Shown: positions 1 to 5,232 of the stretch, in pieces
Position numbering within the stretch: position 1 is the first letter of the stretch
Layout: each line of letters opens with the position of its first letter
Virus record (IMG/VR): IMGVR_UViG_2690316188_000006
Strand: one strand, 5' to 3'
DNA from: a virus
Taxonomy: Duplodnaviria > Heunggongvirae > Uroviricota > Caudoviricetes
Length of the DNA: 5,232 nucleotides
The notes under the pieces: generated by a model
Database searches by the model: none
What the model was told of the DNA's origin: nothing
Seen by the model: the letters and a program-made list of their open reading frames with translations, nothing else
Position numbers and translations under genes: made by a program

Positions 1-135
1 TGCCTGGTGCCTCCAGGTGACGTTAACCAGTTAACAATTAACGCCGGATACAGAGAATCCACCCATAACACTGTTTTTGGTTTTAACTGTTCCGCGTGCG
101 CTCAGCCGCATTCACCACATCACAAAATTCACTTT

Positions 136-193
136 AAAAAGGGCGGCAGAGCAGTCACGGAGTAAAACTGATACCGCCAAACGTCACCAGAAA
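136..193 (-). ncRNA. dicF: DicF antisense sRNA of the dicB-type operon, including its 3' intrinsic terminator
   Basis: Reverse complement of 136-193 reads TTTCTGGTGACGTTTGGCGGTATCAGTTTTACTCCGTGACTGCTCTGCCGCCCTTTTT, which matches DicF as I recall it and ends in GC-rich sequence plus a T5 run. It sits downstream of ydfC-like genes on the same strand, as in Qin. Ends are approximate. Confidence 0.7.
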
Positions 194-316
194 ATTGATA
201 ACAGAGGGCGTTGCAGCGGGGTTGTCACTTAAGCGTATGGTCAACCTGACAACCCGGTGTCCTCAACGGGGGAAGGAATAACCCCGCCATACTTACCGCC
301 GCGCCATTTCGCGGAT

Positions 317-506
317 TGCCACAACCGGAAGCGCACGGTCGACGAAAATTTAACGACAGGCTATCTATGAACCAGCTACCTCGCCGTGCGCTTTCGCGTT
401 ATGGTCTGACTTTTCATGGAAATATCCTTTCAGTAAACTGTCAGTGCCGGATGCTCACCCGTGTCCGGCGCACGCACTCCACCTCACCCGTGGAGAACTC
501 CTTAAT
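317..506. repeat. 190-bp duplicated element, copy R1 (ydfC-dicF intergenic region; putative structured processing region of the DicF precursor)
   Basis: Direct nucleotide comparison: 317-506 equals 1205-1394 except one base (417 T vs 1305 G). Contains a perfect 10-bp inverted repeat (R1 329-338 / 384-393) and a GCCGGA...TCCGGC hairpin. Confidence 0.85.
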
Positions 507-534
507 TACTAACCTTAGCTTTGTTGATTAGCTA

Positions 535-753
535 CTAACGCGGGTATGTAATCATTCTGGCAATGCTTAATGCCGCTGCTTTTTCCAGCCTGGTGATATC
601 CTGCTCCAGAGCGGACAGATTTTCAGCCTGCTTAGCTCTGGCTTCATTGGCCCATTTCAGATCCTGCGCTGCATTAATTTTCTGGTGCATCCACTCATAA
701 AGTTCATCATCGGTATAGTCTGGCGCGATGATGACGGGTTCTCGTTTCTGCAT
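535..753 (-). CDS. ydfC: YdfC-like small prophage protein (72 aa)
   Basis: ORF with GAGGAA 5 nt upstream of ATG at 753. Length and position (third gene of a three-gene cluster upstream of dicF) match Qin ydfC. Name from memory. Confidence 0.75.
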   Translation of the reverse strand: MQKREPVIIAPDYTDDELYEWMHQKINAAQDLKWANEARAKQAENLSALEQDITRLEKAAALSIARMITYPR

Positions 754-782
754 ACTGATTCCTCGCGGTGCTGTTTCGCTTA

Positions 783-911
783 TCAGCCGTTAGATTTTGC
801 CGAACTGGAAAGCGCCTGTTTAAATTCGTTGAAGCTGAGAGCTTCTTCGCCTTCGGCAAGACCTTCGAAGTATTCTTCGTAAGCCTTTTCCATGATTGTG
901 TCGAAATCCAT
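783..911 (-). CDS. ydfB: YdfB-like small acidic protein (42 aa, MDFDTIMEKAYEEYFEGLAEGEEALSFNEFKQALSSSAKSNG)
   Basis: Not in the ORF track (too short). I translated it by hand: ATG at 911-909 preceded by AGGTGAGTG, stop TGA at 785-783. Its start lies 2 nt past the ydfA stop (tight coupling). 42 aa equals the length of K-12 YdfB. Confidence 0.6.
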   Translation of the reverse strand: MDFDTIMEKAYEEYFEGLAEGEEALSFNEFKQALSSSAKSNG

Positions 912-912
912 A

Positions 913-1068
913 TCACTCACCTGAGTTTCTTTCCAGCCAGCGACGGGCACCATTTTCGGTTTTAAACGTTTTGCTTTTGGTATACGTCATCGCGGTGAAC
1001 GTACCGTCCTGGTTGGGAAACACGCCGTACACCAGAGATTCGTTGTTGCCAAGATCGATAGTATCCAT
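913..1068 (-). CDS. ydfA: YdfA-like (DUF1391-type) small prophage protein, 51 aa from the internal ATG; the in-frame ORF extends to 1149 (78 aa)
   Basis: Internal ATG at 1068-1066 has GAGG 5 nt upstream, and the 51-aa product matches K-12 YdfA length. The upstream ATG at 1149 has GAGG at a 9-nt spacing. True start is uncertain. Confidence 0.7.
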   Translation of the reverse strand: MDTIDLGNNESLVYGVFPNQDGTFTAMTYTKSKTFKTENGARRWLERNSGE

Positions 1069-1204
1069 GTTGACCTCATTTCCCCTTAACGCCGGGGTAG
1101 CGGAACAAAAACCTGCTGCATAGTTATTAAAGTTGAACCCTGCCGTCATGTTCTTACGCCTCGGGCTGGCTACTTAACCCCTGACCACTGCCTGGTAACT
1201 CGAA

Positions 1205-1394
1205 TGCCACAACCGGAAGCGCACGGTCGACGAAAATTTAACGACAGGCTATCTATGAACCAGCTACCTCGCCGTGCGCTTTCGCGTTATGGTCTGACTT
1301 TTCAGGGAAATATCCTTTCAGTAAACTGTCAGTGCCGGATGCTCACCCGTGTCCGGCGCACGCACTCCACCTCACCCGTGGAGAACTCCTTAAT
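1205..1394. repeat. 190-bp duplicated element, copy R2 (ectopic copy between orf92 and ydfA)
   Basis: 189/190 identical to R1. Left edge abuts the 134-bp ydfA leader identity block at 1204/1205. To the right, similarity to the R1 flank decays gradually over about 15 bp. Confidence 0.85.
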
Positions 1395-1416
1395 CACCAA
1401 CCCTCAGGAGGGTGAA

Positions 1417-1692
1417 ATGTCGACTGAAAATGATGAAATCATTAACTCCCTGATACGCCAGATTAATAATTTTGATAAAGCATTGCAACATGCTGCGGCG
1501 CGTAGTGATATAACTCTTTTAGCAATTTCATTTCTTGCATCTGTTATGGATAAAAATGAAGTCGTACGACAGAGTCTTGTTGATTATATCGACTCGCTTC
1601 AACCCGGCACTTTCAATCATGAGAGCTTCAATCATGAGAAAGAGCATGTTAAGTCTGTAATTAATTCTCTTATTTTGAATCAAAAGAATTAA
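1417..1692 (+). CDS. Hypothetical protein orf92 (92 aa), unknown function
   Basis: ATG at 1417 with AGGAGG 5 nt upstream, stop TAA at 1690-1692. AT-rich relative to neighbours. Predicted helical with no obvious transmembrane segment. The ORF-track entry 1204-1692 is the same frame extended upstream through R2. Confidence 0.55.
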   Translation: MSTENDEIINSLIRQINNFDKALQHAAARSDITLLAISFLASVMDKNEVVRQSLVDYIDSLQPGTFNHESFNHEKEHVKSVINSLILNQKN

Positions 1693-1990
1693 TGCTTTTT
1701 GTTGCAAAGTAATTTTCAAGGGGTTCTATTCGAATCCCTTTCTTTTTCATTAACAAGCCAAACCCCTTATCAATGATGTCCATTAGATCCAGGAAGTATT
1801 TTTCATGTAAATCCTGGTTATCAGAGAGCTGCTTCTCTTCGTACAGCCCGATAAAGGCTCGGCGTACGTTACCGGATATATTGTCGATGGTTTCTTTTTC
1901 TACGGTACTCAGGTCAAGAGTCGCCAGTTGAGAGCGAACCACATTCGATGCCATTTCCTGGAATGGTACTGGTAAATCTTTAAATTCCAT
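1670..1990 (-). CDS. Hypothetical protein orf106 (106 aa; 110 aa if started at ATG 2002), unknown function
   Basis: ATG at 1990 with GAGG 7 nt upstream. The alternative ATG at 2002 overlaps the ydfA-copy-2 stop (TGATG). Stop at 1672-1670. Its 3' end overlaps orf92 by 23 bp (1670-1692), convergently. Confidence 0.6.
   Translation of the reverse strand: MEFKDLPVPFQEMASNVVRSQLATLDLSTVEKETIDNISGNVRRAFIGLYEEKQLSDNQDLHEKYFLDLMDIIDKGFGLLMKKKGIRIEPLENYFATKSINSFDSK
1720..1747 (+). terminator. Putative intrinsic terminator for orf92
   Basis: GGGGTTC / GAATCCC 7-bp stem (one G-U pair) with 5-nt loop, followed by TTTCTTTTT, starting 28 nt after the orf92 stop. Lies inside the orf106 coding region on the other strand. 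Confidence 0.35.
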
Positions 1991-2001
1991 CGTCAACCTC
2001 A

Positions 2002-2154
2002 TCAGTCAGTGTTTCTGGTTAACCAGCGACGCGCGCCAGCTTCAGTTTTAAACGTTTTGCTTCTGGTATATGTCATCGCGGTAAACGTGCCGTCCTGGTT
2101 GGGAAACACGCCGCATACCAGAGATTCGTTGTTGCCAAGCTCGATAGTATCCAT
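2002..2154 (-). CDS. YdfA-like protein, second diverged copy (50 aa from the internal ATG; in-frame ORF extends to 2235, 77 aa)
   Basis: Paralog of the 913-1068 gene. The 5' 134 bp (2157-2290) is identical to 1071-1204, and divergence increases toward the 3' end. Same RBS arrangement as copy 1. Confidence 0.7.
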   Translation of the reverse strand: MDTIELGNNESLVCGVFPNQDGTFTAMTYTRSKTFKTEAGARRWLTRNTD

Positions 2155-2332
2155 GCTGACCTCATTTCCCCTTAACGCCGGGGTAGCGGAACAAAAACCT
2201 GCTGCATAGTTATTAAAGTTGAACCCTGCCGTCATGTTCTTACGCCTCGGGCTGGCTACTTAACCCCTGACCACTGCCTGGTAACTCGAAGTATTGCCCT
2301 GCATTCTGTGGGGTGGGGTGGGTGGCAGGTAT

Positions 2333-2361
2333 ATAATGTACTTTGCGTTCATTGTTGTAAA
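2333..2361 (-). promoter_or_regulatory. Putative leftward early promoter (pL/dicBp analog) with operator-like GTAC inverted repeats
   Basis: On the minus strand: TTTACA (2361-2356), 17-nt spacer, CATTAT (2338-2333). Overlapped by GTACTTT..AAAGTAC inverted repeat (2338-2366) and ATGTAC motifs also found in the cI-cro intergenic region. Position is right for driving the leftward operon. Confidence 0.4.
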
Positions 2362-2451
2362 GTACTTTTAGTACATTCTGTGTGTAAAAAAATGAGATGG
2401 GATAAAGTGAAGCACAAACCCGGAGGAAGGCGCTACCGGATTTATGCTGGT

Positions 2452-2871
2452 TTAAGAGGCTTTTTGTTTTTTCTTTCGTGCTAACTCTTCGTAAATTGCA
2501 TTGTACTTCTGTTTTTTCTCTTCAAGAGTTTTTAAAAGTTCATCTGTCTCACTGTCAGGGAGCTCGTCCAGAAGGTCAATGATGATTTTTTGTCTTGGAT
2601 TTAACTCCTGATAGAAACGTACCTGTCCACTTTCTTCTGTATCCTCTCCCAAAAGATAGGTTGGTGTTGTTCCTATTAGTGTTGCTAATTCCCTTAATTT
2701 CTCCCGGCGAGGAATTGTTTCGCCATTAAACCATTTGCTAACCGCTTTTGGTGTTAATTTCATTCGACGGGCAATTTCTGCCTGCCTTCCATGTTGTTCA
2801 TAACCAGCATTTTCACAGGCTAGCGCAAGCCTACTGGCGAACTCTTTACGCGCTTTATCTTCATGAACCAT
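2452..2871 (-). CDS. Prophage repressor, XRE-family HTH (CI/DicA-like), 139 aa
   Basis: N-terminal HTH_XRE-like segment (QAEIARRMKLTPKAVSKWFNGETIP) and an acidic/helical C-terminal tail reminiscent of DicA. Divergent from the cro-like gene. No SD before ATG 2871 (leaderless-type start). Confidence 0.85.
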   Translation of the reverse strand: MVHEDKARKEFASRLALACENAGYEQHGRQAEIARRMKLTPKAVSKWFNGETIPRREKLRELATLIGTTPTYLLGEDTEESGQVRFYQELNPRQKIIIDLLDELPDSETDELLKTLEEKKQKYNAIYEELARKKKQKAS

Positions 2872-2950
2872 AAGTTCAATGATATTCGCTCTTGAATGTA
2901 CTGTCAGTTCTGTTATAGCATGTACTCAAAGTTCACATTGTGAGGGTGAT
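2872..2950. promoter_or_regulatory. Divergent overlapping promoter/operator region (pRM-like leftward, pR-like rightward)
   Basis: Minus strand: CTGACA (2907-2902), 17 nt, TATCAT (2884-2879), 7 nt, ATG, predicting a leaderless repressor mRNA. Plus strand: TTGAAT (2892-2897), 16 nt, extended -10 TGtTATAGC (2911-2919). ATGTACT repeats at 2896-2902 and 2920-2926; near-palindromes ACTGTCAGT (2900-2908) and CACATTGTG. Confidence 0.5.
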
Positions 2951-3205
2951 ATGAACCAGAAAACACTTGAAGATGTAATCAAAACTGTTCGCGTTGCTGT
3001 TGTGGCCGACGTTTGTGGTGTCAGCCAAAGAGCAATCTATAAATGGATGGATAACGGAAAATTGCCTCGCACAGAATATACCGGCGAAACAAATTACGCT
3101 GAAAAAATCGCTCTTGCATCAAACGGATTATTTTCTGCCGATGCAATTTTAACTATTGGCAGGAATAAAACTACTACGAAAAAGCTGATGGGAGTTGATT
3201 CATGA
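2951..3205 (+). CDS. Cro-like / YdaS-family HTH regulator (84 aa)
   Basis: ATG at 2951 with GAGGGTGAT upstream. HTH-like segment VADVCGVSQRAIYKWMDNGKLP. First rightward gene opposite the repressor. The longer ORF-track start (2879) lacks an RBS and would overlap the operators. Confidence 0.8.
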   Translation: MNQKTLEDVIKTVRVAVVADVCGVSQRAIYKWMDNGKLPRTEYTGETNYAEKIALASNGLFSADAILTIGRNKTTTKKLMGVDS

Positions 3206-3627
3206 AAATCAAGCATGAACACATCCGCATGGCGATGAATGCCTGGGCGCATCCGGACGGCGAAAAAGTACCGGCTGCGAAAATTACCAAAGCATATTTC
3301 GAGCTGGGAATGACGTTCCCGGAACTGTATGACGACAGCCATCCGGAAGCCCTGGCTCGCAATACTCAGAAAATTTTCCGCTGGGTGGAGAAAGACACCC
3401 CTGATGCGGTTAAAAAAATTCAGGCGTTGTTACCAGCTATCGAAAAAGCAATGCCACCTCTGCTGGTGGCCCGAATGCGCAGTCATAGCTCAGCCTATTT
3501 TCGGGAACTAGTGGAGACGCGGGAACGACTGGTGAGAGACGCTGATGATTTTGTCGCAGTGGCGATCGCTGGTTTCAACCAGATGAATCGTGGTGGCCCT
3601 GCAGGAAATATTGTGGCTGTGCATTGA
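3202..3627 (+). CDS. ydaT: YdaT-like protein (141 aa), proposed CII-analog regulator / formerly called a toxin
   Basis: Start MKIKHEHI... resembles Rac YdaT as I recall it. ATG 3202 overlaps the cro-like stop (ATGA, 4-bp overlap). Position is second gene of the rightward operon. Confidence 0.8.
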   Translation: MKIKHEHIRMAMNAWAHPDGEKVPAAKITKAYFELGMTFPELYDDSHPEALARNTQKIFRWVEKDTPDAVKKIQALLPAIEKAMPPLLVARMRSHSSAYFRELVETRERLVRDADDFVAVAIAGFNQMNRGGPAGNIVAVH

Positions 3628-3698
3628 CTCGCAATATTCATACCGGATCACTTCCGGCAATTTGTGAGTAAAAAGATTCGGTATCAAAAGAGGTGAGT

Positions 3699-4769
3699 AT
3701 GGCTAACGCCTGGCTCAGATTATGGCATGACATGCCAAATGACCCTAAGTGGCGAACAATTGCCAGGGTGTCAGGGCAGCCAATTGCAACAGTGATGGCA
3801 GTGTATATCCACCTCCTGGTGAGCGCGTCACGAAATGTCACGCGAGGTCACATTGATGTCACGACAGAAGATTTGGCAAGTGCGCTCGACGTGACAGAAG
3901 AGGTAATTGATTCAATTTTGCAGACGATGCAGGGGCGGGTACTTGATGGTGATTTAATCACTGGATGGGAAAAACGCCAGGTGCTTAAAGAGGACAACGG
4001 CAATATTTCGCAAACCGCAAAATCTCCTGCAGAGCGCAAGAGGGCGCAGCGAGAGAGGGAAAGAAAGCGGGAACAAAATGGCGATTGTCACGGCGCGTCA
4101 CGAAATGTCACGCACATGTCACGACGAGTCACGACAGATAAAGATACAGATAAAGATACAGATCAAGAAGATCAAAACACTATGGTCCATGGCGTAAAAA
4201 ACGCCACGAACCAGGCAGGGGATGTTCAGACCGTCAATCCTGGTCAGCCAGCAGGCACGACACCGGAAGCCGATTCAGCGTATGCGCTGAAAGCCGATTC
4301 GGGCGCTGTGCAGCAGGTGATGACCGCAAGGCCGGAGCAATCACACCAACTGCAGCAGCCCGAAGCCGATTCCGCCATTCAGCGGGAAGCCGATCGGGTA
4401 GTCCCGGAAAACACCGGTCAGTCTGTGGGACGAGTGGATTATCCGGATGTGTTCGAACAGGTCTGGCGGGAGTACCCGTTGCGTGCCGGAGCAAACCCGA
4501 AGAAATCCGCTTTCAGTGCCTGGAAGGCCAGATTACGCGAGGGGGTGCCACCAGAGGCCATGCTGGATGGCGTGAGGCGTTACGCAAGATACTTGGCGGC
4601 TACCGGGAAAGCGGGAACGGAATTTGTTCAGCGAGCGACGACGTTTTTTGGACCGGACCGGAATTTTGAGAACCCCTGGTTTCTCCCGGTAAGCGGCACG
4701 AACAACCAGCGTTGTGTGAATCATATTACTGAACCGGATAACGAAATTCCGCCGGGCTTCAGGGGGTAA
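3699..4769 (+). CDS. Phage replisome organizer / replication initiator (lambda O functional analog), 356 aa
   Basis: N-terminus AWLRLWHDMPNDPKWRTIARV... resembles the phage replisome-organizer N-terminal domain. Basic linker ERKRAQRERERKRE. Internal iteron arrays. AGAGG 5 nt before ATG 3699 (the track's GTG at 3693 is an alternative). Stop TAA at 4767-4769. Confidence 0.85.
   Translation: MANAWLRLWHDMPNDPKWRTIARVSGQPIATVMAVYIHLLVSASRNVTRGHIDVTTEDLASALDVTEEVIDSILQTMQGRVLDGDLITGWEKRQVLKEDNGNISQTAKSPAERKRAQRERERKREQNGDCHGASRNVTHMSRRVTTDKDTDKDTDQEDQNTMVHGVKNATNQAGDVQTVNPGQPAGTTPEADSAYALKADSGAVQQVMTARPEQSHQLQQPEADSAIQREADRVVPENTGQSVGRVDYPDVFEQVWREYPLRAGANPKKSAFSAWKARLREGVPPEAMLDGVRRYARYLAATGKAGTEFVQRATTFFGPDRNFENPWFLPVSGTNNQRCVNHITEPDNEIPPGFRG
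3825..3867. repeat. Iteron-like array 1: four GTCAC(G/A) repeats at 10-11 bp spacing inside the replication gene
   Basis: GTCACG at 3827, 3837, 3858 and GTCACA at 3847. 3823-3843 is a 21-bp exact copy of 4093-4113. Confidence 0.5.
4085..4174. other. Putative origin of replication: iteron array 2 (five GTCACG repeats, 10-11 bp period) followed by an AT-rich tract with a tandem 12-mer and two GATC sites
   Basis: GTCACG at 4087, 4097, 4107, 4118, 4128. Then GATAAAGATACA twice (4137-4160) and GATCAAGAAGATC. Lies in the linker region of the initiator gene, as lambda ori lies within O. Confidence 0.5.
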
Positions 4770-4809
4770 GTGTTAATTTCTGGTCATGAGGTAATTTTCA
4801 GGAGGGCTT

Positions 4810-5232
4810 GTGGCAAAAGTTTTTACACAAGAAGAGCGGGAAAAAATTAAAGGGCTGATCGTGGAATTCGTACGCCTTAACGGACGAGGCACGATTCGGC
4901 AGTTATCGGATGAAATTGGTGTCAGTCATGCGTCTGTCGGTCGTTTATGCATGGAGCTGGCCGCCAGTGGTGATGTTTACAATTCCGGTTACGGAGTATT
5001 CCCGTCTGAGCAGGCGCGCAAGGACTGGCAAAACGCCCGCAAAAAACTCTCAAGGGCAAAGCTGAAGAAACCATCTGTGGTTGATCCGGACCTTATCTGG
5101 CTATTACCAGACGGCGAAATACGCCGCTACGACAGGCGCCTAAACATAATCTGTCGCGAGTGCCGGAAGAGCGAAGCTATGCAGCGTGTACTGGCATTTT
5201 ATCAAGGAAATGTTAGGTATTTTAGACGTTAC
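4810..5232 (+). CDS. Hypothetical protein, 5' partial in window (at least 141 aa, runs off the right edge); possible winged-helix DNA-binding protein
   Basis: GTG at 4810 with AGGAGG 4 nt upstream. Open frame to the window end. Segment TIRQLSDEIGVSHASVGRLCMEL looks HTH-like. Not in the ORF track because it has no stop in the window. Confidence 0.55.
   Translation, partial: MAKVFTQEEREKIKGLIVEFVRLNGRGTIRQLSDEIGVSHASVGRLCMELAASGDVYNSGYGVFPSEQARKDWQNARKKLSRAKLKKPSVVDPDLIWLLPDGEIRRYDRRLNIICRECRKSEAMQRVLAFYQGNVRYFRRY

Follow-up and report, generated by a model that had tools for sequence, protein, structure and literature searches.

Introduction

The small RNA DicF has been known since about 1990, and both its targets and its biogenesis have been characterised. 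In Escherichia coli K-12, its gene (b1574, Rfam family RF00039) resides in the Qin prophage, where a single promoter located upstream of ydfA serves the operon (PMC10448788). The transcripts described from this operon include a 1,146-nt species, inferred to be a ydfABC-dicF RNA that ends at dicF, and a 1,608-nt species, inferred to be a read-through product reaching ydfD, which was seen only when RNase E was inactivated (PMC10448788). Two shorter species represent DicF itself, namely a 190-nt RNA whose 5' end is made by RNase III and a 53-nt RNA whose 5' end is made by RNase E, and DicF encoded by Qin accumulates in stationary phase (PMC10448788). Compensatory mutations demonstrated that the 3' region of the RNA pairs with the ribosome-binding site (RBS) of the mRNA from the cell-division gene ftsZ, with a dependence on Hfq (PMC5069750). 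Compensatory mutants were likewise used to show direct regulation of ftsZ, xylR and pykA (PMC5069750), and the RNA is known to repress xylR, pykA and manX in addition to ftsZ (PMC5069750; introduction of PMC10448788).

A second close relative is found in phage Tritos (OV696610.1, a complete 46-kb genome), where an annotated DicF occupies an operon with the gene order CI - ydfA - ydfB - ydfC - DicF - dicB - ydfD - exonuclease. The same succession, from ydfABC through dicF, dicB and ydfD to the exonuclease gene, is present in closed genomes.

Here we examine a 5,232-bp stretch of DNA (hereafter called the window), which constitutes the entire record CYAR01000066.1 (also retrieved as locus L009) of draft assembly GCA_001283805.1. 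Because the window spans the whole record, its position 1 is a contig end. A preliminary description of this DNA had proposed that a DicF homolog ending in its own terminator is encoded on the minus strand at positions 136 to 193, that ydfC, ydfB and ydfA lie upstream of it in an operon of the dicB type, and that dicB itself starts just left of position 1.

Results and Discussion

The window carries an intact dicF gene

The Rfam covariance model for DicF (RF00039) matches positions 192 to 141 of the minus strand over its full length (model positions 1-52), with a score of 76.7 bits and an E value of 3e-16, compared with a gathering score of 48 bits. The 53 nucleotides extending from position 193 (5' end) to position 141 (3' end) align with the annotated dicF gene of the K-12 MG1655 Qin prophage (b1574) with identity at 53 of 53 positions. 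Immediately downstream is a U-tract (UUUUU, positions 140 to 136) that is identical in K-12 and in the comparison locus L001, and the interval originally assigned to DicF thus corresponds to the 53-nt RNA plus this tract.

The 3' portion of the RNA folds into a stem-loop (positions 178 to 142) with a predicted free energy of -15.9 kcal/mol in the minimum free energy (MFE) structure of a 60-nt segment, and the register of this fold is that of the Rfam consensus structure. This stem-loop, followed by the U-tract, represents both an intrinsic terminator hairpin with an Hfq-type 3' end and the 3' region that pairs with ftsZ, as the preliminary description had anticipated in assigning DicF a terminator of its own. 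This hairpin escaped a simple terminator scan of the window, as the rules of that scanner do not accommodate its bulges and 9-nt loop.

A chance resemblance to DicF is refuted by the E value and by the complete identity over 53 nucleotides, which are embedded in a 540-nt stretch that is ~98-99% identical to Qin, and we regard its probability as negligible. Rather, the minus strand at 141-193 almost certainly carries an intact dicF gene encoding the 53-nt Hfq-dependent sRNA of a Qin-like dicBF operon, an assignment based on sequence comparison that none of the evidence contradicts. The Hfq dependence and the target set of this particular copy would be carried over from the experiments conducted with K-12, and the gene is presumably expressed in the source strain.

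DicF loci are common in E. coli and occur in several arrangements

Of 5,426 complete E. coli genomes, 4,746 (87%) match a 1.2-kb probe derived from this region, with a median of 2 and as many as 10 places per genome. When the DicF core was used to scan contigs from one genome per species, matches were recovered only from Escherichia, Shigella, one Salmonella and three contigs of metagenome-assembled genomes (MAGs). These three contigs carry dicF of the E. coli type and are labelled Veillonella parvula (L024), "Proteobacteria bacterium" (L025) and Collinsella sp. (L026); they most likely reflect binning contamination by Enterobacteriaceae prophage DNA. The Salmonella enterica match (L022, CP191473.1, minus strand at ~3640-3700) is located in a lambdoid early-left region and comprises the DicF 3' hairpin and terminator, with 94% identity over 47 nt. 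The 5' region in front of this hairpin is entirely different, dicB is missing downstream, and the locus may represent a seed-swapped relative of DicF.

Three natural arrangements can be distinguished in closed genomes, and all three carry a DicF RNA scoring above the Rfam threshold. Type 1 loci (K-12, L001, L002 and Tritos) have the order repressor - ydfABC - dicF - dicB. Type 2 loci (L006, L010 and L012-L015) have the order repressor - ydfA' - 110-aa gene - dicF - dicB, and type 3 (L003) has the order ydfABC - 106-aa gene - dicF - dicB.

Processing sites are retained in the predicted transcript

RNase E prefers to cleave RNAs at sequences conforming to RN↓WUU (arrow denotes the cleavage site). 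The sequence AAU↓UUUCUGG, with cleavage between positions 194 and 193, presumably fits this preference. Its context in the window (GUUAUCAAU↓UUUCUGG, positions 193 to 200, minus strand) is identical to that in K-12, and the consensus fold predicts that this putative site resides in the loop of a small hairpin.

Further upstream, folding predicts a long imperfect helix of ~21 bp on the minus strand (positions 320-403), with arms formed by positions 403-381 and 342-320, that is a likely substrate for RNase III. Counting back 190 nt from the U-tract leads to positions ~325-330, which would place the 5' end of the longer K-12 species within the 3' arm of this helix; this mapping is derived by arithmetic. 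Eight sequence variants preserve both arms. Among them are divergent copies from E. ruysiae and of the Shigella type, in which the apical region has been replaced and homology to the window starts exactly at the 5' arm. The changes observed within the arms comprise four that are compatible with wobble pairing, one that breaks a pair and none that is doubly compensatory. Covariation was considered as support for the helix and set aside, since the sequences are too alike and offer only wobble-compatible single changes. In the absence of any double compensatory change, the support for the helix consists of its conservation and of the mapping in K-12. An alignment reveals that both processing-site sequences are identical to those of K-12.

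We propose, on the basis of sequence identity with K-12, that the copy at 141-193 is processed in the same manner. Under this model, dicF would lack a promoter of its own and would belong to a polycistronic RNA initiated upstream of ydfA at a PL-like promoter under repressor control. The ~21-bp helix (403-381/342-320), ~135 nt upstream, would be cut by RNase III to give the 190-nt intermediate, from which RNase E would release the 53-nt RNA by cleavage between positions 194 and 193. The 3' end would be fixed by the terminator hairpin and U-tract (178-136), and transcripts that read through this terminator would run on into dicB.

Pairing with ftsZ and the case for a trans-acting RNA

Analysis with RNAduplex predicts that nucleotides 4-53 of DicF pair with positions -29 to +25 of the ftsZ mRNA, covering both the Shine-Dalgarno (SD) sequence and the AUG codon, with an energy of -38.5 kcal/mol. 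When dinucleotide shuffles of DicF were evaluated by the same program with ftsZ positions -80 to +40, 46 of 500 bind as well as the natural RNA, which is weak discrimination, and the duplex energy was consequently dropped as an independent line of evidence. Given that this energy is only marginally better than that of shuffled sequences, we rely on identity with the RNA tested in K-12. The 3' region of the window's DicF is complementary to the ftsZ RBS, and what is decisive is that it is the same RNA that has been evaluated by mutation (PMC5069750).

By extension from those studies, the 3' half of DicF would pair with the ribosome-binding region of the ftsZ mRNA and block its translation, while the 5' part would repress xylR and pykA, with manX repressed as well. 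DicF would thereby add to the filamentation and the metabolic change that follow derepression of the prophage operon.

Alternatively, the element might work chiefly within the operon, as a terminator or attenuator restricting transcription into the toxic dicB gene, in which case the sRNA acting in trans would be a largely inconsequential by-product in the source strain. The hairpin and U-tract do constitute a terminator, the major ydfA-containing transcript of K-12 (1,146 nt) is inferred to end at dicF, the 1,608-nt species is detected only upon inactivation of RNase E, and the Salmonella locus retains the hairpin half alone behind its different 5' region. However, a mere terminator would not require all 53 nucleotides, including the unpaired 5' seed, to be essentially invariant in loci from E. 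coli, Shigella and E. ruysiae, and the regulation of ftsZ, xylR and pykA was established via compensatory mutants (PMC5069750). Moreover, the attenuator and sRNA roles are mutually compatible. We therefore consider it quite unlikely that the element is chiefly an attenuator, and favour its assignment as a presumably functional sRNA gene.

Upstream genes and the expected location of dicB

Three genes precede dicF on the same strand and within the same contiguous piece of DNA. The gene closest to dicF, ydfC (positions 535-753, 72 aa), is annotated as such in relatives, and its product matches K-12 YdfC at 70 of 72 positions (97%). It is preceded by ydfB (783-911, 42 aa), with 41 of 42 positions identical to K-12 YdfB (98%), and by ydfA (913-1068, 51 aa), whose product is 100% identical to K-12 YdfA and belongs to DUF1391 (Pfam PF07151, E value of 1.7e-28). 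Searches of Pfam and NCBIfam assign no family to YdfB or YdfC, nor to the 110-aa and 145-aa open reading frames (ORFs) discussed below. The noncoding DNA from the ydfC stop codon to position 1 is ~98-99% identical to Qin. The leftward operon is of the dicB type, as had been proposed, and its locus type is that of the dicBF early-left operons found in lambdoid prophages.

The dicB gene itself is absent from the 5,232 bp of the window. In K-12 it follows dicF, as it does in phage Tritos and in closed E. coli genomes, and a 62-aa DicB ORF begins exactly 174 nt after the 3' end of DicF in 17 of 17 loci. This set comprises all fetched loci whose DicF is of the E. coli type and whose downstream sequence extends for 500 nt or more. 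Applied to the window coordinates, this spacing places the dicB ATG 35 nt beyond position 1, where the expected sequence is CYGCATCACAAAATTCATTGTTGAGGACGCGATAATG... followed by dicB. We infer that dicB follows at this distance past the contig end, in agreement with the earlier expectation that it starts just left of the window.

The preliminary description also pointed to a GGAGG sequence, on the complement of positions 12-16, as a plausible RBS for dicB. This motif is actually located on the complement of positions 10-14 (CCTCC on the plus strand), and 43 nt separate its 3' end from the dicB ATG of relatives. Furthermore, it is part of a conserved hairpin (CCUGG-AGGCA-CCAGG, positions 17 to 3), and for these two reasons it is not the RBS. 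The SD sequence of dicB in relatives is GAGG, with a spacing of 8 nt to the ATG, and the corresponding place is off the window.

A scaffold join separates dicF from the immunity region

The window differs from the public record CYAR01000066.1 at a single position, 1204, where the record has N and the window has A. This base is a scaffold gap that joins two contigs. The first piece (1-1203) comprises, in the direction of transcription, a leader, ydfA, ydfB, ydfC, a 200-nt element, dicF and the spacer that follows it. The second piece (1205-5232) holds the 200-nt element, an opposite-strand ORF, a 110-aa gene, a second DUF1391 gene (ydfA'), a promoter region, a repressor gene, a cro-like gene, a YdaT-like gene, a replication gene and a DUF977 gene. 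Two direct repeats are present, one between 314-514 and 1202-1402 (98% identical), which corresponds to the 200-nt element containing the predicted RNase III helix, and one between 925-1204 and 2011-2290 (94% identical), which corresponds to the ydfA leader and ydfA. Both repeats abut precisely at the N of position 1204, and both are common to different types of prophage early region; these shared repeat pairs explain the scaffold join.

Could the tandem arrangement nonetheless be real? In that case, one operon would run repressor - ydfA' - 110-aa gene - 200-nt element - ydfA - ydfB - ydfC - 200-nt element - dicF, and each transcript would carry two RNase III helices. The window reads through the junction, the 94% and 98% repeats do exist, and prophage early regions are mosaic, with types 1, 2 and 3 all occurring naturally. 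Against this, the public record gives N as the junction base. A sister scaffold (L008), which stems from another assembly, likewise contains a single N, placed at the same leader boundary, but there the leader start is joined to a different partner, ydfD. In all natural loci, the 200-nt element continues as AA[T/C]CCGCGAAATGG into dicF. A search of 5,426 complete E. coli genomes with an 81-nt probe spanning the junction at its centre gave no contiguous match, and the single match covering at least 80% of the probe consists of two pieces located 428 nt apart. In addition, the piece ends at positions 1 and 1205 each stop 2 nt before a position that differs (T/C) between prophage copies. We judge a genuine tandem operon to be very improbable. 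Given the N at 1204 and the failure to find the junction intact in any complete genome, the tandem of two ydfA modules is a scaffolding artefact, and the layout is unfit for biological interpretation.

Phage Tritos, which has a type 1 operon, lacks the 1,086-bp block of the window that contains ydfA', the 110-aa gene and the second 200-nt element, and the presence of this extra block in the window is explained by the scaffold join. Its DicF also differs at the 3' end, reading ...GCCGCCG compared with ...GCCGCCC in the window. Type 2 loci (for example L014 from GCA_002174725.1, L006 and L010) have the order ydfA' (DUF1391) - 110-aa gene - opposite-strand 145-aa ORF - 200-nt element - DicF - dicB. 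These loci match the second piece of the window (1205-5232) as far as that piece extends, and L014 has the same repressor type. Whereas their 200-nt element runs straight to dicF and dicB, that of the window is cut at 1205 and joined to the ydfA leader.

The opposite-strand ORF of the second piece (1255-1692, plus strand, 145 aa; 1204-1692 when taken as the longest ORF) is annotated as "hypothetical" in many genomes and overlaps the 110-aa gene at the 3' end of the latter. The first ~49 codons of the ORF (1255-1402) are antisense to the 200-nt element that carries the RNase III helix. Since the other copy of the element (316-531) is also open in this frame, the N-terminal part may have arisen as an extension by chance.

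The location of the piece ends at variants between copies has the appearance of branch points in an assembly graph, which suggests that the source genome contains at least two dicF-dicB loci. The dicF gene at 141-193 may accordingly be a collapse of two or more genomic copies. This bears on another reading of the data, in which the copy has no activity of its own, either as an intact but silent relic in a decayed prophage or as a consensus collapsed from several copies. The piece at 1-1203 has no promoter, many genomes hold 2-10 such loci, and the contig ends coincide with polymorphisms between copies. Yet the sequence, the processing sites and the upstream ORFs are intact and nearly identical to those of K-12 Qin, from which DicF accumulates in stationary phase, and phage Tritos, deposited as a complete genome, has the same repressor and the same operon. 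An inactive copy is thus unlikely in our assessment, and the reading of this DNA as a presumably functional dicF locus is preferred.

The immunity region is not that of Qin

The window shares with K-12 Qin the same 53-nt RNA, flanking sequences with ~98-99% identity, ydfA, ydfB and ydfC, the terminator and the sequences of both processing sites, and the differences between the two are confined to the immunity module, which in the window is linked to the dicF copy only through the scaffold N. The repressor gene (2871 to 2452, 139 aa) encodes a protein that shares 29% identity with DicA over 112 aa and reaches 56.8 bits with the NCBIfam DicA model, for which the cut-off is 101. HTH_3 is the only domain recognised, and no Peptidase_S24 match was detected at an E value of 0.01 or below. 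The protein is identical at 139 of 139 positions to the CI repressor of phage Tritos, which also has the same Cro, YdaT-like and replication genes. As judged from these comparisons, the repressor is a heteroimmune DicA-like protein rather than DicA. The rightward genes also differ, being of the YdaT type in the window and dicC, ydfX and ydfW in Qin.

The interval from the repressor gene to ydfA' contains a sigma-70-like promoter (TTTACA-17-CATTAT, 2361 to 2333). An operator-like repeat (TGTACT-N-AGTWCA) occurs four times, with two copies (2336-2350 and 2358-2377) overlapping this promoter and two (2896-2910 and 2920-2934) situated between the repressor and cro-like genes. This organisation is suggestive of a lambda-like OL/PL and OR layout. 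Control by DicA from a PL-like promoter, as in Qin, does not extend to this region, given that the repressor scores below the DicA cut-off, and because the repressor is not DicA, features of Qin regulation such as the Rem antirepressor are not simply transferable. Owing to the N at 1204, a physical link between the dicF copy and the repressor gene at 2452-2871 is not established, nor is the promoter at 2361 to 2333 established as the one that drives dicF at 141-193.

Further into the second piece, clusters of GTCACG-N4 repeats (GTCACGAAATGTCACGCGAGGTCACATTGATGTCACGAC and related copies) occur on the plus strand at 3827-3865 and 4087-4135, inside a gene for a 356-aa replication protein (3699-4769). 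These look like the iterons of a lambda-type origin within a replisome-organiser gene.

The spacer between dicF and dicB is predicted to form a folded domain

The window includes the first 140 nt (positions 1-140, minus strand) of the 174-nt spacer between dicF and dicB, and this portion is ~99% identical to K-12. Copies of the spacer are found in the window at 1-140 (minus strand) plus ~34 nt past the contig end, in L001 at 6058-6267 and in L004 at 2936-3112. Full-length spacers of relatives are predicted to fold as a closed domain with energies of -62.9 and -68.2 kcal/mol (z = -4.4 and -6.1). The closing helix, as predicted, is formed by AGUGAAUUUUGUGAUGUGGUG (133 to 113) with CAC[U/C]GCAUCACAAAAUUCAUU and spans ~21 bp, and most of its 3' arm, which starts at position 2 of the window, falls past the contig end. 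Weak pairing between the U-tail of DicF and UUGAGGA, in which the dicB SD sequence is contained, lengthens the helix. The closing helix is nearly perfect and measures ~21-28 bp. Positions 1-140 thus contribute the 5' arm (133-113) of this helix together with three internal hairpins, including the one at 17-3 that holds GGAGG.

Substitutions within the closing helix mostly preserve pairing, with a few breaks and no double compensatory change. As for the RNase III helix, covariation was not accepted as support, because the sequences are too similar and provide only single wobble-compatible changes. In this comparison L025 has indels, which render its ungapped alignment meaningless.

The spacer resembles STnc100 (RF02076), a family of prophage sRNAs related to PasD. 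The similarities include the UGGUGAAU block, with two invariant blocks and the overall architecture in common, a UCACC-CCNGG/AGGCA/CCNGG-CACC hairpin in which a G-C pair is replaced by a compensatory U-A pair, and a closing long-range helix. The STnc100 consensus conserves the GGAGG-containing hairpin of the window, including one compensatory pair, and this hairpin lies inside the tightly folded spacer domain. The match of the RF02076 model is 28.5 bits for the window copy, which is truncated at the contig end, and 39.7 bits (E value of 7e-7) for the full-length copy of L001, with both values below the gathering score of 47 bits. Canonical STnc100 copies score 77-155 bits and are located in phage late regions by tRNA genes or stx, whereas the spacer adjoins dicF. 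We therefore rejected the spacer as a member of the STnc100 family. One viral contig (L031, 2265-3380) holds four tandem STnc100 copies (77-132 bits) adjoining phage tRNA genes.

The structure of the spacer is not discussed in the paper describing regulation of the K-12 operon. From structural modelling, we tentatively suggest that the spacer might be a functional RNA domain, distantly related to STnc100 and PasD, that could serve as an RNase III substrate and/or as a translational gate tying read-through of the DicF terminator to expression of toxic DicB.

Conclusions

The DicF encoded by this window is a known RNA in a known operon type and a known kind of prophage, and nothing about it is new. 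As a discovery, its identification counts for little, given that the locus type is common and the RNA is well studied. The folded spacer between dicF and dicB offers a small lead on how expression of dicB may be gated.

Follow-up and report, generated by a model that had tools for sequence, protein, structure and literature searches.

Can a single short intergenic sequence serve a prophage operon on both DNA strands, as an RNA processing site when it is read one way and as the leader of a gene when it is read the other? The question is raised by R, an element present in two copies in the window, which is the whole stretch of 5,232 nucleotides of viral DNA (IMGVR_UViG_2690316188_000006) analysed here, with positions counted from its first letter. 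An earlier note on this DNA had suggested that one sequence may be used on both strands; the use of both strands is retained here, but it is divided between two adjacent sub-modules, 1207-1292 for the minus strand and 1293-1416 for the plus strand. The preferred reading, held with modest confidence and at little more than an even chance, is that R is a conserved non-coding mosaic joint of the Qin-like early-left operon, whose two parts belong to opposite strands: stem A, a hairpin of the leftward RNA, and the segment 1293-1416, which would belong to a rightward one.

How much is made of DicF and DicB, two prophage products that are toxic, depends on the processing of the operon RNA. An RNase III site defined as a specific hairpin offers a concrete target for mutation, one that many lambdoid phages conserve; in some strains the operon contains a second copy of this hairpin. 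The plus-strand reading, if true, would add a conserved cassette, present in a large fraction of E. coli genomes, for the expression of small prophage genes that are swapped for one another and whose functions are unknown.

Gene order and duplication in the window

The window covers the immunity and early-left region of a Qin-like lambdoid prophage, in which a dicB-type operon is read leftward, on the minus strand. The features on which the argument depends are the following.

141-192, minus strand: DicF sRNA (Rfam RF00039, 76.7 bits)
314-523: R1, the copy of R at the canonical place between ydfC and DicF, arranged alike in K-12
535-753, minus strand: ydfC
783-953, minus strand: ydfB
within 913-1149, minus strand: ydfA
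925-1204, minus strand: duplicated leader and ydfA segment, 94% identical to 2011-2290, adjoining R2
1202-1411: R2, the second copy of R, between orf92 and the duplicated leader and ydfA, non-coding
1417-1692, plus strand: orf92, 91 aa (PGAP WP_000102678.1), with R2 immediately upstream
2452-2871, minus strand: dicA-like repressor gene
plus strand: dicC-like gene

Two direct repeats, R and the leader/ydfA segment, lie in the left half of the window, and the operon thus carries ydfA twice and R twice. That R is a repeated element, as the earlier note had recognised, is borne out by an identity of 98% between 314-514 and 1202-1402; the two copies are identical over 317-416 and 1205-1304, differ once at 417/1305 and diverge past 1394. 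Compared with K-12 over 217 nt, R1 differs at 4 positions. Both copies are situated between the dicB-type promoter region and DicF, and hence in the leftward transcript to which the earlier note had assigned them, R1 between ydfC and DicF and R2 upstream of the second leader-ydfA.

The undisrupted gene order of strain MCJCHV-1 (L009) is ydfA-ydfB-ydfC-orf106(-)-orf92(+)-R-DicF-dicB, and that of K-12 is ydfA-ydfB-ydfC-R-DicF-dicB. Judging from the repeats and from these two orders, the window is a recombinant, in which a block ydfA'-orf110-orf92-R2 stands before a block leader-ydfA-ydfB-ydfC-R1-DicF, with the joint at 1202-1204. By the same reading of the sequence, R2 is a second copy made by recombination, which arrived with the duplicated leader and ydfA. 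A single aligned place covering at least 80% of the window occurs in 114 complete E. coli genomes. Farther to the right, clusters of GTCACG-type repeats that resemble origin iterons lie at 3827-3865 and 4087-4135, within a replisome-organizer ORF (3693-4769).

Distribution and non-coding nature of R

R-like sequence is present in 3,549 of 5,426 complete E. coli genomes, where the median number of places is one. It also occurs in 24 phage records, and viral contigs scanned by pattern yielded 72 distinct full or partial variants of R, plus further lineages. Among the variants R is modular, being composed of stem A (1207-1292), hairpin B with its flank (1293-1331) and module C (1332-1383) with a tail. 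Of 99 distinct contexts, 42 are K-12-like, with the 3' end of ydfC to the right of module C. A scan of genome contigs with the 14-nt pattern CCGTGGAGAACTCC returned chance matches only, in unrelated bacteria, and DicF used as an anchor in the phage collection retrieved E. coli phages only, at an identity of at least 98%.

This distribution, together with the reading frames, bears on whether R could be a MITE-like mobile repeat or a protein-coding unit, an explanation that can hardly be credited. The occurrence of two copies within 5.2 kb invites the first of these ideas, and the second is invited by a plus-strand ORF across R (71 aa or 162 aa), which is open in 48 of 66 near-identical variants and annotated as a hypothetical protein in some records. 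The frame is closed, however, in 17 of the 66, substitutions are spread evenly over the three codon positions, indels break the frame, and searches of Pfam and PHROG gave no match to the R-spanning ORF. On the first three of these counts R is non-coding, as far as its variants tell, and a protein-coding gene across it is refuted for practical purposes. As to mobility, R is confined to one syntenic position, 5' of DicF, and its median number of places in a genome is one, the second copy came with the duplicated leader and ydfA, and a reading of the ends of R revealed neither terminal inverted repeats nor target duplications.

Known RNA families and signals were also compared with R. A put-type antiterminator of the HK022 kind was rejected by sequence comparison, as R has no match longer than 10 nt to the HK022 nun/cI/cro region (placed by flanking annotation), and a scan of the window for terminator-like sites found none within R on either strand. 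An Rfam search of 194-5232 on both strands, at E values up to 1, gave no match in R; the Rfam matches in the window are DicF and a partial STnc100 only, both outside R. The STnc100 match (RF02076, 28.5 bits) occupies 1-139 on the minus strand, in the DicF-dicB spacer, and stops at the end of the window, while a full-length sub-threshold match of 30.8 bits is found at the same place in an STEC1589-type phage (L002 2239-2446, minus strand).

Stem A as a conserved hairpin of the leftward RNA

The proximal part of each copy of R folds into a long hairpin.

1207-1292, minus strand: stem A of R2, a 22-bp interrupted hairpin with arms 1292-1269 and 1230-1207 and loop 1268-1231 in the minus RNA; predicted RNase III site
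319-404, minus strand: stem A of R1; probable RNase III site, placed by fragment length, from PMC10448788 and coordinate mapping through K-12

The starting point of the earlier note was a perfect 10-bp inverted repeat at 1217-1226 (AAGCGCACGG) and 1272-1281 (CCGTGCGCTT), which is present and has its R1 twin at 329-338/384-393. Taken alone, this repeat is within chance, as 12 of 60 dinucleotide shuffles of the window hold one (at least 10 bp, with a loop of at most 60 nt), but it constitutes the core of the 22-bp stem, made of 7+2+10+3 base pairs between 1207-1230 and 1269-1292 and the same in sequence throughout in R1 and R2. Stem A is the minimum-energy fold, at -37.4 kcal/mol on the minus RNA, and 0 of 200 shuffles are as good (z -3.5 on the minus and -4.2 on the plus strand). 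With more than 20 bp, or about two helical turns, of mostly Watson-Crick pairs, it has on the minus RNA the length of an RNase III hairpin.

Among relatives, variable columns make up 17% and 58% of the two arms and 92% of the loop, which takes several unrelated sequences. A single compensatory change is seen in the stem, from G-C to A-U in L105. One-sided variants at the pairs 1208-1291, 1209-1290, 1220-1278, 1223-1275 and 1228-1271 give G.U on the minus strand and A.C on the plus strand, as does the K-12 difference at 386 in stem A of R1, and the variant at 1221-1277, which gives G.U on the plus strand, is the sole opposite case; the asymmetry rests on a handful of independent events, and the paired cells amount to 92.5% on the plus and 93.0% on the minus strand. 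The pairing of stem A thus appears to have been kept in evolution on the minus, transcribed strand. Of what the earlier note had expected from folding and covariance, the paired arms are kept and the G.U pairs fall mostly on the minus strand, but compensatory changes are few among homologs that are 81-100% alike. In one viral contig (L013 1651-1870), stem A is deleted between two flanking TTTCGCG direct repeats.

RNase III and the DicF precursor

An RNase III processing site of the DicF precursor in the E. coli K-12 Qin prophage was reportedly described by Faubladier, Cam and Bouche in 1990. In the more recent K-12 work of Ragunathan et al. (2023; PMC10448788), a 190-nt DicF species is gone in an rnc mutant and builds up once RNase E is inactivated; its 5' end was located by primer extension and is ascribed by the authors to RNase III, with a cut at position 813/814 in the paper's own numbering. 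In the same study RT-PCR spans ydfA to dicF, and the rnc mutant loses the transcript bands that contain ydfA (PMC10448788). The published mature species of 53 nt has its 5' end one base beyond the Rfam match, at window position 193, and therefore corresponds to 141-193.

Counting 190 nt back from the 3' end of DicF leads to position 1424 of the K-12 locus, that is to about 330-331 in the window, which falls in the 10-bp core of the 3' arm of R1 stem A; an error of 10 nt either way stays in the arm. On this placement by fragment length, the 5' end that the 190-nt DicF precursor owes to RNase III would lie in the 3' arm of R1 stem A. Across relatives, stem A is always located 5' of a DicF-family sRNA. 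The minus-strand processing role that the earlier note had proposed for R is supported, and it is in essence the already known RNase III site of the DicF precursor.

Since the stem of R2 is identical to that of R1, stem A of R2 is predicted, by analogy, to be a second RNase III site in the operon transcript of this strain, cut near 1218-1219. The upstream leftward mRNA probably keeps a protective 3' hairpin after the cut, in the manner of phage T7, and the loss of ydfA transcripts in the rnc mutant fits such a stabilising 3' hairpin on the upstream message.

Several observations concern DicF and its surroundings in their own right. In K-12, the Term-seq data of the PMC7815308 supplement list an abundant 3' end that coincides exactly with the RNase E site 5' of DicF (window about 196, minus strand; MG1655 1,649,368/9, plus strand), where the upstream RNase E product accumulates; it is possibly the piece of about 135 nt that extends from the RNase III to the RNase E site. 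The region of the DicF 5' seed and RNase E site (185-199) and a segment of ydfC (673-687) form a 15-nt inverted repeat in the same leftward transcript, complementary at 14 of 15 positions; by estimate, 5.2 kb of sequence would contain about 0.6 such pairs by chance. A divergent DicF-like sRNA with its own terminator is found in L002 (2436-2486, minus strand; 35.6 bits against a gathering score of 48, E 3.8e-6), upstream of kil. It starts about 15 nt after stem A, without the 124-nt linker, and RNase III alone might make its 5' end; its hosts are N-dependent phages of the STEC1589/PhiR5_2 type.

Strand-specific structure in the distal half of R

Beyond stem A, the segment 1293-1416 contains three small hairpins, a candidate promoter and a tail that leads to the start codon of orf92.

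1293-1306: hairpin B, TCTGA CTTT TCAGG
1299-1327, plus strand: candidate sigma-70 promoter TTTTCA-17-TAAACT, the best PWM match in the 270 nt upstream of orf92
1332-1342/1349-1359, plus strand: hairpin C1, 11 bp with three G.U pairs and loop TCACCC, containing GCCGGA/TCCGGC
1365-1370/1378-1383, plus strand: hairpin C2, CTCCAC/GTGGAG with a 7-nt loop
1386-1419, plus strand: leader tail, with CTCCT at 1386-1390, anti-SD UCACC/CC at 1394-1402, SD AGGAGG at 1406-1411 and ATG at 1417-1419

The smaller hairpins that the earlier note had listed are found here, GCCGGA/TCCGGC within C1 and CCAC/GTGG within C2. Module C is made of C1 (1332-1359) and C2 (1365-1383), each with CTCACCCGTG, followed by the conserved tail. 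The pairing of these hairpins depends on the strand that is read: paired cells amount to 97.3% on the plus strand and 86.5% on the minus strand for hairpin B, to 99.0% and 72.0% for C1, whose three G.U pairs become A.C mismatches on the minus strand, and to 100% and 98.7% for C2; the same 45 base pairs counted on both strands give 95.6% for the plus and 87.9% for the minus strand. Compared with shuffles, C1 and C2 together reach a z of -4.0 on the plus strand (1 of 200 as good) and of -0.7 on the minus strand (45 of 200), and in each of the 13 variants tested the plus strand gains more stability over shuffles than the minus strand does.

Variation among relatives follows the same hairpins. Paired columns of module C are 32% variable and the 5-nt linker between its hairpins 80%; the arms of C2 are near-invariant, with four of six pairs that never vary and two that change on one side, and its loop varies. 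The pair 1293-1306 of hairpin B is read on the plus strand as U.G (33), C-G (23) or U-A (10). Pairs changed on both sides number one on the plus and three on the minus strand across the whole of R, a weak covariation explained by the likeness of the homologs (81-100%). As modelled, the structure of the distal half is specific to the plus strand and kept among relatives, with minimal true covariation.

The possibility that the whole of R acts in the leftward RNA only, with C2, C1 and B as 3' stabilisers or as Hfq/RNase E elements of the ydfABC (or orf110) message and of the DicF precursor, is decidedly improbable in the light of these figures. It draws on the fact that the leftward transcript always includes R, downstream of the last ORF read in that direction, that C2 pairs equally well on either strand, that module C is kept in loci devoid of a plus-strand ORF and that the consensus fold energy is lower on the minus strand (-42.3 versus -35.6). 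This lower total is, however, accounted for by stem A; on the minus strand C1 and C2 are no better than shuffles and C1 loses three pairs, and such a role would leave unexplained the fixed distance of the SD to unrelated start codons, which is described below.

The candidate promoter, with its -10 hexamer TAAACT at 1322, is one of the ten best of some 52,000 placements scored across the window (top 0.02%); it agrees with the consensus at 8 of 12 positions and was missed by a consensus scan. L024 keeps the two hexamers, with a different spacer between them. The plus-strand start is predicted at about 1332-1334, which are the first paired bases of C1. A search of published Cappable-seq supplements and Term-seq tables gave no plus-strand start or RNA end in R and no usable RNase III site. 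The one experimental hint comes from K-12, where a Rho-dependent termination region antisense to ydfA/ydfB (PMC7815308 supplement) shows some plus-strand transcription, the start point of which it does not locate. Modules B and C are equally conserved in the 42 of 99 contexts of K-12 type, which have no plus-strand ORF, and six contexts have a plus-strand ORF on the upstream side of module C, so that this module is not always a 5' leader.

The leader tail and the Shine-Dalgarno sequence

The SD AGGAGG stands five bases before the ATG of orf92, and in the window it is predicted to pair with UCACC/CC at 1394-1402. It is partly sequestered in every type of cargo gene, with a mean P(unpaired) of 0.06-0.47. 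The earlier note had instead suggested that a CTCCT at 1387-1391 could pair with the orf92 SD; the motif is actually at 1386-1390. In the window the probabilities of its pairs with the SD add up to 0.02, against a possible 5, and this pairing is the minimum-energy fold in L002, L024, L026 and L105 only. CTCCT is equally conserved in loci that have no SD, so that pairing with the SD alone cannot explain it, and a riboregulator that would sequester the SD by way of CTCCT has been discarded for the window on both counts.

orf92 and its exchangeable counterparts

A homolog of orf92 in L026, with 84% DNA identity, is of equal length and without indels, and the two differ by 13 synonymous and 19 non-synonymous codon differences; orf92 looks coding. 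Its protein family is found in E. coli only, at an identity of at least 76%. A terminator-like site lies beyond the gene at 1718-1740, of a kind that is not enriched over shuffles. As there is no other plus-strand gene upstream, orf92, if real, needs a promoter from R or from close by.

The leader and SD are followed by a plus-strand ORF at a fixed SD-ATG distance in 43 of the 99 distinct contexts. These cargo ORFs, of 63-92 aa, belong by BLASTP to at least five unrelated families, and the change of sequence begins at the start codon. Four of the families have full-length PHROG matches of unknown function; PADLOC and Pfam gave nothing above cut-off for the cargo ORFs. Of the role of R2 as leader of orf92, as the earlier note had it, the position immediately upstream and the reuse of the leader and SD before at least five ORF families can be retained; the plus-strand role itself we infer.

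In six contexts stem A and module C are separated by the insertion of a larger plus-strand ORF (148-191 aa); these ORFs include the following.

L031 2653-3228, plus strand: inserted ORF
L075 7078-7638, plus strand: inserted ORF
L251 1030-1476, plus strand: inserted ORF

The inserted protein of L031 has a weak, sub-threshold SLATT_5 match (E 0.003), and in L251 a perfect TATAAT is found immediately to the right of stem A. At their 3' ends, orf92 (plus) and orf110 (minus) overlap convergently by 23 nt (1670-1692), and convergent overlaps of 23-68 nt recur with other cargo ORFs (window, L001, L009, L005, L253). The minus-strand partners in these overlaps share an N-terminal domain of about 55 aa (MEFKDLP...AF.GLY) and have unrelated C-termini, which places a mosaic breakpoint inside the orf110-family gene.

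These arrangements give substance to a serious rival, in which the distal half is neutral: only stem A would be functional, and 1293-1411 would be a passively conserved recombination linker, with no part to play as RNA on either strand, next to which genes of the orf92 type have landed. Its persistence would be due to the exchange of modules among lambdoid phages, by homologous recombination at islands of this sort, and to the recent common ancestry of all copies. Although judged unlikely, such a linker would suit copies that are all 81-100% identical and confined to E. coli phages and prophages, a homology that breaks sharply after 1394, at the cargo ATG and inside the orf110-family gene, and a covariation that is statistically weak. 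It would also suit the three neighbour arrangements in which module C occurs and its retention in K-12-type loci that have no plus-strand ORF. It does not sit well with the difference in variability between the pairs of module C and the linker between them, with the strand-specific stability on which all thirteen variants agree, with the C-G/U-A/U.G exchange in hairpin B, or with an SD that is kept, at its distance from the ATG, before unrelated ORFs.

A model for the two parts of R

Under the preferred reading of R as a joint of two parts, RNase III would cut the 3' arm of stem A in the leftward polycistronic RNA and release the DicF-containing 190-nt precursor, which RNase E trims to 53 nt. 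The cut would leave the upstream mRNA with a protective 3' hairpin, comparable to that of the phage T7 intercistronic signals, and the stem of R2, placed between orf110/orf92 and the second leader-ydfA, would add a second RNase III cut.

All the plus-strand steps (promoter, leader, stabilisation and damping) are deduced from sequence features. Transcription from the weak sigma-70 promoter TTTTCA-17-TAAACT would begin at about 1332-1334, where C1 has its foot, and the RNA would extend through C2 and past the partly sequestered SD to orf92. The hairpins at its 5' terminus would stabilise this orf92 mRNA, and the anti-SD pairing would damp its translation. Since orf92 and the dicB operon are convergent, their transcripts would also be antisense to one another. 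A plus-strand promoter-leader of this sort is plausible, a reasonable deduction of an ordinary kind.

A bolder reading, put forward tentatively and thought unlikely to hold as a whole, is that the promoter-leader cassette drives a hypervariable slot for small proteins, which the RNase III hairpin and sense-antisense pairing would couple to the DicF/DicB operon. The slot would hold at least five unrelated families and larger inserts, one of them weakly SLATT-like, expressed from the prophage in a direction convergent with the DicF/DicB operon and antisense to it. When the division-inhibitor operon is derepressed, the accessory gene would be silenced, and the reverse.

Comparison with known systems

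The nearest known counterpart is the RNase III site of DicF in the K-12 Qin prophage, to which R1 is near-identical in sequence and which is likewise situated between ydfC and dicF; the hairpin of stem A itself and its conservation across phages are not described in PMC10448788. Compared with this site, R2 is an extra copy, after which comes a second leader-ydfA and not DicF.

In phage T7, RNase III signals of the R1.1 type are intercistronic hairpins with an internal loop that are cut once on the 3' side. Stem A is alike in being irregular, some 20 bp long and interrupted by an internal mismatch and by a bulge, in lying between cistrons of an early operon, in the mapping (by length) of the end to the 3' arm and in an upstream message that is apparently stabilised by RNase III; there is no sequence relationship between the two.

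In phage lambda, the oop RNA and the cII message form an antisense pair that is cut by RNase III. A short rightward RNA from R1 in K-12-type loci would similarly be antisense to the 3' end of ydfC; on the plus strand, the terminator-like site at 558-575 is a weak one, of a class that shows no enrichment over shuffles. For the leader, the comparison is with the 5' UTR of ompA, in which a 5'-terminal stem-loop acts as an mRNA stabiliser: the predicted start at the first paired base of C1, followed by a second hairpin and then by the SD, would give the R leader a like design.

Phage morons are independently transcribed accessory genes inserted in lambdoid operons. orf92 and its counterparts resemble them in being small ORFs, for the most part AT-richer, that are oriented against the early-left operon in which they lie, and orf92 has its own terminator-like site and putative promoter. 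Unlike morons, at least five unrelated ORF families are found on one conserved leader and SD; here the signal is fixed and the gene is exchanged.

Follow-up and report, generated by a model that had tools for sequence, protein, structure and literature searches.

An Escherichia coli lambdoid prophage of the Qin/dicB type carries two small AT-rich genes, orf92 and orf106, which converge and overlap at their 3' ends, orf92 being directed against the leftward early operon. The question raised by this locus is whether the pair arrived with the rearrangement that duplicated its flanks or is a regular element of such prophages, and what role a gene placed antisense to the early operon may have. We analysed a stretch of 5,232 nucleotides, below called the window, which comprises the immunity and early-left region. 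Its features are as follows.

2452-2871, minus strand: DicA-like repressor
2002-2157, minus: ydfA copy 2 (Pfam DUF1391, E 9e-28), the next gene upstream of orf106 in the operon
1670-1990, minus: orf106, 106 codons and stop, with GAGG 6 nt before the ATG (1988-1990)
1826-1990, minus: conserved N-domain of orf106 (MEFKDLP), codons 1-55
Codons 56-106 of orf106, minus: C-module 1, truncated
1718-1750, plus: terminator-like hairpin and T-tract inside orf106 (9-bp stem, -11 kcal/mol)
1670-1692, no strand assigned: tail-to-tail overlap of orf92 and orf106, 23 bp, holding the right-hand cassette junction
1612-1641, plus: 15-nt tandem duplication in orf92 (FNHES/FNHEK), one copy of which is absent, in frame, in allele L005
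1417-1692, plus: orf92, 91 codons and stop, type A cargo of the antisense slot
1386-1416, plus: orf92 leader with the Shine-Dalgarno box AGGAGG (1406-1411), conserved, found with five cargo families
1299-1327, plus: weak candidate sigma-70 promoter TTTTCA-17-TAAACT (8 of 12 matches in a custom scan)
1202-1402, no strand assigned: R2 copy 2, a repeat and the spacer separating the slot from DicF, conserved and structured
913-1068, minus: ydfA copy 1
783-911, minus: ydfB
535-753, minus: ydfC
314-514: the other copy of R2
141-192, minus: DicF (Rfam, 76.7 bits)

The window and its two convergent genes

The duplicated blocks flanking the pair, pointed out in the initial annotation, are real: segments 925-1204 and 2011-2290 are 94% identical, and segments 314-514 and 1202-1402 are 98% identical. 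The duplication junction lies at approximately 1200, where the ydfA upstream region is joined to the left end of R2 with at most about 1 nt of shared sequence. This junction was found in none of the 5426 complete E. coli genomes and is absent from IMG/VR as well, and the best match to the whole window lacks it. Since the pair occurs without the duplication and the junction is absent from both collections, the duplication looks late and rare. The window looks like the head of a type A operon (repressor, ydfA, orf106/orf92, R2) followed by an ordinary Qin-type ydfA-ydfB-ydfC-R2-DicF unit, that is, like a late and rare fusion of two ordinary operon variants.

The annotation of orf92 and orf106 as genuine AT-rich genes with credible ribosome-binding sites and a 23-bp overlap agrees with the coordinates, GC content and dN/dS values. 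The AGGAGG box stands 5 nt before the orf92 ATG at 1417. The GC content is 0.348 in orf92 and 0.327 in the C-terminal part of orf106, against 0.49-0.50 in the ydfA copies and 0.54 in R2. In comparison with the 84% identical DNA of allele L004 (type A2), dN/dS of orf92 is 0.28 in its own frame, indicating purifying selection, and 0.44-1.6 in the five other frames; the 43 substitutions between these alleles create no stop codons. The frame is unbroken in 29 of the 32 loci typed as A or A2, the remaining three running past the contig end. PGAP annotates orf92 in every genome inspected. Thus orf92 is a protein-coding gene. An occasional PGAP call of 145 aa starts inside R2, but this extension is not conserved, with a 1-nt indel in other alleles and a different phasing in type B, and hence 1417 is the likely start.

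The orf92 protein is acidic (pI 5.4) and is predicted to be all-helical and soluble rather than membrane-bound; its structure model consists of four helices (pLDDT 68). A word-indexed search of 5.8 billion proteins yielded solely alleles from E. coli, all 76% identical or more. When 1.84 billion representatives were searched exhaustively with HMMER, the matches were orf92, fragments, and a single repetitive protein of 1168 aa (E 6e-5), which we attribute to composition. No matches to orf92 were obtained by tblastn against a phage collection, and no Pfam family was found at E up to 1. Pfam, NCBIfam and PADLOC gave nothing above noise for orf92 and orf106, with no toxin or antitoxin domain in either, nor for the other cargo types and their partners. 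The sole PADLOC match, BrxA (E 0.014, 12.7 bits), was taken as chance; the other cargo types had none. PDB sequence searches gave nothing and fold searches were empty or generic for orf92 and orf106, so that the profile and structure comparison proposed initially led to no characterised family for either protein. Literature searches by RefSeq protein accession retrieved no papers.

The best PHROG match of orf92 is phrog_18692, with an hmmscan E-value of 0.022, which is below usual significance. This is the family of the type C cargo described below (E 8e-63 for type C itself). The hhalign alignment of orf92 and phrog_18692 runs from end to end, with 78 columns at 31% identity (E 0.0011, with a probability of only 21%), and a profile search for intermediates between them found none. 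The phrog_18692 protein (MDKKQIEA..., 92 aa) resembles orf92 in its slot, leader and Shine-Dalgarno box, and in being of about equal length. On the other hand, type C overlaps by 41 nt a 133-aa partner with C-module 2, whereas orf92 overlaps C-module 1 by 23 nt and has a replaced C-terminus. From these alignments orf92 is probably, if not provably, a distant relative of type C.

Residues 1-106 of orf106 match positions 1-106 of the 124-position profile phrog_6937 (E 6e-67). There are 231 homologs, mainly of 124 aa, and orf106 is 92% identical to the 124-aa members. Its dN/dS is 0.24-0.31, and its structure model has three long helices (pLDDT 71). Compared with the 124-aa proteins it lacks the last 18 residues (HHTSDGKVESNNKISINH, the ...ISINH tail), which were replaced when the orf92 cassette was joined on, and its reading frame now stops within that junction. 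The family is modular: residues 1-55 (MEFKDLP...GLYEEK) are conserved and helical, and are followed by swappable C-terminal modules in at least four alternative arrangements, with products of 124, 133, 135/201 and 122 aa. C-modules 1 and 2 gave no BLAST alignment with each other. The N-domain alone recurs in Stx2a phages (42-46% identity).

Of the 5426 complete E. coli genomes, 1454 contain orf106-family DNA. In loci L001-L007 the gene stands downstream of ydfA or ydfA-ydfB-ydfC and upstream of R2, DicF and dicB, so that the operon order is repressor, ydfA, (ydfB, ydfC), orf106 family, spacer R2, DicF, dicB. Thus orf106 is shown to be a promoter-proximal gene of the leftward early operon repressed by the DicA-type regulator. 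The K-12 Qin prophage lacks it, ydfC adjoining a 22-nt leader remnant, as in copy 1 of the window. It had been suggested that neither protein is a known Qin/Rac early product. This holds in so far as neither has a characterised homolog, but orf106 is common in early operons of the dicB type and is absent only from the K-12 Qin prophage.

A polymorphic slot antisense to the early operon

Enterobacterial lambdoid prophages have in their early-left operon a widespread, polymorphic antisense slot, of which the pair is one allele. The left border of the slot is fixed, consisting of the AGGAGG leader, 4-5 nt, and the ATG; on the right, the border falls within the partner gene, at its 3' end. The following types of cargo were found.

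Type A/A2 (orf92), 91 aa, MSTENDEI or MGFDVNET: partner 106 or 109 aa, overlap 23 or 32 nt
Type B, 77 aa, MLKSTLIA: partner 135 aa, overlap 23 nt
Type C, 92 aa, MDKKQIEA: partner 133 aa, overlap 41 nt
Type D, 73 aa, MTSKNVNI: partner 124 aa, overlap 11 nt
Type E, 63 aa, MTQEEKVM: partner 201 aa, overlap 23 nt
Type F (YmfI homolog), 100 aa, behind a related leader of R2 type but different sequence: partner 122 aa, overlap 77 nt

In every type the convergent, 3'-overlapping partner is a protein with the MEFKDLP domain, the overlaps being 11-77 nt, and a strong conserved Shine-Dalgarno box stands at the right distance from the ATG. Types A-D have a GC content of 35-38% (26-33% at third codon positions) and type E of 43%, compared with 48-54% in the flanks. 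Among the 5426 complete genomes, types A/A2 (that is, orf92) were observed in 198, B in 659, C in 127 and D in 88. All cargo genes and partner modules are annotated only as hypothetical. In the literature searched we found no description of the slot, and papers on the dicBF operon and the Rac regulators are silent on these genes.

The slot is dispensable, since most partner alleles and the K-12 Qin prophage have no antisense gene. The 124-aa gene is most often found without one, and such alleles are exactly type D minus the cargo ORF. In a sample of 80 IMG/VR loci, approximately 44 had a 124-aa allele and no slot gene, 41 of them with ...ESNNKISINH or closely related tails.

Alignment with the 124-aa alleles places the right-hand recombination junction of the orf92 cassette at about 1668-1674, homology being picked up again at TTTGAATCAAAAGAATTAATGC. 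Homology with the tail of the 124-aa gene extends over the final seven codons of orf92, and the alignment of orf92 with type C ends at the junction, which points to loss of the native C-terminus. By recombination orf92 appears to have lost its native 3' end together with its usual partner module, and the tail-to-tail overlap seen here is a recombination scar at which both C-termini were cut. The A and A2 alleles have a common junction and later diverged by 16% under purifying selection. The orf92 cassette is found beside at least four different repressor types.

Related pairs occur in distant settings. A metagenome scan with the type B cargo produced contigs with homologs of 57-62% identity, each overlapping by 23-26 nt a free-standing gene of 76-107 aa that is homologous to the C-module of the 135-aa type B partner (31% identity, E 1e-13) and immediately follows a CI/LexA-like repressor. 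A Rac-like prophage of Salmonella has a type C gene that shares 41 nt with a free-standing gene of 71 aa which is 59% identical to the C-module of the 133-aa type C partner. In the cryptic prophage e14 of K-12, the repressor gene ymfK is followed by ymfJ and then by the convergent ymfI, which overlaps ymfJ by 63 nt. The N-terminal part of YmfJ corresponds to the C-module of the type C partner (73% identity) and its C-terminal part to the module of the 122-aa type F partner, and YmfI is 56% identical to the type F cargo. The recurrence of the B, C and F pairs argues for linkage of the cargo with the last module of the partner. The one-to-one correspondence of C-module and cargo holds for B, C and F but fails for C-module 1, which is found with type A, with type D or with neither. 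On the other hand, overlapping genes are co-inherited anyway, and the pair in the window itself breaks the rule.

Control of orf92 and competing explanations

R2 is conserved upstream of all cargo types. The 26-nt leader (1386-1411) consists of the end of R2 and the AGGAGG box, and at least 120 IMG/VR contigs contain exactly this pattern, CTCCTTAATYACYAACCCTCAGGAGG, with five different ORF families behind it. The plus strand of R2 folds better than shuffled sequences (z = -3.3). For orf92 this strand would supply the promoter region and the 5' UTR, and the minus strand is part of the DicF precursor. Promoter scans revealed no strong sigma-70 promoter that could serve orf92; within R2 the best candidate, TTTTCA-17-TAAACT, matches at 8 of 12 positions and also precedes the cargo in types A, A2, B, D and E. 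A better-looking match, TTAACA-16-GAGAAT, lies at positions 30-57 of the window, to the left of DicF, and the duplication places it 1.3 kb before orf92.

The terminator-like hairpin starts 26 nt past the orf92 stop codon and could end the orf92 transcript. Its stem is complete in 50 of 50 A/A2 hits and disrupted (AG, -6.2 kcal/mol) in 38 of 41 hits that have no antisense gene, a correlation that could come from shared ancestry alone. No terminator-like hairpin was found after the type B cargo.

We lean towards the reading in which orf92 is an accessory gene of the antisense slot, expressed from the repressed prophage and mutually exclusive with the early operon. It would be a moron, transcribed from R2 or from further left while the early operon is repressed; indeed, genes antisense to lytic operons are typical morons (PMC7067206). 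The two units converge, and the operon transcript would be complementary to the entire orf92 mRNA, including the leader and the Shine-Dalgarno box, so that, as with excludons, expression of one would preclude that of the other. When the early operon fires, colliding polymerases and antisense pairing would silence orf92, similar to the situation in P22, where the antisense RNA sas pairs with the sieB mRNA and switches its translation (PMC12197685, PMC7067206). In the lysogen, transcription of orf92, ended at the 1718-1740 hairpin, may oppose leaky read-through into the toxic DicF/dicB end. Our best guess for the role of the protein is a conflict function, either phage exclusion or modulation of the adjacent early protein.

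A broader and more tentative possibility is that ymfJ/ymfI and the pairs of types B-F represent an undescribed class of two-gene prophage modules. Here X denotes an early-operon protein module and Y the convergent, overlapping small gene behind a conserved leader; Y would be a conflict factor expressed in the lysogen and X its cognate counterpart made only upon induction. Y might be an exclusion or abortive-infection factor or an antidote, and the convergent overlap would enforce mutually exclusive expression. In such a class, orf92 would stand for a captured Y gene whose neighbouring X is foreign.

It is doubtful that orf92 and orf106 are one example of a cognate antagonist pair, in which the antisense protein and the last module of the early protein bind or neutralise each other. 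Such a pair could combine an exclusion or abortive-infection factor expressed in the lysogen with self-immunity expressed early, or an early toxic protein of host takeover with an antidote made in the lysogen. This possibility draws on the B, C and F pairs, which are kept both fused to the N-domain in dicB-type operons and free-standing by CI-like repressors. The orf106 family shares with polymorphic effectors a conserved N-domain followed by variable C-modules, and the opposite expression states implied by the convergent layout suit effector and immunity logic. Among pore-forming colicins, immunity genes are convergent with the colicin gene. However, orf92, probably related to type C, adjoins C-module 1, which is unrelated to the module of the type C partner; C-module 1 also accompanies type D, an unrelated cargo, and in most cases has no antisense gene beside it; and the junction cut both C-termini. 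Moreover, co-inheritance is expected for any overlapping genes, as a breakpoint between them damages both, and no matches to toxin, antitoxin or defence domains were obtained. It had been proposed to look for co-occurrence of the two genes in related prophages. They are not an obligate pair: most 124-aa copies have no antisense gene, and orf92 stands beside a C-module unlike that of its relatives.

Another explanation, which we consider improbable, is that orf92 works mainly as RNA, the slot transcript insulating the toxic DicF/dicB end by pairing and collision, with the ORF incidental or secondary. The cargo genes look unrelated and have only the leader and orientation in common, the whole orf92 mRNA is complementary to the operon transcript, the R2 leader is structured, and antisense-acting prophage RNAs such as sas and STnc6030 are known (PMC7067206). 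This does not agree with the strong, properly spaced Shine-Dalgarno box in every type, nor with the dN/dS of 0.28 confined to the orf92 frame, which is unbroken in all complete copies, nor with the 57-62% identity kept by type B proteins over large distances. The same frame-specific selection, together with the in-frame indel allele, makes it quite unlikely that orf92 is no gene but a chance reading frame in the antisense strand of an AT-rich region, even if its homologs are limited to E. coli, no family match exceeds the thresholds and the structure model is of low confidence. In addition, the slot elsewhere holds other conserved small proteins, and the strong Shine-Dalgarno box and the PGAP annotation speak for a gene. 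Finally, the pair had been thought to be cargo of the rearrangement that duplicated ydfA and R2, as it sits between the two repeat families in the window. This can hardly be upheld: the same 631 bp with the pair are found at 100% identity in prophage L001 with no duplication, the identical pair with its ydfA and R2-DicF-dicB neighbours and no duplication occurs in L001, L007 and approximately 198 genomes, and the junction near 1200 is found in none of the collections searched.

Known systems and significance

Superinfection exclusion is the function of sieB, which occurs in Rac, lambda and P22. The Rac prophage of K-12 has the order racR, ydaG, ydaF (DUF1391), sieB on the other strand, the KilS sRNA, kilR. 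This is analogous to the type A prophages, with repressor, ydfA, orf106, orf92 on the other strand, (R2), DicF, dicB. Both the kilS-sieB spacer of Rac and the Salmonella locus can be aligned in part with blocks of R2. We infer that the orf92 slot is the positional counterpart of the sieB slot. The analogy is positional only, as there is no sequence similarity between orf92 and SieB: the former is predicted to be a 91-aa soluble helical protein, whereas SieB of Rac is a membrane protein of 162 aa (489-nt CDS). In Rac, sieB converges on the early gene with an overlap of 4 nt, compared with 23 bp for orf92 and orf106.

The ymfJ/ymfI genes of e14 resemble orf106/orf92 in having the order of repressor, early gene and convergent overlapping gene, and in an operon of the dicB type the slot is filled by the YmfI homolog of type F, preceded by a leader of R2 type. 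However, YmfI and YmfJ have no detectable similarity to orf92 or to the C-terminal part of orf106, and the MEFKDLP N-domain is missing from YmfJ. In the SOS response ymfJ is induced late, with a log2 fold change of 4.8, against approximately 2 for ymfI (PMC11002266).

Both ymfI-ymfJ and sieB-ydaF are in the ExcludonFinder list of convergent excludons detected by RNA-seq in K-12 (PMC12288877). The geometry of orf92 and orf106 is that of an excludon, with convergent genes, a 23-bp overlap of coding regions, and the hairpin located 48-71 nt into orf106; one gene is part of a repressed operon, and the other presumably has transcription of its own. Excludons have overlapping transcripts, whereas for orf92 and orf106 there is the overlap of coding regions and, from the sequence alone, a predicted overlap of 71 nt up to the hairpin. 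Unlike type II toxin-antitoxin systems, with their obligate co-occurrence, orf106-family DNA is present in 1454 genomes and orf92 in 198. The initial suggestion of an accessory module under antisense or interference control is consistent with the position equivalent to that of sieB and with the two listed excludons. We rate the slot as a putative moron or sieB-type antisense accessory locus under excludon-like control.

The slot is very frequent in the lambdoid prophages of Salmonella and E. coli, O157:H7 and ST131 being examples of the latter. As K-12 carries the ymfI/ymfJ example, the idea can be tested in this strain. The slot would gain in interest should the X/Y pairs turn out to be cognate conflict modules. 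Where Rac has sieB, these prophages have a fixed expression site whose AT-rich cargo is interchangeable, which is the signature of a conflict hot-spot. The slot lies directly upstream of the toxic DicF/DicB block, and thus convergent transcription could affect the tightness of silencing. The six small proteins form a short, testable list of candidates that may exclude phages or tune prophage induction.

Duplication junction and reading frames of the slot

The tandem-like duplication of ydfA and R2 (the spacer between the antisense slot and DicF) has its junction at 1189-1217 (…CTGGTAACTCGAA|TGCCACAACC…). The sequence shared at the join does not exceed approximately 1 nt, and the junction has no matches in 5426 complete E. 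coli genomes or in IMG/VR. Either two operon variants underwent a rare illegitimate recombination here, or the join is an assembly chimera.

Features of the open frames:
1204-1416 and 316-531, plus strand: long open frame through R2, in frame with orf92, the cargo gene of the slot
1612-1641, within orf92: 15-nt tandem duplication (FNHES-FNHEK)

PGAP products of 145 aa or longer are sometimes called from the frame spanning R2. Since this frame is interrupted by indels in other alleles, the long ORF is probably an over-extended call. Alleles of orf92 with a single copy of the 15-nt repeat exist.

Other genes of the region

3693-4769: replisome-organizer (O-like) gene
L004 (a relative with an 84%-identical orf92 allele) 3926-4126, plus strand: gene annotated as "ECs_2282 family putative zinc-binding protein"

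In some relatives the ECs_2282 family gene lies between ydfC and the repressor, and is a second small gene of antisense orientation in the same operon region as the slot. Motifs containing GTCACG (…CGTCACGAAATGTCACGC…) recur within the O-like gene at 3828-3850 and 4090-4135, and are probably origin iterons. They are adjoined by a short tandem repeat encoding DKDTDKDTD (approximately 4137-4160).

DicF and its possible counterparts in other prophages

141-192, minus strand: DicF, single copy in the window (Rfam, 76.7 bits)
1-139, minus strand: dicB 5' region, with an STnc100 match below threshold (28.5 bits versus the gathering score of 47)
30-57, plus strand: promoter-like TTAACA-16-GAGAAT, oriented antisense to DicF and situated between it and dicB
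L267 (K-12 Rac) 2906-3003: KilS, with a DicF-type terminator
L212 (Salmonella) approximately 4725-4775: unannotated sequence, with a DicF-type terminator

The promoter-like site is retained in the relative loci L001 and L009. Any RNA starting there would run antisense to DicF, in the direction of the slot.

The DicF-type terminator (AAAAAGGGCGG…CCGCC) is common to the Rac sRNA KilS and the Salmonella sequence, and both are placed identically relative to the antisense slot. The shared terminator and position suggest a family of DicF-like sRNAs tied to the antisense-slot architecture.

Follow-up and report, generated by a model that had tools for sequence, protein, structure and literature searches.

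The 79 bp that separate a leftward repressor gene from a rightward cro-like gene in a virus of the Caudoviricetes (IMG/VR record IMGVR_UViG_2690316188_000006; the whole 5,232-nucleotide stretch that was analyzed is called the window here) raise two questions: which immunity system these base pairs serve, and how a repressor gene with no Shine-Dalgarno (SD) sequence before its ATG is expressed. A sequence-only reading of positions 2872 to 2950 had proposed a compact immunity switch with overlapping divergent promoters, operator sets built around ATGTAC/GTAC motifs, and a repressor mRNA without a leader. Our comparisons support the identification of 2872 to 2950 as the oR region of an HK022-type lambdoid immunity switch from a widespread Escherichia coli prophage. 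Switches of this kind are already known, and this member had not been characterized before. We give a probability of roughly 75% to the explanation as a whole, in which an HK022-type switch would be combined with a leaderless repressor transcript from the promoter CTGACA-17-TATCAT.

The window corresponds to the early-regulatory region of an E. coli lambdoid prophage. A 1-kb segment around the switch (2250 to 3250) matched many E. coli chromosomes at 99.8% and the complete temperate phage Tritos at 99.2%, and it was found at a coverage of at least 80% in 1,047 of 5,426 complete E. coli genomes. The genes ydfB, ydfC, and dicB are annotated in the matching genomes and in Tritos. On the plus strand, cro is followed by a YdaT-family gene, an O-like replication gene, and a DUF977 gene, and on the minus strand a set of ydf-like genes lies between the repressor and the small RNA DicF (Table 1). 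An Rfam scan of the whole window returned DicF and a subthreshold STnc100 fragment and detected no RNA element within the switch itself.

Table 1. Coordinates of genes and of predicted regulatory features in the window, in order of position
Feature	Position	Strand	Sequence or elements	Basis and remarks
DicF sRNA	141-192	minus		Rfam, 76.7 bits
ydfC/ydfB-like genes and two DUF1391 (YdfA-like) genes	between DicF and repressor	minus		
Leftward early promoter (pL/dicBp-like)	2333..2361	minus	TTTACA-17-CATTAT	promoter scan 9/12; aligned to annotated HK022 pL
oL1	2337-2351		TGTACTTTGCGTTCA	overlaps -10 and spacer of leftward promoter; HK022 oL annotation
oL2	2361-2375		AGTACTTTTAGTACA	adjoins -35 of leftward promoter; HK022 oL annotation
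Repressor	2452..2871	minus		139 aa; same start annotated in E. coli genomes and phage Tritos
O3	2864-2878		TGAACCATAAGTTCA	identical to HK022 oR3 and oR1; dyad center is the A of the repressor ATG
Repressor maintenance promoter (PRM/PM-like)	2879..2907	minus	-35 CTGACA 2907..2902; 17-nt spacer; -10 TATCAT 2884..2879	promoter scan 10/12
cro promoter (pR-like)	2892..2921	plus	-35 TTGAAT 2892-2897	aligned to annotated HK022 pR
O2	2897-2911		TGTACTGTCAGTTCT	in spacer of cro promoter; center at -33 from repressor ATG
O1	2921-2935		TGTACTCAAAGTTCA	covers predicted start of cro promoter; center at -57 from repressor ATG
cro	2951..3205	plus	SD GAGGGTG 2942-2948	84 aa; PGAP start identical
Candidate YdaT box, perfect inverted repeat	3195..3212		TTGATT-N6-AATCAA	cro-stop/ydaT-start junction
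YdaT-family protein (CII analogue of Rac-type prophages)	3202..3627	plus		Pfam YdaT_toxin, E 1e-9; function from PMC11879457

The repressor protein was compared with those of known lambdoid phages. Pfam returned HTH_3/HTH_31 and nothing else for this protein, and the S24 (LexA-like) domain for self-cleavage and oligomerization was absent. Identity to HK022 CI was 47% over residues 4 to 102 (E 6e-32) and 57% over the first 78 residues, and the recognition helices of the two proteins were almost identical (TPKAVSKWFNGE here versus TPKAISKWFNGE in HK022 CI). The match to K-12 DicA, at 29% identity, extended over 112 residues that included the C-terminal part (E 5e-15). These alignments make the repressor a chimera in which an HK022-CI-type helix-turn-helix (HTH) head (residues 1 to about 78) is joined to a short DicA-like tail. 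Its operator specificity appears to go with the head and not with the tail, since the DicA operator Oc (a 20-bp inverted repeat, TTGTTAGTCATAACTAACAA) had no match in the window when up to three mismatches were allowed and HK022-type operators were absent from Qin. A switch of DicA specificity was considered in view of the DicA-like tail and the dicBF context and was rejected because Oc was absent. RacR was also discarded as the closest relative, as its match was confined to 33 residues (E 1e-4). Among the loci surveyed below, the 139-residue short form was shared with an identical Shigella copy alone; the other repressors had 221 to 252 residues, save for one Klebsiella locus with 200. HK022 CI is known to bind cooperatively, and a repressor with this short DicA-like tail may be unable to do so. 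On the analogy of DicA/Rem and the Gifsy repressors, the switch is probably induced by an antirepressor or by stochastic switching and not by RecA-stimulated cleavage.

The relationship to HK022 extended from the protein to the DNA. In a distant DNA search, the segment from 2711 to 2936, which contains the repressor head and oR, matched phages HK022, HK75, and O276, as well as several phages of Klebsiella, Citrobacter, Salmonella, and Providencia. In the HK022 (GenBank X16093) and HK75 records, oR3, oR2, oR1, pR, oL sites, and pL are annotated. An operator pattern taken independently from the HK022 annotation (TGWAC-N5-GTWCA, at most one mismatch) was searched for in the whole window. Five sites were found, versus 0.42 expected, all of them in the two control regions, and none of 200 shuffles reached five. 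Allowing two mismatches gave no further operators beyond chance, with no third oL site and no OFR-like site after cro. A 17-mer model used at first (GAATGTACTNNNAGTTC, four sites versus 0.01 expected) was dropped in favor of the 15-bp dyad, as it missed O3. Operator sequences were also looked for in literature full texts, and none were found there.

The five dyads changed how the motifs of the sequence-only reading are understood. The motif coordinates had all been given correctly, but the motifs are not GTAC-centered words; they are half-sites of 15-bp dyads of the form TG(A/T)AC-N5-GT(A/T)CA. The proposal of oR and oL operator sets for one repressor held, except that oR has three sites. O3, which contains no GTAC, had been missed; most of it (2864 to 2871) lies to the left of 2872 to 2950 and covers the start codon. 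Repressor codons 2 and 3 (GTT CAT) form one of its half-sites, with the result that the predicted transcription start, the start codon, and codons 2 and 3 (Val, His/Gln) all fall within O3. The second site, O2, matches its HK022 counterpart at 13 of 15 positions, and its central 5 bp plus one more make up the -35 hexamer of the repressor promoter.

The arrangement of these sites was that of HK022. Between O3 and the start codon of cro the alignment was free of gaps, both intergenic regions were 79 bp long, and the three 15-bp operators had center spacings of 33 and 24 bp here as in HK022 and HK75. In HK022, too, oR3 overlaps the start of cI, and 7 nt separate a -10 hexamer from the cI ATG. The oL/pL stretch aligned equally well and again without gaps, and the pR and pL hexamers occupied the same places. 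Cro was 58% identical to HK022 Cro, and its SD sequence had an anti-SD pairing energy of -6.1 kcal/mol. The operators, oL/pL, the repressor head, and Cro are all homologous to their HK022 counterparts, which identifies the locus as an HK022-type immunity module. The earlier proposal of a lambdoid switch with divergent repressor and cro genes is upheld by the same gap-free alignments of oR/pR and oL/pL.

Of the two divergent, overlapping promoters that had been read at oR, the minus-strand one was recovered by the consensus scan with 10 of 12 matches. The plus-strand cro promoter fell below the threshold of that scan and was placed by its position-for-position homology to HK022 pR. Two candidates for its -10 hexamer were present, TATAGC (2914 to 2919), which aligns with CATAAT in HK022, and TAGCAT (2916 to 2921), which would leave an 18-nt spacer. 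The two oR promoters face away from each other, their -35 regions interleave, and their predicted starts are approximately 55 bp apart; they should therefore compete. In the second control region, which lies 3' of the repressor gene, the leftward promoter is predicted from its hexamers and its HK022 alignment to drive the ydfA-like genes through to DicF as a dicBF-type operon.

We then considered where the repressor transcript begins. Read along the minus strand, CTGACA is followed by 17 nt, TATCAT, the 7 nt TGAACTT, and the ATG; the earlier placement of TATCAT 7 nt before the ATG at 2871 was therefore correct to the base. This 10-of-12 match was the sole intergenic site reported by the promoter scan. 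In a simulation, a match of at least 10 of 12 that placed the start site within 1 nt of the ATG occurred in 0.02 to 0.09% of random 79-mers. In start-site choice by sigma-70, a pyrimidine at -1 and a purine at +1 are favored. Because a T precedes it and it is the eighth base after the -10 hexamer, the A of the ATG, at 2871, is the favored start and the predicted +1.

The translation signals were consistent with such a start. The repressor ATG (2871 to 2869, minus strand) is the first canonical start past an in-frame stop at 2928 to 2926; no in-frame ATG, GTG, or TTG lies between that stop and this ATG, and the next ATG of the gene is codon 37, within the HTH. Anti-SD pairing upstream of the repressor ATG was -2.2 kcal/mol, versus -5.9 to -10.8 kcal/mol for cro, the ydaT-like gene, the O-like gene, the DUF977 gene, both ydfA-like genes, ydfC, and the open reading frame at 1417, which agrees with the original statement that the repressor has no SD. 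Two small minus-strand open reading frames, at 2002 and 953, had pairing as weak as that of the repressor or weaker (-2.2 and -0.1 kcal/mol, respectively). Leaderless initiation in E. coli needs an AUG start codon, and the repressor start was ATG in each of the 34 loci of the survey set described below, the window included. The predicted leaderless mRNA, folded over its first 80 nt, had an unremarkable structure (z score of -0.36), with the first three nucleotides, the AUG, unpaired.

Published data on related repressors point in the same direction. In a differential RNA sequencing (dRNA-seq) study of E. coli K-12, just five mRNAs had leaders shorter than 10 nt, and three of the five encode prophage repressors: racR and ymfK with 0 nt and dicA with 3 nt (PMC4681348). 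Both dicA and ymfK were among the genes analyzed by RLM-RT-PCR in that study (PMC4681348, Fig. S1). For HK022, the sequence upstream of cI (...tagttgaacttATGGTTCAACAG...) carries the label "PM-10" in a published construct (PMC8053113, supplementary figure). The label sits just upstream of the cI ATG, at the bases homologous to TATCAT, and thereby places the -10 of the HK022 maintenance promoter at these bases. From the promoter geometry, the mapped homologues, and the conservation described next, we infer that transcription of the repressor gene starts at the ATG and gives an mRNA with neither a leader nor an SD.

The conservation of this design was surveyed in related loci. A scan of one genome per species gave 34 loci, of which the 27 with a match from residue 1 were analyzed; adding the window and six phage loci gave a survey set that again numbered 34, with 7 loci from Pasteurellaceae and 27 from elsewhere. 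In the non-Pasteurellaceae group, 25 of 27 loci had an O3 whose center was exactly the A of the ATG. A -10 hexamer, defined by an A at the second position, a T at the sixth, and four or more of six consensus matches, was present at -13 to -8 in 24 of the 27 and in 25 when a 1-nt shift was allowed. All 27 proteins began with Met-Val, and residue 3 was Gln or His in 25; the corresponding codons, GTW CA(n), are the right half-site of O3. The central pentamer of O2 was TGACA, TGATA, or TGAAA in all 19 loci with O2 at -33, a pattern (TGAnA) that corresponds to the 3' portion of a TTGACA-like -35 hexamer. The centers of the other two sites were more variable: 14 variants were found for O1, and 8 were found for O3, in which the first two bases vary and the ATG at the end is constant.

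Conversely, the seven Pasteurellaceae relatives had kept CTGAAA-17-TATAAT beside the operator, but their ATG lay approximately 20 nt farther from the promoter and followed an SD of the AAGGTGA type (-4.3 to -6.1 kcal/mol). The promoter stays beside the operator when the ATG shifts, indicating that it travels with the operator. Among the surveyed relatives, loci with the ATG inside the operator had no SD, and those with a leader had one. This contrast provides the strongest computational support for a leaderless design.

In the mechanism that we propose, RNA polymerase would start at the A of the AUG, and the mRNA would be translated by the leaderless route, as is lambda cI from PRM. Repressor bound at O1 and O2 would lie over the start and the spacer of the cro promoter, and repressor bound at the oL pair would lie over the leftward promoter that serves the ydfA...dicF/dicB operon, so that occupancy of O1/O2 and oL would keep both the lytic and the cell-division-inhibitor genes off. 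Filling of O3 by Cro or by excess repressor would shut off the repressor promoter, and the perfect consensus of O3 predicts strong autorepression unless binding to a single site is weak. The -35 of the repressor promoter is inside O2, and for this reason the promoter is perhaps repressed in a lysogen with O1 and O2 filled. Repressor at O2 may indeed repress, or it may sit opposite sigma region 4 and be neutral or activating. Lambda CII at PRE is a back-face activator that flanks the -35. A comparable role for this repressor, which would flank the -35 from O2 and would not make a contact of the OR2-sigma type, with the start, the AUG, and codons 2 and 3 lying in O3, is a speculative extension that we consider improbable. 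Its basis is that the O2 dyad at -33 straddles the -35 and that its center was held as TGAnA in 19 relatives. A dimeric HTH protein normally does not read the center of its operator; a TGAnA center would fit a sigma region 4 that reads the central major groove opposite the bound repressor, an observation that allows this arrangement and does not prove it.

Three other explanations were weighed against the leaderless transcript from CTGACA-17-TATCAT. The first holds that most of the repressor comes from a leadered transcript, with TATCAT a minor promoter; this transcript would originate at a distal promoter of the PRE type, activated by YdaT and located near the cro/ydaT junction, and would run antisense through cro. 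The inverted repeat at this junction resembles the reference YdaT operator, ATGATT-n6-AATCAA, and in Rac, YdaT activates the reverse promoter PracR4 inside ydaS and so raises racR (PMC11879457). The burial of the proximal -35 in O2 also speaks for a distal source. However, a distal transcript would likewise lack an SD before the repressor ATG, and a -10 of consensus quality beside the 3195-to-3212 box was not found. Moreover, the proximal -10 is kept 7 nt from the ATG in 24 to 25 of the 27 relatives despite diverged flanks, and in the leadered Pasteurellaceae it stays with the operator and not with the ATG. We therefore regard the distal promoter as an unlikely main source. In lambda, PRE coexists with PRM, and both kinds of promoter also coexist in Rac, which makes a distal promoter a complement to the leaderless reading and not a replacement for it. 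By analogy, the 3195-to-3212 region is a plausible candidate for an establishment promoter whose leadered repressor transcript would coexist with the leaderless one.

A less probable explanation still is that the resemblance to a promoter arises incidentally from the operator sequences and that the true promoter lies elsewhere or the start codon further downstream. CTGACA is the center of O2 and TATCAT adjoins O3, and the conservation of both could reflect binding by the repressor or Cro. The variation among operator centers argues against this, as those of O1 and, apart from the ATG, O3 are free to change but that of O2 is always TGAnA and -35-like. The -10 lies outside the 15-bp operator and is nonetheless TAnnnT in 24 of 27 loci, and the homologous HK022 bases bear the "PM-10" label. 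A different start codon is disfavored by the lack of any upstream in-frame start and by the position of the next ATG, at codon 37, given that residues 1 to 36 are conserved with HK022 CI. Finally, the recurring motifs could be dismissed as chance or as generic AT-rich intergenic sequence, because GTAC words are short and common and the motif was originally defined by eye. The shuffle statistics for the five dyads effectively refute this, the 17-mer also exceeded its expectation, and the positions and spacing of the operators are conserved across genera; we assign it a negligible probability.

These results supply exact operator and promoter coordinates and a proposed mechanism for a region labeled "helix-turn-helix domain-containing protein" in databases, and they do not overturn current understanding. 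The region would gate the dicF/dicB cell-division-inhibitor operon. If the repressor reads HK022-type operators, as predicted, cross-immunity with HK022-like phages is possible, and the repressor is predicted to be induced by a route other than RecA-mediated cleavage. The locus adds one more case, with comparative support, to those that link leaderless mRNAs to repressors of mobile elements in E. coli. It is also an example of an operator that would double as transcription start, start codon, and first coding triplets. The leadered Pasteurellaceae and the other relatives, nearly all of them from Enterobacterales, form a natural pair for studying the evolution of a leaderless gene start.

The switch also differs from that of HK022 in several respects. 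HK022 CI has 235 residues with an S24 domain, whereas the repressor here has 139 residues and a DicA-like tail. Just two oL sites are present, with no OFR-like site after cro; the gene that follows cro is of the YdaT type and not a lambda-type cII; and the leftward operon is ydfA...dicF/dicB and not nun. The -10 of pR is also weaker here by consensus. HK022 CI is known to loop between OL and OR, and the HK022 operator arrangement is unlike that of lambda (PMC8053113).

Rac and CP-933P likewise have a divergent repressor/cro-like pair with a CII analogue of the YdaT family and an inverted-repeat YdaT box next to it, and racR mRNA, like the mRNA predicted here, has been mapped as leaderless, with a 0-nt leader. 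YdaS, however, is 17% identical to this Cro, and the intergenic region of Rac is 123 bp long and contains several promoters for racR as well as four operators for RacR (PMC11879457). With the DicA/DicC switch of Qin the locus shares a short noncleavable repressor with a homologous C-terminal part and the position of that repressor just upstream of a ydfA-ydfB-ydfC-dicF-dicB operon in the same orientation; dicA mRNA has a leader of just 3 nt, close to the leaderless mRNA predicted here. It differs from Qin in DNA-binding specificity, and DicC is 18% identical to this Cro. The resemblance to Gifsy GfoR-type repressors is one of class, by description: these are short lambdoid repressors without an Ala-Gly cleavage site, and they are inactivated by antirepressors (PMC10448788). 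A difference from Gifsy is that no antirepressor gene lies within the window.

Lambda cI mRNA from PRM is the textbook leaderless mRNA, and both systems have a maintenance-promoter -10 hexamer 6 to 7 nt before an AUG that lacks an SD. They also share three operators under divergent, overlapping cro and repressor control, and a separate establishment promoter is likely here as well. The operator sequences and the proteins are unrelated in detail. The start sites at oR are 82 bp apart in lambda, in contrast to a predicted distance of approximately 55 bp here. The OR3 operator of lambda is located upstream of the start, with OR2 centered near -42, where CI contacts sigma, whereas here O3 is centered on the predicted +1 and AUG and O2 is centered at -33, on the -35 hexamer itself.

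Among the loci in our survey of the repressor family, seven came from Pasteurellaceae, and in these we viewed the approximately 30 nt that precede position 1201 (L033, L037-L039, and L042-L044, from Haemophilus, Volucribacter, and Gallibacterium). Both the repressor promoter and its adjoining operator were retained in these loci, and the repressor was preceded by a leader of approximately 20 nt with an SD. The N-terminus of the repressor was MIT or MIS in these relatives, in place of MVQ or MVH. As judged from sequence, this arrangement is a natural leadered counterpart of the predicted leaderless repressor design. Two other loci, L026 (Enterobacterales bacterium CwR94) and L028 (Pantoea sp.), carried CAGGAAT or CAGGATT in place of the -10 hexamer, immediately 5' of the ATG and upstream of position 1201, and O3, the operator centered on the repressor ATG, was absent from L028. 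These two loci may have switched to another promoter or to an SD-like arrangement.

In the annotation of Tritos, the temperate phage that closely matches the window around the switch, Cro begins at an upstream ATG, 2879 (+), giving a protein of 108 amino acids (2879-3205), and this codon falls within the -10 of the repressor promoter. The start at ATG 2951 (84 amino acids) is favored by the HK022 Cro alignment, by PGAP, and by the position of the SD (2942-2948). A perfect inverted repeat lies across the cro stop codon and the start codon of the ydaT-like gene, and its consensus is similar to the reference sequence of the YdaT operator in Rac. From this candidate site, a CII-like activator would drive leftward establishment transcription of the repressor gene.

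The operon leftward of oL, under the control of the oL operators, is a cell-division-inhibitor operon of the dicBF type, since DicF was found within it. Its first module (a YdfA-like DUF1391 gene and flanks) and a 201-nt non-coding block were both duplicated in the window, forming two pairs of large direct repeats (94% and 98% identity), with operators present solely at the copy adjoining oL. An additional block, 1403-2010, sits between the repeat copies, and Pfam gave no match for either of its two ORFs. The coverage of the window by Tritos is only 88%, as would be expected if the insertion were absent from this phage.

Features of the leftward operon and the cro-ydaT junction
Feature	Position	Strand	Remarks
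DicF sRNA	141-192	-	Rfam, 76.7 bits, far over gathering score
STnc100-like partial match	1-139	-	Adjoins DicF; 28.5 bits, sub-threshold; truncated by window edge
Direct repeat pair 1	925-1204, 2011-2290		Large
Direct repeat pair 2	314-514, 1202-1402		Large
ORF in additional block	1417-1692	+	
ORF in additional block	1670-2002	-	
Inverted repeat	3195-3212		TTGATT-N6-AATCAA

Within the O-like replication gene, GTCACG-type repeats were clustered at 3827-3865 (four copies) and 4087-4135 (about five, spaced by approximately 10 nt), followed at 4134-4169 by three tandem 12-mers, ACAGATAAAGAT. Together these look like origin iterons inside the initiator gene, and in lambda the iterons of the origin are likewise embedded in the initiator gene.

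Follow-up and report, generated by a model that had tools for sequence, protein, structure and literature searches.

Gene pair and immunity region

The stretch of DNA analysed here, the window, comprises 5,232 nucleotides and is the immunity and early region of a lambdoid Escherichia coli prophage of a very common type. Two rightward genes are of interest. The first (2951..3205, plus strand) starts at ATG 2951, stops at TGA 3203-3205 and codes for an HTH_17/AlpA-like helix-turn-helix (HTH) protein of 84 residues. The reading frame, profile searches and RefSeq define this gene, and its position marks it as a Cro analog. The second (3202..3627, plus strand), with ATG 3202 as its start and TGA 3625-3627 as its stop, codes for YdaT, a protein of 141 residues. 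It was identified from family profiles, identity to PDB entries and alignment with Rac YdaT, and we regard it as a functional analog of lambda CII. Start and stop codons overlap in the sequence ATGA (3202..3205, plus strand). Both genes are preceded by a Shine-Dalgarno sequence of their own; GAGG (2942-2945) for the 84-residue gene and GGGAG (3190..3194, plus strand) for ydaT. The latter lies within the 3' end of the Cro gene, with the ydaT ATG 7 nt downstream. An alternative start for the first gene, ATG 2879, would yield 108 residues. It lacks a Shine-Dalgarno sequence, and translation from it would cross the promoter/operator region.

The same two genes, with the same 4-bp overlap, are annotated by RefSeq at 4865-5119 and 5116-5541 of a locus (L001) that is 99.9% identical to the window across the Cro-ydaT stretch. 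Gene calls in ten further assemblies have the 84- and 141-residue starts and the 4-bp overlap. Hence, the pair of reading frames and the ATGA overlap described in the earlier note are borne out, both by the coordinates of the frames and by the RefSeq calls of the near-identical locus.

Divergent from the pair is a repressor gene (2452..2871, minus strand) in the CI/DicA position. The product, 139 residues long, matches HTH_3 (E 1.8e-9) and, weakly and below the cut-off, the DicA subfamily. A profile search found no S24 peptidase domain in this repressor. Induction through RecA-stimulated self-cleavage is therefore unlikely. Between the repressor and Cro genes (2862..2935) are three operator-like 17-mers close to CATGTACTnnnAGTTCA, at 2862-2878, 2895-2911 and 2919-2935. 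These form a candidate tripartite OR. In the window as a whole there are 7 such 17-mers, compared with 0.41 expected. The promoter scan identified a strong pRM-like promoter, CTGACA-17-TATCAT (2879..2907, minus strand), in the same region. The repressor ATG (2871) lies 8 nt beyond the end of the -10 element of this promoter, TATCAT (2884..2879), with no Shine-Dalgarno sequence between them, which suggests that the repressor mRNA is leaderless. Leaderless mRNAs have been reported for lambda cI and paaR2 (PMC8630535). A relaxed scan, together with inference, points to a pR-like promoter, TTGAAT-16-(TGt)TATAGC (2892..2919, plus strand), as a candidate for the Cro-ydaT operon.

A second cluster of operator-like sites lies 75-120 bp beyond the 3' end of the repressor gene (2333..2377, minus strand). 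Here, a leftward promoter-like sequence, TTTACA-17-CATTAT (2361..2333), is accompanied by two to three operator-like 17-mers (2335-2351, 2359-2377). This is a candidate analog of pL/OL for the ydfA...dicF operon. The two operator-like clusters thus recall, by analogy, the layout of lambda OR and OL.

The leftward operon contains DUF1391/YdfA-like, ydfB and ydfC genes and the DicF antisense RNA (141-192, minus strand), a full-length Rfam match scoring 76.7 bits against a gathering score of 48. Adjoining DicF is a partial STnc100 match (1-139, minus strand) that scores 28.5, below its gathering score of 47. Two pairs of direct repeats, 925-1204 with 2011-2290 and 314-514 with 1202-1402, are 94% and 98% identical, respectively. 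The repeats yield two DUF1391/YdfA-like paralogs (913-1149, 2002-2235); in the near-identical L001 there is a single DUF1391 gene. They flank approximately 1.09 kb, which holds a gene for a 110-residue PHROG 6937 protein (1670-2002, minus strand) and a plus-strand reading frame (1204/1414-1692) with no family match. From its sequence, the repeat-bracketed segment looks like the product of recombination or insertion between related prophage early-left regions.

Rightward of ydaT, in the lambda O position, is a gene for a replication initiator/replisome organiser of 356 residues (3699..4769, plus strand; PHROG 3729, E 3e-256). The mechanical list of reading frames starts this gene at GTG 3693 (358 residues). 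RefSeq and other gene calls start it at ATG 3699, after GAGGTGA. The 71 bp that separate ydaT from the replication gene contain an inverted repeat (3637-3649/3675-3687) with 13-nt arms that are 85% complementary and 25 nt apart.

YdaT and its upstream partner

With 39.1 bits (E 1.1e-9), the 141-residue protein clears the cut-off of 21 for Pfam family PF06254 (YdaT_toxin). It also matches PHROG 163, "CII-like transcriptional activator", with E 3.5e-45. No NCBIfam model matched YdaT. Alignment with Rac YdaT spans the full length of both proteins (141 and 140 residues) with 33% identity (E 6e-15). The earlier note had called the protein YdaT-like, a description that was to fall if proper alignment gave no similarity to YdaT; the family match, the full-length Rac alignment and the PDB identities given below all uphold it. 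In a profile search with the same protein there was no match to Pfam Phage_CII at E<=0.1. The likeness to lambda CII is one of function and not of family membership.

Two PDB entries allow the structure to be considered. Entry 3c4r is 97% identical across all 141 residues and, for this reason, the fold of the protein is in effect solved. Briefly, 3c4r consists of a POU-like HTH domain and a long helix that forms a four-helix-bundle tetramer (PMC9986795). Entry 8bt1, the YdaT of CP-933P, is 85% identical over the full length. The 21 substitutions relative to 8bt1 fall mostly in the C-terminal tetramerisation helix (16 of 21), with five in the DNA-binding domain (residues 1-96). Unchanged are the HTH loop (35-49), the recognition-helix residues (50-61) and Arg60, the base-contacting residue singled out by the CP-933P authors (PMC9986795). 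Judged by identity to 3c4r and 8bt1, the protein is thus predicted to have the POU-like HTH domain, the long α2-α3 loop, Arg60 and the C-terminal tetramerising helix.

Profile searches matched the 84-residue protein to PHROG 35, "transcriptional repressor" (E 6.8e-14); HTH_17 also appeared, with a score under its cut-off. The YdaS family, PF15943, gave no match at E<=0.1. A BLASTP comparison with Rac YdaS reached E 0.075 over 18 residues only, and a sequence search of the PDB found nothing at E<=1. The single-sequence AlphaFold2 model (mean pLDDT 56, pTM 0.41) was too poor for a fold search. By these comparisons, the protein is not a member of the YdaS family. Hence, the YdaS/YdaT-type arrangement proposed in the earlier note holds for the layout and for the YdaT half, but not for the first gene. 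The description of that gene as Cro-like stands, given that it encodes a small HTH protein in the Cro position. It is also the first gene of the rightward operon and is divergent from the repressor across shared predicted operators. We conclude that only position and context make the 84-residue protein a Cro analog. Near-identical genes are named "helix-turn-helix transcriptional regulator" or "AlpA family transcriptional regulator" in database records.

The YdaT box and exchange of modules

At the start of ydaT is a YdaT box (TTGATTcATGAaaAATCAA, 3195..3212) that matches exactly the footprinted high-affinity operator of CP-933P YdaT. The box, TTGATTCATGAAAATCAA (3195-3212), is an exact 18-bp inverted repeat and the sole zero-mismatch occurrence of TTGATTN6AATCAA in the window. 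Allowing up to 2 mismatches, the window contains 2 matches and 0.45 are expected. Weaker matches elsewhere in the window are at chance level (5 against 3.8 expected), and the repressor-Cro intergenic region has no further YdaT box at up to 3 mismatches. In CP-933P, the YdaT footprint covers TTGATTN6AATCAA, the high-affinity site OM, where ydaS and ydaT meet (PMC9986795). For Rac YdaT the bound sequence is ATGATTCATGAAAATCAA, whose spacer contains the ydaT ATG; this protein also binds in the repressor-Cro intergenic region and covers the ydaS promoter (PMC11879457).

The spacer of the box, CATGAA, contains both the ATG of ydaT and the TGA of the Cro gene. Hence, the start-stop overlap sits inside the predicted operator. 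Overlaps of 4 bp in the form ATGA are common in bacterial operons. By itself the overlap is unremarkable; the non-random part is its place between the half-sites of an exact 18-bp inverted repeat, in a spacer of 6 bp. With start codon, stop codon and operator in the same 18 bp, the site is a tidy example of a regulatory element constraining coding sequence. The earlier note took the overlap to imply translational coupling. This does not follow strongly, since ydaT has its own Shine-Dalgarno sequence and the overlap geometry varies in relatives. Coupling of Cro and ydaT translation is possible because the stop of one overlaps the start of the other. In related loci, the upstream stop is found 22 nt before the ydaT ATG (Rac), at ATGA, or 17 nt inside ydaT. 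The overlap geometry is therefore not the conserved feature. What relatives conserve is the operator together with the ATG.

Alignment of loci is consistent with this. Among 19 fetched loci, 17 have the 16-nt core TGATTCATGAAAATCA at the start of ydaT, with a single copy in each, and this core is invariant where the flanking Cro modules are unalignable. When seven loci with different upstream genes were aligned, nothing was conserved to the left of the box. In the same alignment GATTCATGAAAATCAAGCATGA(A/G)CACAT is almost invariant, even in Rac.

Comparison of the loci also reveals that the genes on either side of the box are exchanged. In the window, as in many assemblies, the identical 141-residue YdaT comes after the 84-residue protein. 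In three loci (L005, L007 and L018), it is preceded by a 75-residue P22_Cro-type protein and a 214-residue S24 repressor. In two others (L006 and L008), a 93-residue YdaS-family protein precedes a YdaT allele with three substitutions. A further partner, of 80 residues, precedes a YdaT that is 83% identical. On forced global alignment, the 84-, 75- and 93-residue upstream proteins share 17-30% identity. Exchange is also evident in the opposite direction. In L004, the same repressor (99% identical) and the same 84-residue protein (82 of 84 residues) precede a Rac-type YdaT that is 33% identical. This locus (NZ_CP026085.1, labelled DH5alpha; 2081-3253) is a Rac-type prophage with recE, kilR, ydaU and ydaV, in which the repressor and 84-residue Cro of the window replace racR and ydaS, with an ATGA overlap to the Rac-type ydaT. 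The immunity genes of MG1655 Rac differ from those of L004.

In every locus examined, the type of Cro tracked the type of repressor. The O-like replication protein is 99% identical where YdaT is identical or near-identical, 47% identical alongside the 83%-identical YdaT, and 18% identical (YdaU) alongside Rac-type YdaT. YdaT thus co-varies with the replication gene, and Cro with the repressor. A search of E. coli genomes, with matches in 3,277 of them, locates the junction; in most of the records listed homology starts at 3185-3197, and in the others it stops at 3225. Of the 3,286 matching records, 410 cover at least 80% of the query, and the presence of this Cro together with this ydaT is certain for those alone. 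Partners are swapped in both directions, which a cognate toxin-antitoxin pair would not tolerate. On comparative grounds, the Cro analog and ydaT are therefore parts of different exchangeable modules, joined at the box.

The box and the first eight ydaT codons (a patch of approximately 30 bp, ~3196-3225) are the only stretch common to loci with unalignable Cro genes and 33%-identical YdaTs. Because homology starts or stops within this patch in most listed records, and the patch alone is shared, we tentatively suggest that it may double as a recombination joint between the repressor-Cro and ydaT-replication modules, although we consider this slightly less probable than the converse. This is the sole mildly new idea to emerge, since the rest is already known; the family, structure, binding site and CII-like role have all been published.

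Regulatory role of the pair

Related prophages place these observations in context. For CP-933P, a cryptic prophage of E. coli O157:H7 (PDB 8bt1), the comparison draws on the PDB sequence and on the published site. The 12 specified operator bases are identical, the box is at the border with the upstream gene, and ydaT follows the Cro analog and precedes replication genes. However, CP-933P has PaaR2-PaaA2-ParE2 and a YdaS-like Cro that is 26% identical to Rac YdaS (PMC8630535), whereas here there is a 139-residue repressor, no toxin-antitoxin cassette and an HTH_17-like Cro. A locus from EDL933 (L003) was considered as the CP-933P locus and rejected. It is a different prophage, with a truncated LexA-family repressor, no paaR2-paaA2-parE2, and a YdaT 87% identical to 8bt1. 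Entry 3c4r, a structural-genomics entry, derives from a cryptic prophage of E. coli O6:H1. In Rac of E. coli K-12, the first eight YdaT residues (MKIKHEHI) are identical to those encoded here and the layout is the same; repressor, Cro analog, YdaT, replication genes. The Rac box differs by one base (ATGATT for TTGATT) and has the ATG in its spacer. Conversely, Rac YdaS is unrelated to the 84-residue protein, a 22-nt gap replaces the ATGA overlap, and RacR and the replication genes ydaU and ydaV have no relationship to their counterparts in the window.

The organisation is also that of lambda cI-cro-cII-O. Lambda, too, has divergent repressor and Cro genes over an operator of three sites, and a further cluster of operators at its leftward promoter. 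In either case the binding site of the activator overlaps the 5' end of the activator gene itself, and the activator feeds a leftward promoter for the repressor, which is a prediction for the window. There is no sequence relationship between the two systems, and the repressor in the window lacks the S24 autocleavage domain. The lambda CII site is a direct TTGC-N6-TTGC repeat. The box described here is an inverted repeat.

We consider that the pair very probably encodes Cro-type and CII-type (YdaT) regulators of lysis and lysogeny, and not a toxin-antitoxin system. The 139-residue repressor and the 84-residue Cro analog would be transcribed divergently from the operator cluster at 2862-2935, with the rightward operon running on into ydaT. 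By analogy with its relatives, YdaT would bind as a tetramer to TTGATT-N6-AATCAA (3195-3212), over its own start codon, and would then activate a leftward promoter. The leftward transcript would cross the Cro gene in antisense and reach the repressor gene. Lysogeny would thereby be more readily established or maintained, much as lambda CII acts at pRE. Gene order, family, the exact box, the unchanged DNA-contact residues, the operator-like clusters and module swapping were computed for this locus. DNA binding, tetramer formation, leftward-promoter activation and lack of toxicity are known from experiments on relatives. By analogy with those, we infer that the same regulatory steps operate in this prophage.

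The experiments on relatives are informative. In CP-933P, expression of ydaT turns on the otherwise silent leftward promoter pRE933P, leaving pR, pRM and pL unaffected (PMC8630535). In Rac, YdaT bound at the box activates a reverse promoter, PracR4, inside ydaS, and so raises RacR (PMC11879457). The activated promoter adjoins the box in CP-933P (PMC8630535), but lies approximately 190 bp away, inside ydaS, in Rac (PMC11879457). Because the two prophages place it differently, the geometry of the leftward promoter in the window is uncertain. A strict scan of 2951-3330 found no leftward promoter. A relaxed scan gave two weak leftward candidates, TTCAGC-17-TATATT (3103..3075) and TCGCCA-17-TGcTTGATT (3235..3207). 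The -10 element of the latter (3212..3207) would coincide with the right half of the box, and that of the former would lie at 3080..3075. We also considered an antisense RNA resembling lambda oop. The candidate, a terminator-like hairpin in ydaT (3470..3453, minus strand), is not conserved in L003, L009 or Rac, and terminators in the window are at chance level, so the idea was discarded.

The earlier note had set the toxin-antitoxin and Cro/CII readings side by side and held that sequence could not tell which applies. The Cro/CII reading stands; the choice is decided by the box, the context, the module swapping and papers on relatives. According to the toxin-antitoxin reading, YdaT is a toxin of a type II system, the upstream HTH protein is both antitoxin and autorepressor, and translational coupling sets their ratio. 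The names YdaT_toxin in Pfam and "toxin YdaT family protein" in RefSeq suggest as much, as do the small two-gene layout with its 4-bp overlap and the toxicity reported for Rac YdaT. However, the toxin name stems from a 2007 prediction that later experiments have not supported, and YdaT has been solved structurally as a DNA-binding transcription factor. No toxicity was detected for CP-933P YdaT, 85% identical to the protein studied here, and the authors concluded that YdaS and YdaT are analogs of Cro and CII and not a toxin-antitoxin system (PMC8630535). Expression of Rac YdaT is toxic; the protein also regulates the host gene rcsA, and the toxicity has been attributed to rcsA deregulation (PMC11879457). 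Because of these properties of Rac YdaT, the homolog described here may, by analogy, also have effects on the host. Furthermore, a type II toxin-antitoxin system is expected to be a conserved cognate pair. Here the partners are swapped. The identical YdaT (with the 93-residue partner, the allele with three substitutions) occurs with at least three mutually unalignable proteins, of 84, 75 and 93 residues, and the 83%-identical YdaT with a fourth, of 80 residues. The same 84-residue protein also precedes the 33%-identical Rac-type YdaT. This argument against a toxin-antitoxin unit uses sequence alone and is independent of the experiments. Taken together, the toxin-antitoxin reading is very improbable.

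YdaT could instead be mainly an autorepressor or roadblock, with the box over its own start limiting rightward transcription into ydaT and the replication genes. The position of the box, which covers the ydaT ATG and adjoins the Shine-Dalgarno sequence, is in keeping with this. The CP-933P study described YdaT as a repressor, with a footprint of approximately 95 nt that spreads to both sides of the box (PMC9986795), and the coverage of the ydaS promoter by Rac YdaT points the same way (PMC11879457). Nevertheless, activation of a leftward promoter by YdaT was demonstrated in both CP-933P (PMC8630535) and Rac (PMC11879457), and we regard autorepression as unlikely to be the main function. An autoregulatory or roadblock function is compatible with the Cro/CII reading and may be an added role. 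Lastly, the prophage could be cryptic and decayed, and the genes inert leftovers that no longer regulate anything. Defective members are numerous among E. coli prophages of this type, and IS1 or IS5 insertions occur in some related loci. Yet every reading frame in the region is intact, as are the box and both operator clusters. In the assembly collection, 16,241 blocks list exactly this 141-residue protein, and deposited phage genome records contain a 100% identical protein. Decay to inert remnants is thus as poorly favoured as a toxin-antitoxin function.

The Cro/CII reading has practical value for annotation, because one protein is currently described in two ways. The allele is among the commonest in E. 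coli. Phage record vB_EcoS-689R5 and others call the identical YdaT "activator protein cII", and the RefSeq name for the same protein is "toxin YdaT family protein".

Follow-up and report, generated by a model that had tools for sequence, protein, structure and literature searches.

The replicons of P1 (oriR/incA), F (ori2/incC) and P4 (ori/crr) each distribute one type of repeat over two separate clusters, only one of which adjoins an A/T-rich unwinding region, and in these systems a control or enhancer role has been demonstrated for the second set of iterons. In phage lambda, the iterons are about 19 bp long with an internal dyad symmetry, and the A/T region of the origin is strand-biased, with a palindrome to its right. 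G38P of phage SPP1 is said, after the title of a 1997 study by Missich and colleagues, to bind two discrete regions, oriL and oriR. Two of these origins are embedded in the genes of phage replication proteins: lambda ori comprises iterons and an A/T-rich tract in the middle of gene O (PMC7466680), and gene 38 of SPP1 houses oriL, made up of direct repeats and an A/T-rich unwinding element (PMC6316719).

Here we analyze a phage-derived stretch of DNA of 5,232 nucleotides (hereinafter the window), for which an original prediction had placed a likely replication origin inside the initiator gene. Our comparison across the family of this gene supports that proposal with good confidence, and we consider it very probable that the segment 3827–4213 constitutes the vegetative replication origin of a prophage, lodged within the gene of its own initiator. 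As such, the element appears to be an iteron origin embedded in an initiator gene, a kind that is already known, and to be a very widespread member of that kind. Searches of one literature library by motif, by exact sequence and by family returned no publication on this origin, and an earlier in-silico mention may exist.

The likeness to lambda ori and its six-iteron Stx-phage variants is manifold: the predicted origin lies mid-initiator, between the codons for the N-domain and those for a loader-binding C-domain; an A/T-rich tract comes after the direct repeats; and the gene stands in an operon of the pR-cro-cII-O type. Moreover, as in the lambdoid O genes, modules appear to be exchanged at the origin boundary, and some relatives are paired with a lambda-P-like protein. 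Unlike lambda, the repeats are asymmetric 6-bp cores recurring at 10 or 11 bp rather than ~19-bp iterons with a dyad; they form two arrays about 260 bp apart, one of them within the N-domain codons; and no P gene lies directly downstream in the window. The full-length initiator matched no Pfam family at E<=0.01, and neither that search nor a scan of the N-domain at E<=1 recovered a lambda-O-type family. Thus, the claim that the locus mirrors lambda ori holds for the succession of iterons and A/T-rich tract inside the gene; in the absence of any detected homology with lambda O, the likeness is best described as one of analogy.

A comparable relationship obtains with Bacillus phage SPP1, whose G38P is grouped here with the replisome organizers of Gram-positive phages (PF09681): direct repeats and an A/T-rich element likewise lie within its organizer gene, the repeats of gene 38 being found at a similar gene offset (~360–450 nt). 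The differences are that the two presumptive binding regions of our locus are 260 bp apart in one gene, not ~13 kb, and that the hosts are Proteobacteria. With the P1, F and P4 replicons the locus shares a short repeat in two clusters, just one of which is next to an A/T-rich region; in contrast to them, both sets are inside coding sequence, whereas the second set of those replicons borders the rep gene or is remote from it. The bipartite layout is hence not new in kind, plasmids and phage P4 already offering examples of separate iteron sets.

The prophage setting of the initiator gene

By its gene content, the window appears to represent the early region of an E. coli prophage that is lambdoid, Qin/Rac-like and of the DicB/DicF type (Table 1). 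The phages vB_EcoS-689R5, Tritos and Evi carry DNA near-identical to it. Several further small genes annotated without a function are also present in the window, and the counts of internal promoters and terminators are at chance level.

Table 1. Features of the window, in order of position; residue numbers are those of the initiator protein
Feature	Position	Strand	Remarks
DicF sRNA	141–192	-	
cI-like repressor gene	2452–2871	-	
cro-like gene	~2951–3205		
cII/YdaT-like gene	3202–3627		Directly upstream of the initiator gene
Initiator gene	3699–4769	+	356 aa; from the ORF list
N-terminal helical domain	aa 1 to ~85		AF2
Array 1 (upstream)	3827–3863	+	GTCACG at 3827, 3837 and 3858, GTCACA at 3847; 10/11-bp period
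Single inverted GTCACG	3890–3895	-	~30 bp downstream of array 1
Basic helix AERKRAQRERERKRE	aa 110–126; codons 4026–4076	+	AF2
Disordered linker	aa 128–245		AF2
Array 2	4087–4133	+	Five GTCACG cores, at 4087, 4097, 4107, 4118 and 4128
Purine-strand A/T-rich hexamer tract	4134–4178	+	ACAGATAAAGAT x2.9, then GATCAAGAAGATCAAAAC; putative DNA-unwinding element
Imperfect 13-bp inverted repeat	4183–4213	.	TGGTCCATGGCGT-aaaaa-ACGCCACGAACCA
C-terminal domain	aa 246–330		AF2; DnaT-like tail at its end
DUF977/Ren-like gene	start 4810		Next gene after the initiator

Two iteron arrays within the initiator gene

The five GTCACG cores with a 10–11-bp period, on which the prediction of an origin was founded, were confirmed by a motif count (array 2; successive spacings of 10, 10, 11 and 10 bp), and Tandem Repeats Finder independently delineates a 10-bp array at 4086–4136. 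In the window as a whole, GTCACG occurs 10 times against 2.1 copies expected, a number reached in 0 of 200 dinucleotide shuffles. The codons overlapping array 2 specify aa 130–145; the domain layout of the AF2 model accordingly places both this array and the tract that follows it in the linker just past the basic helix, which bears out the predicted location of the array immediately after a basic stretch of the replisome organizer.

The prediction had described a single array and missed a second one, which sits upstream in the same gene and renders the element bipartite. This array 1, about 260 bp upstream of array 2 and sharing with it the exact 21-nt string gcgcgtcacgaaatgtcacgc, encodes a low-pLDDT loop (aa 43–55) between helices 3 and 4 of the N-domain. 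It has no adjoining A/T tract. The single inverted copy of the core downstream of it recurs at gene offset ~192 in many GTCACG-type relatives, where its synonymous positions are 71–86% conserved.

To place these repeats in an evolutionary context, we gathered, via alignment with diverged full-length homologues, 60 loci that each represent a different species of gamma-, beta- or alpha-proteobacteria; the set analyzed comprised 56 genes, namely the window's own and 55 relatives from the 60 loci fetched. GTCACG is the commonest hexamer of the initiator gene in about 30 of the 60 loci, and in these it is found at two offsets, ~nt 129–160 and ~nt 380–430, the former being the position of array 1 in most relatives. 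By our own table count, at least two copies of one hexamer are present at both conserved positions in 44 of the 56 genes; clear arrays are absent in 8 of the 56, and a few more have one array only. At the position of array 2, relatives carry 2–6 exact copies (usually 3–5) along with degenerate ones. Across the family, 90 iteron spacings measure 10 bp and 24 measure 11 bp. Their invariant part is the asymmetric 6-bp core, with weak flanks, which is short for specific recognition and counts as a point against the reading as an origin.

These arrays are strikingly confined. In 47.8 kb of initiator genes we counted 69 runs of at least three copies of one hexamer spaced by 10/11 bp, versus 1 such run in 277 kb of flanking DNA, an enrichment of ~400-fold. 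The complete genome of phage Tritos, 46 kb in size, has no GTCACG clusters other than arrays 1 and 2.

Several observations bear on whether the repeats might be a by-product of repetition in the linker peptide (SRNVT, DKDT) and have no function as DNA. The two arrays do encode similar peptides, ASRNVTRGHIDVT and ASRNVTHMSRRVT, the tract encodes DKDTDKDTD, and linkers tolerate repeats of this sort. However, a given hexamer turns up in each of the three reading frames (50, 75 and 53 instances by the codon phase of the core start), the frames of array 2 and of the tract vary from locus to locus, and the strict 10/11-bp period is no multiple of 3. Further, in 21 GTCACG-type loci whose genes range in GC from 42 to 69%, the third codon positions within the cores of array 1 show a mean major-allele frequency of 0.97, as against 0.51 at the third positions of residues at least 95% conserved elsewhere (Mann–Whitney p=1.4e-5); the check put forward along with the prediction, whether homologues preserve the repeats at synonymous sites, thus has a positive outcome, with core positions nearly invariant over that whole range of composition. 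Two distantly related loci (L057 and L059) keep GTCACG and have their array 1 in another loop of the N-domain, which suggests that an upstream array is required and no particular peptide is. Collectively, these observations argue that the constraint acts on the DNA and not on the peptide, and an origin of the repeats in peptide repetition alone is scarcely credible.

The purine-rich tract and the downstream inverted repeat

Right after the iterons, the original prediction had noted an AT-rich 12-mer in two tandem copies together with two GATC sites. The 12-mer, ACAGATAAAGAT, is indeed present at 4134–4168, in 2.9 copies rather than two (Tandem Repeats Finder, 95% matches), its codons and those just beyond specifying aa 146–160; the GATC sites are at 4161 and 4170, and GATC is not enriched across the window as a whole. 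The lowest GC content within 3600–4800, 27.5%, falls at 4140–4179 and is accompanied by a strong skew of A over T. While the tract is A/T-rich as described, the comparison with relatives corrects its characterization to that of a conserved purine-strand hexamer repeat. To elaborate, the 40 nt past array 2 in 48 loci are 73% purine and 65% A/T, versus 57% and 44% for the genes, and this bias persists even in genes that are only 31–35% A/T, those of GC-rich hosts included. On the coding strand, the repeat unit is AGATAA, AGATAC or AGAGGA, and its frame differs among loci, yielding peptides such as DKDKD, IREEE or RLDKRR. With its reading frame varying in this way, the tract too appears to be conserved as DNA, and it may do more than melt passively, given that the AGA periodicity persists at only ~50% A/T.

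The tract is also pertinent to the question of whether the arrays could be initiator-binding sites that serve control only, through an autorepression roadblock or handcuffing, with the origin elsewhere in the phage. Iteron plasmids do have separate control arrays, such as incA of P1 and incC of F; array 1 lacks an adjacent A/T tract; and, with both arrays inside the initiator's own transcription unit, binding to them could alter its expression. Against this, a purine-rich A/T tract of the kind typical of an unwinding element invariably adjoins array 2, the 46-kb genome of Tritos offers no further iteron cluster, and the site between the codons of the N- and C-domains matches that of the proven origins of lambda and SPP1. 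We accordingly regard a control-only function for the arrays together as improbable. Such a function may hold for array 1 alone, which could be regulatory and stand outside the origin proper.

Downstream of the tract is an imperfect inverted repeat that, as a single-stranded hairpin, has a predicted dG of -8.7 kcal/mol (z=-3.05 versus shuffles). It is contained in a 45-nt block, 4176–4220, which is conserved, be it as DNA or as a short peptide motif, in relatives with the window-type C-terminal domain; in an alignment judged by eye of loci whose proteins are 45–55% identical to that of the window and whose iteron types differ, the block stands out as much more strongly conserved than the linker around it. 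The relatives with P-type loaders have another conserved block in its place, AAACCCCACACATAACGCGCACGTGCGCGAG. We see the inverted repeat as a possible third element of the origin, its membership being uncertain, and the comparison suggests that it is a feature of one clade. An inverted repeat after the tract was also considered as a universal element of the family and rejected, since its enrichment over all loci was no more than modest: the score was 5.5 versus 4.8, and the background maximum was reached in 27% of the loci.

The initiator protein and iteron specificity

The initiator of the window matches the family phrog_3729 ('replication initiation protein') with E=2.9e-256, and the name that NCBI gives it, also used in one phage record, is 'phage replisome organizer'. 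Judged by its gene context as well, the gene appears to encode an initiator. The AF2 model has a mean pLDDT of 54 and is confident in the two domains only. Deeper relationships proved elusive: a Foldseek search of the PDB with the fold of the N-domain gave weak winged-helix matches (CAP, ArsR, MarR), all at E>4, and a profile search of the PDB sequences with that domain yielded no credible relative. PF09681 matches the N-terminal domain of the window protein weakly, in a nearly full-length alignment, at 16.4 bits (below the cut-off of 23.3), and matches below threshold in 9 of 29 relatives as well, the best at E=8.4e-4. Homology to SPP1 G38P was set aside on the basis of these sub-threshold matches and an hhalign probability of 0.1%, a value obtained with a single-sequence target and therefore of low sensitivity.

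The iterons of the family come in three types, GTCACG, GTAACG or CGAACG(C), according to the subfamily, and both arrays of a locus always agree in type; this agreement extends to three more loci that were retrieved by way of their proteins. A single residue in the basic helix appears to covary with the type. It is Q (AERKRxQRER) in 26 of 26 loci of the GTCACG type, outliers in the tree included; W (AERAKxWRE) in ~20 of 21 of the CGAACG type, by our own reading; and Y or F in all 5 of the GTAACG type. At the protein level, among 135 cluster representatives with the loop peptide as a proxy for the iteron type, the association holds in 71 of 92 (Q), 25 of 26 (W) and 8 of 10 (Y/F) cases, a strong yet imperfect association, in counts that take into account neither phylogeny nor the close linkage between array 2 and the codons of the helix. 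A neighbor-joining tree agrees with the iteron type only loosely, and in the globular N-domain, with the loop masked, no column separates the types. Hence, as a hypothesis, we put forward the basic helix, aa 110–126, as a candidate for an element that reads the iterons or co-evolves with them. The loop peptide encoded by array 1 was likewise considered for the reading of the iterons; we rejected it in view of L057 and L059, with their use of another loop, and of L028, which has a long insertion at this point.

These patterns also bear on the proposal that the hexamers are sites for some other protein, be it a cII/YdaT-like regulator or a host factor, or that they serve in recombination or packaging. 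A YdaT/cII-like gene does adjoin the initiator gene upstream, and the binding of the hexamers by the initiator is itself read from sequence. Yet the iteron type follows the sequence of the initiator across three proteobacterial classes with varied gene neighbors, and the arrays are confined to the initiator gene. We hold a role for the hexamers apart from the initiator to be highly improbable.

A bolder reading of the same data would see here a distinct, proteobacteria-wide class of bipartite phage origin, in which array 1, of necessity sited in a permissive loop of the DNA-binding domain, cooperates with array 2 by looping or wrapping over ~230–260 bp, a single basic helix embodies the recognition code and the tract acts in a sequence-specific manner; this we regard as doubtful. 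The helix code under that reading would be Q for GTCACG, W for CGAACG and Y/F for GTAACG. The tract would correspondingly be an (AGAnnn)n single-strand element, with a role like that of the DnaA-trios and not that of a passive unwinding region.

Gene neighborhoods and the exchange of modules

Returning to the more conventional reading, an iteron origin within its initiator gene, the genes directly downstream offer pointers to how the replicative helicase might be delivered. Among 39 relatives scanned, this gene is lambda-P-like in 11, IstB/DnaC-like in 4, a DnaB helicase in 3 and G39P-like in 1. Relatives that share the C-domain of the window have a DnaC-like gene next to the initiator. The copy in O157:H7 has an equal N-module and origin, with 4+5 iterons, joined to a different, DnaT-like C-domain, and is followed by a gene for 'replication protein P'. 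Conversely, Stx phage 75/02 has only the C-terminal part in common with the window gene. Thus, modules appear to be swapped just after the tract, so that an N-module specific to the origin is combined with a C-module specific to the loader. No replication gene other than the initiator is recognizable in Tritos.

The end of the protein provides a further lead. PDB chains of DnaT match aa 98–122 of the C-terminal fragment, with E values between 9e-4 and 0.02, and the last ~22 residues of the initiator weakly resemble the C-terminus of DnaT, which we take as a lead and no more. An identification of the initiator as DnaT (primosomal protein I) was rejected for want of a full-length match: the DnaT equivalog model NF002770 scores 17.8 bits, far below its cut-off of 201, and the last 24 residues alone align.

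A plausible mechanism of initiation

The sequence architecture, its conservation as DNA, the shared iteron type of the two arrays and the initiator-like gene context are observed; from them we infer the following course of events for binding, melting and helicase recruitment, and for the part played by array 1. The N-terminal part of the initiator would bind the 6-bp GTCACG cores, using the helical domain together with the basic helix, or chiefly the latter. Because the cores recur every 10–11 bp, the bound monomers would be aligned on one face of the duplex. Binding would take place at array 2 and at array 1 as an auxiliary site ~260 bp upstream, and oligomerization, perhaps accompanied by a loop or wrap in the intervening DNA, would strain the adjoining tract at 4134–4178 and lead to its melting. 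The C-terminal domain would then recruit the replicative helicase. In relatives, this might proceed via a lambda-P-like or DnaC-like loader of the phage, or with a DnaB of the phage itself. In the case of this phage, the host DnaB–DnaC would presumably be used, perhaps through the DnaT-like C-terminal tail, given that the Tritos lineage has no other recognizable replication gene. Since the window has no gene for a phage helicase loader and the vicinity of the arrays no DnaA box, we infer this delivery step purely by such reasoning.

Distribution and implications

The module of initiator and origin is among the commonest replication modules of E. coli prophages, those of UTI89 and O157:H7 included. 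The origin-bearing half of the initiator gene is found in 2078 of 5426 complete E. coli genomes (38%), UTI89 among them, and the family of the initiator N-domain encompasses 2274 protein clusters at 50% identity. If our reading holds, origins might be annotated from sequence alone in hundreds of prophages, and predictions could be made for prophage induction and for the replication-dependent amplification of virulence genes borne by prophages. The locus would also offer a compact system for the co-evolution of an initiator with binding sites that lie inside the initiator's own codons, and its three natural specificities might furnish orthogonal replicons for genetic tools. A scan of viral contigs for additional diversity in the family returned identical E. 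coli copies only.

Sequences 3' of the purine tract and variation of the arrays

Two kinds of shared element were found 3' of the purine tract in related initiator loci. The first is a conserved block, AAACCCCACACATAACGCGCACGTGCGCGAG, lying ~20-60 nt beyond the tract and common to L004, L008, L041 and L063, most of which carry within it the palindrome CGCGCACGTGCGCG; the O157:H7 copy (L063) has a shorter form lacking the palindrome. This block accompanies differing iteron types, and its hosts are as distant as Escherichia and the source of a Sphingomonas contig. The second comprises hairpins in L005, L021, L050 and L012 with the common loop TCACT(A/T)CGTTC, whose segment encodes 'SLRS'. Their stems differ yet pair (CACCTACC/GGTAGGTG, CCCACC/GGTGGG, ATATCC/GGATAT and CCTCCTCT/AGAGGAGG), differences which look like compensatory changes.

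Among close E. coli variants of the initiator (P0003, P0020 and P0022), protein alignment places indels exactly at both arrays and the linker. P0003 has additional iteron-encoded residues at the sites of arrays 1 and 2; P0020 is missing most of array 2 and the purine tract and is, therefore, probably a defective prophage copy. The iteron arrays and the tract are also absent from some relatives sharing the N-domain, namely loci L045 and L056 on genome contigs and proteins P0210 and P0255. In these, the N-domain is followed instead by a segment whose motif, YVYYV...G(I/V)S.NPW.R, is reminiscent of GIY-YIG/T5orf172-type domains; here the N-domain may have taken on a different role.

Possible replication partners of the initiator

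The window's initiator is directly followed by a DUF977/Ren-like gene. In L147-L149, which share its C-terminal domain, an IstB/DnaC-like loader lies between these two genes, and in the O157:H7 relative a lambda-P-like gene takes the place after the initiator. A lambda-P-like loader is likewise the next gene in L004, which together with L063 makes up the two AAACCCCACACATAACGCGCACGTGCGCGAG loci with an identified partner. The window's lineage appears to be without any phage helicase loader. Weak similarity to the C-terminus of DnaT, a primosomal protein of the host, is seen in the initiator's C-terminal tail, NHITEPDNEIPPGFRG (E=0.002 against NCBIfam; E=9e-4 to 0.02 against PDB 6aep and 9zbt), a hint that this tail might mimic the restart primosome.

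Other features of the window

Features located in the window
Feature	Position	Strand	Evidence
DicF antisense sRNA	141-192	-	Rfam RF00039, 76.7 bits, E=3e-16
Long direct repeat pair (A, A')	314-514 and 1202-1402		98% identity
Long direct repeat pair (B, B')	925-1204 and 2011-2290		94% identity
Initiator C-terminal tail	4701-4766 (aa 335-356)		Weak match to DnaT C-terminus
DUF977/Ren-like gene	within 4770-5232, from 4810		

A single isolated GTCACG at position 154, within the DicF sRNA, is unrelated to the origin. Between DicF and cI, the two direct repeat pairs are ordered A...B-A'...B', through which a 77-78-aa gene (phrog_751, of unknown function) is present twice; different small genes are bracketed by A...B and A'...B'. 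This arrangement looks like a tandem duplication with replacement of the cargo.

Follow-up and report, generated by a model that had tools for sequence, protein, structure and literature searches.

Introduction

Origins of replication that are embedded in initiator genes are already known, and so are initiators that make use of two clusters of binding sites. In P4 (ori/crr), P1 (incC/incA) and R6K (gamma plus alpha/beta), the same iteron is found in two arrays that are served by one initiator; looping or pairing of the arrays acts positively in P4 and R6K, and negatively in the case of P1 incA. In the bipartite chromosomal origins of H. pylori and B. subtilis, DnaA bridges both clusters. The two clusters of H. 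pylori, oriC1 and oriC2, flank dnaA (PMC3479198). In SPP1, G38P binds oriL, which is located within gene 38, as well as oriR (PMC6316719, PMC5737612). In lambdoid phages, ori-lambda is located in gene O (PMC6022878, PMC7466680).

Here, we analyzed a stretch of DNA of 5,232 nucleotides, referred to as the window, whose features are listed in Table 1. According to the initial annotation, the initiator gene of this region contains an origin-type array of a GTCAC(G/A) motif (array 2) and a second array of the same motif further upstream (array 1), located in the codons of the N-terminal domain. In the searchable open-access literature, we found nothing relevant on the iterons of this initiator family, on a GTCACG iteron, on ydaU or on the second array, and no description of an iteron array in the codons of an initiator's own DNA-binding domain.

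Table 1. Coordinates of the features found in the window (position 1 is its first nucleotide).
Feature	Position	Strand	Basis or remark
Prophage immunity and early-replication region	whole window		Rac/Qin-like lambdoid, E. coli
DicF sRNA	141-192	minus	Rfam
DUF1391 genes (n = 2)	in window		
Repressor	2452-2871	minus	
Cro-like gene	2951-3205		
YdaT/cII-like gene	3202-3627		
Replication initiator gene, 356 aa	3699-4769	plus	PHROG 3729, phrog_1701, AF2 model
Array 1, four direct GTCAC(G/A) cores	3823-3867	plus	repeat search, fixed silent positions
Inter-array DNA: helix-turn-helix, wing and basic-linker codons	3864-4086	plus	AF2 secondary structure
Single inverted core	3887-3896	minus	CGTGAC on the plus strand at 3890-3895
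Array 2 (putative origin array), five direct GTCACG cores	4086-4135	plus	
AT-rich, A-skewed tract, putative DNA unwinding element	4134-4182	plus	GC minimum of the gene
Palindrome/hairpin adjoining the AT-rich tract	4183-4213		DNA fold -8.7 kcal/mol, z = -3.05
DUF977/Ren-like gene	starts at 4810		

Results

Genes and distribution of the locus

The initiator gene is the third in an operon, following the cro-like and the cII/YdaT-like genes. Its DNA was matched in 2731 of 5426 complete E. coli genomes, and the matches were mosaic. The segment 3601-4156, which comprises the N-domain, both arrays and the AT-rich tract, was found separately from 4174-4767, the C-terminal module, and each of them also occurs with other partners. 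Sequenced phages, including Tritos and Evi, have N-terminal regions that are identical or near-identical to that of the window, and the gene is also present in inducible phages of Escherichia, Aeromonas, Pseudomonas and Ralstonia. Tritos carries integrase and lysis genes.

The likeness to Rac and Qin is limited to the neighbouring genes (YdaT-like, DUF977, DUF1391 and DicF). An identity with Rac oriJ/YdaU was considered and rejected. Because YdaU of the K-12 Rac prophage is annotated as a member of DUF1376, to which the initiator of the window has no match, the latter is not the classical oriJ initiator. The papers found to mention oriJ provide no details of its sequence. When the window was searched against Rfam, DicF was the sole match, and there was no hint of an RNA-level role for the repeat.

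Domains of the initiator

The initiator matches PHROG 3729 ('replication initiation protein') from end to end with an E-value of 2.9e-256. Residues 122-356 match phrog_1701 ('DnaD-like helicase loader'), and the last residues give a weak DnaT-like match. The protein is composed of a helical, winged-helix-like N-domain (aa 1-95), a basic linker, the segment encoded by the origin-type repeats, an acidic tract and a DnaD/DnaT-like C-terminal module. Pfam PF09681, the N-terminal domain of phage replisome organisers, scored 16.4 bits (E = 0.0093), which is below the cut-off of 23.3; this sub-threshold alignment pairs aa 5-123 with profile positions 1-119 of 121. Close relatives are named 'phage replisome organizer' by NCBI.

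Residues 1-149 were modelled with AlphaFold2 (AF2) from an alignment of 43 sequences. The mean pLDDT was moderate (73.9), with values above 90 for most of residues 11-90. The model consists of helices 4-14, 16-25 and 29-45, a loop at 46-55 with one bridge residue, helices 56-63 and 67-77, and a hairpin at 78-88, followed by the disordered basic linker. As modelled, the fold of the N-domain is winged-helix-like. A Foldseek search of the N-domain model against the PDB returned no significant neighbour from which the DNA-binding surface could be located (best E = 0.067); the weak matches were winged helices of the MarR, CRP, GntR and Rrf2 types and a RepA_N-type initiator. A sequence search of solved structures gave nothing for the N-domain and a weak DnaT-like match at the C-terminus. 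By analogy with lambda O (PMC6022878, PMC7466680) and SPP1 G38P (PMC6316719, PMC5737612), we infer that the N-terminal domain encoded between the arrays is the probable binder of the motif; a single protein binding to both arrays would be the simplest reading.

Layout of the two arrays

The exact identity of a 21-mer in both arrays, which the initial annotation had reported, was confirmed: GCGCGTCACGAAATGTCACGC is found at 3823-3843 and again at 4093-4113, and the match extends on neither side. The four GTCAC(G/A) cores that had been described at a spacing of 10-11 bp are likewise present, at 3827-3863. The GTCACR hexamers of array 1 start at 3827, 3837, 3847 and 3858; with four direct copies at 10, 10 and 11 bp, array 1 has more than the three copies at helical-repeat spacing that were taken as the minimum for iterons. 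In array 2, the cores start at 4087, 4097, 4107, 4118 and 4128 (spacing 10, 10, 11 and 10 bp). The distance of about 270 bp that had been given for the two arrays holds for the offset of the 21-mers, but not for the gap between the last core of array 1 and the first core of array 2, which is 229 bp. The centre of the single inverted core is 32 bp from that of the last direct core of array 1.

The codons of array 1 specify the last part of helix 29-45 together with loop 46-55 (SASRNVTRGHIDVT). In the window, 11 GTCACR sites were counted compared to 4.4 +/- 2.1 in shuffled sequences, and 10 of the 11 are located within 3827-4133. The complete genome of Tritos (46 kb), which carries the same gene, contains 35 GTCACR sites; when a cluster was defined as at least two sites within 25 bp of each other, the only clusters were these two arrays.

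The AT-rich tract next to array 2 contains two tandem copies of the 12-bp sequence ACAGATAAAGAT (repeat family D8) and encodes TDKDTDKD. The GC content of 0.325 at 4130-4189 is the lowest in the initiator gene. The adjoining palindrome was also flagged by a terminator scan, on the minus strand. Neither an AT-rich tract nor a palindrome adjoins array 1, where the GC minimum is 0.40 (3890-3929). Because only array 2 adjoins a tract of the unwinding type, we take array 2 as the putative core origin and array 1 as accessory. A promoter scan of 3500-4400 detected neither a promoter-like nor a terminator site at array 1. The same scan gave a weak minus-strand promoter-like site inside array 2.

Comparison with described origins

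The arrangement resembles ori-lambda in that the origin is embedded in the initiator gene between an N-terminal DNA-binding and a C-terminal recruitment domain. The order is also of the lambda type, with iterons (4087-4133) followed by the AT-rich tract (GC 0.325) and the palindrome (hairpin at 4183-4213), and N-domain and origin travel as a single mosaic block, as they do in lambda and Stx phages. However, the initiator of the window is no homologue of O and has no match to Phage_rep_O (PF04492), even at E-values of up to 10. The iterons of ori-lambda are inverted repeats of 18-19 bp that are bound by dimers, whereas those described here are direct repeats with a period of 10-11 bp. Moreover, a second array is located upstream, within the codons of the DNA-binding domain. 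To our knowledge, such an array has not been described for lambda O.

SPP1 is similar in that the initiator's own gene holds direct repeats beside an AT-rich unwinding element, and in that there is a second cluster elsewhere. In SPP1 gene 38, the direct-repeat families D1 and D4 cluster in the middle of the gene. In SPP1, the second site is non-coding, about 13 kb distant and provided with its own AT-rich region, whereas the second array of our locus is 230 bp away, coding and without an AT-rich region. No homology to G38P was detected: the comparison of the N-domains by hhalign gave a probability of 0.1%, and G38P has no match to PF09681.

In the origins of H. pylori and B. subtilis, too, two box clusters bracket initiator-coding DNA and only one of them adjoins the unwinding element. 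These origins differ from ours in that they depend on DnaA and in that their clusters are intergenic, on either side of the entire gene; in our locus, one cluster is embedded in codons, and the pair brackets only the part that encodes the DNA-binding domain. P4, P1 and R6K have unrelated initiator families, and their arrays are non-coding and 0.3-4.5 kb apart.

The repeat is a property of the DNA rather than of the peptide

The 270-bp offset of the 21-mers corresponds to 90 codons and keeps the frame, and therefore the peptide ASRNVT is read twice, as the initial annotation had pointed out (residues 43-48 and 133-138, counted from the ATG at 3699). ASRNVT is present in both places in phages of E. 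coli, Aeromonas and Pseudomonas. The G of the array-1 cores falls in codon position 3, 1, 2 and 1 (GCG TCA CGA / GTC ACG / GGT CAC / GTC ACG) and that of the array-2 cores in codon position 2, 3, 1, 3 and 1. Depending on the phase, one and the same hexamer encodes SR, VT, GH or CH. Because the cores occupy all three codon phases, the repeat must reside at the level of the DNA, with ASRNVT as its by-product.

Within the GTCAC class, codon usage was compared in 27 homologous loci, which came from Escherichia, Aeromonas, Pseudomonas, Bordetella, Serratia, Acidovorax, Gilvimarinus and others, in which the GC content of the gene ranges from 0.42 to 0.69. The core codons hardly varied: V47 was GTC, T48 ACG, G50 GGT, H51 CAC and V54 GTC in all 26 sequences compared, T55 was ACG in 25 of 26, S44 was TCA in 24 of 26 and A43 was GCG in 24 of 27. 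In the inverted copy, V65 was encoded by GTG in 23 of 23 homologues. At the spacer residue R49, on the other hand, four codons are in use, and other invariant V, T, G, A, P, L, R and S residues are encoded by three to six codons each. V32, for example, was GTC in 10, GTT in 8, GTG in 7 and GTA in 2 loci, and all four codons were used at T20, G79, G89 and V81.

On average, codon entropy was 0.17 bits for the 8 core codons and 1.89 bits for 32 conserved codons outside the cores with a degeneracy of four or more, without overlap between the sets (Mann-Whitney p = 8e-6). Because the sites are compared within the same sequences, the fixed core codons are not explained by shared ancestry. It should be noted that 70 near-identical E. 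coli prophage copies differed at too few SNPs for a meaningful comparison, and a few singletons fell within the cores. The apparent conservation of array 1 could be inflated by gene conversion from array 2.

Array 1 follows array 2 across homologues

For comparison between species, we gathered 5 phage loci, 59 loci by scanning one genome of each species, and another 26 viral loci. The latter came from a second scan with a divergent query; a first scan of viral contigs had returned almost only copies identical in the N-terminal protein sequence. In the first 560 nt of the gene, copies of the commonest hexamer were concentrated in two places, about 115-150 and about 345-440 nt from an anchor (the conserved WxRxW...DPK), and this pattern was independent of which hexamer was the commonest.

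With the motif taken from the array-2 zone only, 41 of 49 loci had two or more direct copies of it in the array-1 zone of 140 nt, and 31 had three or more. The density of the motif was 21.6 per kb in the array-1 zone and 0.35 per kb in the rest of the locus, a 61-fold difference. A matrix of array-2 class versus motif counts in array 1 was diagonal. Of 63 loci, 50 gave an array in the array-1 zone with a blind detector of periodic 5-mers, compared to 26 of 1013 size-matched control windows (2.6%); the 10 apparent disagreements in motif were mostly register shifts of one iteron.

The motif classes are GTCACG, GTGACG(C), GTAACG(C), GCAACG(C), CGAACGC, GGAACGC and GAAACG. Across approximately 80 homologous loci, the two arrays are almost always alike in motif and orientation. 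On a tree built from the N-domain residues after removal of the segment encoded by array 1, the classes are interspersed: GTAAC is found inside GTCAC clades, and GTCAC is found in L113 among CGAAC relatives. Therefore, several independent switches must have taken place, and the arrays agree in each of them. In every class, the period of 10-11 bp and the orientation are equal between the arrays, and the flanking consensus is similar. The site counts of the two arrays are similar as well, at about 4 each. An inverted copy is present at the equivalent place also in the GCAAC and GTGAC classes. The inter-array distance varies from 188 to 319 bp in the GTCAC class and from 110 to 271 bp in the other classes, and the helical phase is not conserved.

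Both DNA-level constraint and co-variation with the origin array were found for array 1, and it has the hallmarks of iterons at the level of sequence. The second array of the same motif, as first noticed, is thus real: its silent positions are fixed in 27 homologues, and its motif follows array 2 through at least seven classes.

Mobility and loss of array 1

In some loci, array 1 has moved or changed in size. In L132, it is found in the helix-turn-helix codons, about 60 nt downstream of the ancestral position, which has decayed. L143 and L144 have an insertion in the loop that bears 8-10 array-1 units, and in L113 array 1 consists of direct and inverted units. L134 carries three CGAACGC-type units, as found in its relatives, beside GTGACGC units that match its own array 2; judged by its motifs, it looks like a fossil or a caught intermediate of a specificity switch.

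Absence of array 1 from functional homologues with no phenotype had been named beforehand as a finding that would speak against a function. Array 1 is missing from a minority of the homologues that keep array 2, the sphingomonad loci L128, L131 and L133, which have 4-6 array-2 units. Because these loci keep array 2 alone, array 1 appears to be auxiliary and not universally needed. There was no locus with array 1 and without array 2. Neither array was seen in the Microcystis phage locus L005. In L111, L114 and L122, which have a low GC content, array 1 is absent or unrecognisable, and array 2 is also weak. In L125 and L135, the N-domain is fused to a GIY-YIG-like segment, and the iteron motif of the family is missing from both zones; the detector matches in their array-2 zone (ACTAC/CTACG) fall within the fused segment.

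The loop encoded by array 1 is the part of the N-domain that is most variable in length and sequence between classes. Its versions include ASRNVTRGHIDVT, NASANATERG, ASTATQGNADATRGNVA and longer insertions, with only a (T/E)RG core retained. By this comparison, the protein accepts at the loop whatever the DNA motif dictates.

Discussion

Comparison of the homologues shows, as far as can be read from their DNA, that selection acts directly on the nucleotides of array 1 to keep the motif, the period and the orientation of array 2. We put the probability that array 1 is a selected array of initiator sites, overlapping the codons of a tolerant loop in the initiator's own DNA-binding domain, at roughly 85%.

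Array 2 is presumably the origin, and we infer that the two arrays cooperate. In the explanation we favour, the core origin would consist of array 2 and the AT-rich tract in an ori-lambda arrangement, and array 1, which lies about 230 bp upstream and shares both orientation and one-turn spacing with array 2, would be an auxiliary loading site. It may raise the local concentration of the initiator, and the complex formed there would join the complex at array 2 by cooperative binding or looping. The joined complex would then help the AT-rich tract to open. In such a role, array 1 would be comparable to the second box cluster of bipartite chromosomal origins (PMC3479198), and also to P4 crr or to the enhancer-type sites of R6K. 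We give even odds to such a two-part origin with array 1 as a putative auxiliary cluster of initiator sites, while a specific cooperative or looping role of array 1 is proposed with slightly more reserve. The joint occurrence of the arrays and their shared orientation fit a bipartite origin. Since both the inter-array distance and the helical phase vary, and since some lineages lack array 1, a rigid loop geometry is disfavoured.

Other explanations have to be weighed against this one. The exact 21-mer, common to both arrays and in frame, and the presence of ASRNVT in both places in phages of E. coli, Aeromonas and Pseudomonas are what one would expect if array 1 were merely the remnant of an internal duplication, kept by constraint on the peptide ASRNVTRGH or by gene conversion from array 2. 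A remnant without a function of its own is nevertheless very unlikely. Fixed silent positions are found only inside the cores, while the spacers vary; the loop peptide changes freely between classes and yet always spells the current motif; array-1 units without an in-frame counterpart in array 2 (GGT CAC, and GTG AC of the inverted copy) are fixed as well; and the array has been relocated and expanded independently. A regulatory role is somewhat less improbable, although we still regard it as unlikely. The initiator bound to array 1 and the inverted half-site could hinder RNA polymerase coming from the early rightward promoter, and this roadblock would provide feedback on the synthesis of the initiator and of downstream gene products, or couple transcription to origin firing. 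Rep dimers of iteron plasmids autorepress via inverted-repeat operators, which the conserved inverted copy recalls. Array 1 is located in the 5' third of the initiator's own gene, within the cro-like to initiator operon, and a roadblock needs no fixed helical phasing with array 2, which fits the variable spacing. Promoter occlusion, however, is unavailable because array 1 has no coding-strand promoter-like site at or just downstream of it. Array 2 would already serve as a roadblock, the strict co-orientation and one-turn periodicity would be unnecessary, and antiterminated early phage transcription usually gets past bound proteins.

Array 1 could also act negatively, by titrating the initiator or by handcuffing with array 2, within one molecule or between sister molecules, and so limit initiation. 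In plasmid P1, incC and incA bracket repA, and the incA array limits initiation; the arrays described here likewise carry the same iteron and bracket initiator-coding DNA, and array 1 has no unwinding element of its own. Yet integrating lambdoid prophages with lytic replication have no obvious benefit from limits on copy number, and the control arrays of plasmids usually outnumber the origin sites, which is not the case with about four sites in each array. Negative control is therefore an improbable role for array 1. A barrier to replication forks has even less chance of being correct. The initiator at array 1 would block the leftward fork coming from the AT-rich tract, so that early replication would be unidirectional or the switch to rolling-circle replication would be triggered, as proposed for G38P at SPP1 oriR. 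In that phage, the second initiator site is proposed to stall forks (PMC6316719), and array 1 is indeed located on the side of array 2 that faces away from the AT-rich tract. However, array 2 is already in the path of the leftward fork, a barrier just 230 bp from the start site adds little, and no polar terminator-like features were seen.

Apart from these alternatives, the two arrays and the codons between them may form a self-contained specificity cassette, although we consider this doubtful. The sites flank the codons of the helix-turn-helix and the wing, which presumably read them. If this were true, specificity and sites would be inherited and switched jointly, the amino acids of the loop would be set by the protein's own DNA target, and the nascent initiator would meet its first sites on the DNA that has just been transcribed, leading to preferential action in cis.

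Returning to array 1 as an auxiliary initiator-site cluster, its function can be tested without any change in the protein, because synonymous changes can destroy every core. Array 1 is a putative clean natural case of DNA that is both coding and protein-binding, in which the constraint on silent sites can be measured. With at least seven motif classes and apparent intermediates, the family lends itself to work on how an initiator and its binding sites switch specificity in concert. Should array 1 prove to be an auxiliary element of the origin, this large lambdoid module would have an origin of two parts, one of which is hidden in coding sequence, and annotation as well as origin-cloning work would overlook it.

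Array 1 among homologous loci

The iteron cluster within the N-domain codons of the initiator gene (array 1) varies among the homologous loci compared. In L134, a MAG assigned to Pseudomonadota, it lies at about 110-190 nt past the WLRLW anchor, where three CGAACGC-type units, the type also seen in related loci, stand beside two or three GTGACGC units. The latter have the same motif as array 2 (the putative origin array) of this locus. Judged by its motifs, array 1 of L134 is an apparent intermediate or fossil of a switch in iteron specificity. In L132, array 1 occupies the helix-turn-helix codons, having shifted downstream by about 60 nt. A loop insertion has enlarged it to 8-10 units in L143, L144 and L147, and direct and inverted units are mixed in L113.

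L125 and L135 (a Serratia MAG and Pantoea) carry this N-terminal domain as a fusion with a segment that contains a GIY-YIG-like motif, YVYYV...GIS.NPW. The family iteron motif is absent from both array zones of these two loci, and the N-terminal domain may therefore have been reused there for another function.

Organization of the prophage region

The presence of the DicF antisense sRNA assigns the window to a Qin/Rac-like dicB-dicF prophage region. Two long direct duplications, 925-1204 versus 2011-2290 (94% identity) and 314-514 versus 1202-1402 (98% identity), suggest segmental duplication upstream of the repressor. The second spans the 5' part of the ORFs at 316-531 and 1204-1692.

Features of the window
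Feature	Coordinates	Strand	Remarks
DicF antisense sRNA	141-192	-	Rfam RF00039, 76.7 bits, E = 3e-16
DUF1391 gene	913-1149	-	covered by the 925-1204/2011-2290 duplication
DUF1391 gene	2002-2235	-	covered by the 925-1204/2011-2290 duplication
Palindrome/hairpin	4183-4213		folding energy as DNA -8.7 kcal/mol (z = -3.05); immediately 3' of the AT-rich tract

As in ori-lambda, iterons are followed by an AT-rich tract and then a palindrome. The latter lies just past a mosaic junction at about 4157-4174, and was also flagged by the terminator scan as a terminator-like site on the minus strand. A 36-nt direct repeat (4263-4298 and 4359-4394, 75% identity) is located in the linker preceding the C-terminal domain of the initiator, where it gives a PEADSA... 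peptide repeat.

No lambda-P-like or DnaC-like helicase-loader gene was found after the initiator gene, either in the window (4810-5232) or in phage Tritos (L146). The next gene encodes a DUF977/Ren-like HTH protein. The host helicase machinery may be brought in directly by the DnaD/DnaT-like C-terminal module of the initiator itself.
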